Positions 1-52,918 of a stretch of DNA of 52,918 bases are shown here, one piece after another; the first letter of the stretch is position 1; every line of letters begins with the position of its first letter. The stretch is from Patescibacteria group bacterium (lineage in GTDB: Bacteria; Patescibacteriota; Minisyncoccia; Phycocordibacterales; JACOZG01). The notes below the pieces were generated by a model. The model worked only from the letters and a program-made list of their open reading frames with translations, ran no database searches and had not been told where the DNA came from. The stretch covers positions 1 to 52,918 of the forward strand of contig JBBTRZ010000017.1 of assembly GCA_038064935.1 (NCBI GenBank). Reading direction: 5' to 3'. The translations under genes and the position numbers were made by a program.

Positions 1-83
1 AATCGTTAAAATTAAAATGATGAGAAGTAAGCGATGTTTGAGCATGAAAATGATTTGATGCTATAGTAATGGCACTATTATAT

Positions 84-1055
84 ATGCTAATCGACGATTT
101 GACAATTCGAGTGGTGTCGGGGAAAGGGGGTAATGGGATCGTGGCCTGGAGTGGTAATAAAATGTCGCTCGGGCCGACAGGCGGCAGTGGTGGCGACGGC
201 GGGAGCGTCTACTTCGAGGGTGTTTCCGATCTCGGAGCCCTTAATCGTCTACGCCATCGCAAAGTCTTCGAAGCCGAAGACGGGCAAAATGGCAAACGGC
301 AATTAAATGACGGCAATCGCGGGGAGGATCTGATTATTCGTGTCCCCGTCGGCACCGTCATTCATAATCTGACGACCGGATCCAATCGAGAGATCGTAAA
401 AATTGGCGAGCGGCTCTTAGCGGCGCAAGGTGGCCACGGTGGCAAAGGCAACTTCCACTTCCGCGGACCAAAGAACACTAGCCCAACGCAATTCCAACTT
501 GGGGCTCCAGCTCAAGAATTCGAGATTCGGCTGGAGTTAAAAATGATTGCCGATGTCGGGATTATTGGTCTACCAAATGCTGGAAAATCGAGTTTACTCA
601 ACAGCTTGACCAATGCCAAGAGCAAAGTCGCCAACTACCACTTCACCACGCTCGAACCGCATCTCGGTGTCTACTATGAATTGATCCTCGCTGACCTCCC
701 CGGCCTAATCGAAGGTGCCTCAACCGGCAAGGGTTTAGGTATCAAATTTCTGCGTCATGTGGAACGCACGCGCATTTTATTTCACCTCATTTCCGCTGAA
801 TCCGAGACGCCAATTGAAGATTATAAAATTATCCGGCAAGAACTCGGCTTATACAACCAAGATTTATTGGCTAAAACCGAATTCCTATTCTTAACCAAAA
901 GTGATTTGCTCGACCAACCAACGCTCACAAAAAAATTAGCTGAACTTAAAAAACTCAATCCAAAAATCATTCCCCTCTCGATTAACGATCCCGCCACTTT
1001 GGTTGAAGTCAAAAAGATTCTTAATGCTATTGGTAAAGAAAAGGGCGGGGTATAA
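84..1055 (+). CDS. obg: GTPase Obg/CgtA (short form, no C-terminal OCT domain)
   Basis: The ORF spans 69..1055. It has the Gly-rich Obg fold (GKGGNG, GGSGGDGGS, GGHGGKGN) followed by GTPase motifs G1 GLPNAGKSS, G3 DLPGLIEGA and G4 TKSD. The Met at 84 (MLIDDLTIRV) aligns with the canonical Obg N-terminus MF(V/I)D. A TATAGT -10-like box at 62-67 would leave the ATG at 69 outside the transcript, though 69 remains an alternative start. Confidence 0.9.
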   Translation: MLIDDLTIRVVSGKGGNGIVAWSGNKMSLGPTGGSGGDGGSVYFEGVSDLGALNRLRHRKVFEAEDGQNGKRQLNDGNRGEDLIIRVPVGTVIHNLTTGSNREIVKIGERLLAAQGGHGGKGNFHFRGPKNTSPTQFQLGAPAQEFEIRLELKMIADVGIIGLPNAGKSSLLNSLTNAKSKVANYHFTTLEPHLGVYYELILADLPGLIEGASTGKGLGIKFLRHVERTRILFHLISAESETPIEDYKIIRQELGLYNQDLLAKTEFLFLTKSDLLDQPTLTKKLAELKKLNPKIIPLSINDPATLVEVKKILNAIGKEKGGV

Positions 1056-1072
1056 ATAAAGGGAATGATATA

Positions 1073-1101
1073 TTGCTTCGGTGTTACGATTTTGATACAC
1101 T
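1073..1101 (+). promoter_or_regulatory. Candidate sigma70-type promoter of the antitoxin-toxin-valS unit, probably giving a leaderless mRNA
   Basis: TTGCTT at 1073-1078, a 17-nt spacer, and TACACT at 1096-1101. The antitoxin ATG at 1109 lies 7 nt after the -10 box and has no Shine-Dalgarno sequence. Confidence 0.4.
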
Positions 1102-1108
1102 AGCCCGT

Positions 1109-1342
1109 ATGACAACAATAACAAAAACTAGAATTAATATCAGTGCTCCCAAACCAGTACTGGCCGCTCTTAGAAGCTTGGCACTTCGAGATGATATGCC
1201 AGTGGCGGCTAAAACACTTGAGTTAGTTAAATATGCCCTAGAGATGGAGGAAGATTTCATGCTCGGCGAGATAGCCATGAGTCGTGAATCAAAAACGGCA
1301 AGATGGATAAGTCACAAGGACGCATGGCGACCTATGAAATAG
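1109..1342 (+). CDS. Ribbon-helix-helix type II antitoxin (RelB/ParD-like)
   Basis: 77 aa from ATG 1109 within ORF 1073..1342. The beta-strand/helix/helix pattern is RINISAPKPVLAALRSLA...VAAKTLELVKYAL. It overlaps the start of the downstream RelE/ParE frame by 19 nt and ends in TAG at 1340-1342. Confidence 0.7.
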   Translation: MTTITKTRINISAPKPVLAALRSLALRDDMPVAAKTLELVKYALEMEEDFMLGEIAMSRESKTARWISHKDAWRPMK

Positions 1343-1608
1343 TTTACAGTGATATCGTAGTTCGTGAAGATATCTCCCGTCTTAGTACGACTGAGAAGCG
1401 TCGAGTCGAGAGTATCGTTAGAGAGAAACTTGCCATCGCGCCCGATCAATTCGGTAAACCACTTCGACGACCACATAACGGATACTGGGTGCTTCGAGTG
1501 GGCAATTAGCGGATAGTTTATACGATTTCCCAAAATATTGTTCGGGTTGTTGCAATATTACCCCGTGACCGCGTGTACAAAGAACTCACAAAGAGACTTA
1601 AACTATGA
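1324..1608 (+). pseudogene. RelE/ParE-family toxin interrupted by an in-frame TAG at 1507-1509
   Basis: The frame from ATG 1324 reads MATYEIVYS...GYWVLRVGN, then TAG, then RIVYTISQNIVRVVAILPRDRVYKELTKRLKL, then TGA at 1606-1608. The stop replaces the Tyr of the conserved G(D/N)YR(I/V)(I/V)Y motif. The reading frame is otherwise continuous. Confidence 0.75.
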
Positions 1609-3770
1609 ACAAATTTTTGTCAGCGTATCATCCGCAAGATGAGGAGGGGGCGATTTATCAGAAATGGGAGGCCAGTGGCTTTTTTAATCCCGACAAATTA
1701 CCCGCCTCGTCGGCGGACGGGCCGCCGCGACATCGCAAACCCTTCACCATTATCATGCCACCGCCGAATGCCAATGGGTCGCTGCACGCCGGACACGCAC
1801 TCTTTATCACTCTTCAAGATATTATGATTCGTTTCGAACGGATGCGAGGCAAACGCGTTTTGTGGGTGCCCGGGGCTGATCACGCCGGGTTCGAGACCCA
1901 AGTGGTTTATGAGAAAAAGCTCGAGAAAGAAGGACGCTCGCGTTTTGGAATGGATCCCAAGGTTCTCTACAATGAAATTTATAATTTTACGATCGAGAAT
2001 AAGAAAAACATGGAGGGGCAAGTGCGCGCCCTCGGCGCGTCATGTGATTGGTCACGAGCGAGATTCACGCTTGACCCAGATATTGTGGCGGGGGTACAAA
2101 AAACTTTTATTAAAATGTTTGAGGACGGCCTCATCTACCGCGGTGAACGCCTCGTCAACTGGTGTCCCAAACATCAAACTTCCCTTTCGGATGTCGAAAC
2201 CGAGAGCGTCGAGGAAACAACGCCTTTCTATTATTTCCAGTACGGCCCTTTCGAGATCGGGACGGTTCGTCCCGAAACTAAGTTTGGCGATAAATATTTG
2301 GTCATGCATCCCGACGACGCGCGGTATCAAAAATATACTCACGGCGAGCAGCTTGAAGTGGAGTGGATTAATGGCCCCGTCACCACGACGATTATTAAAG
2401 ATCGGGCGATTGATCCAGCGTTCGGCACCGGCGTCATGACGATCACCCCGAGACATTCGGCGGTTGACTTTGAAATTGCGGCGCGCCACCACTTGGCCGG
2501 TGAGCAGATTATTGACTTACGGGGTAAACTTCTGCCTATCACTGGTGAATTCGCCGGACTCAAGATCACCGAGGCGAGACCGAAAATTGTGGAGAAACTC
2601 AAAGCCAAAGGACTCTTGGCGCGGGTGGATGAAAATTATACTAATGTCGTCAAACGATGTTACAAGTGTCAGACCGCGATCGAGCCGCAAGTGAAGGATC
2701 AATGGTTCGTGAGAATGGCCCCCCTTACCAAGTTGGCGCTTGAAGCAGTTGACGCCAAACAAGTCAGTTTCATCCCCGACAACTATGAAAAAGTTTTCTG
2801 TTATTTTCTGGAAAACACACACGATTGGAATATTTCTCGGCAAATAGTCTGGGGCATTCCCATCCCGGCTTGGGTCTGCAATGAATGTCACGAGGGAGTC
2901 GCGAGTAGCGAGAGTAAAATTCCACAATGTAAAAACTGCGGGCAAGAGATGCGTCGCGACCCGGACACCTTCGACACCTGGTTCTCGTCCGGGCAGTGGC
3001 CACTCTTGGTGCTTAATTATCCCGATGGGCCGGACTATCGGGCCTTTTACCCGACGAGTGTCATGGAAACAGGGCACGATCTCATTTTCCGCTGGGTGCC
3101 GCGGATGATTATTTTTGGCCTTTATCTAACGAAGCAAGTCCCCTTCCCCATCGTCTATCTTCACGGTCTAGTTAATGATGCCAAGGGGAAAAAAATGAGT
3201 AAGTCGAAGGGGAACGTCACCAACCCGCTTGACCTCACCGCGAAGTATGGCACCGACGCGCTCCGAATGGGACTTGTCGTCGGCAATCCACCCGGGGCCG
3301 ACCTCGCCTTGCGCGAAGATAAAATCAAGGGCTATAAATATTTCGCCAATAAAATTTGGAATGTCTCGCGGTTCGTTTTGGAAAATATTAAAAACGCCGA
3401 TCTGTCGAACGCGCCGAATCTACTTCCCGAACACCAAAAATATCTCGACCAGTTAAACGAAATCGTGAACGGAGTGACAAAGCAATCGGAAAACTGGCGT
3501 CTGGATCTTGCCGCTGATCAGATTTATCACTACTTCTGGCACTCGTTTGCCGATGTGATTATCGAGGAAACAAAAACAATTTTTAGACAAGCCGAGATTA
3601 ATCCGGAAGCCAAGAAATCAGCCGTGTGGTTACTCTACACTATTCTCGCGACTTCCCTCAAACTGCTTCACCCCTTCATGCCCTTCGTCACCGAAGCTGT
3701 CTGGGTCGAGCTTCCCGCTGGCGTCCATAAGCGGCAAGATCTGCTCTTGGTCGAGCCCTGGCCGCTTTAG
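1605..3770 (+). CDS. valS: Valine--tRNA ligase
   Basis: 721 aa with PPPNANGSLHAGHAL (HIGH-type motif), KMSKS, and the CP1 editing signature TVRPETKFGD. It lacks the C-terminal coiled coil of long ValRS. Its ATG overlaps the TGA of the toxin frame (ATGA). Confidence 0.95.
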   Translation: MNKFLSAYHPQDEEGAIYQKWEASGFFNPDKLPASSADGPPRHRKPFTIIMPPPNANGSLHAGHALFITLQDIMIRFERMRGKRVLWVPGADHAGFETQVVYEKKLEKEGRSRFGMDPKVLYNEIYNFTIENKKNMEGQVRALGASCDWSRARFTLDPDIVAGVQKTFIKMFEDGLIYRGERLVNWCPKHQTSLSDVETESVEETTPFYYFQYGPFEIGTVRPETKFGDKYLVMHPDDARYQKYTHGEQLEVEWINGPVTTTIIKDRAIDPAFGTGVMTITPRHSAVDFEIAARHHLAGEQIIDLRGKLLPITGEFAGLKITEARPKIVEKLKAKGLLARVDENYTNVVKRCYKCQTAIEPQVKDQWFVRMAPLTKLALEAVDAKQVSFIPDNYEKVFCYFLENTHDWNISRQIVWGIPIPAWVCNECHEGVASSESKIPQCKNCGQEMRRDPDTFDTWFSSGQWPLLVLNYPDGPDYRAFYPTSVMETGHDLIFRWVPRMIIFGLYLTKQVPFPIVYLHGLVNDAKGKKMSKSKGNVTNPLDLTAKYGTDALRMGLVVGNPPGADLALREDKIKGYKYFANKIWNVSRFVLENIKNADLSNAPNLLPEHQKYLDQLNEIVNGVTKQSENWRLDLAADQIYHYFWHSFADVIIEETKTIFRQAEINPEAKKSAVWLLYTILATSLKLLHPFMPFVTEAVWVELPAGVHKRQDLLLVEPWPL

Positions 3771-5948
3771 CGGTTCGGATATGGGTATCGGCGTTGATGC
3801 GCTAATTACTTCAAAAGGTAAAAAATTGCTCATGATGCCATTACTAGAAAAAATCGACACCTGATAAACTCCAGGTGGGGTCGGCAGAAGACAACCGCAT
3901 TCAGTACCTAAAATAATATCTGGAACACTGATGCTAATCACCTCATCGCTAGATGAAGCAACCCCAATACTGGTCAAGCCAATTTCATTATAAAAATTAA
4001 CGGTGCTGGCAAGAGCTAAACCTGAACCAAACAAGACGATCGGTTCACCCGGCGCCGCGGCGGGCGGGACGACCGATTCAAGGTGGGGCGGCGGGACGAC
4101 AGTGATTGATAAGGTTTCGACGGTCTTGAGATCGCTGTCGTTATTGATGGCGGTAATGGTAATCGGGTAAGTCATGAGCGTCGCCGCGGCCGGAATGGAA
4201 AAATTGAAACCGTTAAAAACCGATTCCTGGGGCGCAATTTCCTGATCGCCGATGGGTAAATTATTCTGCCAATCGTCGGGAAGCGCGACCGTCACAGTGA
4301 AATTGGCCGGCGAACAGCCGACGGAATCTTGGTTAATCAAATTGAAATAGACAAAGCCATTAGACCCCGGTGACAAAATAGGAAAGAAATTAAGGTTGGC
4401 AATCTGCGGCCGAGCGCGATCACAAGCACCTTCGGACAACTTAATATCAAAAGTAATCGTCGAAGTTGAGATCGCCGTCGGAGCGATTGAGACCCCTCGC
4501 GGAATATCGGAGAAAACGCTACCGATATTAACCGATGCCAGCTTACTGTCTGGATGCCAATCAGCGTTCGTCGGGAGCAGGTCAAGGAGACGAGTAGGAT
4601 TTTGCCCGACACCGCTTATTAAATTAATCAACAAACCTTGTTGATTAGAATTGACGCTCTGATCATTAAGAAAAGAATCGAACCCGAGTCCGCGCCGGTA
4701 CTCTAAATAAAAAGGGGTATTGTTTGAATTAAGCGGCTTAATCTTGGCAATTTTAGGGCCGCCAGTTTCTTCAAGCGCATTTAATTTATACCGCCCGGGA
4801 CGATTAATTAAAAGAATTTCTTCTGGCTTAAGCCAGCCTAATCGTTCTTTATAAAAAGCGTTGAAATGATTCGCGATAATTCCCCAGCCCATTACATCGA
4901 AATGATTGCCGTATTCCACCTGTTGGCAATTACCGGAAAGCGCGTAGAGCGATTGAGTTCCGCAATCCCAACCATTGGCGTGATATAAACCAAGTCCATG
5001 ACCAAACTCATGGGCGACAATGTAATCAAACCAAGTCCAAGAAAAATTCTGATTGGCCGGATCGCGCGGGTTATTCCAAATTGGAGACGCGCCAATATAA
5101 GCCAACGAAATATAAACATCGTGCCCACCAATGTTAAAAGTTCGTTTGCCAATAGTTGATTGGCCGCCCATAAAACAGGGTTGATTCAGCAAGACTACAT
5201 AACGGTCATATAATTCAGGTCGGAAATTATCTAAAATAAATTGATCGAGTTCGCCGCCGTTGCCAAGCGTCGGTAAAGGACAAGAATTGGCGTCACCACC
5301 AGCGCGCGGCAAGGTGAACCAACCGTAGGTCTTACCCGCGAGAGACACTCGACCGTATGATTGTTCACGATAGAAATTATTAATCTGGCTTTTGAAAATC
5401 CTTCTCTCTGCCTCTTCTTTGTCAAAGGGCGGAGCCGGCGAATCAGTAAAATCAACCATAATTACCGCCACCTTCTGCTCACCCAGAGTCGGTGGAGTCG
5501 GCGGCGGTTCAATTACTTGGATATTTCTGCTGGTCACCTCGGCCACCGCCAAATCACCTGAAACATAAGCTTGCTTAAGGTGAATTCGTGAACCAGATTC
5601 AAATGCCAAATTCCCCACGGGGTAAAAATCGTATTGCTTACCATCAACGCGCAGTTTGTAAGACAAACGAGCCTTAGCGGGGTTATCCCAGTCATCGTGT
5701 TGGGTCACTTCTAGCACCCCGATCAATTCCTCTTTCTCACCGGACAGAGCCCGAGACAGAAATAATTTAGGATTAGAAATAAGGAGTTCTCGAGAGGTGG
5801 CCAATGGAACACGCGAGGTCAAGTTAGATTGTTCCACTGGCCCGATGTCGGAAAAAGCTTGAGAAAATCCCAGTAAAATAATTAGCGCCAGCAACGAGAC
5901 AAAAAGTATCGGCTGTAATCTTCTATTAGTTTTCTGGTCTGTTTCCAT
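3630..5948 (-). CDS. Secreted or membrane-anchored zinc metalloprotease (HExxHxxGxxH) with C-terminal Ig-like modules
   Basis: 772 aa with an N-terminal hydrophobic anchor (ILFVSLLALIILLGF) and the motif HEFGHGLGLYH. The C-terminal half is beta-rich and ends in an IPT/TIG-like module (PGEPIVLFGSGL...GVYQVSIFSSNG). The last 141 nt overlap the 3' end of valS on the other strand. Confidence 0.75.
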   Translation of the reverse strand: METDQKTNRRLQPILFVSLLALIILLGFSQAFSDIGPVEQSNLTSRVPLATSRELLISNPKLFLSRALSGEKEELIGVLEVTQHDDWDNPAKARLSYKLRVDGKQYDFYPVGNLAFESGSRIHLKQAYVSGDLAVAEVTSRNIQVIEPPPTPPTLGEQKVAVIMVDFTDSPAPPFDKEEAERRIFKSQINNFYREQSYGRVSLAGKTYGWFTLPRAGGDANSCPLPTLGNGGELDQFILDNFRPELYDRYVVLLNQPCFMGGQSTIGKRTFNIGGHDVYISLAYIGASPIWNNPRDPANQNFSWTWFDYIVAHEFGHGLGLYHANGWDCGTQSLYALSGNCQQVEYGNHFDVMGWGIIANHFNAFYKERLGWLKPEEILLINRPGRYKLNALEETGGPKIAKIKPLNSNNTPFYLEYRRGLGFDSFLNDQSVNSNQQGLLINLISGVGQNPTRLLDLLPTNADWHPDSKLASVNIGSVFSDIPRGVSIAPTAISTSTITFDIKLSEGACDRARPQIANLNFFPILSPGSNGFVYFNLINQDSVGCSPANFTVTVALPDDWQNNLPIGDQEIAPQESVFNGFNFSIPAAATLMTYPITITAINNDSDLKTVETLSITVVPPPHLESVVPPAAAPGEPIVLFGSGLALASTVNFYNEIGLTSIGVASSSDEVISISVPDIILGTECGCLLPTPPGVYQVSIFSSNGIMSNFLPFEVISASTPIPISEPLKRPGLDQEQILPLMDASGKLDPDSFGDEGHEGVKQFEGSRENSVE

Positions 5949-6000
5949 GGTTAAAAATTAATTGGTTTCGTTAATAATGTCTACTGACTTTAATTCTACC

Positions 6001-7131
6001 TCAACCGGAATTTAATAAAAAATCCAAATAATTGTTTTTATGGATAAGAATAAGGGAGGTATTGGGATAATTTTTTAACCATAAAGGCGGCGGCGAGACG
6101 ATACTTCCTGACCATTTACATTCAATGGCCGAAAGAACCCCATTTGATTCTTTAATAATATCTATCTCCTGCCCAGTATGAGTGCGCCAAAAATAATAAG
6201 TGTCCAGCTGATTTTCAATGGCACTTTTCTTGATTAGTTCCATAAAAATAAAGTTTTCCCAAAGGGCCCCAAGATCATTGCGAAGATGAAGCGGGTTAAA
6301 TTGAGAAATGACGGCATTACGCACACCGTTGTCAAGAAAATAGTATTTAGCTTTTTTAGAAATTTCATTGCGCAAATTTCGACTAAATCCTCTGACTTTT
6401 TTAATAATAAACATTTTTTCAAGCAGGTCTACATACCGACCAACAGTTTTGACATCTGTCTTGACAGTTACGGAGATTTCATTTAGAGATACTTCATTCC
6501 CTGTTTGAAATGCTAGACATTTCAGGATATCCTTCAAGAGATCGGGGTAACGGATCGTCTCTAGTATTAGCACATCCTTAAACAGATAGGAGGATACTAC
6601 TTCGTTCAAGAGCTTGATTTTTCTTTGAGTATCAGGCTCACTCAAAATTTCCGGATATGAACCATAGAGAAGAAAATCTTCAAGATTGTTTTTTAGTTCA
6701 AACTCACCTCCTTCCATTTCCCCTTGAGACAGTGGCAAAAGGGTTAAGGTGAAATGGCGACCAGTCAATGGTTCGCCGATTTTATTAGAAAGATCAAGTG
6801 ATGATGAGCCGGTTAAAATGATATTTTTCTCTGGAAAAGCATCGATCATCATCTTCGCACCAATCCCAATGTTTGGAATATATTGAGCTTCGTCAAGAGC
6901 CACAATATCGTAGGGACGAGCAAAATCAAGAATTTCTTTCCGGAATTGAGGCTTAAAAATTTCATGCAATCGGGCATCATCCCCTGTCCCATAATACACT
7001 TCCTTTCCCGATATTCCTTTCAAATAGGCCTCAAGCATAGTGGTTTTGCCGATTCGTCTTGGGCCATAAACAAGTAAAACCCGCCTGGGTTCTAATTGGC
7101 TATTGATGTCCTGCTTCCTCTTAAATTTCAT
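6001..7131 (-). CDS. AAA-type ATPase of the AAA_14/DUF4143 (COG1373) family
   Basis: 376 aa with Walker A GPRRIGKT, Walker B ALDEAQ, and a C-terminal YYFLDNGVRNAVI region typical of DUF4143. The gene is AT-rich. Confidence 0.8.
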   Translation of the reverse strand: MKFKRKQDINSQLEPRRVLLVYGPRRIGKTTMLEAYLKGISGKEVYYGTGDDARLHEIFKPQFRKEILDFARPYDIVALDEAQYIPNIGIGAKMMIDAFPEKNIILTGSSSLDLSNKIGEPLTGRHFTLTLLPLSQGEMEGGEFELKNNLEDFLLYGSYPEILSEPDTQRKIKLLNEVVSSYLFKDVLILETIRYPDLLKDILKCLAFQTGNEVSLNEISVTVKTDVKTVGRYVDLLEKMFIIKKVRGFSRNLRNEISKKAKYYFLDNGVRNAVISQFNPLHLRNDLGALWENFIFMELIKKSAIENQLDTYYFWRTHTGQEIDIIKESNGVLSAIECKWSGSIVSPPPLWLKNYPNTSLILIHKNNYLDFLLNSG

Positions 7132-7232
7132 TAAATTTATGGTATACTAAACCATATATTAAGTCAAATTTGTGGTACTAATATGTTTTAAGCGACAAAA
7201 CCTATCGCTCATTGAACCCTGGCCGCTTTAAT

Positions 7233-8381
7233 TTATTTTTTCTCGCCTAAACTATAAGCCGTCCAGTGTTCGACTTCAAATATTGCCGGTTCAGAACCTA
7301 ATGGGGATATGAAGGCGCAAATATCCGCCGGGCATTCTTGCCCATCTTTCAAAATAATCGGTGAGTTAAATCTGCCCGCCAATCCATTTAATGTAATTTG
7401 GGCCTTTTTATTGAGGCCGGGGTTAGACACAGAATCCACTACGGCCAAATTATCGCTAACACTTATGGCCCGGCTCAAGCTCTTACCGGAGCCGCTAAGA
7501 GCTTCCAGGAATTTTATTTCTCCGGTAGAATTTCTCACCACCAATTTACCGCCCGGCCCATCAATCCGATACTTACCGATCAAGGGCATATTATTCAGAT
7601 AAACAATATGTTCAGGATCACCATGAAATCTAATATCATAAACCTCTGGATTATTATTTGTTATCACCACGCCATTTAGCGTATTCCCCATATCGCTTCC
7701 GTCAGAAGTCGCAATATCTAGCCCGTATTCTTGGGAATTTTTTACAAAACCGCCAGAAACAACATTACCGATACCACTTAAAATAATGCCGCTCCGACCA
7801 GAAGATATTTTATTATTTATCAGCTGATTATTTTGGGAAGTCCCGCCCAAAAAGAGACTATTGGGACTGGCCACCACGGTATTATTCTGAAAAATACTGT
7901 TAAAAGCTAAAGTCTCAATCCCCGAGGTCCCAGCCGAAAGGATGATGTTGTCTTTGATAATTCCATTGGTCACCCCCACTAAATCAATTCCCCATTCGGC
8001 TCCAACAATCGTTAAATTTTTGACAGTTATACTGCTTAAAAATTGAAGAAAGACACCGGTGTCATCCTCTCCATTTTCAAAAATTATACTATGACCATTT
8101 CCATCAAGAGTGACGCGGTCTGAGGCAATGGTAAAACAAACCCCATCATCAGTCGGGTGTAAATCCATTGTTAGGAGATACACGGCGTTTGGCACATCCA
8201 AAATGGCGCAACTATTTAACAGGATGGGTCTCGGGGCCGGTCTTTGGACGATTTGGGTATTAGAATAATTATTGTAGTTTGAGACGAAATCCGCCGAAGA
8301 AATAGCCACCACGGTCGTCGCCGCCATCCCCATAATCATAACAACCAACATATAAACAAAACTTCGATGGATATTATTCAT
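7233..8381 (-). CDS. Secreted right-handed parallel beta-helix repeat protein (NosD/pectate-lyase-like fold)
   Basis: 382 aa with an N-terminal signal anchor (MLVVMIMGMAATTVVAISS). It carries repeated about 22-aa beta-helix turns (ITVKNLTIVGAEWGIDLVGVTNGIIKDNIILSAGTSGIETLAFNSIFQNNTVV...). Confidence 0.7.
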   Translation of the reverse strand: MNNIHRSFVYMLVVMIMGMAATTVVAISSADFVSNYNNYSNTQIVQRPAPRPILLNSCAILDVPNAVYLLTMDLHPTDDGVCFTIASDRVTLDGNGHSIIFENGEDDTGVFLQFLSSITVKNLTIVGAEWGIDLVGVTNGIIKDNIILSAGTSGIETLAFNSIFQNNTVVASPNSLFLGGTSQNNQLINNKISSGRSGIILSGIGNVVSGGFVKNSQEYGLDIATSDGSDMGNTLNGVVITNNNPEVYDIRFHGDPEHIVYLNNMPLIGKYRIDGPGGKLVVRNSTGEIKFLEALSGSGKSLSRAISVSDNLAVVDSVSNPGLNKKAQITLNGLAGRFNSPIILKDGQECPADICAFISPLGSEPAIFEVEHWTAYSLGEKK

Positions 8382-8400
8382 GATAAAAACTTTTAATTTT

Positions 8401-11400
8401 TTAATTAATAATTTCCCCTGCTGGTTCTGATTGTATCATTTCTGACTTCAACCCGCTAGGCAAAATGGACTCCGGCTCAATAATCGCTTCCGGCAATGGT
8501 TCCGGCGCTCGGGGTTGACTCACTAGCGGAGCGGGTTCGACTGGCTCGACTGATTCAATTTCATTATCATTCTTACTACCACCACCATTGTCTCCCCCAC
8601 CGCCACGACCGTCTTCATCTGGCTCCTCGGGTTCAATCTGAATACCCGAGCGCTTAAGAATTCTCTTCAAATCGGCTTCATCAACGCAGGTTTCCCCCAC
8701 GCAAATCTTTTCTTTAGCTCGGAAGGTATCGGCAAATAGGTCTTTGAGGCCATTCCCAGCGTCAGCCAGCCAATTCAAAATCTTTTCAAAAAAATTGTCG
8801 GGAAAATTCGGAGCCAACGAGGGCGACTGCGCCAATCGAGTTTCAACTCTCGAAGACAAAGTTTCAACTTTGAGATTAAGTTCTTGAACTGATTCAACCA
8901 GTAAGGCAGTGACACCTTCATAATAAACGGTTCTTGGTTTTCCTTTTACATCCAGATGAACTAAGAGTGGTTCAATGTCTGATACTTCTTCAGCAATCAA
9001 ACCAAACCTTCTTTTGTTTTGATCGTTGTAAATGAAGGAAACGGGATTAAGAGAAAGAATGGTGCCAAGGCTACCATCAATATTGACAATATCATGCTTA
9101 AACCGTTTGGAAGAAGTAACGCAGGTGTCGGAAGTATCTCTAACCACATCGTTGTTAGCATCAACACACAAAGCGTCAGTGGTTGCTAAATCAGAGCTGG
9201 TTAAATTTTTGAAGGAAACCGTGCCATCAACCGAGAATGTCCGCCACGGCGAAGTGGTGCCAATACCGACCTTGACTTGGTCGGCGCCGGTGCCACCCAA
9301 CACCAAACTGTCGGAAGCTCCGACCTTAGCATTGTGACCGATCGCCGCGGCGTTCGACAAATTGTTGCTGATAACATCAGCGCCGGCACCGATCAAAGTT
9401 AATTTACTACCAGTGGTATTGGTTAAACCAGACCGAAAACCTAAAGCGGTGCTTGAGGCGCCGGTGGTATTGTTTAATAATGCTTCATAGCCGACAGCGG
9501 TGCTTGAAGCGCCGGTGGTACTCACACTTAAAGACAACCGGCCAACCGCCACATTAAAATTCCCAATAGTGTTAGTTCCTAACGAACTATCACCTAGAGC
9601 GACATTGTAATAACCCGTGGTATTTTGAGATAAAGCATCATTACCGATAGCTAAATTATTACTCGTCTGATTATTAGTTAAAGCTCCAACACCGATGGCA
9701 ATATTATTAGAACCAATGGCATTGCTCGCTAAAGCGCTTGTGCCAATGGCGACATTAGAACTGCCGCTAGTGTTGCTTTGCAAAGCGCCTGAACCAATAG
9801 CTACATTACTAGAACCACCAGTTAAAGCAGACAGGGATAAGTAACCAATACCGGAATTCTGAATTCCGGTAAGAGAAAAATTGCCGGCACCTACTCCGGT
9901 AAAAGTATTTTGCGTGCCATAAGTATGTAATAAACTATCGGTGCCTGATCTAATAATACCCGCGGTCGCGGTGGTCGCCGGCAGTCGCAAATTGCCAGTG
10001 ATCTCCAGTTGTTCATTAGGACTCGCTGTTCCAAATCCGATGTGACCGTTTTGATTGACCCCGCCGATGTAGAAGGCGGGGGTGGAGGAACCCTGATTGG
10101 CGACGACCAAGCCAGCGTTTTGAGTATCAAGCTCGAGAGTCAAGCGACCCCACGGGGTAGTAGTACCGATGCCGACATTACCCAAGACTATGGAACCGAG
10201 CAAAATATTGCCATTGGCCCCAGCGCCGGCTTTGGCTCCGGGATCAATTTTGACACTACCACCATCAGTATCAACATTTGCTCCGTTACCGGCTGAAAGA
10301 GTTAAGGATCCGCCGGGTGTATCGGCCGTAGTAGAATCAACAACATCAATCGAGATATCTCCGCCGTTTATTGATCCAAGAGTCAGACCGCCCGAGGCGG
10401 TGATCGTGGTTATGTTCAGCAAAGCCCCCGAGCTGTTTATCCGTTGGGTGCCGGCGCCAGCGCCGGTGTTGATGCCGGTTGTGCCGTTCAAGACGGTGCC
10501 GGTGATAGGGTCGGCGTTGTTGATCGTTCCGAAGTCAGTGGTGATCGTCCCGCCGTTGAGCGCCCCGACGGTCACCAGCAAACTTGCTGTGGTGAGACCC
10601 GAGGCGGTCGTCACCCCAGCGCCTAAGGTCGTCGCGTTCAAGACCGAAGCGCCGGCGATGGAGTAGGCGGCGGCCGAGGCCAGATTCAAGTTGCCGGCGG
10701 TGTCGAACGAGGAAGTGGCCGTCGCCCCGAAGTAGGCCGGGCCGTAACTCGAGAAGAGAGTGGTCGAAGCGCGGGCGAATTGTTGCAGTCCCGTCCAGAT
10801 GTTGGGGTTGGTTAAGTTGAGGGAAGCGACGACGGTACCAATCGTCACGGGAATCGAGAGCGTGCCGTCGGCATTCGAGACCGAGGCGACGGCCCCGGCC
10901 GGGGTCGTCGTCGCAATGACGCGACCAGTTGAGTCAACGGCGAGGATGGTGCCGGCGGCGGCGGCGAGACCGGTGATCGCTTGATTGGTCGTCGTGGCCG
11001 AAGTCGAGGTCGAGTTAACCATCGTCAAGTTGGTGATGGTTGAGGAAGCGGTAGAGAGAAAACCGCTAGAGAAAGTACTTGTGGTGTCGGTGCGCGCAAA
11101 CGAAATTGAATCCAAACCATCAAGTTTATCGGCTTCAAAAGCCGCCGGGACGGCGCCAATAACTTTCCGCGGTGTCATCTCACCGTCCGCGGCCACATTC
11201 ACGCCGAGATATAAAGTTTGATTGAAGTTGACCGCGGCGAGACTACTGACCGAGCCAAGCATCACGCTAAAGAGGCCATTCGTCACGGTGACCGTCTGCG
11301 TTTCGCTCCAGGGATTCAAGCCGCCGCTTGCGGCCGTGTATAAAGCGAAAGCGATCGAGTAGTCCCCGTCCGCGACCGCGACATCGCTCGCGTTCGTGAG

Positions 11401-11544
11401 TTTACCTTGATAATTTATTTGTTGATTGATCGCGGCCTGAACCGTAGAGGCACCAAAAAACAACAGCAAAAAAACGATCGCCGTAAAAACCGACCTTCGT
11501 AGCATACGGCTCAAATTATAGCACTTTCCGTCCTCAATTTTCAT
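8401..11544 (-). CDS. Large surface protein with YadA-head-like repeats and a C-terminal tail-fibre/endosialidase intramolecular-chaperone (peptidase S74) domain
   Basis: 1047 aa with a signal peptide (VFTAIVFLLLFFGASTVQA). A run of NxAxG/NTxG repeats is present (SNVAIGSGALQSNTSGSSNVAIGTSALASNAIGSNNIAIGVGALTNN...). The S74-like block reads SSKRFKHDIVNIDGSLGTILSLNPVSFIY...FGLIAEEVSDIEPLLV...YEGVTALLVESVQELN. The tail is acidic and Pro-rich. An alternative start is the Met at 11505. Confidence 0.8.
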   Translation of the reverse strand: MKIEDGKCYNLSRMLRRSVFTAIVFLLLFFGASTVQAAINQQINYQGKLTNASDVAVADGDYSIAFALYTAASGGLNPWSETQTVTVTNGLFSVMLGSVSSLAAVNFNQTLYLGVNVAADGEMTPRKVIGAVPAAFEADKLDGLDSISFARTDTTSTFSSGFLSTASSTITNLTMVNSTSTSATTTNQAITGLAAAAGTILAVDSTGRVIATTTPAGAVASVSNADGTLSIPVTIGTVVASLNLTNPNIWTGLQQFARASTTLFSSYGPAYFGATATSSFDTAGNLNLASAAAYSIAGASVLNATTLGAGVTTASGLTTASLLVTVGALNGGTITTDFGTINNADPITGTVLNGTTGINTGAGAGTQRINSSGALLNITTITASGGLTLGSINGGDISIDVVDSTTADTPGGSLTLSAGNGANVDTDGGSVKIDPGAKAGAGANGNILLGSIVLGNVGIGTTTPWGRLTLELDTQNAGLVVANQGSSTPAFYIGGVNQNGHIGFGTASPNEQLEITGNLRLPATTATAGIIRSGTDSLLHTYGTQNTFTGVGAGNFSLTGIQNSGIGYLSLSALTGGSSNVAIGSGALQSNTSGSSNVAIGTSALASNAIGSNNIAIGVGALTNNQTSNNLAIGNDALSQNTTGYYNVALGDSSLGTNTIGNFNVAVGRLSLSVSTTGASSTAVGYEALLNNTTGASSTALGFRSGLTNTTGSKLTLIGAGADVISNNLSNAAAIGHNAKVGASDSLVLGGTGADQVKVGIGTTSPWRTFSVDGTVSFKNLTSSDLATTDALCVDANNDVVRDTSDTCVTSSKRFKHDIVNIDGSLGTILSLNPVSFIYNDQNKRRFGLIAEEVSDIEPLLVHLDVKGKPRTVYYEGVTALLVESVQELNLKVETLSSRVETRLAQSPSLAPNFPDNFFEKILNWLADAGNGLKDLFADTFRAKEKICVGETCVDEADLKRILKRSGIQIEPEEPDEDGRGGGGDNGGGSKNDNEIESVEPVEPAPLVSQPRAPEPLPEAIIEPESILPSGLKSEMIQSEPAGEIIN

Positions 11545-11581
11545 TCAAAAAGCAATGGAAATGGGGATAAATTAGGTGCCG

Positions 11582-12214
11582 TTAACACATTGATGGCGTC
11601 GAAGGACAAGAGTCAGGTCTTGTCCAGGTTTTTGATATATCGTCAGAATAGACACTTATTGAATTAGGGTAAGGAGGAGAAGGATTTGTATGATAATTGG
11701 AATCACGCATTGATTCAGGAACACCATTCATGTTTTCAACCGAACCAACAATTGTTAATTTGTAGCGCGTCCAACTTTCGTTTACTTTATACTTATAACC
11801 CCACCAAACTGTTTGTGATCCAGTAAATGATGATGCTTGGGGATCAGCCGGCCGTGGTTTCAAATAAAGTATTGGCGTTTCTAGGGACAAAAGTCTATTA
11901 GAATCCCAATTAGGTCCAGCATTAGTACAATCCCAACAACTAGTTCCCCCAGTAGAGTAATCTGGGTTTGGATCTGGCGGGTATAATCCATTGTGATCCA
12001 ACGCATATAACTCCAACGCGTTTCGGACTTGAATCAAATCCTGCACGCGTTTCGAATCGCGGGCTTTGGAACGGGCAGCGCCGAGCGAGGCGATGATGAT
12101 ACTTGATAAGAGTGAGATGATCGAGATGACAACGAGGAGTTCGATGAGAGTGAATCCCCTAATAGTTTTTAGTTTATAGATTCTAACTTTTAGGGAATTG
12201 ATTTTAATCGTCAT
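11582..12214 (-). CDS. Type IV pilin / pseudopilin-like protein with a prepilin N-terminal cleavage-methylation motif
   Basis: 210 aa with the motif KTIRG/FTLIELLVVISIISLLSSIIIA followed by a globular domain containing Cys pairs (SCWDC, SCPSTPSMC). Confidence 0.85.
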   Translation of the reverse strand: MTIKINSLKVRIYKLKTIRGFTLIELLVVISIISLLSSIIIASLGAARSKARDSKRVQDLIQVRNALELYALDHNGLYPPDPNPDYSTGGTSCWDCTNAGPNWDSNRLLSLETPILYLKPRPADPQASSFTGSQTVWWGYKYKVNESWTRYKLTIVGSVENMNGVPESMRDSNYHTNPSPPYPNSISVYSDDISKTWTRPDSCPSTPSMC

Positions 12215-12238
12215 GGATTAAATTATATACATCGAGAT

Positions 12239-14638
12239 TTATTTCCCGTGGCACTTCTTGTATTTCTTGCCACTGCCGCAGGGGCAGAGATCGTTGCGGC
12301 CAACTTTTTTCACATTGCCCGATTGAGCCAAATTAATTATTGGTTTAACCTGCAGAGTTCGACCTTGGGGATCGGTTGAACCTGGGACGGCCAGTTGCTT
12401 CATCGCGGCCGCCACTTCCTCGTTCATCGCCTGTTCCATCTGTTTGAAAAGTTGTAACCCCTCGCGTTTGTATTCCACAAAGGGATCGCGTTGACCGTAG
12501 GCCCGCAAGCGAACACTCTGTTTGAGATAATCCATCGCCTCGAGATGATCCACCCACAGCCGATCTATACTCTGGAGCAAAATCTGCCTCTCGGGCCCGC
12601 TTCGCTGAATCGAGGCGAGCCTGTTGCCAAAAAGAATTTCTTGCCGGCGGCGATACATCGTCACCCGTTGATGATTCAAGACGGTGTCGTATTCGAGTAG
12701 GTGATGACGCAAGTCGAAATTGAAGCCCTCAATCTTCCCCTGCGCGCTCTCGATCGCCCGAGCGACGAGACGATTCTCGATTGGCTGATCTTCCGGCACC
12801 CCGAGCCGACGCATCATCCCCTTGATTTTATCCGAGACGAACACTCGAGCCAAATTATCATCGAAGGAAATATAAAATTGGGTGGTGCCCGGATCGCCCT
12901 GCCGCCCCGAGCGCCCGCGAAGTTGATTATCAATCCGCCGCGCTTCGTGCCGTTCGGTCCCCAAAACGAAGAGACCACCGAGCCGCCGTACCTCGTCCAT
13001 CTCCGCCGCCGTCGCAAGCGCCCCGCCTAACTTGATGTCGACACCGCGGCCAGCTAAGTTCGTGGCAATCACCACACTCCCTTTCCGACCGGCTTCAGCG
13101 ATAATCGCCCCTTCTTCTTCGTGATTCTTGGCATTCAAAAGTCGATGGGGCACACCTTCGCGTTTCAGATGAGCGGAGACTAGCTCGTTCTTCTCGATTG
13201 ATACTGTCCCCACGAGAACCGGCTGGCCGCTAAGATGGAGTTCTTTCAAGCGCCGTGCGACAGCCAGCAACTTCCCAGCTTCAGTTTGAAAAACTAAATC
13301 CGTAAGATCCGCTCGCTGGCTGGAACGATTGGTCGGAATGCTCATGACCTCCAGACCATAAACCTTATGAAACTCTTCGGCCGAGGTCAGAGCGGTACCC
13401 GTCATTCCAGCGAGCTTACCGTAGAGCTTGAAATAATTCTGGAGCGTCACGCTGGCATAAGTTCGTGACTCGTCTTTAATCGCTACTCGCTCCTTCGCCT
13501 CGATCGCTTGATGCAAGCCGTCCGACCACCGCCGCCCGGGCTGAAGTCGGCCGGTGAATTCGTCAACAATTATTATCTCGCCGTTTTTAACCACATAGTC
13601 ATGGTCGCGATTGAAGAGAGCTTTGGCGCGTAAGGCGGTCTCGAGATGATGCACATACTTGATGCCTAAATCGGTGTAAAGATTATCAACCTGAAGCGCG
13701 CGTTCGGCGCGGGCAATGCCCGCTTCGGTGACGCTAATCGTTTTCAATTTTTCATCCACCACATAATCAGTGACGGATTCATAAGTTTCCACCAACTTGG
13801 CGAAAGTGAGATATAAACTGTCGGACGAGGCGATCGGCGCCGAGATAATGAGTGGCGTGCGCGCTTCGTCAATCAAGACCGAATCAACTTCATCAACGAT
13901 CGCGAAGTGGTGCGTTGGTCTTGAGGGCCCGCCTTGACTCGGCGAGGCAGGGAAAATAATTTGCGAGACTTGGCTGGGTTCATGGGCCAGATTATCGCGC
14001 AGATAATCGAAGCCGAATTCGTTGTTGGTACCGTAAGTGATGTCGGCTTCATACGCCTCACGACGAGTGCACGGTTTCAAAAATTCATAGAACACTTGGT
14101 AACTGCCGCTCTGATCGCGCGCCGGATCAACTTCGTTGTGACTCGCGTCGTAACGATAGGAAGCCTCGTGATTAATTACGCCAACTGACAATCCGAGAAG
14201 ATCATAAATTTGTCCCATCCACACCGCGTCGCGGCGCGCAAGGTAATCATTAACGGTCACCACATGCACGCCGCGAGCTGGAAGAGCGTTCAGGTAAGCG
14301 GCTAAGGTGGTGACTAGAGTTTTTCCTTCCCCCGTCTTCATCTCGGCGATTTTTCCCTGATGCAAAATAATGCCGCCCAAGATCTGGACATCGAAGTGCC
14401 GCTGTTTGAGCGTTCGCTTGGCCGATTCACGCACCACAGCAAAGGCCTCGGGCAATAGATCATCAAGTGTTGCACCTTCTCCTAAACGACGCCTGAAATC
14501 AGCCGTTTTCGCCCGTAAGTCCGCATCCAAAAGTTGAGCTAATTGCGACTCCAACTCGTTCACGGCCACGACTACGGATTCAAGGGAGCGCAGGTGCCGA
14601 TCGCTCGCGGTGCCAAAAATTTTCCCGAGGAGTGACAT
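12239..14638 (-). CDS. secA: Preprotein translocase ATPase SecA
   Basis: 799 aa with MKTGEGKT, VDEVDSVLIDEARTPLIIS, TNLAGRGVDI, and the C-terminal zinc finger CPCGSGKKYKKCHG. Confidence 0.97.
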   Translation of the reverse strand: MSLLGKIFGTASDRHLRSLESVVVAVNELESQLAQLLDADLRAKTADFRRRLGEGATLDDLLPEAFAVVRESAKRTLKQRHFDVQILGGIILHQGKIAEMKTGEGKTLVTTLAAYLNALPARGVHVVTVNDYLARRDAVWMGQIYDLLGLSVGVINHEASYRYDASHNEVDPARDQSGSYQVFYEFLKPCTRREAYEADITYGTNNEFGFDYLRDNLAHEPSQVSQIIFPASPSQGGPSRPTHHFAIVDEVDSVLIDEARTPLIISAPIASSDSLYLTFAKLVETYESVTDYVVDEKLKTISVTEAGIARAERALQVDNLYTDLGIKYVHHLETALRAKALFNRDHDYVVKNGEIIIVDEFTGRLQPGRRWSDGLHQAIEAKERVAIKDESRTYASVTLQNYFKLYGKLAGMTGTALTSAEEFHKVYGLEVMSIPTNRSSQRADLTDLVFQTEAGKLLAVARRLKELHLSGQPVLVGTVSIEKNELVSAHLKREGVPHRLLNAKNHEEEGAIIAEAGRKGSVVIATNLAGRGVDIKLGGALATAAEMDEVRRLGGLFVLGTERHEARRIDNQLRGRSGRQGDPGTTQFYISFDDNLARVFVSDKIKGMMRRLGVPEDQPIENRLVARAIESAQGKIEGFNFDLRHHLLEYDTVLNHQRVTMYRRRQEILFGNRLASIQRSGPERQILLQSIDRLWVDHLEAMDYLKQSVRLRAYGQRDPFVEYKREGLQLFKQMEQAMNEEVAAAMKQLAVPGSTDPQGRTLQVKPIINLAQSGNVKKVGRNDLCPCGSGKKYKKCHGK

Positions 14639-14672
14639 ACGATCGTGATGTTAGCACAGAAAAACAATAACT

Positions 14673-14704
14673 AAAATCTCTTCGCCAGCTGGCGAAGAGA
14701 TTTT
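14673..14704. terminator. Perfect 32-nt palindrome; candidate bidirectional intrinsic terminator
   Basis: The sequence is AAAATCTCTTCGCCAGCTGGCGAAGAGATTTT. It forms a 10-bp GC-rich stem with an AGCT loop, flanked by A4 and T4 so that a U-run follows the stem on either strand. It lies 35 nt upstream of the secA start. Confidence 0.55.
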
Positions 14705-14953
14705 GTATTGAAGATCAAAATTTATTATCGGCGTTTCTTGGTTGCTTTCTTCTTCGTCGTTTTCTTCATTTTCTTTTTTTTAGCCATGATCAGATTATTT
14801 TCAAATTATTTAGTAACCAGCTAGAGCAACAACAACCGACCGTTCTCTATTGTTATTGCTGACACAATTATTATCGCGCGAAAAAAAATTAACCACAATC
14901 TTTTTTCGTCCGAAATGTGGATAACTTTTTATTTTTATCACGCCGACAAAAAA

Positions 14954-15121
14954 TTATTTATGAAGTGTCGGCGAGCGGAAACCAATCATCGCAATCACAA
15001 TTGTCCCGACAAGTGTCACCAGTAAAACATAATTGGCATTCAAATTTCGATTCTTGATAACGACATAAGTCGTCGCCACCCAAATTATTATCAACGACAA
15101 CGCCGTCCACGGGTATTTCAT
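14954..15121 (-). CDS. Small two-TM membrane protein (55 aa), paralogue of the 51-aa protein at 16667..16822
   Basis: Not in the ORF track because it is under 60 aa. My hand translation is MKYPWTALSLIIIWVATTYVVIKNRNLNANYVLLVTLVGTIVIAMIGFRSPTLHK. It aligns without gaps to MRYTWTSVAILFIWISASILMVSDRLTDPEIFFFFVMAITVVLAYIGFRSQ (shared M-Y-WT, IW, R, T-V-A-IGFRS). It starts 15 nt after the kinase stop. Confidence 0.55.
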   Translation of the reverse strand: MKYPWTALSLIIIWVATTYVVIKNRNLNANYVLLVTLVGTIVIAMIGFRSPTLHK

Positions 15122-15136
15122 AATGAGTAAATACTA

Positions 15137-16657
15137 TCACGCCTTGAGGAGCTGTCGAATTTCTTCGTAGTCTTCGGCGTAGGCGGCGATGAGGTTGACT
15201 AGTTTCTCTTTGGCGAGACCCAGCTCCTCCTTCTCCACTTCTTTGAGCTCAAGCAATTGCTCGAAACTGAAGTGCGCTGTCGGATCAACTACCTCTTCTG
15301 GTTCCATCGCTTGAGTTTTTTCCCTAATTAATTTCTCGGCGACCGTGATGGGATAAGCGGTGAAAAAGTTATTGAGCGCTCGGATAATGTCGAAGTCGGG
15401 GGCCAGCCGAACGGCCACTATATCAGCAATAATCAGAGTGCGGAAGAAGAGGGCGATCTCGCGTGGTAGGTGAATTTGATAATCACTAAGTTTGAGTAAT
15501 AGTCGCGAACAGACCAAGGAGGAAGTCGGTGGACCTTCACTCGCTACGGTTCGGAGCTCATACCATGGGGCTAAAATCTCTTCAAGATCAGCTTGCAAAT
15601 TATCTACCATAATCTCTCCCACCTTGCCGATCACTTTAGCATAACGCTTATAAGTGGCTGGCTCTCTCTCCTTAAACCGATCAATTTTATCCGAGACCAG
15701 CGCTTGGCCGAAATAAAGAAAGTGTTTGCTGGCGAAAGCGAGATCGCGGCGCGCCATCCCTTCCATAATCCGCAAGAGATCGAGTCGGACAGTCCCCACT
15801 TCACCCATGAGCCCGAAGTCGAAGTACCCGAGCCGATTATCGCGGGTGAAGAAGAGATTGGCCGGATGCGGATCGGCGTGAAAGAAGCCGTCAATGAAAT
15901 ACTGACGCATGATATCGAAAACGAAATAATAGGCCAATTCCTCTCGTTCAGCGGGCGTGTGCGCTAACCCCTCGAGGACGACCTCGACGGATAAGACATC
16001 CACCATGTCTTCACTCACTAAGACCCGCGCGGTCGACCACTCGGGGTAGACTCGCGGGATAATCGTTCGGGGTTCCGACTCGCTAAAATGTCCGAGTGCT
16101 TGGGAATTAAGCAACTCCTCGCGGAAGTTGAGTTCGCGCCGACTCCAAAGGATAAACTCCTCGACGACATCCTGAACCTGAAAAGAATCAAATACTCGTA
16201 AAAAACTAAGCAGACCAGAGATAAAACGCGCAAGCGTAAAGTCGAGTTCAAAAACCTGACGCACGCCGGGTCGCTGAATTTTAACCACCACCTTGGCTCC
16301 ATCGATAAGCACGGCCCGATAAACTTGAGAGATTGAGGCGGAAGCAATCGGCACCGGATCAAAAGTTTTAAATGCCAATTCCGGCGAAAGGCCAAGTTCT
16401 TCGATGAAAACTTGTCGCATCGCGGCATCGGGCGACACCGCCACCCGCGACAAGAGATTGAGAAGTTCGTTGGCATAGCGCGGCGAAATTAAATCATGCC
16501 GGAGCGAAAGGATTTGGCCGAGCTTGAGGAAAGCGCCGCCTGCGCGTTCGAAGAAGAAACGAAGACGGACTTCCCGGCTAACCCCGCGTTCGAGTAGGAG
16601 GCGCGCGCCAATCCGACCGATAGCCCAAAACCTTTTTAAGAAATTTAGCCAGCTCAT
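15137..16657 (-). CDS. ABC1/UbiB-family atypical protein kinase
   Basis: 506 aa with the motifs ASASISQVYRAVLIDGAKVVVKIQRPGV, HADPHPANLF and DFGLMGE. Confidence 0.9.
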   Translation of the reverse strand: MSWLNFLKRFWAIGRIGARLLLERGVSREVRLRFFFERAGGAFLKLGQILSLRHDLISPRYANELLNLLSRVAVSPDAAMRQVFIEELGLSPELAFKTFDPVPIASASISQVYRAVLIDGAKVVVKIQRPGVRQVFELDFTLARFISGLLSFLRVFDSFQVQDVVEEFILWSRRELNFREELLNSQALGHFSESEPRTIIPRVYPEWSTARVLVSEDMVDVLSVEVVLEGLAHTPAEREELAYYFVFDIMRQYFIDGFFHADPHPANLFFTRDNRLGYFDFGLMGEVGTVRLDLLRIMEGMARRDLAFASKHFLYFGQALVSDKIDRFKEREPATYKRYAKVIGKVGEIMVDNLQADLEEILAPWYELRTVASEGPPTSSLVCSRLLLKLSDYQIHLPREIALFFRTLIIADIVAVRLAPDFDIIRALNNFFTAYPITVAEKLIREKTQAMEPEEVVDPTAHFSFEQLLELKEVEKEELGLAKEKLVNLIAAYAEDYEEIRQLLKA

Positions 16658-16666
16658 TCTGGCCGC

Positions 16667-16822
16667 TCACTGGGAACGGAACCCGATGTAAGCGAGAACC
16701 ACGGTGATCGCCATGACGAAGAAAAAGAAGATTTCGGGATCAGTGAGACGGTCCGAGACCATGAGAATCGAAGCGGAAATCCAGATAAATAGAATGGCGA
16801 CCGAAGTCCAAGTGTAACGCAT
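16667..16822 (-). CDS. Small two-TM membrane protein (51 aa), paralogue of 14954..15121
   Basis: Internal Met of ORF 16667..16915 (MRYTWTSVAILFIW...YIGFRSQ). The N-terminal 31 codons of the long ORF are not hydrophobic and have no counterpart in the paralogue. The stop lies 9 nt before the kinase start. Confidence 0.6.
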   Translation of the reverse strand: MRYTWTSVAILFIWISASILMVSDRLTDPEIFFFFVMAITVVLAYIGFRSQ

Positions 16823-17068
16823 AATATATTTTATTTTCTCCGACCCAAGGTTGGCCAGCGGGTGCGAGCTCCAAAAACTAAATGTCTTTATGTGAGTGCG
16901 ACCGCCGGCCAACATTGGCCCCGAAAGATTATGGCTAAAGTATAGTTAATTACTAGAAGGCACGCAAATCCCGTCGTACCAGTGATGGCAGACGGGACTT
17001 ACGCAAGACATCTAACTTATTGTGGCTCGTCCTCCACCCGAGGTGGAAGAGAAGCACTCACGATGGGC

Positions 17069-17096
17069 AGTATACTCTGGCTAAAACTTTTGTCAA
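17069..17096 (-). promoter_or_regulatory. Candidate sigma70-type promoter (TTGACA, 16 nt, TATACT) for the small-protein/ABC1-kinase operon
   Basis: On the minus strand, TTGACA lies at 17096-17091 and TATACT at 17074-17069. A roughly 240-nt hairpin-rich leader follows before the ATG at 16822. Confidence 0.45.
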
Positions 17097-17103
17097 TAAA
17101 ATT

Positions 17104-17427
17104 CTATTTAAGCATCACCCCCGCCAAGACTAATCTCTCTGGAGAAAGCAGGACGGGGCCACCCTCACCATCAGCGGCCAAAACCATTCCCTGACTCTCG
17201 AGGCCCATAATCATCCGCGGTTCGAGATTGGCCACGATGACAATTTGCCAACCAATCAAAGTCTCGGGTTCATAAACTTTCCCGATCCCAGCAATAATCT
17301 GCCGCGGCGTCGTTTCTCCGATCTCGACTGTGAGTTTGAGTAATTTCTCGGACCCCACCACCCGCTCGACCAATCTCACCTCTCCCACCTTGAGTTCCAC
17401 TTTCTTAAATTCGTCGTAGGTGATCAT
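17104..17427 (-). CDS. tRNA-binding domain protein (CsaA/Trbp111-like, EMAP-II fold)
   Basis: 107 aa: FKKVELKVGEVRLVERVVGSEKLLKLTVEIGE...IVIVANLEPRMIMGLESQGMVLAA. Confidence 0.85.
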   Translation of the reverse strand: MITYDEFKKVELKVGEVRLVERVVGSEKLLKLTVEIGETTPRQIIAGIGKVYEPETLIGWQIVIVANLEPRMIMGLESQGMVLAADGEGGPVLLSPERLVLAGVMLK

Positions 17428-17430
17428 GGT

Positions 17431-18345
17431 TCAAACCTCCAGCCCGTGAAGTTTTTTCAGTTCGGCAATGCCATCGGAGAAGGCGACTGACGGTTCCCAA
17501 TTGAGCAAACTTCTAGCTCGCGAATTATCGGCCAAAGTTTCGCGGGCTTCGCCCGCGCGCGGTGGCGCAAAGACTGTCGGCCCACCGATGAGCGCGGCGA
17601 CTTCCAAGACGGAGTGGTTTCGGCCAGTGCCAATATTAATGATCTCGCCCAAACCCACACCCTCGGCTGTCATCGCGAGCAGATTAGCGCGAGCCACATC
17701 ACGGACATGAGTGAAATCGCGCCGCTGATGGCCGTCGGGAACCACTGTGAGTGGCTGACCTTTTTGCCGTTGACCTAAGAAAATACCGATCACGGTGGCA
17801 TAGGGACCATCGGCGTCGGTTGTTTGCCGCGGTCCATAGACATTGAAATAACGCAAACACACCGTCTCGAGGCCATAGAATTTACTCACCATTTGGCAAT
17901 ACATTTCACCGACAAATTTTTGAATCGCATAAGGAATGATTGGTTTGGCTGGCATGGTCTCCCGCAAGGGCATCAATTGCCCATCACCATATGCCGAGGA
18001 TGAAGCCGAATAAACAACGCGTGGTACACTAGCATCGCGCGCGGCCAAGAGAACATTCAGGGTGCCAGTGATATTAATGTCGTTGGTGAGACGCGGTTCG
18101 ATAATGGAATACTGCATCCGGGGTTGGGCGGCAAGATGAAATACACCGTGTGCCCCCTTAAAGATTGGCGACAGTTTCTCGCTGTCACGAATATCCACTT
18201 CGTGTAGAATCGCGCGCGGATTGAGGTGTTCGCGTTTGCCACTCAAGAAAGTGTCAATCACCATGACCTCGTGCCCCGCGGCGATTAACTGATCAACCAC
18301 CTCCGCACCAATAAATCCCGCCCCGCCTGTAACAATATATTTCAT
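17431..18345 (-). CDS. NAD-dependent epimerase/dehydratase (UDP-sugar 4-epimerase/decarboxylase family)
   Basis: The start is taken at MKYIVTGGAGFIGAEV (ATG 18345), directly after the upstream stop at 18347. It has the Rossmann GGAGFIG motif and the catalytic YAIQK (YxxxK). The 25-codon extension to 18420 overlaps the upstream gene. Confidence 0.9.
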   Translation of the reverse strand: MKYIVTGGAGFIGAEVVDQLIAAGHEVMVIDTFLSGKREHLNPRAILHEVDIRDSEKLSPIFKGAHGVFHLAAQPRMQYSIIEPRLTNDINITGTLNVLLAARDASVPRVVYSASSSAYGDGQLMPLRETMPAKPIIPYAIQKFVGEMYCQMVSKFYGLETVCLRYFNVYGPRQTTDADGPYATVIGIFLGQRQKGQPLTVVPDGHQRRDFTHVRDVARANLLAMTAEGVGLGEIINIGTGRNHSVLEVAALIGGPTVFAPPRAGEARETLADNSRARSLLNWEPSVAFSDGIAELKKLHGLEV

Positions 18346-18346
18346 T

Positions 18347-18919
18347 TTATATTGAATGATAGCCGAAAAGACTAAAGATCGCAAAGATGACGGAGACGGG
18401 GAGGATGATGTTGGCGGCAATCATAAGCCACGGTGAGTGGGCCACCACACCAAGACAGAGAACCGCGAGTCCAACCGATTGTAAAATCATCTTTGTCTTG
18501 CCGAGATAATTAGCTTCAATCTTGGCCCGACGATAATACTTCTTCCAGTAAGCCAAGAGCACGAGGAAGAGTTCTGCCCCTACAATTGCCAAAGCGAGAT
18601 AGAGATTCAAAAAACGCGTCACTAAAATCATCGCGGTCGAAACGACGAGAAGTTTATCGGCGAGAGGATCGAACACCTTCCCCCACTCGGTGATCTGATT
18701 GGTCGTGCGCGCCAGCGCCCCGTCGAGCGCGTCGGTAAAGGCGGCAAAAATAAAAAGGAGGCCGCCAACTCGATAATAGTTATCGATGAGAAGAAAAAAA
18801 ACCACCGGCACCAAAAGAAAGCGAAACACCGTAATGTAATTAGGAACAATCGCGCGCGGCAGAAGCCGAAGCACGGTTAGTGAGAAAAACCGGTCAGTGT
18901 AAAAAAATAAGGGCTTCAT
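18347..18919 (-). CDS. CDP-alcohol phosphatidyltransferase (PgsA-like)
   Basis: 190 aa and polytopic, with DALDGALARTTNQITEWGKVFDPLADK, which matches the motif D-x2-DG-x2-AR-x8-G-x3-D-x3-D. Confidence 0.85.
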   Translation of the reverse strand: MKPLFFYTDRFFSLTVLRLLPRAIVPNYITVFRFLLVPVVFFLLIDNYYRVGGLLFIFAAFTDALDGALARTTNQITEWGKVFDPLADKLLVVSTAMILVTRFLNLYLALAIVGAELFLVLLAYWKKYYRRAKIEANYLGKTKMILQSVGLAVLCLGVVAHSPWLMIAANIILPVSVIFAIFSLFGYHSI

Positions 18920-19815
18920 AATTGGCGTTCGCCGACGAGGGCGTGGATCCGTTGCTCGACTGGTGGATGGGTCAAAAATAAATGGGTCAAACTACGACCC
19001 GCACTCGGGCCAAAAGGATTGGCAATGAAGAGGTGGGCCGTGGCATTCGAAGCTCGTAGCATGGGTTGACCGGCCGCGGCAATTTTTTGTAAAGCGTTAG
19101 CTAAACCATCGGGGTAACGCGTCAGCAAAGCCCCCGAGGCGTCAGCAAGAAATTCTCGCTTCCGCGAGATCGCGAGTTGTAGGAGGGTCGCGCCAAGCGG
19201 GGTGAGAATAGCGGCGACTAAAGCTAAAATTAGTAAGACGCCGCCGATATTCCCTTTCCGGCCGCGGCCGCCGCGAAAACCATGAAGTCGCGAACGCAAG
19301 AAAATATCCGAGAGGATCGTGATAAAACCAACCAATACGACTGCCACCGTCGCAACGAGCATGTCGCGATTGCCGATGTGGGAGAGTTCGTGGGCGATCA
19401 CCCCTTCTAATTCCGGTTTGTTTAGCAAAGATAGGAGCCCGGTCGTCGCCGCAACCGCGGCGTGCTTAGGATCGCGGCCGGTCGCAAAAGCATTTGGGGC
19501 CGGGTCATTGATGACATAAATTTTTGGCATCGGCAATCCCGCCGTGATCGACAAATTCTCCACCGTATTATAAAAATCCGGAAACTCCTCGTCGGTTGCC
19601 TCGCGCGCGCCGGTCAACTTGATTACAATCTTGTCCGAATACCAATAACTGAAAAAGTTCATGAGAACAGCAAAAATCACCGCCCCATAAAGAATAGTGG
19701 TGTCACCCCACACTCGGCTGAAAATCCAACCCACCCCAATCACCACCACCAAAAATACGGCCATCAAAATCCAGGTTTTGCGGACATTACTCGCTTGGTG
19801 GGTATAGAGAGTCAT
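18916..19815 (-). CDS. htpX: Zinc metalloprotease HtpX (peptidase M48)
   Basis: 299 aa with an HELSHIGNRD zinc motif and four TM segments. It overlaps the downstream gene by 4 nt. Confidence 0.9.
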   Translation of the reverse strand: MTLYTHQASNVRKTWILMAVFLVVVIGVGWIFSRVWGDTTILYGAVIFAVLMNFFSYWYSDKIVIKLTGAREATDEEFPDFYNTVENLSITAGLPMPKIYVINDPAPNAFATGRDPKHAAVAATTGLLSLLNKPELEGVIAHELSHIGNRDMLVATVAVVLVGFITILSDIFLRSRLHGFRGGRGRKGNIGGVLLILALVAAILTPLGATLLQLAISRKREFLADASGALLTRYPDGLANALQKIAAAGQPMLRASNATAHLFIANPFGPSAGRSLTHLFLTHPPVEQRIHALVGERQL

Positions 19816-19828
19816 GAGTACAGTCTAA

Positions 19829-21796
19829 CTAACTGGCCCCGCCACCGCCACCGCCTCCCCCACCGCCACCGCCACTCCCTGACGCACCGCCGCCGGAAGA
19901 AGCGAAGGCGGAAGTAAAACTGGAAGAGAAAGAGGCGGAAAACATTGAAGCCGAGAAATTACCCGCACCAAGGGCAGGAGAACCGCCCGATGAACCAAAA
20001 TGGCCATGGCTCCCATACCAAGCCGGCGGCGGCACATTGATGCCCCGGAAAGCTTCACCCCACTTCTTCTCCACGCCAAAAATTATGGCGTAAGGTAAAA
20101 ATTTCTCAAACAGGTCTGGGGTAAGATTTTGGAGGCGATATTTCTCGGCCGTGGCTAGGTAAAGCTTAAACCCTAGCCAATCTTCTTTCAAAATTTGCCC
20201 TTCTTTAGAAAGTCGTGCTTCATGCCTAACAAAACTAACCAGGGTGACAGTGCAAAAAACAACTGTGGCAAACAGGAAATAATGTTGGAATCCTAGATAG
20301 GGGCCGACAAAATAGCCAAGAAAAACCAGCCCAATCAGAGTCAGGAAAGTGTTAATCACAATACGCGATTCACTACTCACGCCCACTTCATAAGCGCCAG
20401 TATCACGCTCGGTCTCTTCATATAATTTTGTCTTGAGGGCAACTAGTCGAATGGAGAAACTGCGCTTCTTGGTATTACTGGCTCGGCGAAATTCTTTAGT
20501 AGAAAATATTTCGCCGTTGGAAAATAGTAGATTCAAAAATTCTTTTTCGTAGTCTTCAAGCCCCGGATCATCGAATGATTTCAGTTTCGAAATCAGGTAA
20601 TCTGACGGGAAGAGCACCGACCGTGGCGATTTACCCATTGCCCCAAAAACTCGCCAAAATAAAATCGGTATAAAAATAATTGGCCAAAGAACAGACAGGT
20701 TAAAACTCTGTTCTTGGTTTTGTTGAGTAGTAATTAGAATTATCTGTAATAATAAAAGACCCAGAACTACCAAGAAGAATCCTGAGCCGAAAATTAAACC
20801 AATAATTGAACCGAAAAATTTGATGATTTTCCCCACACCGGTTATTTTATCTTCAGTAATACTCACATACCCGCGCACGGCAAGATCAATGATGGTCGCC
20901 GACCAGGCCTTGTCGGTAATTCTTTCTTTCACAATTACCTCGGCCATGGCGGGCTTGAGCTTCTGTGGCGGCTCGTATTGGGGGACGACAGTGCCGCGGC
21001 CGAAATTGTGCTTCTCCGTCCGATACCAAAAAATCAGCCCATACAAAAAACTGCCAACCGCAATCAATCCCCCAAGCAAATACCCCCAATTAAATTTAAG
21101 CCAACCAGCCCAAAACGCTCGCTCGCTGATCAAACCTTTAGGCCAACCGGCGGCGAAAGTCAGTTTCTCTTGTGAGGGAAGGTTAGAAGCGGTTACTAAA
21201 AATTCTTGATTATTAATAACTTGAGCATCGGCAGTGACCGAAACAGCATAGGGCGTAATTTCTAAATCATCAGGCATAAAATTATTTTCCGGCAGGTGAA
21301 TCGTCGCCTCGACTCGCGCAATCGGTACGGAATAATTTGTGAGGAGATTCCAGTAAAGTTCATCGTGATCGCGATAGAAAGCTAGGCCGCCATGAACTCT
21401 GTATTTAATGAGCCAGTCGTGAGTCGTGTCGGCGAGATTGTAATACCATTCGATATGCTCTTCGCCGCCCGAGCGATAAGTGGTGTATTTGCCCCAACTA
21501 GCGGGATCCAACTTGTCGAGACGCTTCGCGGAGAAAATGAGCGGGGCGGCGGACTCACCGTCGAAAACCGAGATGTCAGTGATGGCGCTAATTTTATTAA
21601 ACGGAATATCGCGCGTCGCCGCATGATACTCACCATTGAAACGAAAAGTTTGCCGTTCGCTAATCTCTGCCGTCGAATCCTGCTTGATCTCAATCTCATA
21701 AATTATTGAGTCGTAGGAATAACTGCGAGCTTGAGCCAAGCTCGGGGATACTAAAACTAAACAGAAAAGTAAGACAACGAGTGTTTTTTTGATCAC
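19829..21796 (-). CDS. DUF2207-family membrane protein with a C-terminal poly-Gly tail
   Basis: 655 aa with a signal peptide, an extracytoplasmic beta-rich domain, several TM helices, and a C-terminal Ser/Gly tail ending in a G12 run. It directly abuts lemA, which is the usual pairing. Confidence 0.7.
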   Translation of the reverse strand: MIKKTLVVLLFCLVLVSPSLAQARSYSYDSIIYEIEIKQDSTAEISERQTFRFNGEYHAATRDIPFNKISAITDISVFDGESAAPLIFSAKRLDKLDPASWGKYTTYRSGGEEHIEWYYNLADTTHDWLIKYRVHGGLAFYRDHDELYWNLLTNYSVPIARVEATIHLPENNFMPDDLEITPYAVSVTADAQVINNQEFLVTASNLPSQEKLTFAAGWPKGLISERAFWAGWLKFNWGYLLGGLIAVGSFLYGLIFWYRTEKHNFGRGTVVPQYEPPQKLKPAMAEVIVKERITDKAWSATIIDLAVRGYVSITEDKITGVGKIIKFFGSIIGLIFGSGFFLVVLGLLLLQIILITTQQNQEQSFNLSVLWPIIFIPILFWRVFGAMGKSPRSVLFPSDYLISKLKSFDDPGLEDYEKEFLNLLFSNGEIFSTKEFRRASNTKKRSFSIRLVALKTKLYEETERDTGAYEVGVSSESRIVINTFLTLIGLVFLGYFVGPYLGFQHYFLFATVVFCTVTLVSFVRHEARLSKEGQILKEDWLGFKLYLATAEKYRLQNLTPDLFEKFLPYAIIFGVEKKWGEAFRGINVPPPAWYGSHGHFGSSGGSPALGAGNFSASMFSASFSSSFTSAFASSGGGASGSGGGGGGGGGGGGAS

Positions 21797-22438
21797 TTAC
21801 TTAAATGACACCTTGACCGGCTCGCGCTCCGCGCTCGCCTCGTCGAGATCGAAGAATTCAGCTGGTTTGAAGCCGAAGGTCTGGCCGATAATATTGGAGG
21901 GGAAAGATTGCAACGCGATCGAGAGGTCGCGGACATTGCCGTTGTAGAAGCGGCGCGCCGCTTGAATCTTATTCTCCGTGTCAGCCAACTCGCGTTGAAG
22001 TTCGGCGAAATTCTGGTTGGCTTTGAGATCCGGATACGCTTCCGCCACAGCAAAAACTGACTTCAAGGCGCCGGCCAAAGAATTCTCGGCCTGGGCCATC
22101 GCGACTGGATTGCCGCTCTGCTCGGCCGTGATCGCCCGCGTCCGCGCTTCAGTCACTCGGTCGAAAGTCCCCTGCTCGTGCGCGGCGTAACCCTTCACCG
22201 TCTCAATCAGATTAGGAATCAAATCATAACGACGCTTCAACTGGACATCAATATCCGCCCAGGCCTCTTTGGTCTGATTCACCAGTCGAACAAAGCTGTT
22301 ATACATCGAAATCAGCCAAACAATAACCACCGCCACGATCGCAATCGTATTGAACTTCCAATCAATCCAATCAAACAAGCCACTAGCAATCAAAACCACA
22401 ATCACCGCCCCCCACACAAAGTTCCAAAAATTAGTCAT
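21797..22438 (-). CDS. lemA: LemA family protein
   Basis: 213 aa with an N-terminal TM segment, then WADIDVQLKRRYDLIPNLIETVKGYAAHEQGTFDRVTEAR and ELQRELADTENKIQAARRFYNGNVRD. Confidence 0.85.
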   Translation of the reverse strand: MTNFWNFVWGAVIVVLIASGLFDWIDWKFNTIAIVAVVIVWLISMYNSFVRLVNQTKEAWADIDVQLKRRYDLIPNLIETVKGYAAHEQGTFDRVTEARTRAITAEQSGNPVAMAQAENSLAGALKSVFAVAEAYPDLKANQNFAELQRELADTENKIQAARRFYNGNVRDLSIALQSFPSNIIGQTFGFKPAEFFDLDEASAEREPVKVSFK

Positions 22439-22468
22439 GATAGTAAATTATTTTATTAATTTTGATAA

Positions 22469-22921
22469 TCATTTTATTTTTTTATTTTCCACAAACTCTT
22501 GGATGTGCTTCACATATTCCACATACTGGCTAATACCATTTGAGATGTCATCGAGGGCTATTTTTCTTTGCACCTTCTCGTACCCATGCACCAACCGATT
22601 GCGCAATCCAACTGAACCAGAAATCTTTTCAGCAAAATCGAGGGGTATGATTTTGTGCTGGCCAAGAATCCTGAAAGTACCTTCGTAATCATCCGGTGAT
22701 TCTAACTTTCCCTGGATAATAATATGGGTGTTGATATCAATCGCCGCGTCGGCAATAAGTTGAAATAAACGCTCGATCACAAAAACTCTATCATCATCAA
22801 GCATCAATTTCCCCTGACGATACACCTCGAGATTGGACATTAACCGAGGTAAATATTCGCTAATAGCAGCCAACTTGCTTTTAATAATATCTTTATCTGG
22901 CATATTCCTTGATGAAATCAT
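22469..22921 (-). CDS. hepT: HepT-type HEPN toxin (DUF86)
   Basis: 150 aa with the R-x4-H-x-Y motif RNRLVHGY. It overlaps the upstream nucleotidyltransferase gene. Confidence 0.8.
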   Translation of the reverse strand: MISSRNMPDKDIIKSKLAAISEYLPRLMSNLEVYRQGKLMLDDDRVFVIERLFQLIADAAIDINTHIIIQGKLESPDDYEGTFRILGQHKIIPLDFAEKISGSVGLRNRLVHGYEKVQRKIALDDISNGISQYVEYVKHIQEFVENKKIK

Positions 22922-23327
22922 TTATAAACTGATGCTGGTAAAGACGCAACGGTTTAGTTTCAATATAGGCACGGTTGGCTTTGATGGAGAAAAAATCAAA
23001 TTTCCCTTTTTCAGCTTCTAACAAGACGATTCCCTGATCGGCCACTTGCTTCTTAAGCGCCGGGGACACATTGTTTAGATTCACCAATTCAACATCAGGG
23101 TTCTTAAAAATCCGCGCCAGTTCAAGCGAGATGTCATAATTTTCTCGGTAATCAATCACACGATGAGCGATATAACCGATATCTACATCACTTTTTTTAT
23201 GTGTGTGTCCCGTCGCTTGGGAACCAAAAAGTACCACGAGCTCCAAACCGTGGTGCTTGGCTATTTCCGCTATTTTTCCTTTATCCACTTCGTTTATCAT
23301 AAATATTAGTCTGTCAAACTTTATCAC
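22893..23327 (-). CDS. mntA: MntA-type nucleotidyltransferase antitoxin
   Basis: It has LFGSQATGHTHKKSDVDIGY, which matches the GS-x9-DxD minimal nucleotidyltransferase motif. The maximal ORF starts with GTG at 23327; the ATG at 23300 (MINEVDKGK...) is an equally plausible start. Confidence 0.8.
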   Translation of the reverse strand: MIKFDRLIFMINEVDKGKIAEIAKHHGLELVVLFGSQATGHTHKKSDVDIGYIAHRVIDYRENYDISLELARIFKNPDVELVNLNNVSPALKKQVADQGIVLLEAEKGKFDFFSIKANRAYIETKPLRLYQHQFINDFIKEYAR

Positions 23328-24610
23328 ACCCGAGTCTGTTTGAATAGCCGAAAGGTGAGCCCGCCGATGATGGCGACGGTGAGAACGAGCATGCCGATAA
23401 GCAGATAAGGGTAGCGTTCGGAGAAGGGTATGACGGGCAGTGGTGGTGGAATATAATCTAGATTATTTTCTGTTTTTCCCAAACGCATAATTGGCCGGTC
23501 GGCCTCATTAAAATAATCAATGAACGAATCGAGATCATATTCGGCTCGCCTAGCAGTTGGCTCGCCAAAATAAAGCTGATAGGTATGTGTCGGTTCGTAA
23601 CGAAAAATTAACTTTTGCAGTGTCCCCAGTGCCATCCCACCCGTGAGTCGAAGCGGGGTGTCGTCACCATTTTTAATTAATAAGCGTAAATAGCGATACC
23701 GCGATTCGGGATAGGGAATAGTCAGTCTTTCGCCGGTAAACGAGGGTGTTGTGTAAGCGAAGAGGACCTCTCGCGCCACGAGCGTCTGCCACTCACTGCT
23801 GTCATCGCTCCCCTCGAGCGAGACACCGCGATTGAAATTATTATTATTCGTCGTGACGGCAAGCGCACGCGTCGGGAGACCGCGACTGCCGAGATCAAAA
23901 ATGGCGAGCGTTTGCCGATCAGTCGAACGGACAGTCTGCTCTTTGATCGTTAAAGGATACTCCACCGCCTTGACGAGCGGCGAACTGGTTCGCCGCGCCA
24001 GGGCCCCGGCAATAATCAGTCGCTTCTCCCCGCGGTCAAAAATCGTCACGCGTAAATAACGGAAGGTGGCCTCGGGATAATGAATCGTCGTGTCGCGGGC
24101 GGTGAATTCGAGGGAATAATCATAGATGAAGCGCGAGGTGTTGAGCGTCACCCAAGTGGCATTATCATTACTGCCTTCGAGCGTCACTTCGCGACGGAAA
24201 TTCTGACTACTCGTCGTTAAAGCGAGTCCCCGGTGTCGAATATCGGCCCGGCCAAGATCGGCGGTGATGACCGTCGCCTCATTTCCAATATAACCCTGAT
24301 TAATCAAACGGACTGGCACACCGGGGTCACTATTTTCCGGACCAGAAAAAACAGTTTCGAGCGCATAGGGCGTCTCAAAGCCATCATCACGGATGAGGCG
24401 CAGGTCAGCGAGATCGGGTCGGGCCTTGGCAAAAATTTCGGCATCGAAAGGCAACTCCACGAAAGTATCGCGCGACGCGCTAGCTGGTAAAATCAACTCT
24501 CGGCGGAAGGCCCAGTGGCTAAGATCAAAATCGGCCAAGGCCAAAGGCGCACCGAGCGTCGTGGCGAAAAAAATAATTATCAAAAATCTCAATCGGTAGT
24601 AAGAAAACAT
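23324..24610 (-). CDS. Secreted protein with two tandem discoidin-like modules and a C-terminal TM anchor (DUF3999-like)
   Basis: 428 aa with a signal peptide. An internal duplication is visible: NFRREVTLEGSNDNATWVTL...YLRVTIFD versus NFNRGVSLEGSDDSSEWQTL...YLRLLIKN. The C-terminal helix is YLLIGMLVLTVAIIGGL. The family name is from memory. Confidence 0.55.
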   Translation of the reverse strand: MFSYYRLRFLIIIFFATTLGAPLALADFDLSHWAFRRELILPASASRDTFVELPFDAEIFAKARPDLADLRLIRDDGFETPYALETVFSGPENSDPGVPVRLINQGYIGNEATVITADLGRADIRHRGLALTTSSQNFRREVTLEGSNDNATWVTLNTSRFIYDYSLEFTARDTTIHYPEATFRYLRVTIFDRGEKRLIIAGALARRTSSPLVKAVEYPLTIKEQTVRSTDRQTLAIFDLGSRGLPTRALAVTTNNNNFNRGVSLEGSDDSSEWQTLVAREVLFAYTTPSFTGERLTIPYPESRYRYLRLLIKNGDDTPLRLTGGMALGTLQKLIFRYEPTHTYQLYFGEPTARRAEYDLDSFIDYFNEADRPIMRLGKTENNLDYIPPPLPVIPFSERYPYLLIGMLVLTVAIIGGLTFRLFKQTRV

Positions 24611-24616
24611 GAATGA

Positions 24617-26374
24617 CTATTCCAGTAAAAATCGTTTAATCGTGTCGCGGAAGCGAAAAGAGAGGAAAGAGAGGACAAGGAGCACAATACTTAAACTAAT
24701 GAAAGAAATGATTCGATAGAGATCCGAGAGTTGGGCAATATCAACGAAAAAGGCCTTGGCAATCACCACCGCGAAACCGACAATGGCCAAGCGCCGCGCC
24801 GCGCGCGAGTGCCAAATAATTCCGACGATCATGAGAACCGCAGCATGCGCGGTCCAGAGGAGCGACCACAGCAAGTTCTTCGAATTAGCCGAATTAGTGA
24901 TGACCGACACTTCCTGACTTAAGGTCAGCATGAGGAGGAGATTCGCCGCAACGCCGAGCACGGATGGCACTTTAGCTTCCCGGAGCGTAAGCGTACTGCG
25001 GTAACGATGATAAAAATAGGCGACAGCAAAGAGAGCCAGCGAACCGAGAAGGAAGGTGGCGAAACGCTCGTTCATGAAAGGTAAAAGGGCGGAGAGCGAA
25101 CCGCGCGCCGACTGATCAATCGCGATCAATCGAACAAGCATAATAGCGAAAACAATAAGGGCAAAAGTGCGCAAGGATTCGCTCACGAGACGGAAACCAA
25201 TCGCGGTTAAAATTACGCCCTCGATCGCCCAAGCGATAGTGATCCACTGGCTGTCGAGTTGGATCGGAACCGCCACCGTGACTAGTACCAGCCCCACTCC
25301 CGAGAGCGCGAGAATGTTTGAGCGATCGGCGGAATTAACGGCCGAGATAAGCGTCCCAAGCGCGAGATAGATCGCGGCCCCGAGGACAAAGAAGAACCCG
25401 AGATAGGGCTCATATCGATCAACCAAGAGGGAATAGCTTAAACCGAAATAGGCGGCGGCATTTAGGGCCGCCAAAATGCTTTCACTTGAACTGGCACTAA
25501 TCTCGCGACGAAGCAAACTGCGTAAAGTGGGCGCGAGGAGGAAAATTAAGAAGGCGAGAGTGAGAAAAAGCATGGTCGGCCCGAGAAATTGAGCGTGATA
25601 AAATCGGAAATACCAAGGGCTAAACACGAACCCCGTGCCGAGGAGAGTGAGAAGCGAAAGTCGAGTGAATCGTTGGAAAGCGCTAAGAACCAGAAAACCA
25701 AGGTCAAGAATAATTAAATAGGTGAAAAGTGAGCCATATTGATTGGTGCCACTTGAGAGAAGGAGTGGCGTCAGAAACCCGCCGAGAAGCGCGAGCGTGG
25801 CCAAGGTCTCGCTTTTCCAACGCGCGGCGAGCCCAACACCACCTGCCGTCACCAAGATCATAAAGCCGAACGCCGCCGTCTGGCCAATTAAGTGATAAAA
25901 ACCAAACGACGCATAGATCGAGAGGTAGAGAAGGGCCAAGCCGCCACCCATTAGATAGAAAGCGTAAGCCCGATATCGTTCGCGGCGGGCGAGAATGTCA
26001 CCGGTCACAAGCAGAGCAAGGCCGGCCAAGAGACCGAGAATCACGCGACCGGTGACGCCGATTAAATTATTTTCGAACGCGAACTTGAGAAAGAAACCGA
26101 CGCCAAAGAGAAGCGTAATAACACCAATGATGGCAAACCATTTGCCGGTGATGGCGCTCTCGGTCTTGGTGTTGCTAATTGGTTGTGACTTAGTTGTGGC
26201 AACCGGTTTCAGGAGGGAGTCGATGGAAGTGATTGTCGGCGGCGTAACGGGAGTAGCCATATCAACACCAAGAGTTGACGGTATTCCCGCTCGCCGCTCG
26301 AGCCGACCCACGCGCAAGCCGACCTCGGCGAGCGTTTGTTTAATCCCCAAAATTTCTTGTTCGATGTCAGGCAT
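24617..26374 (-). CDS. Polytopic membrane protein (DUF2339-like)
   Basis: 585 aa with an N-terminal coiled segment (IEQEILGIKQTLAEVGLRVGRLERR) followed by more than 12 predicted TM helices. It sits next to the DUF3999-like gene, as commonly seen for this pair. The family name is from memory. Confidence 0.55.
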   Translation of the reverse strand: MPDIEQEILGIKQTLAEVGLRVGRLERRAGIPSTLGVDMATPVTPPTITSIDSLLKPVATTKSQPISNTKTESAITGKWFAIIGVITLLFGVGFFLKFAFENNLIGVTGRVILGLLAGLALLVTGDILARRERYRAYAFYLMGGGLALLYLSIYASFGFYHLIGQTAAFGFMILVTAGGVGLAARWKSETLATLALLGGFLTPLLLSSGTNQYGSLFTYLIILDLGFLVLSAFQRFTRLSLLTLLGTGFVFSPWYFRFYHAQFLGPTMLFLTLAFLIFLLAPTLRSLLRREISASSSESILAALNAAAYFGLSYSLLVDRYEPYLGFFFVLGAAIYLALGTLISAVNSADRSNILALSGVGLVLVTVAVPIQLDSQWITIAWAIEGVILTAIGFRLVSESLRTFALIVFAIMLVRLIAIDQSARGSLSALLPFMNERFATFLLGSLALFAVAYFYHRYRSTLTLREAKVPSVLGVAANLLLMLTLSQEVSVITNSANSKNLLWSLLWTAHAAVLMIVGIIWHSRAARRLAIVGFAVVIAKAFFVDIAQLSDLYRIISFISLSIVLLVLSFLSFRFRDTIKRFLLE

Positions 26375-26391
26375 GGGTTAAAACTTAATAA

Positions 26392-27525
26392 TCATTTTAT
26401 AAATCGGAATGTGGAAAGAATTTTGTTCAGAATATTAAAATTGGCGCTATCACCATAAATATAAAAGGTTAGAAGACGAGTCTTTTCTTTATTCAACGGA
26501 ATCGTGTATTCCACACTCTCGATGCTACCACTTGGCAATAAGTCACGGTCAGGACTTTTGATAACTTCATTTTCGCCGATCATCACTTTAGAAAAACCTT
26601 TTTTCTTGAGACTGGCATTATCTTGTTCACCGATCCATTTGTTTTCATCATTGTACAAAATTGCAAGCTGAATTATGTTATAACCAGTTCTAGATTCTAA
26701 TGCTTGGTTTCCTTGGTTATCAACACCATAGAAGTCTTCTCCTTCTGGATAATTGCGCAATCTAGATACGCCGTCTCTTTCTAACTCCTGAGGTGCTTCA
26801 TTCCTATATTCCGGTGGATACTTAAACTCAAACCCATATTTATCATTCCGATAAGTTTTCCAGCCTTCTACCCCCTCCGAACCTCCCCCCAAGGGGGAGG
26901 TGTAAGTTCCCTCCCCTTCGGGGAGGGCGGAGGGTGGGGTTATGTTTTTCCCCTGCCACAGCCAATAGCCGCCGATGATGAGCAGGACCGGAAGAATAAT
27001 TAAAAAGATGCCGGATTTTGATTTAGGTGTGTCAACACTCGGTGTTGACGATGGCTCGGTTGGTGGTAGTACTTGGTTTGATTCTAAGTTTTGATCGTCC
27101 ATAATTATTATCTTATCATATACTCTTGGGTTTTCTTTCAAATCTTTGTATATGTCTAAAATGAAACCTAATAATGAAATTAATAGAGCTGGCGGGTTAA
27201 CATATCCTTTGAAAAAATCAAAGTTAGCAATATCTAAGAAACCAATGATGATTAACAGAAATAGTAAAGGTCCGTGTTCTGCCCAATAAACTCTTTTTCT
27301 GTTTATTTTTATTATTTTGAAATCTAAAAAAATTGTTTTTGCTGAAAGAACTATTATTATTATGAGCAGTATTGTCGGATATTTTAATTGAAAGTGAAAA
27401 ATTCCGTAAATTAGAATTAGATAGATGAATAACCATACCAAATAAACTTTTCTTACACGTTTCATTCCTGGAAAATTCATAAAGAGATGAGTAGTGATAT
27501 GGCTCAATGCTACCACACCCCACAT
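26392..27525 (-). CDS. Hypothetical membrane protein (AT-rich gene) carrying a GC-rich in-frame insert
   Basis: 377 aa with several N-terminal TM helices and a C-terminal soluble domain. I recognise no family. The start abuts the uvrB stop. Confidence 0.65.
   Translation of the reverse strand: MWGVVALSHITTHLFMNFPGMKRVRKVYLVWLFIYLILIYGIFHFQLKYPTILLIIIIVLSAKTIFLDFKIIKINRKRVYWAEHGPLLFLLIIIGFLDIANFDFFKGYVNPPALLISLLGFILDIYKDLKENPRVYDKIIIMDDQNLESNQVLPPTEPSSTPSVDTPKSKSGIFLIILPVLLIIGGYWLWQGKNITPPSALPEGEGTYTSPLGGGSEGVEGWKTYRNDKYGFEFKYPPEYRNEAPQELERDGVSRLRNYPEGEDFYGVDNQGNQALESRTGYNIIQLAILYNDENKWIGEQDNASLKKKGFSKVMIGENEVIKSPDRDLLPSGSIESVEYTIPLNKEKTRLLTFYIYGDSANFNILNKILSTFRFIK
26870..26940. repeat. 71-nt GC-rich three-hairpin element, copy 1 (inside a CDS, in frame)
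   Basis: Plus strand: ACCCCCTCCG AA CCTCCCCC-CAA-GGGGGAGG TGTAAGTT CCCTCCCC-TTC-GGGGAGGG CGGAGGGTGGGGT. This gives two perfect 8-bp hairpins enclosed by an outer stem. It aligns to the reverse complement of 28255-28325. Confidence 0.75.
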
Positions 27526-29628
<2,103 letters not shown>

Positions 29629-29662
29629 ATCGTTCCACTCTAACTGTTTGACCAAACTTTTT

Positions 29663-29709
29663 CAAACAAAAAAGGGGCCCCATGTTGGAACAAGCAACAC
29701 AGGGACCCC
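29663..29709 (-). terminator. Intrinsic terminator-like hairpin plus U-tract immediately upstream of uvrB
   Basis: Minus-strand RNA: GGGGUCCC UG UGUUG CUUGUUC CAACA U GGGGCCCC followed by UUUUUUGUUUG. Confidence 0.55.
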
Positions 29710-29750
29710 AAGCTGGCACGGAGGTCACCGAGCCCAGCGAGTGGAAGATC

Positions 29751-29822
29751 AAAAACAAAAAAGACCAAAGGGGCTGGCGGATGCCCGAACACCGTCCAAC
29801 AAGAAACCGCACCCGCCAGCCC
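29751..29822 (-). terminator. Intrinsic terminator-like hairpin plus U-tract downstream of tgt
   Basis: Minus-strand RNA: GGGCUGGCGG, a 32-nt loop, CCGCCAGCCC, followed by CUUUGGUCUUUUUUGUUUUU. Confidence 0.55.
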
Positions 29823-29878
29823 TAGGATGAAGGCAATCACTCAACCACAAGGCAAGGTAGCAAATCAATCTTAGCTCG

Positions 29879-31186
29879 TCAAGTTGATTGAGTGGATAAA
29901 TATCGGAGTAGAAATTGGTGACGAAAGGACTCGAAATTGTCTTGGAGAATTGACTCCCGAATCTGATGGAAAAATGAATTAAAGAAATAGAGATTATGAA
30001 TCGAGGCCAAAGTGGTTGAGAGCATTTCCTTTGATCGAAAGAGGTGACTCAAGTAAGCGCGGGAATAATTTAAACAAGTTAAGCAGTCACAATCAGCTTC
30101 AATCGGCTCAAAGTCAGTGGTAAATTTACTCGATGCTAAATTAAGTCGGCCACTCTTAGTCTCCACTGTCCCATGCCGACCCAACCGCGTGGGCGTGACG
30201 CAATCGAAACTGTCTACCCCAGCCGCGACCCCGGCCAAAATATCTTCCACCTCTCCAATCCCGAGCAAGTGTCGCGGACGATCGAGTGGCAAAAGTCTGT
30301 TCACGAGTCCAACCGAGCTGCCGATATCTTCTTTGCTAAAAGAACCACCGATTGCAAAACCGTCAACACCGAGCGTTGACATAAACCGCGCGCTCGACTC
30401 GCGCAAATCGAGGAAACGGCCACCTTGGATAATGCCAAAAAGAGCTTGACCAGCCGGCCCCAAGGACTCACCTTGGGGATAATTCTTAAGGTGAGTCCTT
30501 GGGGTTAATCGCTCATGTTCGGCCACACTTCGCTTCGCCCACTCGTGCGTGCGCTCAAGCGCCGTCGCTTGATAAGCGTAAGGCGCTTGCGGCGTCGTAC
30601 ATTCATCGAAGGCCAAAATAATGTCGGCGCCTAAATCGTGCTGAATCGCGATTGACGATTCCGGGGTCAAGCGATGCCGCGAGCCGTCCCGCGGCGAACG
30701 GAAGGTGACACCATCGTCGTCTATTTTTACGAACGATGACGGAGACAGGCGAGCAAAATTTTCATCGGCGTCGGAGCCCGCCCCGCTTCCGACGGGGTGG
30801 GTAAAGACGTGAAAATTTTGCTCGCCTGTCGGAGTCGGGGTTGGATCTTTGGCAACTTTAGACACCCCGCTCCCATACGCCGCGCCGAGGGAGAACACTT
30901 GAAAGCCGCCTGAATCGGTCATGATCGGTCCGGGCCAATTCATAAATTTGTGCAAGCCCCCGGCCGATTTAACGACCGCTTCACCCGGAGAGAGGTGAAG
31001 GTGGAAAGTGTTGGCAAAAATTACTTGAGTCCCCGCGGCCTGCGCTGCCTCGGGAGTGACGCCCTTAAACGCCGCCTGGGTCGCTACGGCCACGAACGCC
31101 GGGGTCTCAATTACCCCATGCGCCGTCTCAATTCTTCCCGCCCGCGCCAGTGAATTCCGACTGGTTTTCTCAACTGTAAATTTCAC
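29879..31186 (-). CDS. tgt: Queuine tRNA-ribosyltransferase
   Basis: 435 aa with TDSGGFQVFSLG, FDECT, and the zinc site CDCLTCLNYSRAYLSHL. A roughly 50-aa insertion follows SLG relative to the E. coli and Zymomonas enzymes. Confidence 0.93.
   Translation of the reverse strand: MKFTVEKTSRNSLARAGRIETAHGVIETPAFVAVATQAAFKGVTPEAAQAAGTQVIFANTFHLHLSPGEAVVKSAGGLHKFMNWPGPIMTDSGGFQVFSLGAAYGSGVSKVAKDPTPTPTGEQNFHVFTHPVGSGAGSDADENFARLSPSSFVKIDDDGVTFRSPRDGSRHRLTPESSIAIQHDLGADIILAFDECTTPQAPYAYQATALERTHEWAKRSVAEHERLTPRTHLKNYPQGESLGPAGQALFGIIQGGRFLDLRESSARFMSTLGVDGFAIGGSFSKEDIGSSVGLVNRLLPLDRPRHLLGIGEVEDILAGVAAGVDSFDCVTPTRLGRHGTVETKSGRLNLASSKFTTDFEPIEADCDCLTCLNYSRAYLSHLFRSKEMLSTTLASIHNLYFFNSFFHQIRESILQDNFESFRHQFLLRYLSTQST
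30745..30829. mobile_element. MITE-like palindromic element inside tgt (20-bp perfect terminal inverted repeats, CGGAG direct repeats on both flanks)
   Basis: ACAGGCGAGCAAAATTTTCA at 30745-30764 pairs with TGAAAATTTTGCTCGCCTGT at 30810-30829. An inner 7-bp hairpin is CGTCGGA/TCCGACG. CGGAG occurs at 30740-30744 and 30830-30834. The 85-bp element plus one 5-bp repeat makes 90 bp, or 30 codons. Confidence 0.55.
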
Positions 31187-31191
31187 TCGCC

Positions 31192-33177
31192 CTAGTATAC
31201 CGGATTACAGGCCTGGCACACGCCGAACTCTTCTAATTTATCCAGATAAGCAATGACGGTACGGACGAATTCAGCGTGACTCCAGACCAGCGGCAGAACC
31301 GAGAGCTGTTCGCCGGTCAGCGGGTTTAATTGTTCGGACAAGAGTCCCGATTGTGTGGCATAACGGGTACACCAACGAAGTTTCTCCCGCACCGGTTCGA
31401 GTTCGGCCTCGCTTCTCGCCGCCCGAATAGCGTGTTGCGCGAACCATAAAGTGGTAACGAACCAAGGATTGCCTTCGCTCCTCGCGTCCACTCGGTGATA
31501 ACCATCGTGCTGGTGACGACCTAAACCGCCAATCCCAAATTTCGCCGTTAGCGCCACTTCCGTCTCCACGATTTCTCGGACGAGCCGTGGATCGTCAACG
31601 GGCATAATCCCAAAAACGGAAAGACCGTGGGCCGTCGAAGCGTCAACGGTCATATCATAATGGAGAGTATCACCAGTCAATCGAAGCAGTTTGCAGAATC
31701 GGCCGGTTACCGGATCGTATAGATGTTCGAGAATCGCCCGACGGATGGATTCGGCCGTTTCAGCATAAATCACCTCGCTCTTCTTCTTACCCAATAAAGA
31801 CGCAAACTTGGCCGCAGCCGTAAGCGCGCCGACCACGCTCGCCGCGGTGAAAGTGACAATACCGAAGCGTTCTTCCCAGAGATCGTAGCTCGGTTTAGGG
31901 AGACCTGTCGCTTCGTCACGGTAAAGCACGAGGAAATCCGCGCTGCGTTTGATGAGAGAATTGTAAATTGATTCAATGAATTCAAGGTCTTTAGAAATTT
32001 CATAATAATTCCACAGCGCGTGAAGGATGAGCGCCGTCTCGTCTTCTTGAATGGGCAATTGAAACTTCCCGTCATGAAGCCAGGGGTGCCAGGAACTCCC
32101 GAGGGATTCGTCGGGACTATACTTGTGCATGAAATAACCATCAGTCGCAATCACCCGATCACAGAAACCGAAAAAGAGTTTGGCCACATTGGCATCCCCC
32201 GCCTCGCTCAAGGCGAGGGCGGTGATCGCCGCGTCGCGCGGCCAAACATAGCAATAAGTGTCCTTATTTTTCTGTAAGACATGCGAATTACCGGAGGCAA
32301 TAATCGCGCCATTCTTGTTCACATGCGCCCGCATAATCAAAATTGATTTCTGAAACAAACTGACGATGGCTGAATCGAGACCATGAAAACTGAAATTCTG
32401 GCGCGTCACCCAGGCATGCCAGAAATTACGCGTCGTCTCAATCAAGTGTCCCGGACCGCGTTCGAGAATATAACTATTCAATTGTTCAACTTCCGCGATT
32501 GATTCTCCGACCGCCAACCAGTAATAAACGAGCTTTTCTTCGAGCGGTTGGTATCGGGTCGAGAGGCCAATCACGGAATCAACTTGACCGTGTTCAATAT
32601 TATTCTTGGCCAAGATACCATCCTCGGCATCTTTGTGCGTCCCCTCCTTACCCTCGGCGCCAAAAATACCGGTGGAATAATCGTCGAAACCGCGGCCGTC
32701 AATCTGGGCATTAATGATAAAAGCCCGTCGGTTACGATAATGGACAATCACCTTAAGTAGCGGGTTATAATAGGCCGTATGAGCCACATGAGATTCAGAG
32801 ATCTCAAATTGTTGATTGAAAAAAAGTCCGATCGTTCGAGTCGCGTCGGGACGAGTATTTTTAATAATCACTCGACGCAAAAAAATATTTTTCTCATTAT
32901 AAACCAAATCGGTAATCAAAAGGGTCACCCCGAGGCGGAGGTTGACGGCTTTAATTTTCCCCGCGAGGACAGTCTCTTCCAGCTCGATGGTAATCTCCCA
33001 ATCATCGCCAGACAACCACGACAGCGTGCCATCAACGAAAACCCCGACTCGGTGCAGGAAATAACTCCCAACTTGATTCTCGAGACCGACATAAGGGAAA
33101 TAAAAATCACGCACCTGACCAAATTGATCGAGGTTGACAAGAATGTTGCCGTTGCCGAGGGTGAGCGCCTTAGGCAT
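31192..33177 (-). CDS. Glycoside hydrolase family 15 (glucoamylase/glucodextranase-like)
   Basis: The start is taken at MPKALTLGNGNILVNLDQFG (ATG 33177), which overlaps the upstream stop by 8 nt. It has YCYVWPRDAAITALAL and an (alpha/alpha)6-barrel-type C-terminal half. The Arg-rich 28-codon extension to 33261 is rejected. Confidence 0.85.
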   Translation of the reverse strand: MPKALTLGNGNILVNLDQFGQVRDFYFPYVGLENQVGSYFLHRVGVFVDGTLSWLSGDDWEITIELEETVLAGKIKAVNLRLGVTLLITDLVYNEKNIFLRRVIIKNTRPDATRTIGLFFNQQFEISESHVAHTAYYNPLLKVIVHYRNRRAFIINAQIDGRGFDDYSTGIFGAEGKEGTHKDAEDGILAKNNIEHGQVDSVIGLSTRYQPLEEKLVYYWLAVGESIAEVEQLNSYILERGPGHLIETTRNFWHAWVTRQNFSFHGLDSAIVSLFQKSILIMRAHVNKNGAIIASGNSHVLQKNKDTYCYVWPRDAAITALALSEAGDANVAKLFFGFCDRVIATDGYFMHKYSPDESLGSSWHPWLHDGKFQLPIQEDETALILHALWNYYEISKDLEFIESIYNSLIKRSADFLVLYRDEATGLPKPSYDLWEERFGIVTFTAASVVGALTAAAKFASLLGKKKSEVIYAETAESIRRAILEHLYDPVTGRFCKLLRLTGDTLHYDMTVDASTAHGLSVFGIMPVDDPRLVREIVETEVALTAKFGIGGLGRHQHDGYHRVDARSEGNPWFVTTLWFAQHAIRAARSEAELEPVREKLRWCTRYATQSGLLSEQLNPLTGEQLSVLPLVWSHAEFVRTVIAYLDKLEEFGVCQACNPVY

Positions 33178-33511
33178 CGTACCGCTTGAGTGAGCGCGCG
33201 ACCGCGGCCCGGGCGGCGGCCACCGTCTTCGCCGTCTCGAGCGCGCGGGCGCAAGATTCATCGCCTAAAACCGCCGCCACCCACTTGGCGAAATCGTTGC
33301 CACTCCGCTCTGTGTGATAGCGGAATTGTTCTTCGGTGATAATGGCGAGGAACTTACTCAAATCAAGCAGATGCCGAAGCGCCGGACCATTATTCACCCA
33401 GAACGATGCCCCAGCGGGGGCCAAGGGAAGCGGCGGCAGTTTGCGCTTCCGCGGCGCCGGCGACTTCACTGGCTTCACCACCGATTTAACCGTTGATCGT
33501 TTTTTCAACAT
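33170..33511 (-). CDS. Hypothetical protein with a basic N-terminal tail, embedded in the glucan cluster
   Basis: 113 aa: a Lys/Pro-rich N-terminus, then FWVNNGPALRHLLDLSKFLAIITEEQFRYHTERSGNDFAKWV. It is translationally coupled to the GH15 gene. I cannot assign a family with confidence. Confidence 0.6.
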   Translation of the reverse strand: MLKKRSTVKSVVKPVKSPAPRKRKLPPLPLAPAGASFWVNNGPALRHLLDLSKFLAIITEEQFRYHTERSGNDFAKWVAAVLGDESCARALETAKTVAAARAAVARSLKRYDA

Positions 33512-33518
33512 AACTACT

Positions 33519-34760
33519 TTATTCTACTAAAAGAGCGCCCGGGTGTGAAGTGGAAATGGCGAGGTTATCCACTCCGAGGCGCAAACGGAGATCGGTTGTC
33601 GCATTGATGAAGGCGATGAAGGCCTCGTACGGCGAACGATAGGGATTGAAGTAAGCATGGACATCGCCGTCGGCGAACCACTTGGTGCACATATAATAGA
33701 AGTGGTCGGAGGTCGTGAGCCGGCGCCAAGTCTCCAGCAGGTCATCGTCGCCCGCGGCTAAAACAAACGGTTCGAGATCGTAGACGGCGCGCAAAGCACT
33801 CGTCTGAAGATCATTGCCGGTCCAAGCCGAGAGATCGCGCTCGGTGTCGGCCCAAGTCACCACTTCCGGCACATTCACTTCGTCGCGAACCGGATAATTG
33901 CGCGCCGCTTCTTCGACCGTTACGAAACTATTATCTGGATGGGCAAGAATTTCCCCGGGTAAATGACGAAGAAAATTGAAAATGCCGGTATCTGCCCATT
34001 GATGCTCGCCAAAGGTTTCGTAATCCATAAAGAGATTGATGAGATCGCCGGTGCCATTCGCGGCGGAAACCCACCGGCTAAATTTGGGAGCCGTGAGCGG
34101 ATATTCTGACCACGATTTCTCGGAAAAGCGAAAAGCCACATCATCTGACAGACGATAATTCTTGAGGAGGAGCTTGACGCGCTTGGTCCCCGCGGGCCAA
34201 TAGACGAAGTTGGGACTGCGCCAACCGAGAATCGAATCCCAGCCTTCGGCGAGTACCGCTTCATAACCACGGTGCTCGGCCCAACGCCCGAGATTGTTGT
34301 TGTAAGCGAGTTCGGTATTGCGGAAAACGCGGGGGGTGACGCCGAAGATCCGCTTCACCGCGGCGCGGTGCCGGGCCACTTGGCGTTCAAACTCGGCCAG
34401 AGAGTAGAAGAAAGCGAGTGAGTGGTGATGGGTCTCGGCGAGGACAGCAACGCGACCGGTATCAACCAGTCGCCGGAAGGAATCAAGCGTCGCGGGCGAA
34501 TATTCTTCAAGTTGGTCGAGGAGAATGCCGGAGAGCGAGAAGCTGACTTTGAATTCCGGATAGCGCTTTAATAATTCGAGGAACAATTCGTTCGTCGGTT
34601 GGTAACACTTCCCCGCCACCTTCCGGATAATTCGGCCGTTATTGAGATCGGTGTCGGAGTCGTCGTTAAAATATTCATGATCGTGGCCGACATCGAAGAC
34701 GCGGTAACGCTTCACCCGCCTTGGTTGATGCACTTGGAAATAAAAACAGACGGCTGGCAT
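33519..34760 (-). CDS. Glycoside hydrolase family 57 (alpha-amylase/branching-enzyme type)
   Basis: The start is taken at MPAVCFYFQVHQPRR (ATG 34760; the maximal ORF runs to 34805). It has a GH57-type N-terminal HQP motif and conserved acidic and His blocks (AETHHHS, DYETFGEH). Confidence 0.85.
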   Translation of the reverse strand: MPAVCFYFQVHQPRRVKRYRVFDVGHDHEYFNDDSDTDLNNGRIIRKVAGKCYQPTNELFLELLKRYPEFKVSFSLSGILLDQLEEYSPATLDSFRRLVDTGRVAVLAETHHHSLAFFYSLAEFERQVARHRAAVKRIFGVTPRVFRNTELAYNNNLGRWAEHRGYEAVLAEGWDSILGWRSPNFVYWPAGTKRVKLLLKNYRLSDDVAFRFSEKSWSEYPLTAPKFSRWVSAANGTGDLINLFMDYETFGEHQWADTGIFNFLRHLPGEILAHPDNSFVTVEEAARNYPVRDEVNVPEVVTWADTERDLSAWTGNDLQTSALRAVYDLEPFVLAAGDDDLLETWRRLTTSDHFYYMCTKWFADGDVHAYFNPYRSPYEAFIAFINATTDLRLRLGVDNLAISTSHPGALLVE

Positions 34761-34847
34761 GAGGAGTATCTTAACATAATTTGCCAAAGAAAAAGGGCAA
34801 TCCAATTAAGGATTGCCACAATCGTTTCAATCTTCCTGTTTTATCAT

Positions 34848-35258
34848 TTACTCCTTGACCCCAAGGGTGGAAGCGATTGTTTCCGCGCTAATCAATTCCT
34901 CTTGGACCAACCGAGCGTACTCGGCAAAGAAATCACTAATTACCCACCGGACGCCTAGCCATTGTTTAGCAACCTTTATCACAATTCCACAAGGGCAACC
35001 AACGACCACATCAGCCAGTACCCCTCCCCAAGGTAGATCCGCTACAGGAATTGTGTAATCTACTTCAAGGTACATCGAATTCTTGGTTGCTGTCCTTTTT
35101 CGAAGCTCCCCTAAAGTTAAATCATCACCTTCATAAGTTTGGTAACCACCGTTAAAGGTTGTACGCCCGCAAACACATTCTGCAAAATCGCTACCGCGAT
35201 CGCAGATCTTGGTCATGATACGATCCAACATATCATTAGTTGCTACAAAATCTGACAC
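34848..35258 (-). CDS. Hypothetical Cys-containing protein inside the glucan cluster
   Basis: A 136-aa ORF with no overlapping alternative. It contains CDRGSDFAECVCGR and VVGCPCG. I recognise no family. Confidence 0.5.
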   Translation of the reverse strand: MSDFVATNDMLDRIMTKICDRGSDFAECVCGRTTFNGGYQTYEGDDLTLGELRKRTATKNSMYLEVDYTIPVADLPWGGVLADVVVGCPCGIVIKVAKQWLGVRWVISDFFAEYARLVQEELISAETIASTLGVKE

Positions 35259-35312
35259 GATCCACCTTCCTTTCTGTTTATGATCCTACCCGAATACAAT
35301 CCAAACATCAAA

Positions 35313-36521
35313 TCATGCGGCGGCGAGAAGCGATTTATAGACCCCCAGACACTTCGCGGCGGCGGCGGTCCAGGTGACGCTGCGGACTTCCGCGACACCG
35401 TGTTGCCGAAGCGTGCGGTGGAGCGGCGGGTGGCGGAGGACGGTGATAATTTGATTAGCCAATTCTTCGGTGTCCCAGAAGTCAACTTTAAGCGCGTGAC
35501 GCAGGACCTCCGCCACGCCAGATTGATAAGAGATAATCACCGGCGTGCCGTTCATCAGTGACTCAAGCGGCGTGATACCGAATGGTTCCGAGACCGACGG
35601 CAAGACATAGAGATCGGCCGATTGGTAAAGGGCGTCGAGTTCCGCGCCGCGGACGAAACCGGTGAAGATCACGCGATCGGCAATCCCGAGCGCCGCGGCC
35701 TCCCGGAGCACTTGCCCCTCCATGTCGCCCGAGCCGGCAATGATAAAATAAACTTTCGGCTCGAGTTCAAGCACGCGTTTCGCGGCGCGAATAAAATAAT
35801 CGGGACCCTTCTGTAAAGTAATCCGGCCCACGAAAAGGACGATCTTCTCACCGGCCCGCTTCCAGGCCACGAGCCGATCCGGCAGCGGTCGATAATCGCC
35901 CGCCTCGATCCCATTGTGCACCACCGTCACCTTTTCGGCCGGAATACCATAGTGGGTGACAATCATATTTTTCGTCCACTGGCTCACGGCGACCACCGCA
36001 TCGGCCCGACTCATCCCCTCTTTTTCAATCTTATAAACTTCTTCGTTAATCCCCGTTCCGCCAGTGCGGTCAAACTCGGTGGCGTGGACATGGACGACGA
36101 GCGGCTTCCCCGACACTTGTTTGGCGGCGAGGCCGGCCGGGAAAGATAGCCAATCGTGGGCGTGAATAATGTCGAAGGTTTCAGCCGCGGCAATCGCTTT
36201 GGCGAGTAGGCCGTAACGCTTGACTTCCCCGATTAAATCGAGACCATAAATAGTTGGTAGACCGCGCCGCTCGCGAGCGTAACTCTCGCTCGTAATGTAA
36301 GGATAGAGATGGGTCGTCACGGCCCGCGGCGCTACGGCCGGCAAATCAGCAAAACACATCCGAAGCCAATCGGCGTGGGCGTTGACACGCTTAGGTAAGA
36401 CAAAAGTAATCGCCGTGTGAGCGCGCGCGAGCGCGCGGGTGAGGCCGAAACAAGCCGTCCCAAGACCACCGCTATTATGCGGCGGGAATTCCCAGCCAAA
36501 CATCAAGATTCGCACCGGCAT
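35313..36521 (-). CDS. Glycosyltransferase (GT-B fold; glycogen-synthase-like GT4/GT5)
   Basis: 402 aa with the N-terminus RILMFGWEFPPHNSGGLGTAC (KxGGL-like) and the C-terminal block LPSVSEPFGITPLESLMNGTPVI (E-x7-E type). Confidence 0.85.
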   Translation of the reverse strand: MPVRILMFGWEFPPHNSGGLGTACFGLTRALARAHTAITFVLPKRVNAHADWLRMCFADLPAVAPRAVTTHLYPYITSESYARERRGLPTIYGLDLIGEVKRYGLLAKAIAAAETFDIIHAHDWLSFPAGLAAKQVSGKPLVVHVHATEFDRTGGTGINEEVYKIEKEGMSRADAVVAVSQWTKNMIVTHYGIPAEKVTVVHNGIEAGDYRPLPDRLVAWKRAGEKIVLFVGRITLQKGPDYFIRAAKRVLELEPKVYFIIAGSGDMEGQVLREAAALGIADRVIFTGFVRGAELDALYQSADLYVLPSVSEPFGITPLESLMNGTPVIISYQSGVAEVLRHALKVDFWDTEELANQIITVLRHPPLHRTLRQHGVAEVRSVTWTAAAAKCLGVYKSLLAAA

Positions 36522-36569
36522 TGGAATTTTATTTTACCGTCACAGCCACTTCATCATACCAAATTTTTA

Positions 36570-37214
36570 TTATTTATTATACATATCAATTTTCCACAGA
36601 TTGGCTTGGGCAGAAAAAAAGAGAATTAAGAGACCGACACCGGCGGTGACTACGAGATAAGGCAAAAGAATTGCCACCTTATCTATACCGACCCAGATTA
36701 AAATTAGGTGAAGAATAATAAAAATTAGTCGGCCTTCCGTCGGACCAATCCCGAGCCATCCCATATTGAAGGCGTTATTTGTACTGACTAGCAAAAAAGT
36801 GTGGACCATGAATCCGCTCGTAATGGCGTATAGCGCAAATAGCCACAAATCAAAGCCGATGAGCAAACCGTAACCGAGCACGATTGCTGTCATAAAAATA
36901 AAATCGAAAAAGTGATCGGCGTAATATCCCCATTTCACCAGTCCCGTGTTCCGATATCTACCCACCGCTCCATCCAACAAATCCGTAAGGTATTGCAGAA
37001 TTACGACAGCGGGGACGCCGAATAAGTAGTTGGGATTGGACACACCAAGATAGAAAAACATCACCATGAACCCACTCCAAACCAAAGTTAAATAAGTGAG
37101 GTGATAAGTTTCTAACCAGCCAGGGAGATGGGGTACAAGGTATGCTTTGAACCGATCTTCGTAATCCTTCAAAAGCCACCGGCCGGTTTTGTCTTTTAAA
37201 GCCATGTCTGACAT
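36570..37214 (-). CDS. CDP-alcohol phosphatidyltransferase family membrane protein
   Basis: 214 aa and polytopic, with the motif DLLDGAVGRYRNTGLVKWGYYADHFFD. Confidence 0.8.
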   Translation of the reverse strand: MSDMALKDKTGRWLLKDYEDRFKAYLVPHLPGWLETYHLTYLTLVWSGFMVMFFYLGVSNPNYLFGVPAVVILQYLTDLLDGAVGRYRNTGLVKWGYYADHFFDFIFMTAIVLGYGLLIGFDLWLFALYAITSGFMVHTFLLVSTNNAFNMGWLGIGPTEGRLIFIILHLILIWVGIDKVAILLPYLVVTAGVGLLILFFSAQANLWKIDMYNK

Positions 37215-37323
37215 ACATCTATAATTTAGCAGGTCAAACCCAAAAAGTCATGAGTTGTCGGCCTCCGCCTTTCGAATCTTGACTCGAACTCCAATACTCG
37301 CGATTACTTCATCCCGCTCCGAA

Positions 37324-37394
37324 CTGCGGGACTTGGACTCGAACCAAGATAGCCAGGTCCAAAACCTGGAGTCCTACCATTAGACGATCCCGCA
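37324..37394 (-). tRNA. tRNA-Gln (anticodon UUG), no encoded CCA
   Basis: Hand-folded cloverleaf: UGCGGGA UC GUCU AAUGGUA GGAC U CCAGG UUUUGGA CCUGG CUAU CUUGG UUCGAGU CCAAG UCCCGCA G. It has a U1-A72 pair and discriminator G73, as in bacterial tRNA-Gln. Confidence 0.9.
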
Positions 37395-37503
37395 AAATTA
37401 TCAGCTAAAACTGTGTACATTATAATTACCATTAGACCCGCCTCGCGTCGACAAGCTCCGCGAGTCGAGGCGGGCGAGCCGGCAAGATAAGAGTTACTTT
37501 ACC

Positions 37504-38550
37504 TTAGACCTGTTTCGCTAGCAAACCGACAATGCGCAGGATGGCGAGTTCGAGTGGAAGTTCAGGGAGATAGGAACGGCCGAGTTCATCGTAAGTGACG
37601 AGCAATTCGCGGAGAATGAGCGAGAGCGCCGTTGATTCCGGGCGCGCGGCGAGTCGCTCAACGAATTGCCGCTCAGCCTCCGCAAATGGGGTGATGATTT
37701 CCCGGCCGACGGCCGGCGCGAATTTGAGAAACATCGCCGCGCGGATAAGGTTGAGTGTGAGCTTGAGAAAAATTCTCGGATCCCGATGCGCGTCAGCCGC
37801 GCGCTTCACGACGCCGAGCGTCGCGTCCGTGTCTCGGCTCACTAAACCTTCGATGAATTGAAAAATCAATTCCCCGGGCGGCGCGCCGGAGACGGAAGCG
37901 ACGAGGTCGGCCGTGATCTTTTTATTCGCCGTCGCGCCAAAAGCTTTTTGCAGCACCCCGAGCGCGTCGCGATAAGACCCGTCGCCGAGGAGAGCGATGA
38001 GGTCGGTCGCCGCGAGGTCGAGCTTTCGCCCTTCCGCCTTTGCTGCATTAGTGATTACCGTCCGCAGTTCATCGAGCCCGGGTTTGCGGAAAGTGAACGA
38101 CTGACAACGCGAGACGATAGTCTCGGGTAATTTGTGGAATTCAGTCGTTGCGAGGATAAAAATCACATGCGCCGGCGGTTCCTCGAGTGTCTTCAAGAGC
38201 GCGTTGAAGGCCTCTTTCGTCAACATGTGGACTTCATCTACGATGTAGACTTTGTATTTAGAGGCGAAGGGCAGAGTTAGCACCGCCTCCCGCAATTCGC
38301 GAATCTCATCAATCCCGCGACTCGAGGCGGCGTCAATCTCATAGAGATCGTCAGGCGAAGTGTCGAGCTCCCTGGCAAAAATGCGGGCGACGGAGGTCTT
38401 GCCCGTACCCCGCGCGCCGGCGAAGAGATAAGCGTGACCAACCGTCCCCTGCTTGATCGAACCTTCGAGTACTTGAATGATCGGTTCTTGACCAACCACT
38501 TCGGCAAAACTGCCGGGGCGATATTTACGATAGAGGGCGAGCTCGGACAT
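37504..38550 (-). CDS. dnaX: DNA polymerase III subunit gamma/tau (short form)
   Basis: 348 aa starting [22 protein letters not shown], with [16 protein letters not shown] and IVSRCQSF. Confidence 0.93.
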
Positions 38551-39616
38551 GGGAGTCAGTATAACACTCGTTAATTATTTCTTCGACTGTCGCCGCGTCC
38601 GGGGCCAACATAAGTTTTTGACGAAATTTATCGGCTCCGTCGACGCCGGACAAATACGCCTTAAAATGTTTCTTCATAATCGCAAAACTTTTATATTGTC
38701 CGAGTAATTGGTCGAAGAGTTTGGTGTGTTCGAGTAAAATGCGCAAACGCGTTTTCATGTCAGGCAAATCAGAATGTAATTGCCTGCTCCCGGTCAACGA
38801 GGGGAAGTCGCGACCAATCACATTCTGATTTGCCTTAAATAACCACGGGTTGCCGAAAATCGCCCGGCCGAGCATAGCGCCGTCAGCGCCCGTCTCCGCC
38901 ACACGGCGGTAAGCATCAGCGACATCGGTCAGATCGCCATTACCAAAAATTAAAGTCGAGCTACCGAGCGCGTCGCGAATCTTAATCGCCTCTTTAACTC
39001 GTTCCCAGCGCGCGGGTACTTTCGACATTTCTTTCCTAATTCGAGCATGAAGCGTAATCACGGCTGGGGCTTCGGCGAGGAGCGCGGGCAACCAATTTTC
39101 CAATTCATCGTGATTGTAACCAAGTCGCGTTTTCACCGAGACTGGCATCCGCCGGCCCGCCTTGCCGTCGGGCAGGCCGGCGGAGGCGACGCCGCGTTTC
39201 GCGGCGCGAATTATCTCTCGAGCGAGCGTCGGATTCTTAATCAAGGCCGCCCCAGCGCCCTGCCGCTCGATCGTCCGATCAGGGCAACCCATATTGATAT
39301 CGAGTCCATCGAAGCCGAGCGATGTTATCAATGCCGCGGCTTCTTCCATTTTAGTCGGATTGGCGCCGAAGAGCTGAGCAACGATTGGCCGTTCGGCCTC
39401 GGTAAACTGGAGATCAATCAGCAGTTTCTCGCGGCCAACGGGATGACACAAGCCATCAGCCGAGACAAACTCGGTCCACATCACAAACGGCGTCGCAGCC
39501 GACTCACTTTTACTATACTTCGCGATAATCCGCCGAAAAGCCGCATCCGTCACATCGGCCATCGGCGCGAGCGCCATAATTGGCCGCGACAATTTATTCC
39601 AAAAATTTTCCATCAA
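38525..39616 (-). CDS. tRNA-dihydrouridine synthase
   Basis: 363 aa with LAPMADVTDAAFRRII, DINMGCP and a TIM-barrel Dus pattern. It overlaps dnaX by 26 nt and rseP by 4 nt. Confidence 0.9.
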   Translation of the reverse strand: MMENFWNKLSRPIMALAPMADVTDAAFRRIIAKYSKSESAATPFVMWTEFVSADGLCHPVGREKLLIDLQFTEAERPIVAQLFGANPTKMEEAAALITSLGFDGLDINMGCPDRTIERQGAGAALIKNPTLAREIIRAAKRGVASAGLPDGKAGRRMPVSVKTRLGYNHDELENWLPALLAEAPAVITLHARIRKEMSKVPARWERVKEAIKIRDALGSSTLIFGNGDLTDVADAYRRVAETGADGAMLGRAIFGNPWLFKANQNVIGRDFPSLTGSRQLHSDLPDMKTRLRILLEHTKLFDQLLGQYKSFAIMKKHFKAYLSGVDGADKFRQKLMLAPDAATVEEIINECYTDSHVRARPLS

Positions 39617-40734
39617 CTGAAAAATTTGAGGATGTCGCTCCAGGTGACGAGGAGCATGAGTCCCATGAGGACAACAAAGCCGCCTAAGTTGAAAGCGTTA
39701 GCCACTTTCGGTCTGATCGGCGAGCCCTTAACCTTTTCAATCAAGAGAAAGAGGAGCCGGCCGCCGTCGAGGGCGGGAATAGGCAGGAGATTCAAGACGG
39801 CTAAATTGATGGAGAGCAGCGCGGTGAAGAAGAGAAGGTAACCGAAACCAAGGGCTGTGGCGTCGCCCACTAGACCGACCAAACCAACCGGCCCGGTGAG
39901 TTGCGCCAATGTCCCCGACCGATCATGGAAAAGATTAAGGAGAAGGGAACCGAAACCGATGACCACCGAACTCGCGATGTGCCAAGTACTTTGTGCCCCG
40001 GCCAAAATGGCCCGCGGCAGTGGCAGTTTGAGATTACCGATGGTCACGAGGCCAACACCAATCGCCGGCGTCCCACTGGCGCCGATATTCGCCGGCCGGA
40101 CCGACCGCTCGGTAATAGTTGGTTTGATGTTCGGGCCATCGGCTCGAATATAGCCCACAATAATTTCGGAAGTGGCATGGGTCGCGATAAAAACCTGAAT
40201 CGCCTCAATGGTCGGGGCCGTTAAACGCTCGCCGTTCACTCGAAGCGAGATAATTCGATCGCCCACTGTGAGCCCGGCGGCGGAGGCCGGTGAATTCGCT
40301 TCCACCGCGGTGATGGTTACCTGGGGATCATTGAGCGCGTAACCGGTGGGGACAGTATCGGCTTGCGTCGGGAGGCCGGTCGTCGTGAAGGCGAGAATGA
40401 GGAGGAACCAAGCGAGGATTAAATTAGCCGTCACACCGGCCACCAGCACCGCGGCCTGAATCCACTTAGGTTGCACATTGATCGCTCGCGCCCGGTCGGA
40501 ACCGGTGAGCGATTCCTCATCGGGATTCTCACCGTGAATCTTGACGAAGCCGCCGAAGGGAATGAGATTGAGCGAATAGGTGGTCTCACCGCGCCGAATC
40601 CCAAAGAGACGCGGCGGGAAACCGAGGCCGAATTCATCCACCCGAATCCCCGATCGTTTCGCCACGAAAAAATGCCCAAACTCATGGGACAAGATGAGCA
40701 AACCGAGAATGATGAGGAAAATGATGATGGTCAT
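39613..40734 (-). CDS. rseP: RIP site-2 metalloprotease (peptidase M50, RseP-like) with a PDZ domain
   Basis: 373 aa with HEFGHFFVAK and NLLPIPALDGG, and a PDZ-like region between them. Confidence 0.9.
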   Translation of the reverse strand: MTIIIFLIILGLLILSHEFGHFFVAKRSGIRVDEFGLGFPPRLFGIRRGETTYSLNLIPFGGFVKIHGENPDEESLTGSDRARAINVQPKWIQAAVLVAGVTANLILAWFLLILAFTTTGLPTQADTVPTGYALNDPQVTITAVEANSPASAAGLTVGDRIISLRVNGERLTAPTIEAIQVFIATHATSEIIVGYIRADGPNIKPTITERSVRPANIGASGTPAIGVGLVTIGNLKLPLPRAILAGAQSTWHIASSVVIGFGSLLLNLFHDRSGTLAQLTGPVGLVGLVGDATALGFGYLLFFTALLSINLAVLNLLPIPALDGGRLLFLLIEKVKGSPIRPKVANAFNLGGFVVLMGLMLLVTWSDILKFFS

Positions 40735-40751
40735 TGACGGTTGGGGATAAA

Positions 40752-41303
40752 CTAATTAGAAATCACGGTTTCTTTTTTCGCCCTGATCTCTTCCAAAGTA
40801 GCGTTACTTTTATCAACAATTTTTTGCAGTTCATCTTTGGCCCGGAATTTATCATCCTCGGCCACGGTCCCCGCGCGTTCGGCTTCTTGCACCGTACTCC
40901 AAATCTTGTCTCGAGTCTGACGCACCGAAACTCGCGCCTCTTCAAATTTCGCATTAACCACTTTTATAAGGCGCTCTCGGCTCTCGGTCGTAAGCTCGGG
41001 GAAGGTTACGCGGATGCCCGTCTGATCACCCGATATCGAGAGACCAAGATTCTCGGCGGTGATGGCGCTTTCGACCTCCTTCATCTGCGCCTTATCCCAC
41101 GGTGTGATCCGGAGTGTCCGGGCATCCTCAATCGTTACCGCCGCCACTTGCTTGAGCGGCAATTTCGCCCCATAAGAATTCACCTCGACTCGATCAAGTA
41201 AGAATGGTGTCGCCCGCCCGGTCCGCACACTGTGATATTCAGTCTTCAACCATTCCTCAATCTCCTTCAGCTTCGCTTTCGTCAAATTAAAATCGTAGAT
41301 CAT
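40752..41303 (-). CDS. frr: Ribosome recycling factor
   Basis: 183 aa with the typical RRF pattern (RTGRATPFLLDRVEVNSYG...ITPWD...NLGLSISGDQTGIRVTFPELTTESR). Confidence 0.95.
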   Translation of the reverse strand: MIYDFNLTKAKLKEIEEWLKTEYHSVRTGRATPFLLDRVEVNSYGAKLPLKQVAAVTIEDARTLRITPWDKAQMKEVESAITAENLGLSISGDQTGIRVTFPELTTESRERLIKVVNAKFEEARVSVRQTRDKIWSTVQEAERAGTVAEDDKFRAKDELQKIVDKSNATLEEIRAKKETVISN

Positions 41304-41328
41304 AGTTATTTTTGGTGGTCGTAATTAT

Positions 41329-41676
41329 TTAGGGTCTAAGTAGTGGATCTGTCAATATACTAGGATTATCCATGATTCGAGCTCGTGATACCGTTTGTAA
41401 TTGATAAAGTGAAAAAATAACTATAAAAGCAACTACTATGAATAATAGAATCGTTTTAGTTAATTTTTCTTTGTCCCCTATTTCAGCAACTTTGATAAAC
41501 TTTTTACTAGCCCACCATATCCAACAAACTATGGCCGTTAATATAACAAACACACCTAATAATTCTGAAAAACTAAATACAACTGAGAAATTGAGGAATA
41601 ATAACAGGGCGATTAAAATTGAGAAAATAATGACTATTGGCCTTATTATCTTTAAAAATTTAGTTGAGGGATTCAT
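41329..41676 (-). CDS. Hypothetical small membrane protein (AT-rich islet)
   Basis: 115 aa with three hydrophobic helices. I recognise no family. Confidence 0.55.
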   Translation of the reverse strand: MNPSTKFLKIIRPIVIIFSILIALLLFLNFSVVFSFSELLGVFVILTAIVCWIWWASKKFIKVAEIGDKEKLTKTILLFIVVAFIVIFSLYQLQTVSRARIMDNPSILTDPLLRP

Positions 41677-41757
41677 ATTTTAAAATATTAATTAATAATC
41701 TTCTACTTATATTTATTTATACGGTGTCTATTCTACCATTCTACCACAAACAAACAT

Positions 41758-42042
41758 TCAACGATTCCACCGTTGTTGAAAATTTACATAAACTTTTGAG
41801 CGGTGGCCGGCCGCTACAATATTAATCAAGTGTTCTTTTTGTTTAATTTCGTACAAAACCCGATAATCCCCAACCTGTAACTTGAATACTCCAGCTAGAG
41901 TATAGCTCAAAGGAATGGGTGTAATGTTAGGAAAATTTTCCTCTACCCAAGCTAGTTTGGTTAACACCCTTTCATTAACGGCTCGATCAAGATGAAGTAA
42001 ATCATCTTCGGCTTCTGGTTCAAAATTAATTTGCCAAGACAT
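41758..42042 (-). CDS. RelE/ParE-family type II toxin (intact)
   Basis: 94 aa, ending ...FKLQVGDYRVLYEIKQKEHLINIVAAGHRSKVY. It overlaps the upstream antitoxin stop by 1 nt. Confidence 0.85.
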   Translation of the reverse strand: MSWQINFEPEAEDDLLHLDRAVNERVLTKLAWVEENFPNITPIPLSYTLAGVFKLQVGDYRVLYEIKQKEHLINIVAAGHRSKVYVNFQQRWNR

Positions 42043-42245
42043 TAGGCAAGCAACCTCTTCCTAACTTGAGCGAGGGAGCGAGTTTTGTGCACTCTTCGAG
42101 ATTTGATTTTCTCCAATCGTTCGATCACCCAATTTTGCAATTCCAAACCTTGATCGGGGTCAGTGAAGACATCATGCACCGATTCGGCCACTGATTGTTT
42201 AATAATTTGCCTAAGATCTTGATCTTTTATAGTTGCAATGGACAT
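42042..42245 (-). CDS. Putative antitoxin of the RelE/ParE module
   Basis: A 67-aa ORF immediately upstream of, and coupled to, the toxin. Assigned by position and size only. Confidence 0.6.
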   Translation of the reverse strand: MSIATIKDQDLRQIIKQSVAESVHDVFTDPDQGLELQNWVIERLEKIKSRRVHKTRSLAQVRKRLLA

Positions 42246-42275
42246 ATGAGTATACTATCAAGTTTCAGTAAATAT

Positions 42276-42959
42276 TCAAGGGACCCTCGGCAAGACCAAA
42301 GCCAGATGTTCGAAAAGGAGGCGGGGGAGAGAAGCCGGGTCAGTGAGATAATTTCTGGCCATCATAATTTCAGTGAGCGCTGTTTGGTTAAGCGGCTTAG
42401 TTTCGTGGCAAACAACTTCTAAAGCATTAAGGAAGGGGAGCCACGCTTCGCGGGCGGGCTCTTTTTTGAGTTCGGTGGCGATTAAATCTAAACGCTTGGC
42501 CGGTGTCGCCGCTAGAAATTCTTTCGCTTTTCTTTTCTCAACTTCTTTTCCTGACTCACCACCAATTTGATCTCGATGCTCGACGATCAGGAATCGCGAC
42601 TGGAGGGTGGGGAGAAAATTGGTCACTTGGTCACTGATCAGAAAAAAGTGAAGCCCAGACCGCGGCTCCTCGAAAAGTTTCAGGAGCGCATTCTGCGCCT
42701 CGGCGCTGTAGCGACGCGCCGTGAGCACCACGAACTCCCGCCCTCCCCGCCAATCGCGCCGCGCGCTCCGCGCGATGAGTCCCCGACTCTCGTCAATCCC
42801 GAAAGTTTCATAATTCTCCCAAGTTGGAATCACTTTGCTTTCCACTGCCGCCAAAGTGTCAGCCAAAACCGAACGGATTATCATCGCATCCCCTACCAGC
42901 AAATAGGCATGATGAAGGAATCCCGTCTCCCGATAAGTTTTAACAATTTGCTCAAGCAT
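42276..42959 (-). CDS. holB: DNA polymerase III delta-prime-like clamp-loader subunit (short)
   Basis: 227 aa with an N-terminal FLHHAYLLVGD and NALLKLFEEP, then a SRF box (LPTLQSRFLIV). Confidence 0.75.
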   Translation of the reverse strand: MLEQIVKTYRETGFLHHAYLLVGDAMIIRSVLADTLAAVESKVIPTWENYETFGIDESRGLIARSARRDWRGGREFVVLTARRYSAEAQNALLKLFEEPRSGLHFFLISDQVTNFLPTLQSRFLIVEHRDQIGGESGKEVEKRKAKEFLAATPAKRLDLIATELKKEPAREAWLPFLNALEVVCHETKPLNQTALTEIMMARNYLTDPASLPRLLFEHLALVLPRVP

Positions 42960-42972
42960 TGTGTCTCCTTAG

Positions 42973-44109
42973 CTACTTCTCATGGCTCACGGCAATCTCG
43001 AGAATTTCTTCGGCGATGAGACGGGCGGCGCGCGGTCGGGCGAAGCTTTTCGCGCCGGCTTGCATTTTGGCCAGAAGTTCTTGGTCGCCAAGCAAGCGCA
43101 GAATCTCCGATTGCAAAACCGACGGCGTGAGGTTCCCTTGCTCGATGACGATCGCTCCCCCCGACCGAGCGTAGGTGAAAGCATTGGTGCGCTGGTCGTG
43201 ACTCACGGACTCGGGAATGGGGATGAGAATTGCCGGCAAGCCCCATTGGGCAAATTCGAAAATGCTCGAACCGGCTCGCGAGATGACGAGCGACGAGGCA
43301 CCAGCGACCATCCGAATCGCCGAGCTGTTAAGGAAATCCAGGGGTTTGTATCGTTTGCTGAAGGTTGATTTTTCTAAGACAATCGAGGCCCGTTGACTCA
43401 CTTCCGGCAAATTCTGTTTCCCCACCTGATGGACGATTTGGCATTTCTCAAGTAGGCCCGGCAGAATGTCGAGCAAGGTTTCGTTGATAATCGCCGCCCC
43501 CTGCGAACCGCCCGTGACATAGATAATCGGCATCTCGGCCTCGAGGCCAAGGAATTCTCGCGCCCCATGCTCGAGGGGAAAGAGTAAATCCCGGCGAATC
43601 GGATTGCCGGTCACGGCAATAATTCCCTGCTTATCTTTAGGAAAAAAGGTGGCCGCTTCGGCAAACCCGAGCGCAATCCGCACCGCCTGGCGGGCCGCAA
43701 AATAATTAACTCGGCCGGGCCGAGAATCAGATTCGTGGACAAAAATAGGAATCCGCAACAATCGAGCGGCCGCGACGACGGGGAAACTGGCATAGCCGCC
43801 TTTACAAAATACTAAATCCGGATAAATGCGATAGAGTTTGAAAATTGCCTCAATCACCCCTAGACACGCTTGGAAAAAGTCGGGGATAATCCGGAGTGAA
43901 AAGTAACGGCGCAAACGACCGGCTCGAACGCGCCGAAATTCGATATGATTCTCAAACAGCGCCCGTTCATCGTAGGGATGATCGGAAAGAAAATAATATT
44001 TAAGATTGACGAGTTTGCGCTCGCGCGCGACCGCTGTCAATTGCTCGACCACCGCGATAATCGGATAGAAGTGCCCGGCTGTGCCGCCGCCAGTAAAAAC
44101 AATTTTCAT
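42973..44109 (-). CDS. murG: UDP-N-acetylglucosamine--N-acetylmuramyl-(pentapeptide) pyrophosphoryl-undecaprenol GlcNAc transferase
   Basis: The start is taken at MKIVFTGGGTAGHFYPIIAV (ATG 44109), 2 nt after the ftsW stop. It has GGSQGA. The 78-codon extension of ORF 42973..44343 overlaps ftsW and is rejected. Confidence 0.93.
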   Translation of the reverse strand: MKIVFTGGGTAGHFYPIIAVVEQLTAVARERKLVNLKYYFLSDHPYDERALFENHIEFRRVRAGRLRRYFSLRIIPDFFQACLGVIEAIFKLYRIYPDLVFCKGGYASFPVVAAARLLRIPIFVHESDSRPGRVNYFAARQAVRIALGFAEAATFFPKDKQGIIAVTGNPIRRDLLFPLEHGAREFLGLEAEMPIIYVTGGSQGAAIINETLLDILPGLLEKCQIVHQVGKQNLPEVSQRASIVLEKSTFSKRYKPLDFLNSSAIRMVAGASSLVISRAGSSIFEFAQWGLPAILIPIPESVSHDQRTNAFTYARSGGAIVIEQGNLTPSVLQSEILRLLGDQELLAKMQAGAKSFARPRAARLIAEEILEIAVSHEK

Positions 44110-44111
44110 AA

Positions 44112-45212
44112 TTAAGGCCCTGACTGACGAGCCACATTCAATATAATACCACAGCCGAGCATCGAGAAGAGGAGGGCGCTGCCGCCGTGACTCACGAAGA
44201 GAAGGGGTATGCCGGTCAGCGGTAAAAGCCCGAGCATCGAGCCGATATTGACAAAGGCCCCGGTTGTCATGAGGGTCACGAAGCCGACAGCCAAAAACCG
44301 CCCGAAACGATCGCGCGCGCGCGCGGCAATTCTCAATCCCCACATGATAAACAAGGTAAAGATTGAGACTAAAGTCACACTGCCGAGGAAACCGAATTCT
44401 TCCGCCGCGACCGCGAAAATCGAATCACCGATCGGTTGGGGTAAATAATTAAACTTCTGGAGACTCTGACCGAAGCCACGGCCGGTGAGACCGCCCGAGC
44501 CAATCGCAATAAGAGACTGTTTGATTTGCCACGACGAAGAGTCGGTTTTTTCATTGGGATAGAAAAAAGTAAAAACGCGCTCCCGGGCGTAGGATTTAGA
44601 CCAAATGACCACCGAGAAACCGATGACCGCGATGAGAAGGAGCGCGCCGAGTTGGCGCCAGCGCGCGCCCGCGGCAAAAAACATCGCCGCGGCGGCGGCG
44701 AAAAGTGTGAAGAAAGTGCCAAGATCTGGTTGGGCGATAAGAATCGCCCCCACAAGACCAACAAAAAGAAGAAAAGGTGTGAAGCCGAAGCGCCAAGTGG
44801 TCACGCGTTCGCGAATTTTCGCGAGCCAGGCGGCGAGATAAATAATGAAACCAAACTTCAGAAATTCCGCTGGTTGGAAAGTTCGCTCGCCCAGAGAAAG
44901 CCAACGACTGGCGCCACCCGAAGAGAAGCCGAGTTGGGGCACGAAGACGAGTACGGTGAGAAGAAGGGAGAGGATGAATAACCAGAGAGCGATCTTTCGC
45001 CAATGCTGATAGGGAAATCGTCCCAAGAGGAGGAGGGCAACTAGACCGACAAGGAGAGTGAGCAATTGATTCCCAATAATGCGCTGATAGTTGGCGCCAT
45101 CACCGCTTAAGAGGCCGAGGGAAGCCGAGGTGAAAATCAAAAAACCAAGAAGCACCACCGCAATGATAAAGAAGAGGAAGCGTCGATTTTGTAAGCGGGC
45201 CGCGAACGACAT
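44112..45212 (-). CDS. ftsW: FtsW/RodA/SpoVE-family peptidoglycan glycosyltransferase
   Basis: 366 aa with about 10 TM helices and the motifs QPAEFLKF, DLGT and PLTGIPLLFVSHGGSAL. Confidence 0.9.
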   Translation of the reverse strand: MSFAARLQNRRFLFFIIAVVLLGFLIFTSASLGLLSGDGANYQRIIGNQLLTLLVGLVALLLLGRFPYQHWRKIALWLFILSLLLTVLVFVPQLGFSSGGASRWLSLGERTFQPAEFLKFGFIIYLAAWLAKIRERVTTWRFGFTPFLLFVGLVGAILIAQPDLGTFFTLFAAAAAMFFAAGARWRQLGALLLIAVIGFSVVIWSKSYARERVFTFFYPNEKTDSSSWQIKQSLIAIGSGGLTGRGFGQSLQKFNYLPQPIGDSIFAVAAEEFGFLGSVTLVSIFTLFIMWGLRIAARARDRFGRFLAVGFVTLMTTGAFVNIGSMLGLLPLTGIPLLFVSHGGSALLFSMLGCGIILNVARQSGP

Positions 45213-45213
45213 G

Positions 45214-46266
45214 TCAACGACCGATTAAGGTAATAATCATACCCACGACCGCCATAATAATACCGATGATCCAATAACGCATCACCACTTTCGCCGGCGA
45301 CCAGCCCAGGGCTTCGAAATGATGATGGAGTGGCGCGATCCGAAAAATCTTTTTGCCATGACGAAATTTCTTCGAGCCGAGTTGGAGGATATTGACCAGG
45401 ACGGTGACAAAAAGTGGAAAGGCGAGAATCGGTAAAGTTACCACGGACTCGGTGAGGAAGACGACGATGGTGAGGGTGGCCGTCAATCCGAGAATGCCTG
45501 TCTCCGACATGTAGAAGCGCGCGGGTGGAATATTGAACCAGAGGAAGGCGAGAATCGCTCCGGTGATTACAGCGCAAAAGGCCGCGAGATCAATTTGGTT
45601 TTGGAAAAAAGCGATGCCCGCGTAAGCGCCGAAAATAATGGCCATAACCCCGCCGGCCAAACCGTCAATCCCGTCAATCACACTGCTGGTAAAAAGGAAA
45701 ATCATGACGAGAACGAAAAAGGGAATGATGAGCCAACCGATCACGAGCTCACCGCTAAAAGGGATGTCAATCGAGGAGCGGCCGAGCTTAAAATAAAACC
45801 ATAAAGCGCCTAAAAGTCCGAGAAGCGAGACGAGAATGAGTCGCCTGCGGAAGGATAACCCGCCCGATGAACTTTTGATTTCGAGCCAATCGTCAACGAG
45901 ACCGATGAGGGAGGCCGCGATTAGGGTGAAGAACGGCAGCCAAGTCTGATTGCGGCTTAAGAACGAGAGCTTTTCGGTCACTGAAGTCGGGTAGAAATTC
46001 GCGAGGAGGGTGAAAGCGAGCGTGACCAAGGCCGCGCTCACCCAGATAATCACGCCGCCAAAGCGCGGCGTCCCCACTTCGCGCTCGGCGTGCAATTGGT
46101 TGAAAATCGGCGTGGCTCGACCGTCGGGCGCTATTTTACCCGCGCGCTTTTTCCACATTTTGTATTTATACAAATAATGAGTCAGGAGCGGGGTAATCGC
46201 TATGCCGATGAAAAAGGCCGCAGCGCTCGGAGCGAAAACTTTAACGACATCAATAATCATAATCAA
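45214..46266 (-). CDS. mraY: Phospho-N-acetylmuramoyl-pentapeptide transferase
   Basis: 350 aa with GLVDDW, NAxNxxDGxDGL-type SSVIDGIDGLAGG, and APLHHHFE. Confidence 0.93.
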   Translation of the reverse strand: MIMIIDVVKVFAPSAAAFFIGIAITPLLTHYLYKYKMWKKRAGKIAPDGRATPIFNQLHAEREVGTPRFGGVIIWVSAALVTLAFTLLANFYPTSVTEKLSFLSRNQTWLPFFTLIAASLIGLVDDWLEIKSSSGGLSFRRRLILVSLLGLLGALWFYFKLGRSSIDIPFSGELVIGWLIIPFFVLVMIFLFTSSVIDGIDGLAGGVMAIIFGAYAGIAFFQNQIDLAAFCAVITGAILAFLWFNIPPARFYMSETGILGLTATLTIVVFLTESVVTLPILAFPLFVTVLVNILQLGSKKFRHGKKIFRIAPLHHHFEALGWSPAKVVMRYWIIGIIMAVVGMIITLIGR

Positions 46267-47126
46267 GCGGGTGGAAGGAAAGACTTGATCGTCGTCTCGA
46301 CCAATTGTTTGATGTCGTGAAAACGGCCCTGTTCGCTGGAGCCCAAGACAACCATAACGACCGGTTGATTGAGCCCGCGGTCGAAGGCAATGACTAGACT
46401 CCCCTCGGCAATATCGGTGAAGCCGGTTTTCGAGCCCAAGAGCCCCGGCAGATCACGCACAATCTCATTGGTGTTTTGAAAACGATGTCGCAGACCCTCG
46501 ATTGTCCCCGTCTCAATTTCGGCCAATCGGGTGGCGGCGAGAAGTTCCGGACGAACGGTGAGGATGTGAGTGAAGAGGCGGGCGATGTCATAAGCCGAGC
46601 TGTATGACCCCGCCTCACCACCCTCAAGATCGAGACCGGTCGGGTTGGTAAAAGTGGTCTGATTAAGGCCGAGGGAATGGGCTTGTGTGTTCATCTCGGC
46701 GACCAGATCGCGACCGAGATTATCGGCCGTCGCCGAAGCGAGAGCCAGCGCGCCGGGGTTCGAAGAACTCACGAGGGTCAAAGCAACCAAATCTTTCAGC
46801 CGGTAGTGGCGAGCGGCGAGCGGGACAACCGTTGAGTCGGGGAGAAGTTCGGTGGCGGTAAGCGCCGTCATCAATTTCGTCATCGAAGCGATCGGTAGGC
46901 GTTCGTGCTCCGCTTTGGCGTAAAGTATCCGACCGGTATCGGGTTCATAGACCAAAGCCGCCTTCGCTTCCAGCTTTAGCCCGGCGAAAGGATTAATGAC
47001 GGCCACCCGCCACGGCAATTCACTCTCCGGAGTCGTAATCATCATTTGAGATTTGAGACCAATCACACTCGCAGTTAAAGCGACTAGCCCCACGAGAAAT
47101 TGGATTAGAGGAGAAATCGGCTTCAT
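46263..47126 (-). CDS. D-alanyl-D-alanine carboxypeptidase (peptidase S11)
   Basis: 287 aa with a signal anchor and the motifs SxxK (ASMTK), SxN (SSSN) and KTG (SKTGFT). Confidence 0.88.
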   Translation of the reverse strand: MKPISPLIQFLVGLVALTASVIGLKSQMMITTPESELPWRVAVINPFAGLKLEAKAALVYEPDTGRILYAKAEHERLPIASMTKLMTALTATELLPDSTVVPLAARHYRLKDLVALTLVSSSNPGALALASATADNLGRDLVAEMNTQAHSLGLNQTTFTNPTGLDLEGGEAGSYSSAYDIARLFTHILTVRPELLAATRLAEIETGTIEGLRHRFQNTNEIVRDLPGLLGSKTGFTDIAEGSLVIAFDRGLNQPVVMVVLGSSEQGRFHDIKQLVETTIKSFLPPA

Positions 47127-47650
47127 GGCGGACTAACTAGGGAAGTGAGTTCAGTCTTCACCCGCTCGTAATCGGGAAGGTTGGTTAATTCTCTCACGCC
47201 GAGCCAGCCGAGCAGTTCGAAGGTCGGTCGGTAAAGGAAGCTCCGGGAATCGGTCGGATTCGGAATTTTATCCACCAGACCGCGGACCAATAAATTCCGC
47301 AGGATGAAACTCGAGTTAACGCCGCGGATATAGTCAATCTCGGCCCTAGACACCTCGCCCCGATAGAGCACCACGGTCAAGGTTTCAAGGCCGGCCCGCC
47401 CAAGATCGCGCGCTAATTCCTCTTTAGTCAATCGCTCGATGAGGGTACCGGCAGCCGGGACAGTCCCAAGCATCACGGCATCACCAGTTCGCACGAGAGT
47501 GAGGCCGCGATCAACCAATCGAGCAGAGAGCGTTTCCAATCCTTGAATAATCTCGGCTTCGCTCTGCGCGAAAGACCGCGCCAAGTCGGCGACCGTCGTT
47601 GGGGCCGCCTGCCAAAAAAGTATGGCTTCAATTTGCGCCGCTAAATCCAT
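47123..47650 (-). CDS. scpB: Segregation and condensation protein B
   Basis: 175 aa with EAILFWQAAPTTVADLA and two winged-helix repeats. Confidence 0.88.
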   Translation of the reverse strand: MDLAAQIEAILFWQAAPTTVADLARSFAQSEAEIIQGLETLSARLVDRGLTLVRTGDAVMLGTVPAAGTLIERLTKEELARDLGRAGLETLTVVLYRGEVSRAEIDYIRGVNSSFILRNLLVRGLVDKIPNPTDSRSFLYRPTFELLGWLGVRELTNLPDYERVKTELTSLVSPP

Positions 47651-47689
47651 AATACTAGTGGGATAAATTATAACCTTAAAGACGACTAA

Positions 47690-48451
47690 TTAGCCATAGC
47701 GCGGGGTCTTCGAATCTTTAGTCTCAATTCTAATCTCCGCGAAGTGCTCGGATTGAATGACGGTCACTAGACCCTGCTTGAAGAGTTCGAGGAGAGCGAG
47801 GAAACTCACAATCACATTCACTTTCTCGCGTTTATCTTTAACGAAATCACTGAAGCTCATGGTGAGCGCCGACTGGATGCGGCGCGTGAGATCGCCAATC
47901 ACCTGCTCAATACTCACTAGGCGCTTGACCGTCTTCTCGGGCAGAACTTCGAGCTGGGGCAAATCGCGGAGAAGTCGCTGCATCGTTACTTGGACGCCCG
48001 GCAAAGTGATCTCGGCGGTCGGCGAGAAGACGGGATTAAGTACTCTCGCCCGCGGATCGCGATAGAAAATCGGCGTCTCGGCGAGCGCCGCCTTGAGAAG
48101 CGGCAGGGTGTCCTTCACCACTTGATAGAGCTTGAGGCGGCGTTCAAGATCGCTAATTTCACCCTGCTCTTCGTCGGTCACCGCAAGCGTCGGGAGAAGC
48201 GAGACCGACTTGATGAGAATTAAGGTCGAAGCGACGACCACAAAGTTGCCGAGGATGGCCATCCCCGCTTGCCCGTCCGATCGGCGAGATCCTGGCAACT
48301 TTCTCAAATATTCGAGGAAACTATCCGCGACCGCAGCGAGCGACACTTGATTGATCCCCAACTCCCTCGCCTCGACCAACTCGAGCAATACCTCCAGTGG
48401 CCCCTCAAACTCCCCCACCTTGACTGCAAAAATATCAACCACCATAGTCAC
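47690..48451 (-). CDS. scpA: Segregation and condensation protein A
   Basis: 253 aa with FEGPLEVLLELVE, ILIKSVSLLP, and the C-terminal block VSFLALLELFKQG. Confidence 0.88.
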   Translation of the reverse strand: MTMVVDIFAVKVGEFEGPLEVLLELVEARELGINQVSLAAVADSFLEYLRKLPGSRRSDGQAGMAILGNFVVVASTLILIKSVSLLPTLAVTDEEQGEISDLERRLKLYQVVKDTLPLLKAALAETPIFYRDPRARVLNPVFSPTAEITLPGVQVTMQRLLRDLPQLEVLPEKTVKRLVSIEQVIGDLTRRIQSALTMSFSDFVKDKREKVNVIVSFLALLELFKQGLVTVIQSEHFAEIRIETKDSKTPRYG

Positions 48452-48484
48452 TAAATCTTACTCGACTTGACACCCAGCCGATAC

Positions 48485-48513
48485 TTGACAAGAATACAGT
48501 TTGGGTGTACAAT
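48485..48513 (+). promoter_or_regulatory. Near-consensus sigma70 promoter (TTGACA, 17 nt, TACAAT) of the plus-strand cassette
   Basis: TTGACA at 48485-48490, a 17-nt spacer, and TACAAT at 48508-48513. A second TTGACA lies 18 nt upstream. Confidence 0.6.
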
Positions 48514-48581
48514 CAAGAGTAGGAGGTAGCGTTGTGTTTTTGATTGACAATTTGCGTTGTTTAACAGAAAGGGAGGTGTCT

Positions 48582-49028
48582 ATGTCGCATTTAGGAGTTG
48601 GCTATACCGGGCACCTCTTTGAAGAAGAAGTGCTGGGAACGGGTTGGGCTAGTTGGGATCTTAGGAATTATGTCCCGTTTGATGAGGCCCTAACATTGGT
48701 TAGGAGTCACCAAAACTGGAATCCGAGTGATCCAACTACTCGTCGAGCCAACGATCTCCATGCTGAAGTGGCCTTAGCCCTCGAGCTCGAGAATTGGCAA
48801 GAGCTTTGTTTTTTCTCCGCTCTCAAGTCACCGTTGGATTTTTTCCACGGGGTAGATGGATTCTTCGAATTTCGTGGTCGGGTAGTGACGATTGATTTGA
48901 CCACGAATCCCCACAAGGACCGGGCCAAAGCACGCTTCGTTCTCCACCCGGCTGATTTGGCAGAAGACCGACCGGCGACGGCGAAAATGATCGCCCGGGC
49001 TCTATTAGCCGAGAGGAGGAGCGCTTGA
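48582..49028 (+). CDS. Hypothetical protein (cassette gene 1)
   Basis: 148 aa from ATG 48582, preceded by GGGAGGTG 5 nt upstream. An alternative in-frame GTG at 48534 is preceded by AGGAGG at 48521-48526. I recognise no family. Confidence 0.6.
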   Translation: MSHLGVGYTGHLFEEEVLGTGWASWDLRNYVPFDEALTLVRSHQNWNPSDPTTRRANDLHAEVALALELENWQELCFFSALKSPLDFFHGVDGFFEFRGRVVTIDLTTNPHKDRAKARFVLHPADLAEDRPATAKMIARALLAERRSA

Positions 49029-49243
49029 GTTACTTCTTCTCCTGCAATAGTTGTGGTAAATACCGAGTGGTGAAAGAAACTTTTTTTAACTTCCTTCCAC
49101 CCCACCTTCATCGTAAAATTGAGGCGGAAAATCAGAAGGAGGGAAGGAAAAAGTTCACCATTGTATTTCGCAAGGCCTGTCCTCGTTGTGAACCAAAGGG
49201 TAAAAGTGAGTTCGTCTTGAAGATTAGGAGGTACAAACAATAA
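49025..49243 (+). CDS. Small zinc-ribbon protein (CxxC...CxxC), cassette gene 2
   Basis: 72 aa with a TTG start overlapping the gene-1 stop (TTGA) and AGGAGG 5 nt upstream. The Cys pairs are CNSC and CPRC; the C-terminus is basic. Confidence 0.55.
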   Translation: MSYFFSCNSCGKYRVVKETFFNFLPPHLHRKIEAENQKEGRKKFTIVFRKACPRCEPKGKSEFVLKIRRYKQ

Positions 49244-49365
49244 GAGTTTGGGAGGGTCTCTAAAACCTCCCCTGATACTCAAGTGTGTACTTGGGCTGAC
49301 GATCTCAAAAGAGTGAAATCAGAAATTGATCTTTAAAAAACTAAAATCTGAAAGGAGTATTTATC

Positions 49366-49794
49366 GTGACACTTATGACCGTCCAACTCACGATTACGCC
49401 CAGTCGATATATGGATCATGCACTTACTGCATCATGGCGAGTGCCACACATCCCAACACTGGGTAGTCAAGTAGCAATGGTTTGGAATGGTGGAGAAGGT
49501 AAACCGAACGCCATTCATTTGCCAGTGATTAGCGTGATCTACTACGCCTTCTCTGACCTGTCTCAACCAGTTTCGCCTCGAGATCTCGATGAACCGAGTG
49601 GATTCAAGGTACAAGTTTATCTCGATGGCCACTCTCTTGAACCAGAAGACGAGGATCTTATTTTTGGCACTGGTAACACCCTTGGTTTAGGACCTTGGAG
49701 AGAAATTCCGAAAAAGGATTTCACGCGACCACCTGAATCGAGAATTTCGAGAGCCACTAAGAAGCGTATGTATTCCCCTATCAAAAGCACCTGA
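49366..49794 (+). CDS. Hypothetical protein (cassette gene 3)
   Basis: 142 aa from GTG 49366 with AAGGAG 8 nt upstream (ATG 49375 is an alternative). I recognise no family. Confidence 0.6.
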   Translation: MTLMTVQLTITPSRYMDHALTASWRVPHIPTLGSQVAMVWNGGEGKPNAIHLPVISVIYYAFSDLSQPVSPRDLDEPSGFKVQVYLDGHSLEPEDEDLIFGTGNTLGLGPWREIPKKDFTRPPESRISRATKKRMYSPIKST

Positions 49795-49837
49795 AAAACA
49801 GCGATGATCGGTCGTCAATGATCTTCATACGCTGACA

Positions 49838-49878
49838 AAGCGCAGTGGCCTTCCGGCTTCTGCGCTTTTTCTTTTTTG
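49838..49878 (+). terminator. Rho-independent terminator of the cassette
   Basis: AAGCGCAG, a 14-nt loop, CTGCGCTT, followed by TTTCTTTTTTG. Confidence 0.7.
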
Positions 49879-50022
49879 CGACCCGTACCAACTAACTGCT
49901 ATCGCTACTACTTGGAACATTCAAATTACTAATTTAGGAAATAATTTTTATTTTTAATTCTTTGAGTTGGTCGGGGGTGGCGGGAGCGAATAGAAATAAG
50001 GGGATTTTAGAAGTTCAATGAA

Positions 50023-50877
50023 TCACTTAAACAACTCCTTAAACTCCGGAGATGATTCAGCCACTTCTTTCCAGAGAGAATATTCGGAGCCGTTCCATTT
50101 GAAAATCTTGGCGATCTTTTTTCCTTCAGACTGTTCATAGCCGACAATGATATCTTGAATTTTATCGGCATCAATGTCTTTCATGAAAGTCAGTTCAGCA
50201 GAACCGACAAGTTCAGTTAGAAGATAAGTGTCTGTCGAATCTTTTTGAAGCGGCGAAATGCGCTTGAATGTATTTCCTACAAATTTATAAATATAAAAGG
50301 CATTGGTTCTGCCTGTAACACTTAGATCACCTTCCCAAACAATCTCATCAACTTCGTCGTTGTTAATATCTTCAAAACGCGGCTTGCCATTATTATTCGT
50401 TTCTTCTTTACTCTCCCAAAACAATGTGGGTCGATTACCAAGCAATTTAAACACCATGAACCCCGCTGGTTTATACGGATGATTTTCATCTTGGAATTTT
50501 TCCTCTCCATACCAAGATAAAGTGTAAATATCGCCGTTTATCTTTGTCTCTGGTAATCCACTTAACATATCATTTTGAATGACTGGACTATAGATAAACA
50601 TTATTATTGTGACCCACACTATTCCTAAAATAACATTTGAAAGTTGTATCAGCCAGTAATATTTATGTTTTTCATTAACATCCCAAAACACCCATTCCCA
50701 AAACTTATAAACAATATGGCCAAATATTCCGAAAGCAAAAGTTATCAAACCATAATAAATATAATAATCATTATAAGCTAAACTGAAAACTGCAAAAGCC
50801 CCACCCATAAGTGAGACATTGAGATGCCAAGTAAGATTGTGGAGGATTGTACTGATAAAAGCAATGAATTCAGCCAT
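50023..50877 (-). CDS. Membrane-anchored protein with FG-GAP/VCBS-like DxDxD loops (paralogue 1)
   Basis: 284 aa with four N-terminal TM helices. It has DINNDEVDEIVW and DIDADKIQDIIVGY and ends FKWNGSEYSLWKE. The gene is AT-rich. Confidence 0.65.
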   Translation of the reverse strand: MAEFIAFISTILHNLTWHLNVSLMGGAFAVFSLAYNDYYIYYGLITFAFGIFGHIVYKFWEWVFWDVNEKHKYYWLIQLSNVILGIVWVTIIMFIYSPVIQNDMLSGLPETKINGDIYTLSWYGEEKFQDENHPYKPAGFMVFKLLGNRPTLFWESKEETNNNGKPRFEDINNDEVDEIVWEGDLSVTGRTNAFYIYKFVGNTFKRISPLQKDSTDTYLLTELVGSAELTFMKDIDADKIQDIIVGYEQSEGKKIAKIFKWNGSEYSLWKEVAESSPEFKELFK

Positions 50878-50963
50878 TTTTTCTGTTATTAGACGATATT
50901 AGATTTATATGGCAACAAAAGCAAGCTGACTAGAATTTAAAAGTGTTAATAATTTTCTGGTGG

Positions 50964-51806
50964 TTATAAAATATTTATCACAGAATATTCATCCTCCCAT
51001 TCTCTGGGAGTAAATGATTGTTTCTGTTCTTTCCAAAGATAGTATTCGGAGCCGTTCCATTTGTAGGCCTGATAAACTTTCTTACTAATTACATCCAGTC
51101 TATTTTCTGCAAGTCCAAGAATAATATTATAAGGTTGAACGATCTCTGGAATACCGTCTTTATCTACATCAAAAATTTTTGTCATGCTTTCTTCTCCACC
51201 GAAGGCAAGTTCTTTGGAAATAATACCATCAGGTCGTTTATGATCGTAATAAGCACTAATCATATTAAACCCAACGCCATTCCACTTATAAATATATAAA
51301 GCTTCGCCCTGGTCGTTATCCCATAGAGCAAGAATTTCATTTGTTTTATCACCAGTTACATCATACATACCAACTTTTACCCTCGGATCAGAAATATGCT
51401 CCTTGCTCTCCCAGATAAGATCAATCTGACCTGATTCTCGATCTTTAAAGACTAAAATTCCTTGTTGTTGTCTTCGGATAGCTACATCATCTGATTGAAT
51501 ATTTTTAAGGTTAATTTGGTAATAAGTAATGATGAGATCTTTCTGTCCACCATTAGTTAAAGAAAATCTTCGATAATCTTTCCCTTTTGTGTTAAGTACA
51601 TGATCAATCCGAATTTGTCTATCCATTAGTCCACTCGCGTCAAATTCTCTCACCGTAGGGGTCGAGGTCGTGGTTGATGTTACTGTCTGGTGGTCTTGCT
51701 GTTTGTTCGGATTTTGTTTTTTAGAATCAGATAAAAAATTAATAGCCACAACTAAAATTATTAGTATTCCTAAAAACACAACGATTTTAATTATATTTTT
51801 TGACAT
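50964..51806 (-). CDS. Signal-anchored protein with FG-GAP/VCBS-like DxDxD loops (paralogue 2)
   Basis: 280 aa with one N-terminal TM helix. It has YDVTGDKTNEILALW and FDVDKDGIPEIVQPY and ends YKWNGSEYYLWKE. It is collinear with 50023..50877. Confidence 0.65.
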   Translation of the reverse strand: MSKNIIKIVVFLGILIILVVAINFLSDSKKQNPNKQQDHQTVTSTTTSTPTVREFDASGLMDRQIRIDHVLNTKGKDYRRFSLTNGGQKDLIITYYQINLKNIQSDDVAIRRQQQGILVFKDRESGQIDLIWESKEHISDPRVKVGMYDVTGDKTNEILALWDNDQGEALYIYKWNGVGFNMISAYYDHKRPDGIISKELAFGGEESMTKIFDVDKDGIPEIVQPYNIILGLAENRLDVISKKVYQAYKWNGSEYYLWKEQKQSFTPREWEDEYSVINIL

Positions 51807-51812
51807 AATATT

Positions 51813-52918
51813 TTATTCAATAATCTCTTTGAAAATTCCGTTTCCATTGTTCCATTTAAGAATTACGGCATCTGCATAATTTTCAGCTCCTCGTCCAACA
51901 CCATTATACTTTCTTAACGCTGTCCACCAATCATGGCCATTTTCATCATATTGTAACTTTAAATATCCGGCTCCCACCTTAATGCTAAAATCCGGATCAA
52001 ACAATTGAGTAACGGGGACTGCATCCTGGGGTCGTTCATCTGGATGATTGGCAGAGCGTTTTTTCTCAAGATTTAATCTAACCATTCTTGTGAGAGCTGT
52101 CTCATACATAGCCTGTAATACTCCATAACTTGAAGCCACAACAAGTTGGGCGGTAAAATTCCAATTTTCACCCGGATCCTTGTATCGAATCCACACTCGG
52201 TCAGGATTTTTATTTAATAATTCTTGGGCTGTAAGATTTCCATCTGTATCCCCACTTGTGTCCAAACCATTAGGATACCCACTCATGTGCCTACTCCATC
52301 CAAAATAAACATCCTGGGATGGAAGTTGATCCCCCTGTTCTACTGTGCCATGAAGAGCGGTACCGCCAATCGCAATGTGTCTGTCAGGATGCCTTTTTAT
52401 TCGACTAGATGCATCAGTAGTCGAAGCTGAATACCAATCATAATCCTTGTGGGCCTCGTAACGATAAGCACGCTGGTCGAAAATCCTCCCTTGATCAGGA
52501 GATCCATCTACACAACAAGATTCCTGAAGGGCCATTGATTTTAGAAGATCCGGCGGGATGCCGTATTGTTTACCGTATTTGAAAAATAGATGATCGAAGC
52601 CGGGGAATCGTCGGCCTAATTTTCTTTCCTTAATCCGAATCTGCACGGTGGCGGTGGTCAAATAACCGGATTGAAGAATATTGATTCCAGTTCTCGCATT
52701 GGTGGTGCGGAGCCACAAATCTTCAGTCCAATCAATGCCGAAAAATTGCTCGTGATATTTAGCGATCCAGTGAATACGATCGCCCTTGATGTGAATTGAA
52801 TCGGGCAGTGGCGAAACTATCTCAGCCGTAAGTCCAGGCACATGCGCCAAGGTTCTAAAGAAGTTCCTCAACCCATTCGGCCAACTTTCCACCACCGTGT
52901 AGCCACCGTTCAAACCTT
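51813..52918 (-). CDS. Lytic transglycosylase (SLT-domain)-like protein, 5' end outside the window
   Basis: The frame is open to the window edge (the first in-window start is TTG at 52913). It has IPPDLLKSMALQESC (catalytic Glu-Ser) and AGYLKLQY...ALRKYNGVG. Confidence 0.6.
   Translation of the reverse strand, partial: GLNGGYTVVESWPNGLRNFFRTLAHVPGLTAEIVSPLPDSIHIKGDRIHWIAKYHEQFFGIDWTEDLWLRTTNARTGINILQSGYLTTATVQIRIKERKLGRRFPGFDHLFFKYGKQYGIPPDLLKSMALQESCCVDGSPDQGRIFDQRAYRYEAHKDYDWYSASTTDASSRIKRHPDRHIAIGGTALHGTVEQGDQLPSQDVYFGWSRHMSGYPNGLDTSGDTDGNLTAQELLNKNPDRVWIRYKDPGENWNFTAQLVVASSYGVLQAMYETALTRMVRLNLEKKRSANHPDERPQDAVPVTQLFDPDFSIKVGAGYLKLQYDENGHDWWTALRKYNGVGRGAENYADAVILKWNNGNGIFKEIIE

Follow-up and report, generated by a model that had tools for sequence, protein, structure and literature searches.

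Two consecutive genes of a Patescibacteria contig each carry a G+C-rich block of about 70 nt within their reading frame, and the two blocks are largely the same DNA in opposite orientations. The question raised by this locus is what such a block is, and how it came to be translated in two unrelated proteins. The window, i.e., the whole stretch of 52,918 nt analyzed here, contains a paired element copy of 71 nt at positions 26870 to 26940 (plus strand), composed of a C-form module, an 8-nt linker and a G-form module, and a second copy of 70 nt at positions 28253 to 28322 (minus strand), inverted with respect to the first. Copy 1 is in frame in a hypothetical gene (NCBI AAB415_01390; positions 26392 to 27525, minus strand), whose product presents a TM anchor, an element-bearing linker and a WKTYRNDKYGFEFKYP domain. 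Copy 2 is in frame in uvrB (positions 27526 to 29628, in an ORF spanning 27526 to 29655, minus strand), where the insert corresponds to residues 434-461 of the 700-aa product. The contig belongs to a Patescibacteria MAG, for which GCA_964361635.1 and Logan ERR3858113 are further records.

The basic description given by an earlier, sequence-only reading of this DNA was reproduced in full. It had reported a 71-nt G+C-rich block kept in frame in an AT-rich gene, and both its coordinates and its sequence (ACCCCCTCCGAACCTCCCCCCAAGGGGGAGGTGTAAGTTCCCTCCCCTTCGGGGAGGGCGGAGGGTGGGGT, translated in the hypothetical gene as ITPPSALPEGEGTYTSPLGGGSEGVEGW) are as it gave them: G+C is 70% in the block at 26870-26940 and 34% in the surrounding ORF (26392-27525, minus strand) once the block is removed, with a window mean of 49%. 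It had also aligned the plus strand of this block with the reverse complement of the uvrB copy, and indeed 28 of the first 31 positions match without gaps, a result obtained in 0 of 100 dinucleotide shuffles. The second hairpin is likewise matched between the copies (again 0 in 100 dinucleotide shuffles), and a count on the whole-element alignment gives 59 identical columns out of 71, with one 1-nt gap. As claimed, the minus strand encodes both host genes and the copies are read in opposite orientations; they are also read in different frames, which yields the peptide TPPSALPEGEGTYTSPLGGGSEG in the hypothetical gene and a different peptide in uvrB. Five of the six frames are stop-free in each copy, and the ORFs around both copies are long, extending for 158-459 codons to either side. 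The reading frame is kept because the insert amounts to 72 nt, i.e., 24 codons; a singlet module with its usual flanking bases amounts to 36 nt (12 codons), and a pair to 72 nt. Pro, Gly, Ser and Glu are abundant in the encoded peptide, for which disorder is predicted.

Searches of general resources did not name the block. Nothing in Rfam exceeded the gathering and E-value thresholds, the sub-threshold matches being miRNA-like hairpin look-alikes only; the tRNA/tmRNA search returned only an unrelated tRNA-Gln; searching the literature for the raw sequence strings and for the peptides yielded no relevant paper; and a protein search with a chimeric 50-aa query for the encoded peptide produced no word matches.

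The internal anatomy of the blocks is more informative. Each copy is an inverted pair of ~36-nt modules with 7-8 nt between them. Read on its G-rich strand, a module consists of a pyrimidine arm (Y), a loop, a Watson-Crick purine arm (R), a second loop of 3-4 nt, and a third, G-rich arm (H), the mirror of R. In copy 1, the modules are located at 26871-26900 (minus strand; CCTCCCCC TTG GGGGGAGG TTC GGAGGGGG), with 8 triads, and at 26909-26939 (plus strand; CCCTCCCC TTC GGGGAGGG CGGA GGGTGGGG), with 8 triads and a T opposite an A-T pair. In copy 2, they are located at 28254-28284 (minus strand; CCCTCTCC TTT GGAGAGGG CGGG GGGTGAGG), following the TM_ECO triad code and one triad shorter than in E. 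coli, and at 28292-28320 (plus strand; CCTCCCC TTTTG GGGGAGG TTG GGAGGGG), with 7 triads. This is the layout of the G/C-rich intrastrand triplex motif (ITxF class II, Holder 2015), defined by a Y arm, a complementary R arm and a third arm, with stems of 6-15 nt and loops of 1-6 nt; all four window modules agree with it, their stems having 7-8 nt and their loops 3-5 nt. Scanning the 52.9-kb window for the class II motif yielded exactly four occurrences, all within the two blocks, and 0 in 20 window shuffles. In all four modules, the third arm presents perfect antiparallel compatibility with the purine arm (G.G-C, A.A-T, T.A-T).

The mirror relation also holds when the third arm is left free. 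Among 629 distinct asymmetric Y-loop-R hairpins from the retrieved loci, 199 are followed by a perfect mirror-compatible tail, against 33 with a direct-compatible one, and the near-perfect tails number 185 and 8, respectively. More than 15 arm variants, with A at differing positions, each have the matching mirrored tail. A mirrored arm is not explicable by Watson-Crick pairing; a third strand in reverse-Hoogsteen pairing requires such an arm (G.G-C, A.A-T, T.A-T). Given the Y, R and H arms are on one strand, a single DNA strand can fold into a hairpin plus a reverse-Hoogsteen third strand. The mirrored third arm is thus the signature of a putative intrastrand DNA triplex motif, and not of an RNA fold. 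The sequence-only reading had overlooked this arm. In the fold proposed here, the G-rich strand would form C-G.G, T-A.A and T-A.T triads, i.e., a class II purine-motif triplex, and the complementary strand would be the C-rich counterpart of this triplex-forming strand.

Modules of this type have been described under several names: BoxC in E. coli, then PIT elements (Hoyne and Maher), then TM_ECO (Bergler 1992; Bachellier 1996; Hoyne & Maher 2000/2002; Holder et al. 2015, PMC4666352). The TM_ECO pattern is CCCTCNCCC N3-6 GGGNGAGGG N3 GGGNGAGGG, and 3610 copies are distributed among 262 proteobacterial genomes; MG1655 has 23 copies, all intergenic, and five inverted pairs of a type A with a type B motif occur among them, such a pair constituting a BoxC (PMC4666352). 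In vitro, the TM_ECO single strand folds into a stable triplex by CD and NMR, with no stable triplex in duplex DNA or in vivo (PMC4666352). Promoter and terminator activities are absent, no link of the elements to transposons, phages or plasmids was found, and local rearrangement is raised at TM_ECO loci (PMC4666352).

The window blocks resemble this family in the three-arm Y-R-H structure with a mirrored third arm and in the triad code, as seen by comparing the uvrB module CCCTCTCC/GGAGAGGG/GGGTGAGG with CCCTCTCCC/GGGAGAGGG/GGGTGAGGG of E. coli. They also share freely varying loops, the occurrence as singlets and inverted pairs, and a wide distribution. As in a BoxC, the window pairs combine two modules of different loop type in inverted order, and the window element shares its head-Y-R ... 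Y-R-tail layout with the BoxC pair between lldD and trmL of MG1655. In contrast, the arms have 7-8 nt in the window and 9-10 nt in E. coli; the second loop is CGGA/CGGG or TTC/TTG rather than TTA/CCG; the linker between modules has just 7-8 nt; the host is a member of the Patescibacteria; and both copies are in ORFs and translated, whereas the E. coli copies are always intergenic. The strict TM_ECO pattern has 0 matches in the window, the arms being one to two triads shorter and the second loop having 3-4 nt of other sequence. Given this, and given both copies are inside long ORFs and not in the intergenic location that strict TM_ECO/BoxC usage implies, they are filed as a variant and not as TM_ECO proper. 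In the broad sense, however, the window blocks are, as far as sequence can place them, members of the published G/C-rich intrastrand triplex motif family (BoxC = PIT = TM_ECO). Taken as a whole, the best explanation is that both blocks are copies of a BoxC/PIT/TM-type dispersed repeat, each made of two ~36-nt modules inverted around a 7-8-nt linker, to which we assign a probability of about three in four. The sequence-only reading had proposed a structured element rather than coincidental protein low complexity; this stands insofar as the block is repeated, structured and inserted, yet it belongs to a known family and is not a new structured RNA.

The G-rich arms might instead be conserved for forming a G-quadruplex. 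The R arm, loop and H arm (GGGGAGGG-TTA-GGGTGGGG) constitute a canonical G4 motif, many family members fit the G3+N1-3 G3+ spacing, and the literature reports tetraplexes from some REPs in vitro. The mirror rule, however, is also followed by poor G4 formers (GGGGGAGA/AGAGGGGG, GGAGAGGG/GGGTGAGG, GGGGGAGG/GGAGGGGG), the complementary C-arm is always present though a G4 needs none, and the CD and NMR data on TM_ECO are those of a triplex (Holder 2015, PMC4666352). It is the persistence of the mirror rule in G4-poor variants that ranks the quadruplex below the triplex, and we regard the former as very improbable.

The family reading is accompanied by a broad distribution across genomes. The head pattern ACCCCCTCCNAACCTCCCC, searched in species-representative genomes, was found at no fewer than 120 loci, and hosts among the matches listed include Cellvibrio, Devosia, Rhodanobacter/Dyella, Deinococcus, Chloroflexota, Patescibacteria, Prevotella, Aeromonas and cyanobacteria. 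In these listed matches, the complementary arm follows nearly every head pattern; 46 of the 129 copies have an inverted partner module within 400 nt and 83 are singlets; and the paired modules are separated by spacers of 7 to about 200 nt, making elements of 47-342 nt. Plasmids and chromids of Photobacterium (34 places on one replicon), Moraxella, Rahnella, Aeromonas, Azospirillum, Nostoc and others also carry the pair, outside annotated genes in every case. The two-hairpin pattern had no matches in viral contigs. A single-hairpin pattern was also tried on viral contigs and was set aside, as it retrieved mostly ordinary terminators, plus a related module family.

Such a population of singlets and inverted doublets with a short spacer is also that of REPINs, in which two inverted REPs are mobilized by RAYT, an IS200/IS605-type Y1 transposase. 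The likeness extends to short G+C-rich palindromic units (Di Nocera 2013, PMC3733652), to a possible partner enzyme encoded between or beside the repeats, and to coding: REPs and REP dimers are documented in frame in uvrA, uvrB, uvrC and other repair genes, where they encode 20-30 amino acids (PMC3733652). Furthermore, the tail TTAGGGTGGGGT is similar to GTAGGGTGGGGC..., a GTAG REP of C. hominis. Nevertheless, the GTAG/CGTC tag is at neither module end, the mirrored third arm is foreign to REPs, and no Y1 transposase was found: the one convergent module pair checked (L076, 1.9 kb apart) encloses a membrane protein, and the candidate partner discussed below is a PD-(D/E)XK DUF559 nuclease. We hence consider a REPIN an improbable identity for these blocks, and proceed with the BoxC-type repeat.

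At the two window sites, comparison with relatives points to insertion. The window UvrB is most similar to those of Candidatus Vogelbacteria and further Paceibacteria. When the query is aligned with its 40 closest relatives, the stretch from VRPxxSH to YPGQIKDF forms a variable loop, in which the query, P0001 (85% identity) and P0019 (72%) have an element-type insert, and relatives at 74-81% identity are without it, L178 being a clean empty site. Solved UvrB structures align on both sides of residues 434-461 and have no counterpart for those residues, and the AlphaFold (AF2) model, with a mean pLDDT of 76.7, falls below 50 at 437-459, between a strand at 427-431 and a helix at 464-477. Different palindromes occupy this UvrB site in other Patescibacteria: L301 has a perfect one of 20 bp, and L302 and L303 have further ones, which makes this loop a hotspot for several repeat families. 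The sequence-only reading had proposed comparing orthologues of the hypothetical gene for presence of the block. Six other cluster representatives of this small protein family (P0149-P0153 and P0155) and P0122 bear the paired block at the same linker position, P0126 has a single module only, and other relatives have unrelated linkers. Given UvrB orthologues exist without the element, and given it is also found in unrelated genes, in both orientations, and in the intergenic DNA of many phyla, the comparison indicates the element is inserted into a variable loop or linker of the two genes.

In-frame occurrence is not restricted to this genome. A metagenome scan with the G-form module pattern CCCTCNCCNNNGGNGAGGGCGGNGGGTG retrieved at least 119 loci from hosts with a G+C of 0.31-0.48; among the matches listed, 55 of 126 modules (44%) are in an ORF that extends for 80 codons or more to either side, a count to be read knowing that the stop-free CGGN second loop of the pattern probably favors coding-compatible variants. 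Random windows from the same loci have an equal in-ORF fraction (0.44). In 43 of these 55 in-ORF modules the coding strand is the G-rich strand, read in most cases as APSP[LS]ERAGGE[AV], and the other 12 are antisense, mostly sharing one 12-residue reading. The host proteins, named by reading the ORF translations, include leucyl-tRNA synthetase, multicopper oxidases, HsdR/M/S, an Eco57I-like enzyme, alpha-2-macroglobulin and a Cu-ATPase. On different contigs, HsdR homologues carry the module directly ahead of FEVPKT, in one orientation or the other, an argument for independent insertions at this site.

The frame bias could be taken to mean that selection acts on the peptide, i.e., that the block is a flexible linker module selected as such and spread by recombination between genes. 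Both the 43 of 55 modules with a coding G-rich strand and the paired block retained at one linker position in six further representatives of the hypothetical family are compatible with this. Under such selection, however, one would not expect the two window genes to read the same DNA in opposite orientations and in different frames, both orientations to occur at one site in HsdR homologues, or the module to be abundant in intergenic DNA of many phyla. The insert is moreover predicted disordered and is missing from solved UvrBs, and a filter against disruptive peptides would give a frame bias too. Peptide-level selection is thus as improbable as a REPIN origin. For the BoxC-type repeat, tolerance has a close parallel: Rickettsia palindromic elements (RPEs; Ogata/Claverie) are in-frame palindromes in many unrelated genes of a small genome, translated and tolerated at the protein surface. 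By description, the likeness lies in a palindromic repeat in frame, with different frames and orientations used; RPEs, by contrast, are about 100-150 bp long, have a higher AT content, occur in Rickettsia only, and lack a mirror arm of the triplex type.

Whether the fold is maintained at the two window sites is a separate matter. The sequence-only reading had described the change from CCCTCCCC/GGGGAGGG in copy 1 to CCCTCTCC/GGAGAGGG in uvrB as a compensatory C-G to T-A swap. The swap is real, and is matched by a G-to-A change in the third strand (GGGTGGGG to GGGTGAGG), making it a triple change of which L176 presents the T.G intermediate; this tail change has no counterpart in the opposite outer arm. 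It is, however, common to the orthologous uvrB copies of the window and L175, and hence counts as one event. When the comparison was extended to more copies, as had been proposed, eight Patescibacteria copies had 93.5% of cells pairing, but only one of 25 pairs was changed on both sides (a score equaled in 46 of 500 shuffles), and unpaired, stem-breaking single changes outnumbered the compensated one. Given this excess, the eight copies provide no evidence for structure maintenance at the two window sites. From the pattern of substitutions, the in-gene copies look like slowly decaying, tolerated passengers and not maintained structures; the signal for fold maintenance is strong at the family level, and the in-gene copies carry it only weakly. 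The covariation among the eight Patescibacteria copies is, taken alone, too weak for the argument.

Predicted single-strand folds of the copies are more stable than those of shuffled sequences, as RNA and as DNA, in line with another check proposed earlier. The RNA folds reach -50.9, -49.4, -41.3 and -43.0 kcal/mol (z = -3.4, -3.0, -1.8 and -2.1), and the DNA folds form a three-way junction of an outer stem and two hairpins (z = -2.8 to -3.8), all with programs that consider Watson-Crick pairs only. An element acting in the mRNA, where a hairpin or three-way junction would pause ribosomes or stabilize the transcript between domains, would agree with such stable RNA folds and with the position of both inserts at domain boundaries. 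Against it, no Rfam family is found at threshold, the element occurs in both orientations relative to transcription, PIT elements are without promoter or terminator activity, and stems of the in-gene copies decay uncompensated. The mirror arm is the feature that is conserved, yet purine-motif triplexes do not form in RNA (Semerad & Maher, as cited in the literature on these repeats). We consider a role in the mRNA the least probable of the alternatives.

For the BoxC-type repeat, the copies in the window would be tolerated, with no role in UvrB or in the hypothetical protein, and what the family appears to conserve is the folding of single-stranded DNA, probably transient at replication or repair. 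The machinery responsible for its propagation would then recognize the folded single strand. More speculatively, this machinery may be a DUF559 endonuclease (Vsr-like, PD-(D/E)XK) acting in trans, whose genes are repeatedly nested between or beside modules, like RAYT among REPs. No target-site duplication, of TA or any other sequence, is visible at either window copy, nor in the 126 metagenome copies among the matches listed. The paired element has inverted ends, as in a comparison with MITEs, and although no IS with the same ends was found, pairs that carry DUF559 are a candidate parent.

To our knowledge, BoxC/PIT/TM repeats have neither a known function nor a known transposase. The case for DUF559 starts from a leucyl-tRNA synthetase gene (L185) containing an in-frame DUF559 domain (PF04480, E = 5e-36) with a C-form module on its left and a G-form module on its right, an arrangement that is, from its order of parts, that of a BoxC-like pair with an endonuclease gene as putative cargo. 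A tblastn search over 2.28 Mb of retrieved loci yielded 15 DUF559 copies; matches to Pfam PF04480 are at E = 1e-36 to 1e-49. Among the seven metagenome copies, six have modules on either side, at a distance of 7-55 nt and in the order head-Y-R / DUF559 / Y-R-tail. Five proteobacterial copies have a module within 11-64 nt, and one of these, L119, has modules on both sides in reversed order, so that module orientation with respect to DUF559 is not constant. The 53-kb window has no DUF559 gene according to tblastn.

Since these first loci were picked for their modules, the test was redone starting from DUF559. The independent sample comprised 14 DUF559 genes from a plasmid collection, spread over taxa and picked by DUF559 similarity alone. 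One or more modules lie within 400 nt of eight of these genes, and six are without a nearby module; in total, 18 modules were found in 15.4 kb, against 0 in shuffles and an expectation of well under one at the published density in E. coli (23 per 4.6 Mb). Deinococcus psychrotolerans has the canonical module-DUF559-module arrangement between paaD and paaZ, and Sphingomonas has several modules on both sides of DUF559. In E. coli, the DUF559 gene ycjD has TM_ECO #9 at 168 nt from its 3' end, a degenerate type B-like module overlaps its stop, and the gene adjoins fabI. We take the fabI locus to be where BoxC was first described. Neither ycjD nor fabI is mentioned by Holder et al. 2015 (PMC4666352), and our literature search found no paper tying DUF559 to BoxC/TM repeats.

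The association is one of position only, and DUF559 endonucleases may be the partner that spreads BoxC/TM repeats. A further step, which we propose tentatively and hold to be rather less likely than its opposite, is that a mobile unit carries DUF559 between a C-form and a G-form module, with BoxC/PIT/TM repeats as its non-autonomous miniatures, and that the unit and its miniatures insert in frame in genes of several phyla, including Patescibacteria and low-G+C metagenome lineages, creating linkers.

What is new at this locus is the Patescibacteria host, the short-arm variant, and the in-frame translation in both orientations, in disordered linkers. Here, a BoxC-type element forms part of the translated sequence of an essential repair gene, and of a protein with a membrane anchor, in a Patescibacteria genome of ultra-small size, whereas repeats of this type had been described as strictly intergenic. 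Triplex repeats are thereby a source of protein linker insertions, which parallels the RPEs of Rickettsia in other phyla, and G+C-rich "low-complexity" peptides in predicted proteomes may have a DNA-level origin. With DUF559 genes repeatedly nested between modules, there is a concrete candidate for the missing enzyme, and the nesting suggests these endonucleases are the long-missing partner of BoxC/TM repeats. If the mobile-unit reading is true, it would provide a propagation mechanism for a 30-year-old orphan repeat family, as well as a function for DUF559.

The inter-domain loop of UvrB occupied by the paired element at 28253-28322 (minus strand) carries unrelated palindromic inserts in other Patescibacteria (fetched loci L301:501-2549, L302:501-2579 and L303:501-2612), one of them being the perfect 20-bp palindrome GTGGCAAGGACTGTCCTT...AAGGACAGTCCTTGCCAC. 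Several repeat families thus use this loop as an insertion hotspot, and these inserts are reminiscent of the Rickettsia palindromic elements (RPEs). As a separate observation on this neighbourhood, the uvrB and hypothetical genes are identical in loci L001 and L002, yet the gene adjoining uvrB (window 29879-31186) is different, encoding a 435-aa tRNA-guanine transglycosylase (TGT) in one assembly and a 347-aa product, for which no Pfam match was found, in the other. TGT length differs similarly between L176 and L177.

The hypothetical gene at 26392-27525 (minus strand) has a module pair at a linker position where a paralogue (L179:10001-11047, GCA_043807405.1) has only one module, TSPSALPEGEGT; either half of a pair was deleted there, or a singlet was inserted. 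The N-terminus of the window ORF is approximately 165 residues longer than those of its relatives (136-220 aa), which begin near KSKSGIFLIILPVLL. This upstream part contains extra predicted membrane segments, and an internal Met lies at residue 142; the ORF may be a fusion, or its true start may be internal.

Among the matches listed from the metagenome scan (L181-L299), 44% of single 36-nt modules lie within long ORFs, versus 44% for random positions, and the modules inside ORFs present a strong frame bias toward one 11-residue peptide plus [AV]. In the HsdR homologues L204, L221, L224 and L253, a module occupies one common site, in both orientations. Predicted phage contigs (L004, L007, L011, L017 and other viral contigs) commonly carry a related module family, made up of AGCCCCCTCCAAACCTCCCCCACAAGGGGAGGCTTAAAG and of variants in which the T/A positions are shifted; the mirror rule, i.e., that the third arm mirrors the purine arm, also holds for this family.

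Triplex modules repeatedly bracket DUF559 (PF04480) endonuclease genes, both in the fetched loci (L185:1583-2168; L258; L251, with two copies; L285; L194; L277; L119; L162; L164; L087; L062) and in an independent sample (L305-L318). A frequent layout places a C-form module before the DUF559 gene and a module of the opposite orientation, the G-form, after it, with gaps of 7-60 nt. Of the 14 DUF559 genes in the independent sample, 8 lie at most 400 nt from a module, and in E. coli the DUF559 gene ycjD (L304:9030-9840) lies 168 nt from TM_ECO #9, of the E. coli triplex motif family. DUF559 is a candidate mobilising partner for BoxC/TM repeats.

In one low-G+C lineage (metagenome contigs L185, L258, L251, L277 and L194), one or two whole DUF559 domains are found in frame in leucyl-tRNA synthetase genes, in which separate single modules are also present. 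An essential synthetase thereby houses an endonuclease domain.

Follow-up and report, generated by a model that had tools for sequence, protein, structure and literature searches.

The palindromic segment inside the tRNA-guanine transglycosylase gene (tgt) of the Patescibacteria contig analyzed here (52,918 nucleotides, hereafter the window) was identified with high confidence as an in-frame insertion belonging to a palindromic repeat family with dispersed copies. The sequence-only reading had proposed an inserted DNA-level repeat element, and this was borne out by approximately 90 occurrences of its core in related genomes, both within other genes and between genes. The 87-bp hairpin is probably one copy of a selfish, RPE- or REP-like hairpin family, here named family A, which is translated together with its host gene.

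The hairpin insert and its host gene

Features are given as positions in the window, with the strand:

29879-31186, minus strand: tgt (tRNA-guanine(34) transglycosylase), the host gene, 435 aa; the ORF is unbroken through both hairpin inserts
30744-30830, minus strand: family-A hairpin element, 87 nt, encoding Tgt residues ~120-149 (TGEQNFHVFTHPVGSGAGSDADENFARLSP); defined by perfect arms, fold z and covariance model R1
30810-30830, minus strand: 5' arm on the coding strand, GACAGGCGAGCAAAATTTTCA; outer part copy-specific, inner CGAGCAAAATTTTC shared with the orthologous copy in L083
30744-30764, minus strand: 3' arm on the coding strand, TGAAAATTTTGCTCGCCTGTC; perfect complement of the 5' arm
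30765-30809, minus strand: conserved family core, CGTC-TTTACCC, variable apical hairpin, GGGCTCCGAC-GCCGA; defined by core-pattern matches and alignment conservation
30781-30797, minus strand: apical hairpin CCCCG…CGGGG in the core, variable between copies
30740-30744, no strand: CGGAG (coding strand CTCCG), downstream flank in gene orientation
30830-30834, no strand: CGGAG (coding strand CTCCG), upstream flank in gene orientation
30458-30504, minus strand: family-B hairpin, second in-frame tgt insert, 47 nt; 17-nt perfect arms CCCCAAGGACTCACCTT/AAGGTGAGTCCTTGGGG, 13-nt loop; encodes ~TPRTHLKNYPQGESLGPA, Tgt 228-246

The inverted repeat is perfect and 21 nt long (30744-30764 against 30810-30830), and a 45-nt stretch separates its arms; the sequence-only reading had recognized it as perfect TIRs and put their length at 20 bp. 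Only these two sites matched the 21-mer in the window at up to 3 mismatches, and two matches were obtained in none of 100 shuffles. The coding-strand RNA folded with -59.9 kcal/mol, compared with -31.1 ± 3.5 kcal/mol in shuffles (z = -8.2), and the most extreme 100-nt fold of the whole window after GC correction was this same hairpin (z = -5.45). Its minimum-energy fold combines CGUC/GACG pairing with the apical CCCCG/CGGGG hairpin; the inner 7-bp hairpin suggested earlier (CGTCGGA/TCCGACG) does exist as a complement, yet it is not the pairing used in that fold. Each CGGAG copy shares a single base with the inverted repeat, and in-frame CCG codons are found inside the flanking CTCCG repeats of the window copy. 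With covariance model R1, the hairpin was recovered at 76.7 bits (E = 4e-14) as the sole family-A copy in the window. The presence of a single copy in these 53 kb is an observation against the main reading. In comparisons with Rfam, only a tRNA was detected at the gathering threshold (no intron, riboswitch or known sRNA), and permissive thresholds returned only noise (mir-186, E = 0.44) and no intron-like match. An intein or a group I/II intron was discarded on size and on the lack of an Rfam match, and an assembly artefact was discarded because assemblies produced independently, from NCBI, ENA, Logan and JGI, share this architecture.

The host gene was assigned to Tgt by Pfam (PF01702, E = 1e-129, with the match split into two stretches), and a protein 100% identical to the window Tgt (P0001) carries this name in a Patescibacteria group bacterium. 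In the comparison with PDB Tgt entries (E = 1e-91), query residues 103-147 remained unaligned; the extra stretch relative to the Zymomonas enzyme that had been noticed from the sequence is thus present, although it amounts to ~45 aa and not to the ~30 first estimated. The insert encodes Tgt residues 120-149 in the host frame, with no stop codon, in agreement with the earlier statement that the reading frame is kept. The spacing from DSGGFQ to GVxFxS is 74 residues in the window Tgt and typically 49-56 in Paceibacteria Tgt proteins, whose loop before GVxFxS is already lengthened, and the insert site is hypervariable among Tgt orthologues. In the AlphaFold2 model, pLDDT values below 50 were restricted to residues 96-144 and 231-243, which correspond to the two insert loops. 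Both inserts (30744-30830 and 30458-30504) are therefore predicted by the model to sit in disordered loops, and the family-A insertion would lie at a fold-compatible surface loop, as described for RPE.

Orthologous tgt genes without a family-A element at the same site exist (matches listed for the tgt locus among contigs were all ≤55% identical, and close orthologues were added individually). In contrast, neither an empty-site allele of this exact tgt gene nor an allele shorter by exactly 90 bp, as the sequence-only reading had envisaged, was found among them; the insertion boundaries and any target-site duplication (TSD) are therefore putative.

The second insert in the same gene belongs to a hairpin family (family B) unrelated to family A. 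The corresponding empty site, RLGG(E/D)QALFG, was present in L081, L082, L084, L085 and L088, and family-B hairpins were detected elsewhere in two other places, namely site 1 of the L084 tgt gene and the uvrB gene of L088. Three matches to the family-B core were obtained in viral contigs, all of them without the hairpin and hence regarded as chance matches. Further in-frame hairpins were observed in the window in uvrB, in a dus gene and in a membrane-protein gene.

Copies and dispersal of family A

The family-A core was found in 79 loci of the metagenome scan, with 2-4 copies on single contigs (four in contig Ga0076170_11), and the covariance model gave 95 matches in these core-bearing loci. 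About 90 further copies of the core TTTACCC…GGGCTCCGAC, flanked by AAAATTTT, were recognized in Paceibacteria-type metagenome contigs, and the scan of viral contigs for family A yielded 0 matches. The 21-nt arm itself was discarded as the repeat unit, as neither the window (searched with ≤3 mismatches) nor a set of 185,579 species genomes (searched for exact matches) contained another copy. Further copies of the TIR, to which the sequence-only reading had looked, were consequently not found there, and it is the core that the ~90 copies have in common.

Host genes of family A belonged to nine Pfam families: UvrA, LeuRS, RecJ, UvrB, TsaD, Tgt, UvrC, RluA-type pseudouridine synthase and RNase HII. 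In these hosts the copies were in frame and the insert was bordered on either side by Pfam domain matches, and all genic copies found were stop-free and kept the host frame. About half of the non-redundant copies (33/64) were inside ORFs of at least 150 aa; intergenic copies occupied short spacers. Gene-breaking copies would have been counted as intergenic; manual inspection covered five copies that no ORF spans, of which three are located upstream of dnaK, one in the gatC/gatA gap and one in the gap that separates rpmE from a gene for a release factor.

Reading of this DNA in no fewer than three frames or orientations was observed (NFxRFTxxGSDxDxNF; FxxLYP…GLRHxQKF; antisense GNFYTRRSPP…GKGKAEKIS), which excludes a protein-level motif. 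A conserved protein loop, which the sequence-only reading had considered as a possible refutation, was rejected on this basis and on the presence of the element between genes. At the tgt site, the same core was shared by eight orthologues with different outer stems, each of them near-perfect, while L002, L121 and L153 carried Tgt copies at two different loops, with differing combinations of orientation. An origin of the arms from the target site was also rejected, given that the two copies of L002 have related arms at unrelated sites.

Arm covariation and competing explanations

The conserved parts of family A were the core internal loop, TTTA opposite CTCCGAC, and a short apical stem of CCC/GGG pairs whose tip varies; within the family, conservation was highest at the unpaired bases TTTA and CTCCGAC (alignment A3). 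The core is surrounded by a stem containing AAAATTTT, in which the AAAATTTT-proximal part is conserved and the outer arms are copy-specific yet complementary, with all four Watson-Crick pair types represented across copies at the outer 10-11 arm pairs. Copy boundaries were set by fold-anchored Watson-Crick pairing. Paired cells reached 92.6% in the family-A alignment (65.9% in shuffles), and the covariation score was 0.642, compared with 0.144 in shuffles (reached by 0/500) and no more than 0.157 in slid controls. Changes were mostly paired, with 236 double-change cells vs. only ~13 one-sided changes, and G·U pairs were nearly absent (about 13/927 cells). Non-Watson-Crick positions were strand-asymmetric (A·C 93 vs. 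G·T 11), part of this asymmetry stemming from conserved positions. Copies at the same site showed 150 compensated double differences vs. 75 other differences, and the arms of copies within one genome were diverged and still paired. Different copies were never seen to have arms that were identical or nearly so, and any recent mobility of family A would accordingly be hypothetical.

Since the outer arms differ between copies yet pair, there are no TIRs conserved across the family, and the 20-bp TIRs of the MITE-like element in the sequence-only reading are not a family feature, the conserved parts being the core and the AAAATTTT-proximal stem. The behavior of family A is REP-like and structure-defined, and not that of a classical MITE. 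An origin as a deletion derivative of a DDE-type IS, with transposase-bound TIRs and CGGAG as a 5-bp TSD, is improbable on these grounds, although the window copy is small (87 nt), lacks an ORF of its own and has perfect 21-nt ends, and many dispersed copies occur in related genomes. The 5-nt direct repeat is indeed present on both flanks in the window, as first reported, but its status as a TSD is unproven, and it appears to be the local form of a boundary motif found across the family irrespective of host site (…C-T-Y-C before the stem and T-T-C-R… after it). Identical flanking trinucleotides were found in 12/49 copies vs. 6.0 expected, an approximately 2-fold enrichment (12 was reached in 14/5000 permutations) that would suit a transposon; on the other hand, a 4- or 5-nt duplication was found in 0/49 other copies, and a T-Y-C/TTC motif common to unrelated host sites would rather belong to the element itself or reflect a preference for certain targets than be a variable TSD. 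Moreover, no parent IS, transposase or other mobilizing gene was identified in the loci examined, which were inspected non-systematically. Less probable still is that the segment is missing from the protein, either through hairpin-guided excision and ligation of the mRNA or through ribosome bypassing between CCG take-off and landing codons, joining DPTPTP to SSFVKIDDDGV. In bypass elements (T4 gene 60; mitochondrial 'byp'), frame preservation is not needed and a stop codon usually follows the take-off codon. The window copy resembles them as a hairpin-forming mobile insert in coding sequence bracketed by matching codons: a hairpin of -60 kcal/mol lies between identical in-frame CCG codons within the 5-nt repeats, and its removal would leave a loop length like that of orthologues free of the element. 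However, the putative take-off codon is not followed by a stop codon, no intron-like Rfam match was obtained, and the matched codons are not general, as shown by the absence of 4- or 5-nt repeats in the 49 other copies. Unlike bypass elements, the genic family-A copies examined are all open and in frame, a constraint that holds across nine host families, with 33 or more non-redundant copies in coding sequence, and that translation alone would lead one to expect.

The strong covariation, the conserved unpaired loop and the ~3:1 co-orientation would also fit a functional structured element. According to this explanation, which we consider unlikely, the hairpin would act in cis, as mRNA or single-stranded DNA, through recognition of the CUUUA/CUCCGAC loop by a cellular protein, and its stem would be kept by selection; roles in the expression or mRNA stability of low-abundance nucleic-acid enzymes, in RNase III processing or in the nucleoid or replication could be proposed, and would be compatible with a selfish origin. 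Unpaired core bases are in fact invariant while stems covary, and the diverged but paired arms of same-genome copies would indicate old, maintained elements. Relative to local genes, 42 copies were co-oriented and 12 anti-oriented, a bias that persisted when only intergenic copies were considered (20 vs. 7). The strand-asymmetric mismatches point in the same direction, and are not explained by plain template switching. The hosts identified, in addition, are all DNA-repair or tRNA/rRNA-handling enzymes; this pattern, however, was recognized post hoc, and the genes concerned are mostly dispensable, low in expression and tolerant to insertion. Selection at the RNA level fits less well with the scarcity of G·U pairs, which are normal in selected RNA stems, and with the predominance of paired double changes. 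Likewise, a single loop of one gene can harbor the element in both orientations and in more than one frame, its positions are patchy among close orthologues, half-decayed or overwritten copies occupy the same tgt site in L084 and L088, and no Rfam family was matched.

Most likely, then, the family-A element would be transcribed and translated as a loop extension of ~30 residues that is tolerated by Tgt. That the insert is simply translated and tolerated is rather likely, judging from frame preservation. Family A would be DNA of a selfish or almost neutral kind, which selection has allowed to persist in open frames and permissive loops, mostly of low-expression nucleic-acid enzymes. The almost purely Watson-Crick arms, together with the paired double changes at same-site copies, make templating of one arm by the other at the DNA level the likeliest cause of the pairing. 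Candidates for such upkeep would be quasi-palindrome correction, in which the template is switched within one strand, or a step of the spreading process that uses the hairpin as template, and we propose the former only tentatively.

Comparison with known systems and implications

The RPEs are palindromic elements found in frame in Rickettsia genes (Ogata et al. 2000 Science 290:347, summarized in PMC10969869 and PMC6649704), and they are reported to lose repeat identity with time (PMC6649704). Like RPEs, family A consists of small hairpin repeats without a transposase, dispersed in a reduced genome both between genes and in frame within housekeeping genes (in nine unrelated host protein families in the present case); in both, a short peptide is added at fold-compatible places, and the hosts are host-dependent bacteria with small genomes. 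RPEs differ in belonging to Rickettsia, a member of another phylum, and in their length (~100-150 bp vs. about 70-100 bp). In family A, moreover, the outer arms vary yet stay paired, and conservation is confined to the core with its internal loop and does not extend over the full element. By analogy, family A would work like RPE, while homology with the RPE-1 to RPE-10 families is unlikely given the different phylum.

REP/BIME elements, associated with RAYT transposases, are extragenic palindromes of 20-40 bp tagged with GTAG/CGTC (PMC3733652). They share with family A structure-defined hairpins, covarying stems, a small conserved single-stranded motif, dispersal and a bias in gene orientation. 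Family A, in contrast, measures 66-96 nt, has about half of its copies in coding sequence and lacks a conserved GTAG/CGTC terminal tag, the first four bases varying among RCAG, GTAG, GCAT and others, with GTAG in few copies (e.g., L113 and L147). QMITE1/2 of Coxiella burnetii and intragenic MITEs of the ERIC/BOX type are small non-autonomous repeats (PMC5896051, PMC10969869) that, like family A, sometimes form in-frame fusions or insertions in host ORFs, but they have conserved TIRs and TSDs and are mostly intergenic or located at gene ends, whereas in family A the arms are not conserved and internal in-frame insertions are common. Concerted evolution of arms, with template switching proposed as its mechanism, has been described in palindromes of Nematomorpha mitochondrial coding genes (PMC6649704). 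As in family A, these are perfect inverted repeats in coding genes whose arms evolve by paired substitutions, although they arise from the gene's own sequence, form no family with a shared core, belong to an organelle and reach 284 bp (PMC6649704).

No published description of in-frame hairpin repeats in Patescibacteria was found in the literature. It is conceivable, though doubtful, that family A and the other hairpin families of this genome form a structure-defined class that is more than tolerated junk, in which the TTTA/CTCCGAC loop is recognized by a dedicated RNA-binding protein or single-strand-specific enzyme, new arms are synthesized with the hairpin as template, and genes for DNA repair and tRNA/rRNA modification are preferentially occupied and perhaps regulated. 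Such a system would represent a new mechanism of mobilization or maintenance, or a new layer of post-transcriptional control, in reduced genomes.

In practical terms, inserts of this kind inflate or fragment the marker-gene alignments used for the phylogeny of the Candidate Phyla Radiation and create hypervariable 'low-complexity' loops in annotated proteins, and they may trouble assembly or PCR. With ~90 copies, series of copies at the same site, covariation and few G·U pairs, family A provides a clean data set on the upkeep of palindromes, be it by template switching, selection or hairpin-templated mobility. In-frame selfish palindromes have hitherto been seen as largely a Rickettsia trait, a view that several unrelated hairpin families inside conserved enzymes of Patescibacteria, which likewise have tiny, host-dependent cells, would change. 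Proteins may repeatedly acquire loop insertions from hairpin repeats, and the colonization of coding sequences by hairpins may be a general outcome of genome reduction combined with weak selection.

Hairpin inserts in the tgt gene of the window

The tgt gene of the window carries two perfect inverted repeats, one belonging to a dispersed palindromic repeat family (family A, an 87-nt hairpin at 30744-30830) and the other to a second dispersed hairpin family (family B).

29879-31186, minus strand: tgt open reading frame, 435 aa (PF01702, E = 1e-129; Pfam match broken into two parts by the insert)
30744-30764 and 30810-30830: perfect inverted repeat of family A, 21-nt arms (GACAGGCGAGCAAAATTTTCA and its complement), 45 nt between the arms
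30740-30744 and 30830-30834: CGGAG flanks, each sharing one base with the stem
30458-30504, minus strand: family-B hairpin, second perfect inverted repeat in tgt, 17-nt arms and 13-nt loop, in the second Tgt loop

The sequence-only reading had described perfect 20-bp terminal inverted repeats (TIRs); the repeat is indeed perfect, yet 21 nt long, an extra G/C pair closing the stem. The inner 7-bp complement it pointed out is present, but the minimum-energy fold takes CGUC/GACG and an apical CCCCG/CGGGG hairpin instead. The coding-strand RNA was predicted to fold at -59.9 kcal/mol, against -31.1 ± 3.5 in shuffles (z = -8.2), and the hairpin was the most extreme structure of the window in a GC-corrected sliding 100-nt scan (z = -5.45). 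No further copy of the 21-mer was found in the window with up to three mismatches allowed; two matches occurred in 0 of 100 shuffles.

At the protein level, Zymomonas Tgt matched the window protein with E = 1e-91 in a PDB comparison, query residues 103-147 remaining without alignment. An identical database protein carries the name Tgt and the organism label "Patescibacteria group bacterium", and the closest relatives are labelled Candidatus Vogelbacteria. Alignment of 30 orthologues placed the hypervariable stretch after GVSKVA and showed recurrent, frame-dependent loop peptides (NF(H/R)RFTH..GSDADENFA, PRTVLKRVPQGQSLG, QGLSLGHPLKESPYD, PERPFGRAGDTDEN and RHDQKFSQVS). The distance from DSGGFQ to GVxFxS is 25 residues in Zymomonas Tgt. 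It was 49-56 residues in Paceibacteria Tgt, whose loop 1 is thus already longer, and 74 in the window. An AlphaFold2 model based on the 30-sequence alignment reached a mean pLDDT of 81, confidence being low only in the two insert loops (residues 96-144 and 231-243). The simplest reading would be translation of the insert into a disordered extension of the loop, since all genic copies of the family are in frame and free of stops.

Dispersal of family A and colonisation of the Tgt loops

The tgt DNA of the window was compared with that of eight close orthologues and with the tgt of a member of Taylorbacteria (L002). In the window, L002, L081, L082, L083, L085, L086 and L087, loop 1 held a long hairpin with a common core (L numbers denote related loci from other genomes or metagenome contigs). 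This core reads …AAAATTTTC-N-C-N-GC-TTTACCC-[variable apical hairpin]-GGGCTCCGAC-RC-N4-RAAAATTTT…, while the outer stems were lineage-specific, near-perfect complements (GACAGGCGAGC… in the window, AACTCGCCCCAGC… in L081, GACCCCGAAAG… in L082, GCGGGACTGGCAG… in L002). The 5-nt flanking repeat was absent from the other loop-1 copies compared with the window.

Loop 2 was empty in L081, L082, L084, L085 and L088 (WAKRSLxEHxRLGG(E/D)QALFG). Family B, of the form CAAGG-N5-CCTTAAGA-N5-CCCCAAGG-N5'-CCTTG, was found in tgt loop 2 of the window, L083, L087 and L152, in loop 1 of L084 and in uvrB of L088, and family A itself occupied loop 2 in L002 (inverted orientation), L019, L039, L121 and L153. Three tgt genes, from lineages other than that of the window, carry two family-A copies each, one per loop:

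L002, 2828-2923 and 3162-3259: sense and antisense
L121, 6630-6719 and 6985-7082: both sense
L153, 1663-1760 and 1986-2083: both antisense

These three different orientation pairings imply that both loops were colonised repeatedly, and indicate independent colonisation of the same two sites by family A. Composite or decayed copies were also seen in loop 1:

L084, 507-677: right half only remaining (…CCGACGCGGATGAAAATTTTGC…), a family-B hairpin standing in place of the left half
L088, 10325-10444: right half only remaining, left half replaced by another GC hairpin

Such half copies show that nested insertion or overwriting takes place at the loop-1 hot spot.

A metagenome scan with the pattern TTTACCC-N3-30-GGGCTCCGACRC-N4-RAAAAT returned 79 loci, several of them on the same long contigs (the 593-kb contig Ga0076170_11 has four copies). 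A covariance model (R1), built from 49 non-redundant copies, matched 95 times in these loci and once in the window (76.7 bits); in 80 unselected Paceibacteria tgt loci of approximately 7 kb each, its matches lay solely inside tgt. Hosts identified with Pfam were UvrA, UvrB, UvrC, RecJ, RNase HII, LeuRS, TsaD, Tgt and an RluA-type pseudouridine synthase, and in all identified host ORFs the insert was in frame with domain matches on each side. About half of the non-redundant copies had no spanning ORF; five of these, checked by hand, lay upstream of dnaK (three) and in the gatC/gatA and rpmE/release-factor gene spacers (one each). No Rfam family matched family A, and the viral contigs scanned held zero copies.

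Different hosts read the same DNA in different frames or orientations, three at the least, and three of the six frames of the window copy are open; family A is therefore a DNA-level repeat, and a protein-level motif was rejected on the same grounds. All nine host proteins identified in loci L089-L167 are DNA-repair or tRNA/rRNA-handling enzymes, a pattern noted post hoc, which could mean either that low-expression genes tolerate the insert or that the element truly prefers such targets. Most identified host gene types (tgt, rluA, uvrABC, recJ, rnhB) are dispensable and of low expression in model bacteria, which would explain the tolerance of a -60 kcal/mol hairpin.

Covariation of the arms and flanking bases

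RNAalifold analysis of 49 copies predicted a single 19-pair helix with compensatory double changes in 15 pairs. Standard pairs filled 92.6% of its cells (65.9% in column shuffles), and the covariation score of 0.642 (0.144 when shuffled) was reached by 0 of 500 shuffles and fell to 0.157 or less when partners were slid by 1-3 columns. Both-sided changes were counted in 236 cells, and one-sided ones, such as G·U, in only about 13. Arms had a median of 22.5 Watson-Crick pairs, and copies at the same host site showed 150 compensated double differences vs. 75 others (for instance GGCGGCACTCGG/CCGAGTGCCGCC in L002 vs. GGCGGTACTCGG/CCGAGTACCGCC in L153). Conservation was highest in the unpaired internal-loop TTTA and CTCCGAC and in the AAAATTTT stem. 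Within the two-copy gene of L002 the arms are related yet distinct, and complementary within each copy; they are therefore the element's own and not copied from the target.

Because G·U pairs are nearly absent, these data argue for a DNA-level symmetrising process rather than for RNA-level selection. Template switching at quasi-palindromes, a process of this kind offered for coding palindromes (PMC6649704), would be a candidate symmetriser of the family-A arms. Among 50 non-redundant copies, the non-Watson-Crick stem positions were A·C in 93 cases, G·T in 11 and others in 28, part of the A·C excess corresponding to a conserved C·A mismatch and a 1-nt bulge adjoining the core. Only the strand opposite to the usual coding orientation would show these mismatches as wobbles (G·U/G·T), and copies were co-oriented with local genes in 42 cases against 12. 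Simple neutrality does not account for this strand asymmetry and the co-orientation.

When boundaries were anchored on the fold and on Watson-Crick pairing, the three bases preceding the stem on its left side were most often T (35/49), T/C (40/49) and C (32/49), and those on the right T (31/49), T (28/49) and C (24/49), often followed by G/A-C-T-T. The CGGAG flanks, which the sequence-only reading had likened to a target-site duplication, do exist, but a 5-bp duplication is not supported, since identical flanking 4- or 5-mers were found in 0 of 49 copies; the window CTCC|G…C|TCCG (plus-strand CGGAG) is a local version of the family flank motif. The same trinucleotide occurred on both sides in 12 of the 49 copies (permutation predicts 6.0, and a count of 12 was reached in 14 of 5000 permutations), and a 3-bp duplication with TTC preference is possible.

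Other in-frame hairpins and relation to known elements

The in-frame hairpin phenomenon is genome-wide in the window, where further inserts, some of a third family (family C), were located:

28255-28325, minus strand: family-C element in uvrB (27526-29655), branched and G-rich, in frame, encoding 26 residues at the RPVV|YPGQIKDF loop
26871-26939, minus strand: family-C-like element in a predicted membrane-protein ORF (26392-27525), G-rich and branched, of the CCCTCCCC…GGGGAGGG type, in frame
38761-38836, minus strand: hairpin 1 of a tRNA-dihydrouridine-synthase-like (Dus-like) ORF (38525-39616), long near-perfect stem, in frame
39146-39186, minus strand: hairpin 2 of the Dus-like ORF (38525-39616), 14-bp GC stem, in frame, encoding ASAGLPDGKAGRRMP

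The membrane-protein insert encodes PPSALPEGEGTYTSPLGGGSEGV and resembles the uvrB element, the family-B hairpin of L088 uvrB (~13690-13745) lies at the same RPVV|YPGQIKDF loop, and hairpin 1 of the Dus-like ORF encodes KANQNVIGRDFPSLTGSRQLHSDLP after the conserved NPWLF.

Outside these genes, a perfect 32-nt palindrome (AAAATCTCTTCGCCAG|CTGGCGAAGAGATTTT, 14673-14704) in the spacer of ORFs 12239-14638 and 15137-16657 has the look of a bidirectional terminator and is unrelated to family A (11 bits with the covariance model). Two adjoining 100-nt segments with strong predicted structure (z = -3.9 and -4.5) were observed at ~16830-17060, a region that has only short ORFs, matches nothing in Rfam at a threshold as loose as E ≤ 1 and holds neither a tRNA nor a tmRNA.

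Against the proposal that the tgt insert is MITE-like, conserved TIRs are missing from family A. What defines REP elements, as it does family A, is their structure together with a single-stranded motif of small size, not conserved TIRs (PMC3733652), but family A departs from that class in size, tag and extragenic location. Bypass elements are free of frame constraint, whereas all genic family-A copies are in frame and stop-free. Concerted arm evolution is common to family A and the coding palindromes of Nematomorpha (PMC6649704). No account of elements like these, whether from Patescibacteria or from the Candidate Phyla Radiation, was found in the literature searched, the coverage of which was incomplete, so that this absence is not proof. 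That the hairpins form a class recognised by its structure and actively maintained or regulatory appears rather improbable. Functionally, family A is matched by the Rickettsia palindromic elements, small palindromes that sit in frame within mutually unrelated housekeeping genes in a reduced genome (PMC10969869).

Follow-up and report, generated by a model that had tools for sequence, protein, structure and literature searches.

We propose that ORF1 and ORF2, the first two genes of a short plus-strand unit in the DNA analysed here (a window of 52,918 nucleotides), are a native two-gene operon found almost only in Patescibacteria (CPR) and encode two subunits of one machine, a reading that stands about evenly balanced against all others taken together. 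Between 3630 and 48451 the long open reading frames of the window are on the minus strand, as they are once more from 50023 onwards, and the plus-strand unit forms an islet between these two stretches. A plus-strand unit amid minus-strand genes is what a sequence-only reading of this stretch had described, along with three genes of 148, 72 and 142 aa, each with a Shine-Dalgarno (SD) site, and a TTGA overlap. All of the sequence features that it claimed are present, some with coordinates that were slightly off. The parts of the unit are as follows.

48467 to 48495, plus strand: secondary promoter-like site upstream of the main promoter, TTGACA-17-AAGAAT, 10/12 consensus positions.
48485 to 48513, plus strand: main sigma-70-type promoter, TTGACA (48485), 17 nt, TACAAT (48513), 11/12 consensus positions.
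48520 to 48581, plus strand: 5′ leader of about 60 nt with a predicted start; a third TTGACA (48546) falls within it, as does the SD site GGGAGGTG at 48571-48578.
48582 to 49028, plus strand: ORF1, ATG 48582 to TGA 49028, 148 aa, served by the SD site at 48571-48578.
49025 to 49243, plus strand: ORF2, TTG 49025 to TAA 49243, 72 aa, CxxC...CxxC; SD site AGGAGG at 49014-49019.
49250 to 49271, plus strand: hairpin, GGGAGG, 10 nt, CCTCCC, no T-run.
49366 to 49794, plus strand: ORF3, GTG 49366, 142 aa; SD site AAGGAG at 49352-49357.
49837 to 49877, plus strand: intrinsic terminator, stem AAAGCGCAG..CTGCGCTTT, inner GGCC/GGCT helix, then TTTTTCTTTTTT.

The start of ORF1 had been placed one base away from its ATG, and its length of 148 aa stands. 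The start of ORF2 overlaps the end of ORF1 through TTGA, and an alternative start of ORF3 at ATG 49375 would give a protein of 139 aa. The unit also sits at a compositional boundary: from about 49,900 the GC content is down to 0.38, and FG-GAP-like and SLT genes occupy the low-GC segment beyond.

In a scan of positions 47600-50600, TTGACA-17-TACAAT was the top-scoring promoter site, and its -35 and -10 hexamers with a 17-nt spacer bear out the promoter predicted earlier from sequence. The leader does not fold significantly (z = -0.8), and an Rfam scan of 48300-50100 gave nothing near threshold. The SD core is 6-7 nt long in all three genes of the unit, whereas among the other 39 long ORFs of the window it reaches at least 5 nt in 3/39 and at least 6 nt in 1/39. 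By our own arithmetic, with a background of at most 3/39, the chance of three such sites in succession is about 5e-4, and the contrast drawn earlier between the unit and the rest of the window is therefore real. With a promoter, leader, SD sites and terminator of its own, the unit qualifies as the autonomous, specially signalled transcription unit that it had been taken for.

The same signals are found in relatives. A TTGACA-17-TAnnnT promoter lies 5′ of the ORF1 homologues in loci L001, L004, L008, L010-L013, L019 and L021. Relatives also have leaders of 50-80 nt with a strong SD site, and in related genomes, too, the neighbouring housekeeping genes lack SD sites. Because this layout is conserved in related genomes with SD-less neighbours, we conclude that the strong promoter, leader and SD site are a conserved property of the ORF1-ORF2 operon and no mark of recent import; in SD-poor genomes, a strong SD site with a consensus promoter is no evidence of foreign origin. 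A test for leaderless genes by -10 box position gave only a small peak; with five genes at 7-9 nt, the number is too low to support a firm statement.

ORF1 belongs to an unnamed, alpha/beta, enzyme-like family that is almost exclusively patescibacterial in the searches made. We collected 33 close homologues, and an exhaustive profile search returned 1137 clusters at 50% identity, 648 of them with E <= 1e-10. Among the 19 matches with genome titles, 17 are Patescibacteria, uncultured CPR or an unassigned bacterium, and the other two carry Proteobacteria labels. In the alignment of the 33 sequences G10, E14, Q44, L59, D86, D92, T103, D105, T107 and K112 are invariant, and H89, N109 and K116 are nearly so. 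ORF1 has a GC content of 0.523 and a host-like codon score; its product appears to be a soluble, mildly acidic protein, and both it and ORF2 look cytoplasmic. Some family members are longer, and extra N-terminal domains were considered and rejected for them, since the extensions look like miscalled starts. Scans of ORF1, ORF2 and ORF3 against Pfam, NCBIfam, PADLOC and PHROGs gave nothing above threshold, which agrees with the earlier statement that the three proteins fit no known family. The same scans of 64 ORF1-family members and 13 zinc-ribbon partners gave scattered single matches only, and none of the 64 matched Pfam or NCBIfam. We found no description of the ORF1 family in the literature, and its accessions were not found in the supplements of PMC6744442.

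ORF2 has the two conserved cysteine pairs of a zinc ribbon: across 13 partners C7, C52 and C55 never vary, C10 is kept in at least 90%, and the same cysteine pattern is present in distant ORF2-like partners. The two knuckles are separated by a helical insert, about 25 residues long, that is conserved as well (T..F..FL.P.L...L). The protein is basic, with a pI of about 10 and a net charge of +11.6, and it has no recognisable DNA-binding domain beyond the ribbon and no helix-turn-helix (HTH). A word-indexed homologue search with ORF2 gave no match because the protein is too short and divergent; its relatives were collected from the neighbours of ORF1 homologues. Zinc-ribbon Pfam models gave sub-threshold matches in 2-4 of the 13 family members, none reaching the cut-off, and the best PHROG match (E = 0.0065) is to a family of unknown function.

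Three lines of evidence support a functional coupling of ORF1 to the zinc-ribbon protein, as had been claimed: linkage, fusion and co-divergence. A CxxC...CxxC gene lies directly 3′ of the ORF1 homologue in about 17 of 22 distinct loci, distant subfamilies included, with a 4-bp overlap or a short gap between the two genes, and it is the only neighbour conserved around ORF1 homologues. In protein P0067, found in two assemblies, the ORF1 and ORF2 proteins are joined naturally in one chain. The divergence of the two proteins is also correlated (Mantel r = 0.60), with 0/5000 permutations giving a value as high. In relatives a strong terminator stands right after the zinc-ribbon gene.

At about 20 loci the pair is surrounded by housekeeping genes, a different set at each one: scpAB, dacA-like, mraY, murG, frr, ThrRS, RNase Y/III/R, SMC, S16, prfB, Mur ligases and RuvA. 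Isolated exceptions are a Csx3-like gene at one locus and a PemK pair in one relative. The genomic position of the pair is different in every relative, even at 66-68% identity, and tandem paralogues occur in some genomes (at L016 and L025); by its variable position and its paralogues, the module looks more accessory than core, a point against the reading proposed here. Shared synteny was looked for among the closest relatives and rejected: the Mur ligases adjacent to the pair in L001 and L033 are paralogous, at 23% identity.

The structure model of ORF1 is confident (pLDDT 88.6), and the same domain in the P0067 model reaches 94-98; the zinc-ribbon half of that fusion model is of low confidence (pLDDT 56-75). 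Its secondary-structure elements come in the order beta-alpha-beta-beta-beta, a loose fit at best to the PD-(D/E)xK core. Three Foldseek runs (ORF1 against PDB, ORF1 against BFVD, fusion against PDB) gave no match with E below 0.1, the best values for ORF1 being 0.53 (PDB) and 0.12 (BFVD) with TM about 0.2-0.35. About 20 of the top 50 PDB matches in the first run, and many BFVD matches, are PD-(D/E)xK nucleases, all of them non-significant; they include restriction enzymes as well as Hjc, Can2, R2 endonuclease, MGME1, Cas4 and VRR-NUC, the last six with E 0.3-7 and TM 0.2-0.35. With the second (fusion) model the nuclease enrichment is largely gone, and weak PAS, GAF and SH2-like matches appear instead. 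The ORF1 profile against PDB sequences gave a single irrelevant match (E = 0.6), and hhalign of the ORF1 family against E. coli YraN found no similarity (probability 0.2%).

At the level of residues, E14, D92 and D105 never vary. The third motif, however, is D105-L-T107, with threonine in place of the lysine of PD-(D/E)xK; an invariant lysine, K112, stands five residues after T107. Variants of PD-(D/E)xK with a relocated lysine are known, and the missing motif lysine is compatible with the fold. The invariant polar residues (E14, Q44, D86, D92, T103, D105, T107 and K112), together with the nearly invariant H89, resemble the active site of a metal-dependent enzyme. Our tentative assignment for ORF1, with about a third of our belief behind it, is a divergent nuclease or phosphoesterase with DNA or RNA as its substrate.

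ORF3 is probably coding, and its reading frame has the best score of the six. It has no homologue among 5.8 billion proteins and no relative at any of 20-plus related loci; judged from these sequence comparisons, it is an orphan outside the conserved module. In L004 and L031 other genes stand 3′ of the pair; kinship of ORF3 with them was considered and rejected, and they are not related to each other either. The idea of the trio as one conserved cassette fails, as the three genes occur together in no other genome examined, which is an outcome that the earlier reading had itself named as refuting it. The GGGAGG hairpin between genes 2 and 3 is present as described, two bases from where it had been placed, and its stability is unexceptional (-14.8 kcal/mol, z = -1.85; 9/200 shuffles fold as well). 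It is probably a decayed or leaky terminator because its position matches that of the operon's strong terminator in relatives. The terminator at 49837-49877, in contrast, is as clean as had been claimed, and folding confirms it: a GC-rich stem is followed by a U-tract (T5CT6), at -23.5 kcal/mol and z = -3.6, with 0/200 shuffles as good. A simple terminator scan missed this site because it limits the loop to 8 nt. No promoter-like site lies between ORF2 and ORF3.

The atypical signals had been taken earlier as signs of a foreign unit, for example a phage- or plasmid-derived one, or of special regulation, and small operons of this make-up as typical of, among others, anti-phage modules. That the unit is a recently acquired three-gene cassette of such origin or function, marked by its expression signals, we regard as highly improbable, and for ORF1-ORF2 it is largely refuted. 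In its favour are the genuine SD contrast between unit and window, the compositional boundary, and an orphan ORF3 with a lower GC3 (0.41); yet ORF1-ORF2 has the same promoter, leader and SD layout in related genomes whose neighbouring genes also lack SD sites, and the trio is found nowhere else. Searches by tblastn with ORF1 and ORF3 of 50,697 phage and 72,556 plasmid records gave no match, and neither did the ORF1 profile against IMG/VR viral contigs, nor PHROGs even across 64 members of the ORF1 family. PADLOC did not match the three proteins, and among the 64 family members it gave three single matches only, with E 0.003 or worse. With the GC content and codon use of ORF1 host-like, the family almost confined to Patescibacteria, the signals conserved and the neighbours housekeeping genes and not a defence or mobile island, neither foreign origin nor an anti-phage role is supported. 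A type II toxin-antitoxin or addiction module, with ORF1 as a nuclease-like toxin and the coupled ORF2 as antitoxin and autorepressor, is somewhat less remote, though still unlikely. The earlier remark that such small operons are typical of toxin-antitoxin systems holds for the gene arrangement: two small adjacent genes with a 4-bp overlap share one predicted promoter and a terminator, they sit at a different location in each relative, tandem paralogues occur, and the PemK pair adjoins the module in one relative. Zinc-binding antitoxins such as MqsA also exist. The remark does not extend to homology, since no toxin, antitoxin or defence model matches any of the 64 family members and ORF2 lacks a DNA-binding antitoxin domain; the arrangement is the only support. 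A natural fusion of toxin and antitoxin, as P0067 would be, is unusual, and toxin-antitoxin families usually cross phyla, whereas here a single phylum supplies nearly all matches, phage, plasmid and viral collections hold no copies, and the neighbours are housekeeping genes and not islands.

We consider it quite doubtful that ORF3 is a genuine third component in this lineage, which would make the cassette a three-part unit. In relatives the operon terminates straight after the zinc-ribbon gene, whatever gene comes next elsewhere shows no kinship to ORF3 or to its counterparts at other loci, and ORF3 has no homologue anywhere searched. In favour of a three-part unit, ORF3 is on the same strand with a strong SD site and no upstream promoter-like site, shares the sole strong terminator of the unit and has the top-scoring frame. 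It is a little less doubtful, but still improbable, that ORF1 is not a nucleic-acid enzyme at all and is instead either an adaptor without catalytic activity or a small-molecule enzyme (e.g., one that salvages nucleotides or cofactors), with ORF2 as its regulator or scaffold. ORF1 has no significant similarity to any nuclease in sequence or structure, its PD-(D/E)xK motif is non-canonical, the weak matches of the second model are PAS, GAF and SH2-like, and Patescibacteria rely on salvage (PMC6744442). However, the strongly basic zinc-ribbon partner suggests a polyanionic ligand, the invariant Asp/Glu/Lys cluster is typical of metal-dependent phosphoryl transfer, and the weak matches of the first model are mostly nucleases.

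For the two-subunit operon, we envisage the following course. Transcripts from the strong sigma-70 promoter would carry a leader of about 60 nt and need the SD site for translation, whereas mRNAs of the surrounding genes would mostly do without SD sites and in part without leaders. The TTGA overlap would couple translation of ORF2 to that of ORF1, and the ORF2 protein would bind ORF1 and most likely supply nucleic-acid binding. The terminator after the zinc-ribbon gene appears to have decayed here to a hairpin with no U-tract, so that transcription would probably read through into ORF3, seemingly a lineage-specific orphan added downstream of the pair, and stop at 49837-49877.

In its strongest form, which we think rather unlikely, ORF1 would be the catalytic subunit of an unrecognised enzyme family, either a new fold or an over-divergent PD-(D/E)xK, confined to Patescibacteria and working only with a dedicated zinc-ribbon subunit. 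If this were true, it would perform in these reduced genomes a core step on nucleic acids, such as repair, recombination or RNA processing, that is done by different proteins in other bacteria, and expression through an SD site would set it apart as a translational class of its own in SD-poor, partly leaderless genomes. A large part of bacterial diversity belongs to the Patescibacteria, and many of the genes that they conserve have no explanation. The two-protein module defined here is present in numerous lineages of the group; Pfam, NCBIfam, PADLOC and PHROGs do not cover it, and no structure is significantly similar to it. It offers testable handles: residues that are invariant and putatively catalytic, a partner gene at most loci, and a fusion that occurs in nature. 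Should it turn out to be a nuclease or other nucleic-acid enzyme, it could fill one of the apparent gaps that genome reduction has left in how these bacteria repair DNA and process RNA.

Several known systems resemble parts of the module. Pfam Zn_ribbon_3, Zn_ribbon_IS1595 and HVO_2753-like proteins have, like ORF2, two CxxC knuckles about 45 residues apart; ORF2 differs from such generic small zinc ribbons by its helical insert and its linkage to ORF1 in most loci. ORF1 shares with PD-(D/E)xK nucleases such as archaeal Hjc and VRR-NUC a small alpha/beta domain (about 140 aa) and three invariant acidic residues: a Glu in helix 1, an Asp with which a beta-strand opens, and a second Asp in the next strand of a beta-hairpin. 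Unlike them, it has no significant structure or profile match, Thr in place of the motif lysine with the invariant K112 further on, two extra helices before the sheet, a helix with D86 and H89 between strands 1 and 2, and a near-constant separate zinc-ribbon partner. Pairs of the MqsR/MqsA type also consist of two small overlapping genes, the larger first and a Cys4 protein second, with an autonomous promoter and a variable genomic location. ORF1-ORF2 differs from them in lacking homology to toxin or antitoxin models and an HTH in ORF2, in being fused in one lineage, and in matches that come nearly all from one phylum, with none in the mobile-element collections searched. Finally, Meheust et al. 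2019 (PMC6744442) reported 106 families enriched in CPR; 20 of these are enriched in Parcubacteria and are "primarily hypothetical proteins". The ORF1 family is like these in being poorly annotated and found almost only in CPR, whereas most of them are linked to membranes or pili and, by sequence, ORF1 and ORF2 look like soluble proteins of the cytoplasm.

From 3630 to 48451, and once more from 50023 on, the window has its long ORFs on the minus strand; the unit at 48485-49878, read from the plus strand, forms an islet between them. Its features, where SD denotes a Shine-Dalgarno site, are as follows.

Features of the plus-strand unit
48467-48495, plus strand: second promoter-like site (10/12)
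48485-48513, plus strand: main promoter, TTGACA-17-TACAAT (11/12), the top site of the local scan
48582-49028, plus strand: ORF1, 148 aa, SD GGGAGGTG
49025-49243, plus strand: ORF2, 72 aa, zinc-ribbon protein, SD AGGAGG, TTGA overlap
49250-49271, plus strand: hairpin GGGAGG-10 nt-CCTCCC, z = -1.85 (unexceptional), no T-run
49366-49794, plus strand: ORF3, 142 aa, SD AAGGAG
49837-49877, plus strand: terminator, -23.5 kcal/mol, z = -3.6, T-rich tail

To the sequence-only reading this unit looked like a foreign, or else specially regulated, three-gene cassette. The observation itself is borne out, as promoter, three SD-led ORFs, hairpin and terminator are all present, and the contrast with the surroundings is real: an SD core of at least 5 nt precedes only 3 of the 39 other long ORFs. 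The unit has its own, special signals and stands by itself, and none of its proteins has an assigned family. That part of the interpretation stands, and the foreign three-gene cassette does not. We conclude that ORF1 and ORF2 make up a native operon, one that turned up almost exclusively in Patescibacteria, and that ORF3 is an orphan added to its end.

TTGACA hexamers occur three times, at 48467, 48485 and 48546, the first two within direct ACTTGACA repeats 18 nt apart, and the window's leader shares GATTGACAA(T)TT with that of L001, the locus of an ORF1 homologue in another genome; these repeats and the shared leader motif may represent an operator or promoters in tandem. A minus-strand antisense ORF of 191 aa (48707-49282) overlaps ORF1 and ORF2, and antisense ORFs of a similar kind recur in related loci. 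Its coding score is about 0.02, versus 0.22 for ORF1, and we therefore take it for a by-product of conservation in the sense frame and not for a gene.

A word-indexed search returned 33 ORF1 homologues and no match to ORF2, and an exhaustive profile search placed 1137 clusters at 50% identity in the ORF1 family (E <= 0.001), 648 of them reaching E <= 1e-10. In loci L001, L004, L008 and L010, the gene directly downstream of the ORF1 homologue is a recognisable ORF2 relative. Of the 22 distinct loci examined, about 17 have a CxxC...CxxC gene that overlaps the ORF1 homologue or starts shortly after its end, and no other neighbour is conserved; 13 of these downstream genes are tied to one another by BLAST, and distant ORF1 subfamilies retain the Cys4 partner too. 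The two domains also occur as a natural fusion in the 213-aa protein P0067 (locus L031, 4001-4642), present in two assemblies that may stem from the same sample. Over 14 loci, the identities between pairs of ORF1 proteins correlate with those between the ORF2 proteins (Mantel r = 0.60, with 0 of 5000 permutations as high). Linkage, fusion and correlated identities argue that ORF1 and ORF2 are stable partners, which very probably interact physically.

ORF3 does not share in this conservation, since the homologue search found only ORF3 itself; the cassette thus shrinks to a conserved pair. In relatives, a strong stem and T-run stand directly 3′ of the zinc-ribbon gene. The L010 terminator (5675-5720; stem CTGGGAGGT/ACCTCCCAG, then T7) is closely like the window's hairpin, with a common GGGAGG/CCTCCC core, but the latter has a 10-nt loop and lacks the T-run; it would be a decayed terminator. 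A local promoter scan gave no promoter-like site between the hairpin and ORF3, so ORF3 would probably be expressed by read-through that ends at 49837-49877. Its frame is the best scorer of the six, so ORF3 is probably coding.

The foreign origin had been argued from the differing signals, yet relatives carry the same arrangement. A TTGACA-17-TAnnnT promoter, a 50-80 nt leader and a strong SD lie upstream of the ORF1 homologue in L001, L004, L008, L010-L013, L019 and L021; by this comparison, the ORF1-ORF2 operon keeps its expression signals across genomes. Housekeeping genes flanking the module in L001, L004 and L010 have no SD, like those of the window. The contrast between SD-less housekeeping and SD-led hypothetical genes recurs in these three loci; the L009 lineage uses SD everywhere. 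Several of the flanking genes have a -10-like box immediately 5′ of the ATG, and in five window genes a TATAAT-like box ends 7-9 nt upstream of the start codon, a hint of leaderless mRNAs, though five genes are too few to be firm. The whole-window survey gives these example starts for the SD-poor genome:

12214, 22438, 31186, 36521 and 38550, minus strand

Most simply, many genes of this lineage would be translated without SD, and a long-leader mRNA such as the unit's would need one. The long leader would explain the SD-led layout, and "foreign" therefore does not follow from "different signals".

Searches for a foreign source were likewise empty: an IMG/VR scan with the ORF1 profile gave no relative, tblastn of ORF1 and ORF3 against phage and plasmid collections no match, and PADLOC and PHROGs no recurrent match among 64 ORF1-family members. 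Titled genome matches are nearly all Patescibacteria or uncultured CPR, e.g., Kaiserbacteria, Buchananbacteria and Falkowbacteria; two weak ORF1 matches carry Proteobacteria labels. The GC content of ORF1 (0.523) is in line with the window (0.496), and its codon score (0.22) falls inside the range of the window's genes. Neighbours are housekeeping genes, both in the window (scpA, scpB, D-Ala-D-Ala carboxypeptidase, mraY, murG, frr) and elsewhere (ThrRS, RNase Y, RNase III, RNase R, SMC, S16, prfB, Mur ligases, RuvA, PilB). The ORF1-ORF2 pair thus looks native, a foreign or defence origin is highly improbable, and a toxin-antitoxin module is unlikely. The module's position differs in every relative, even those at 66-68% identity, and ORF1 paralogues stand in tandem in L016 (3113-4432; two copies, zinc ribbon after the first only) and L025 (3536-5900; three copies), so a mobile or accessory character is possible. 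As isolated cases without a pattern, L033 has a PemK toxin pair immediately upstream of the module (4079-4658), and L009 a Csx3-like gene upstream (4529-4840).

Just beyond the ORF3 terminator, GC drops from about 0.50 to 0.38 (49900-52918), in a segment that continues past the window end and may be acquired.

Genes of the low-GC segment
50023-50877, minus strand: FG-GAP-like putative membrane protein, paralogue of the next gene
50964-51806, minus strand: FG-GAP-like putative membrane protein, paralogue of the preceding gene
51813-52913, minus strand: SLT-domain transglycosylase

Any recent addition here would, if anything, be ORF3 and this segment, not ORF1-ORF2. Further low-GC patches (0.38-0.41) lie at 6001-8000, 27001-28000 and 41001-42000, so uneven base composition extends far outside the unit.

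We found no description of the ORF1 family in the literature searched, and could not match it to any of the CPR-enriched, mostly hypothetical families of Meheust et al. (PMC6744442). The gain is a "dark" family that is well delimited and open to testing, together with its partner subunit. That partner, the zinc ribbon ORF2, is basic (pI ~10, net charge +11.6), and its two knuckles are separated by a conserved helical insert; these traits suit its predicted nucleic-acid binding.

The ORF1 model is confident (pLDDT 88.6, pTM 0.84; pLDDT 94-98 for the ORF1 domain in the P0067 model). In it, three helices lead into a strand and a short helix, followed by a beta-hairpin, a fourth strand and a helix at the C terminus. 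The conserved residues E14 (helix 1), D86 and H89 (short helix), D92 (start of hairpin strand 1), T103, D105 and T107 (hairpin strand 2), and N109, K112 and K116 (the loop after it) look like a putative metal-dependent active site. Foldseek of the model against PDB and BFVD gave no significant neighbour, and ORF1 profile searches against PDB sequences and E. coli YraN were negative. In the first Foldseek run, PD-(D/E)xK nucleases accounted for about 20 of the 50 best PDB matches and many BFVD matches (E 0.1-7, TM 0.2-0.35); with the fusion model this enrichment was mostly gone. Where PD-(D/E)xK nucleases carry the canonical (D/E)xK lysine, ORF1 has a threonine. A nuclease is therefore a lead rather than a result, with a chance that we put well below even.
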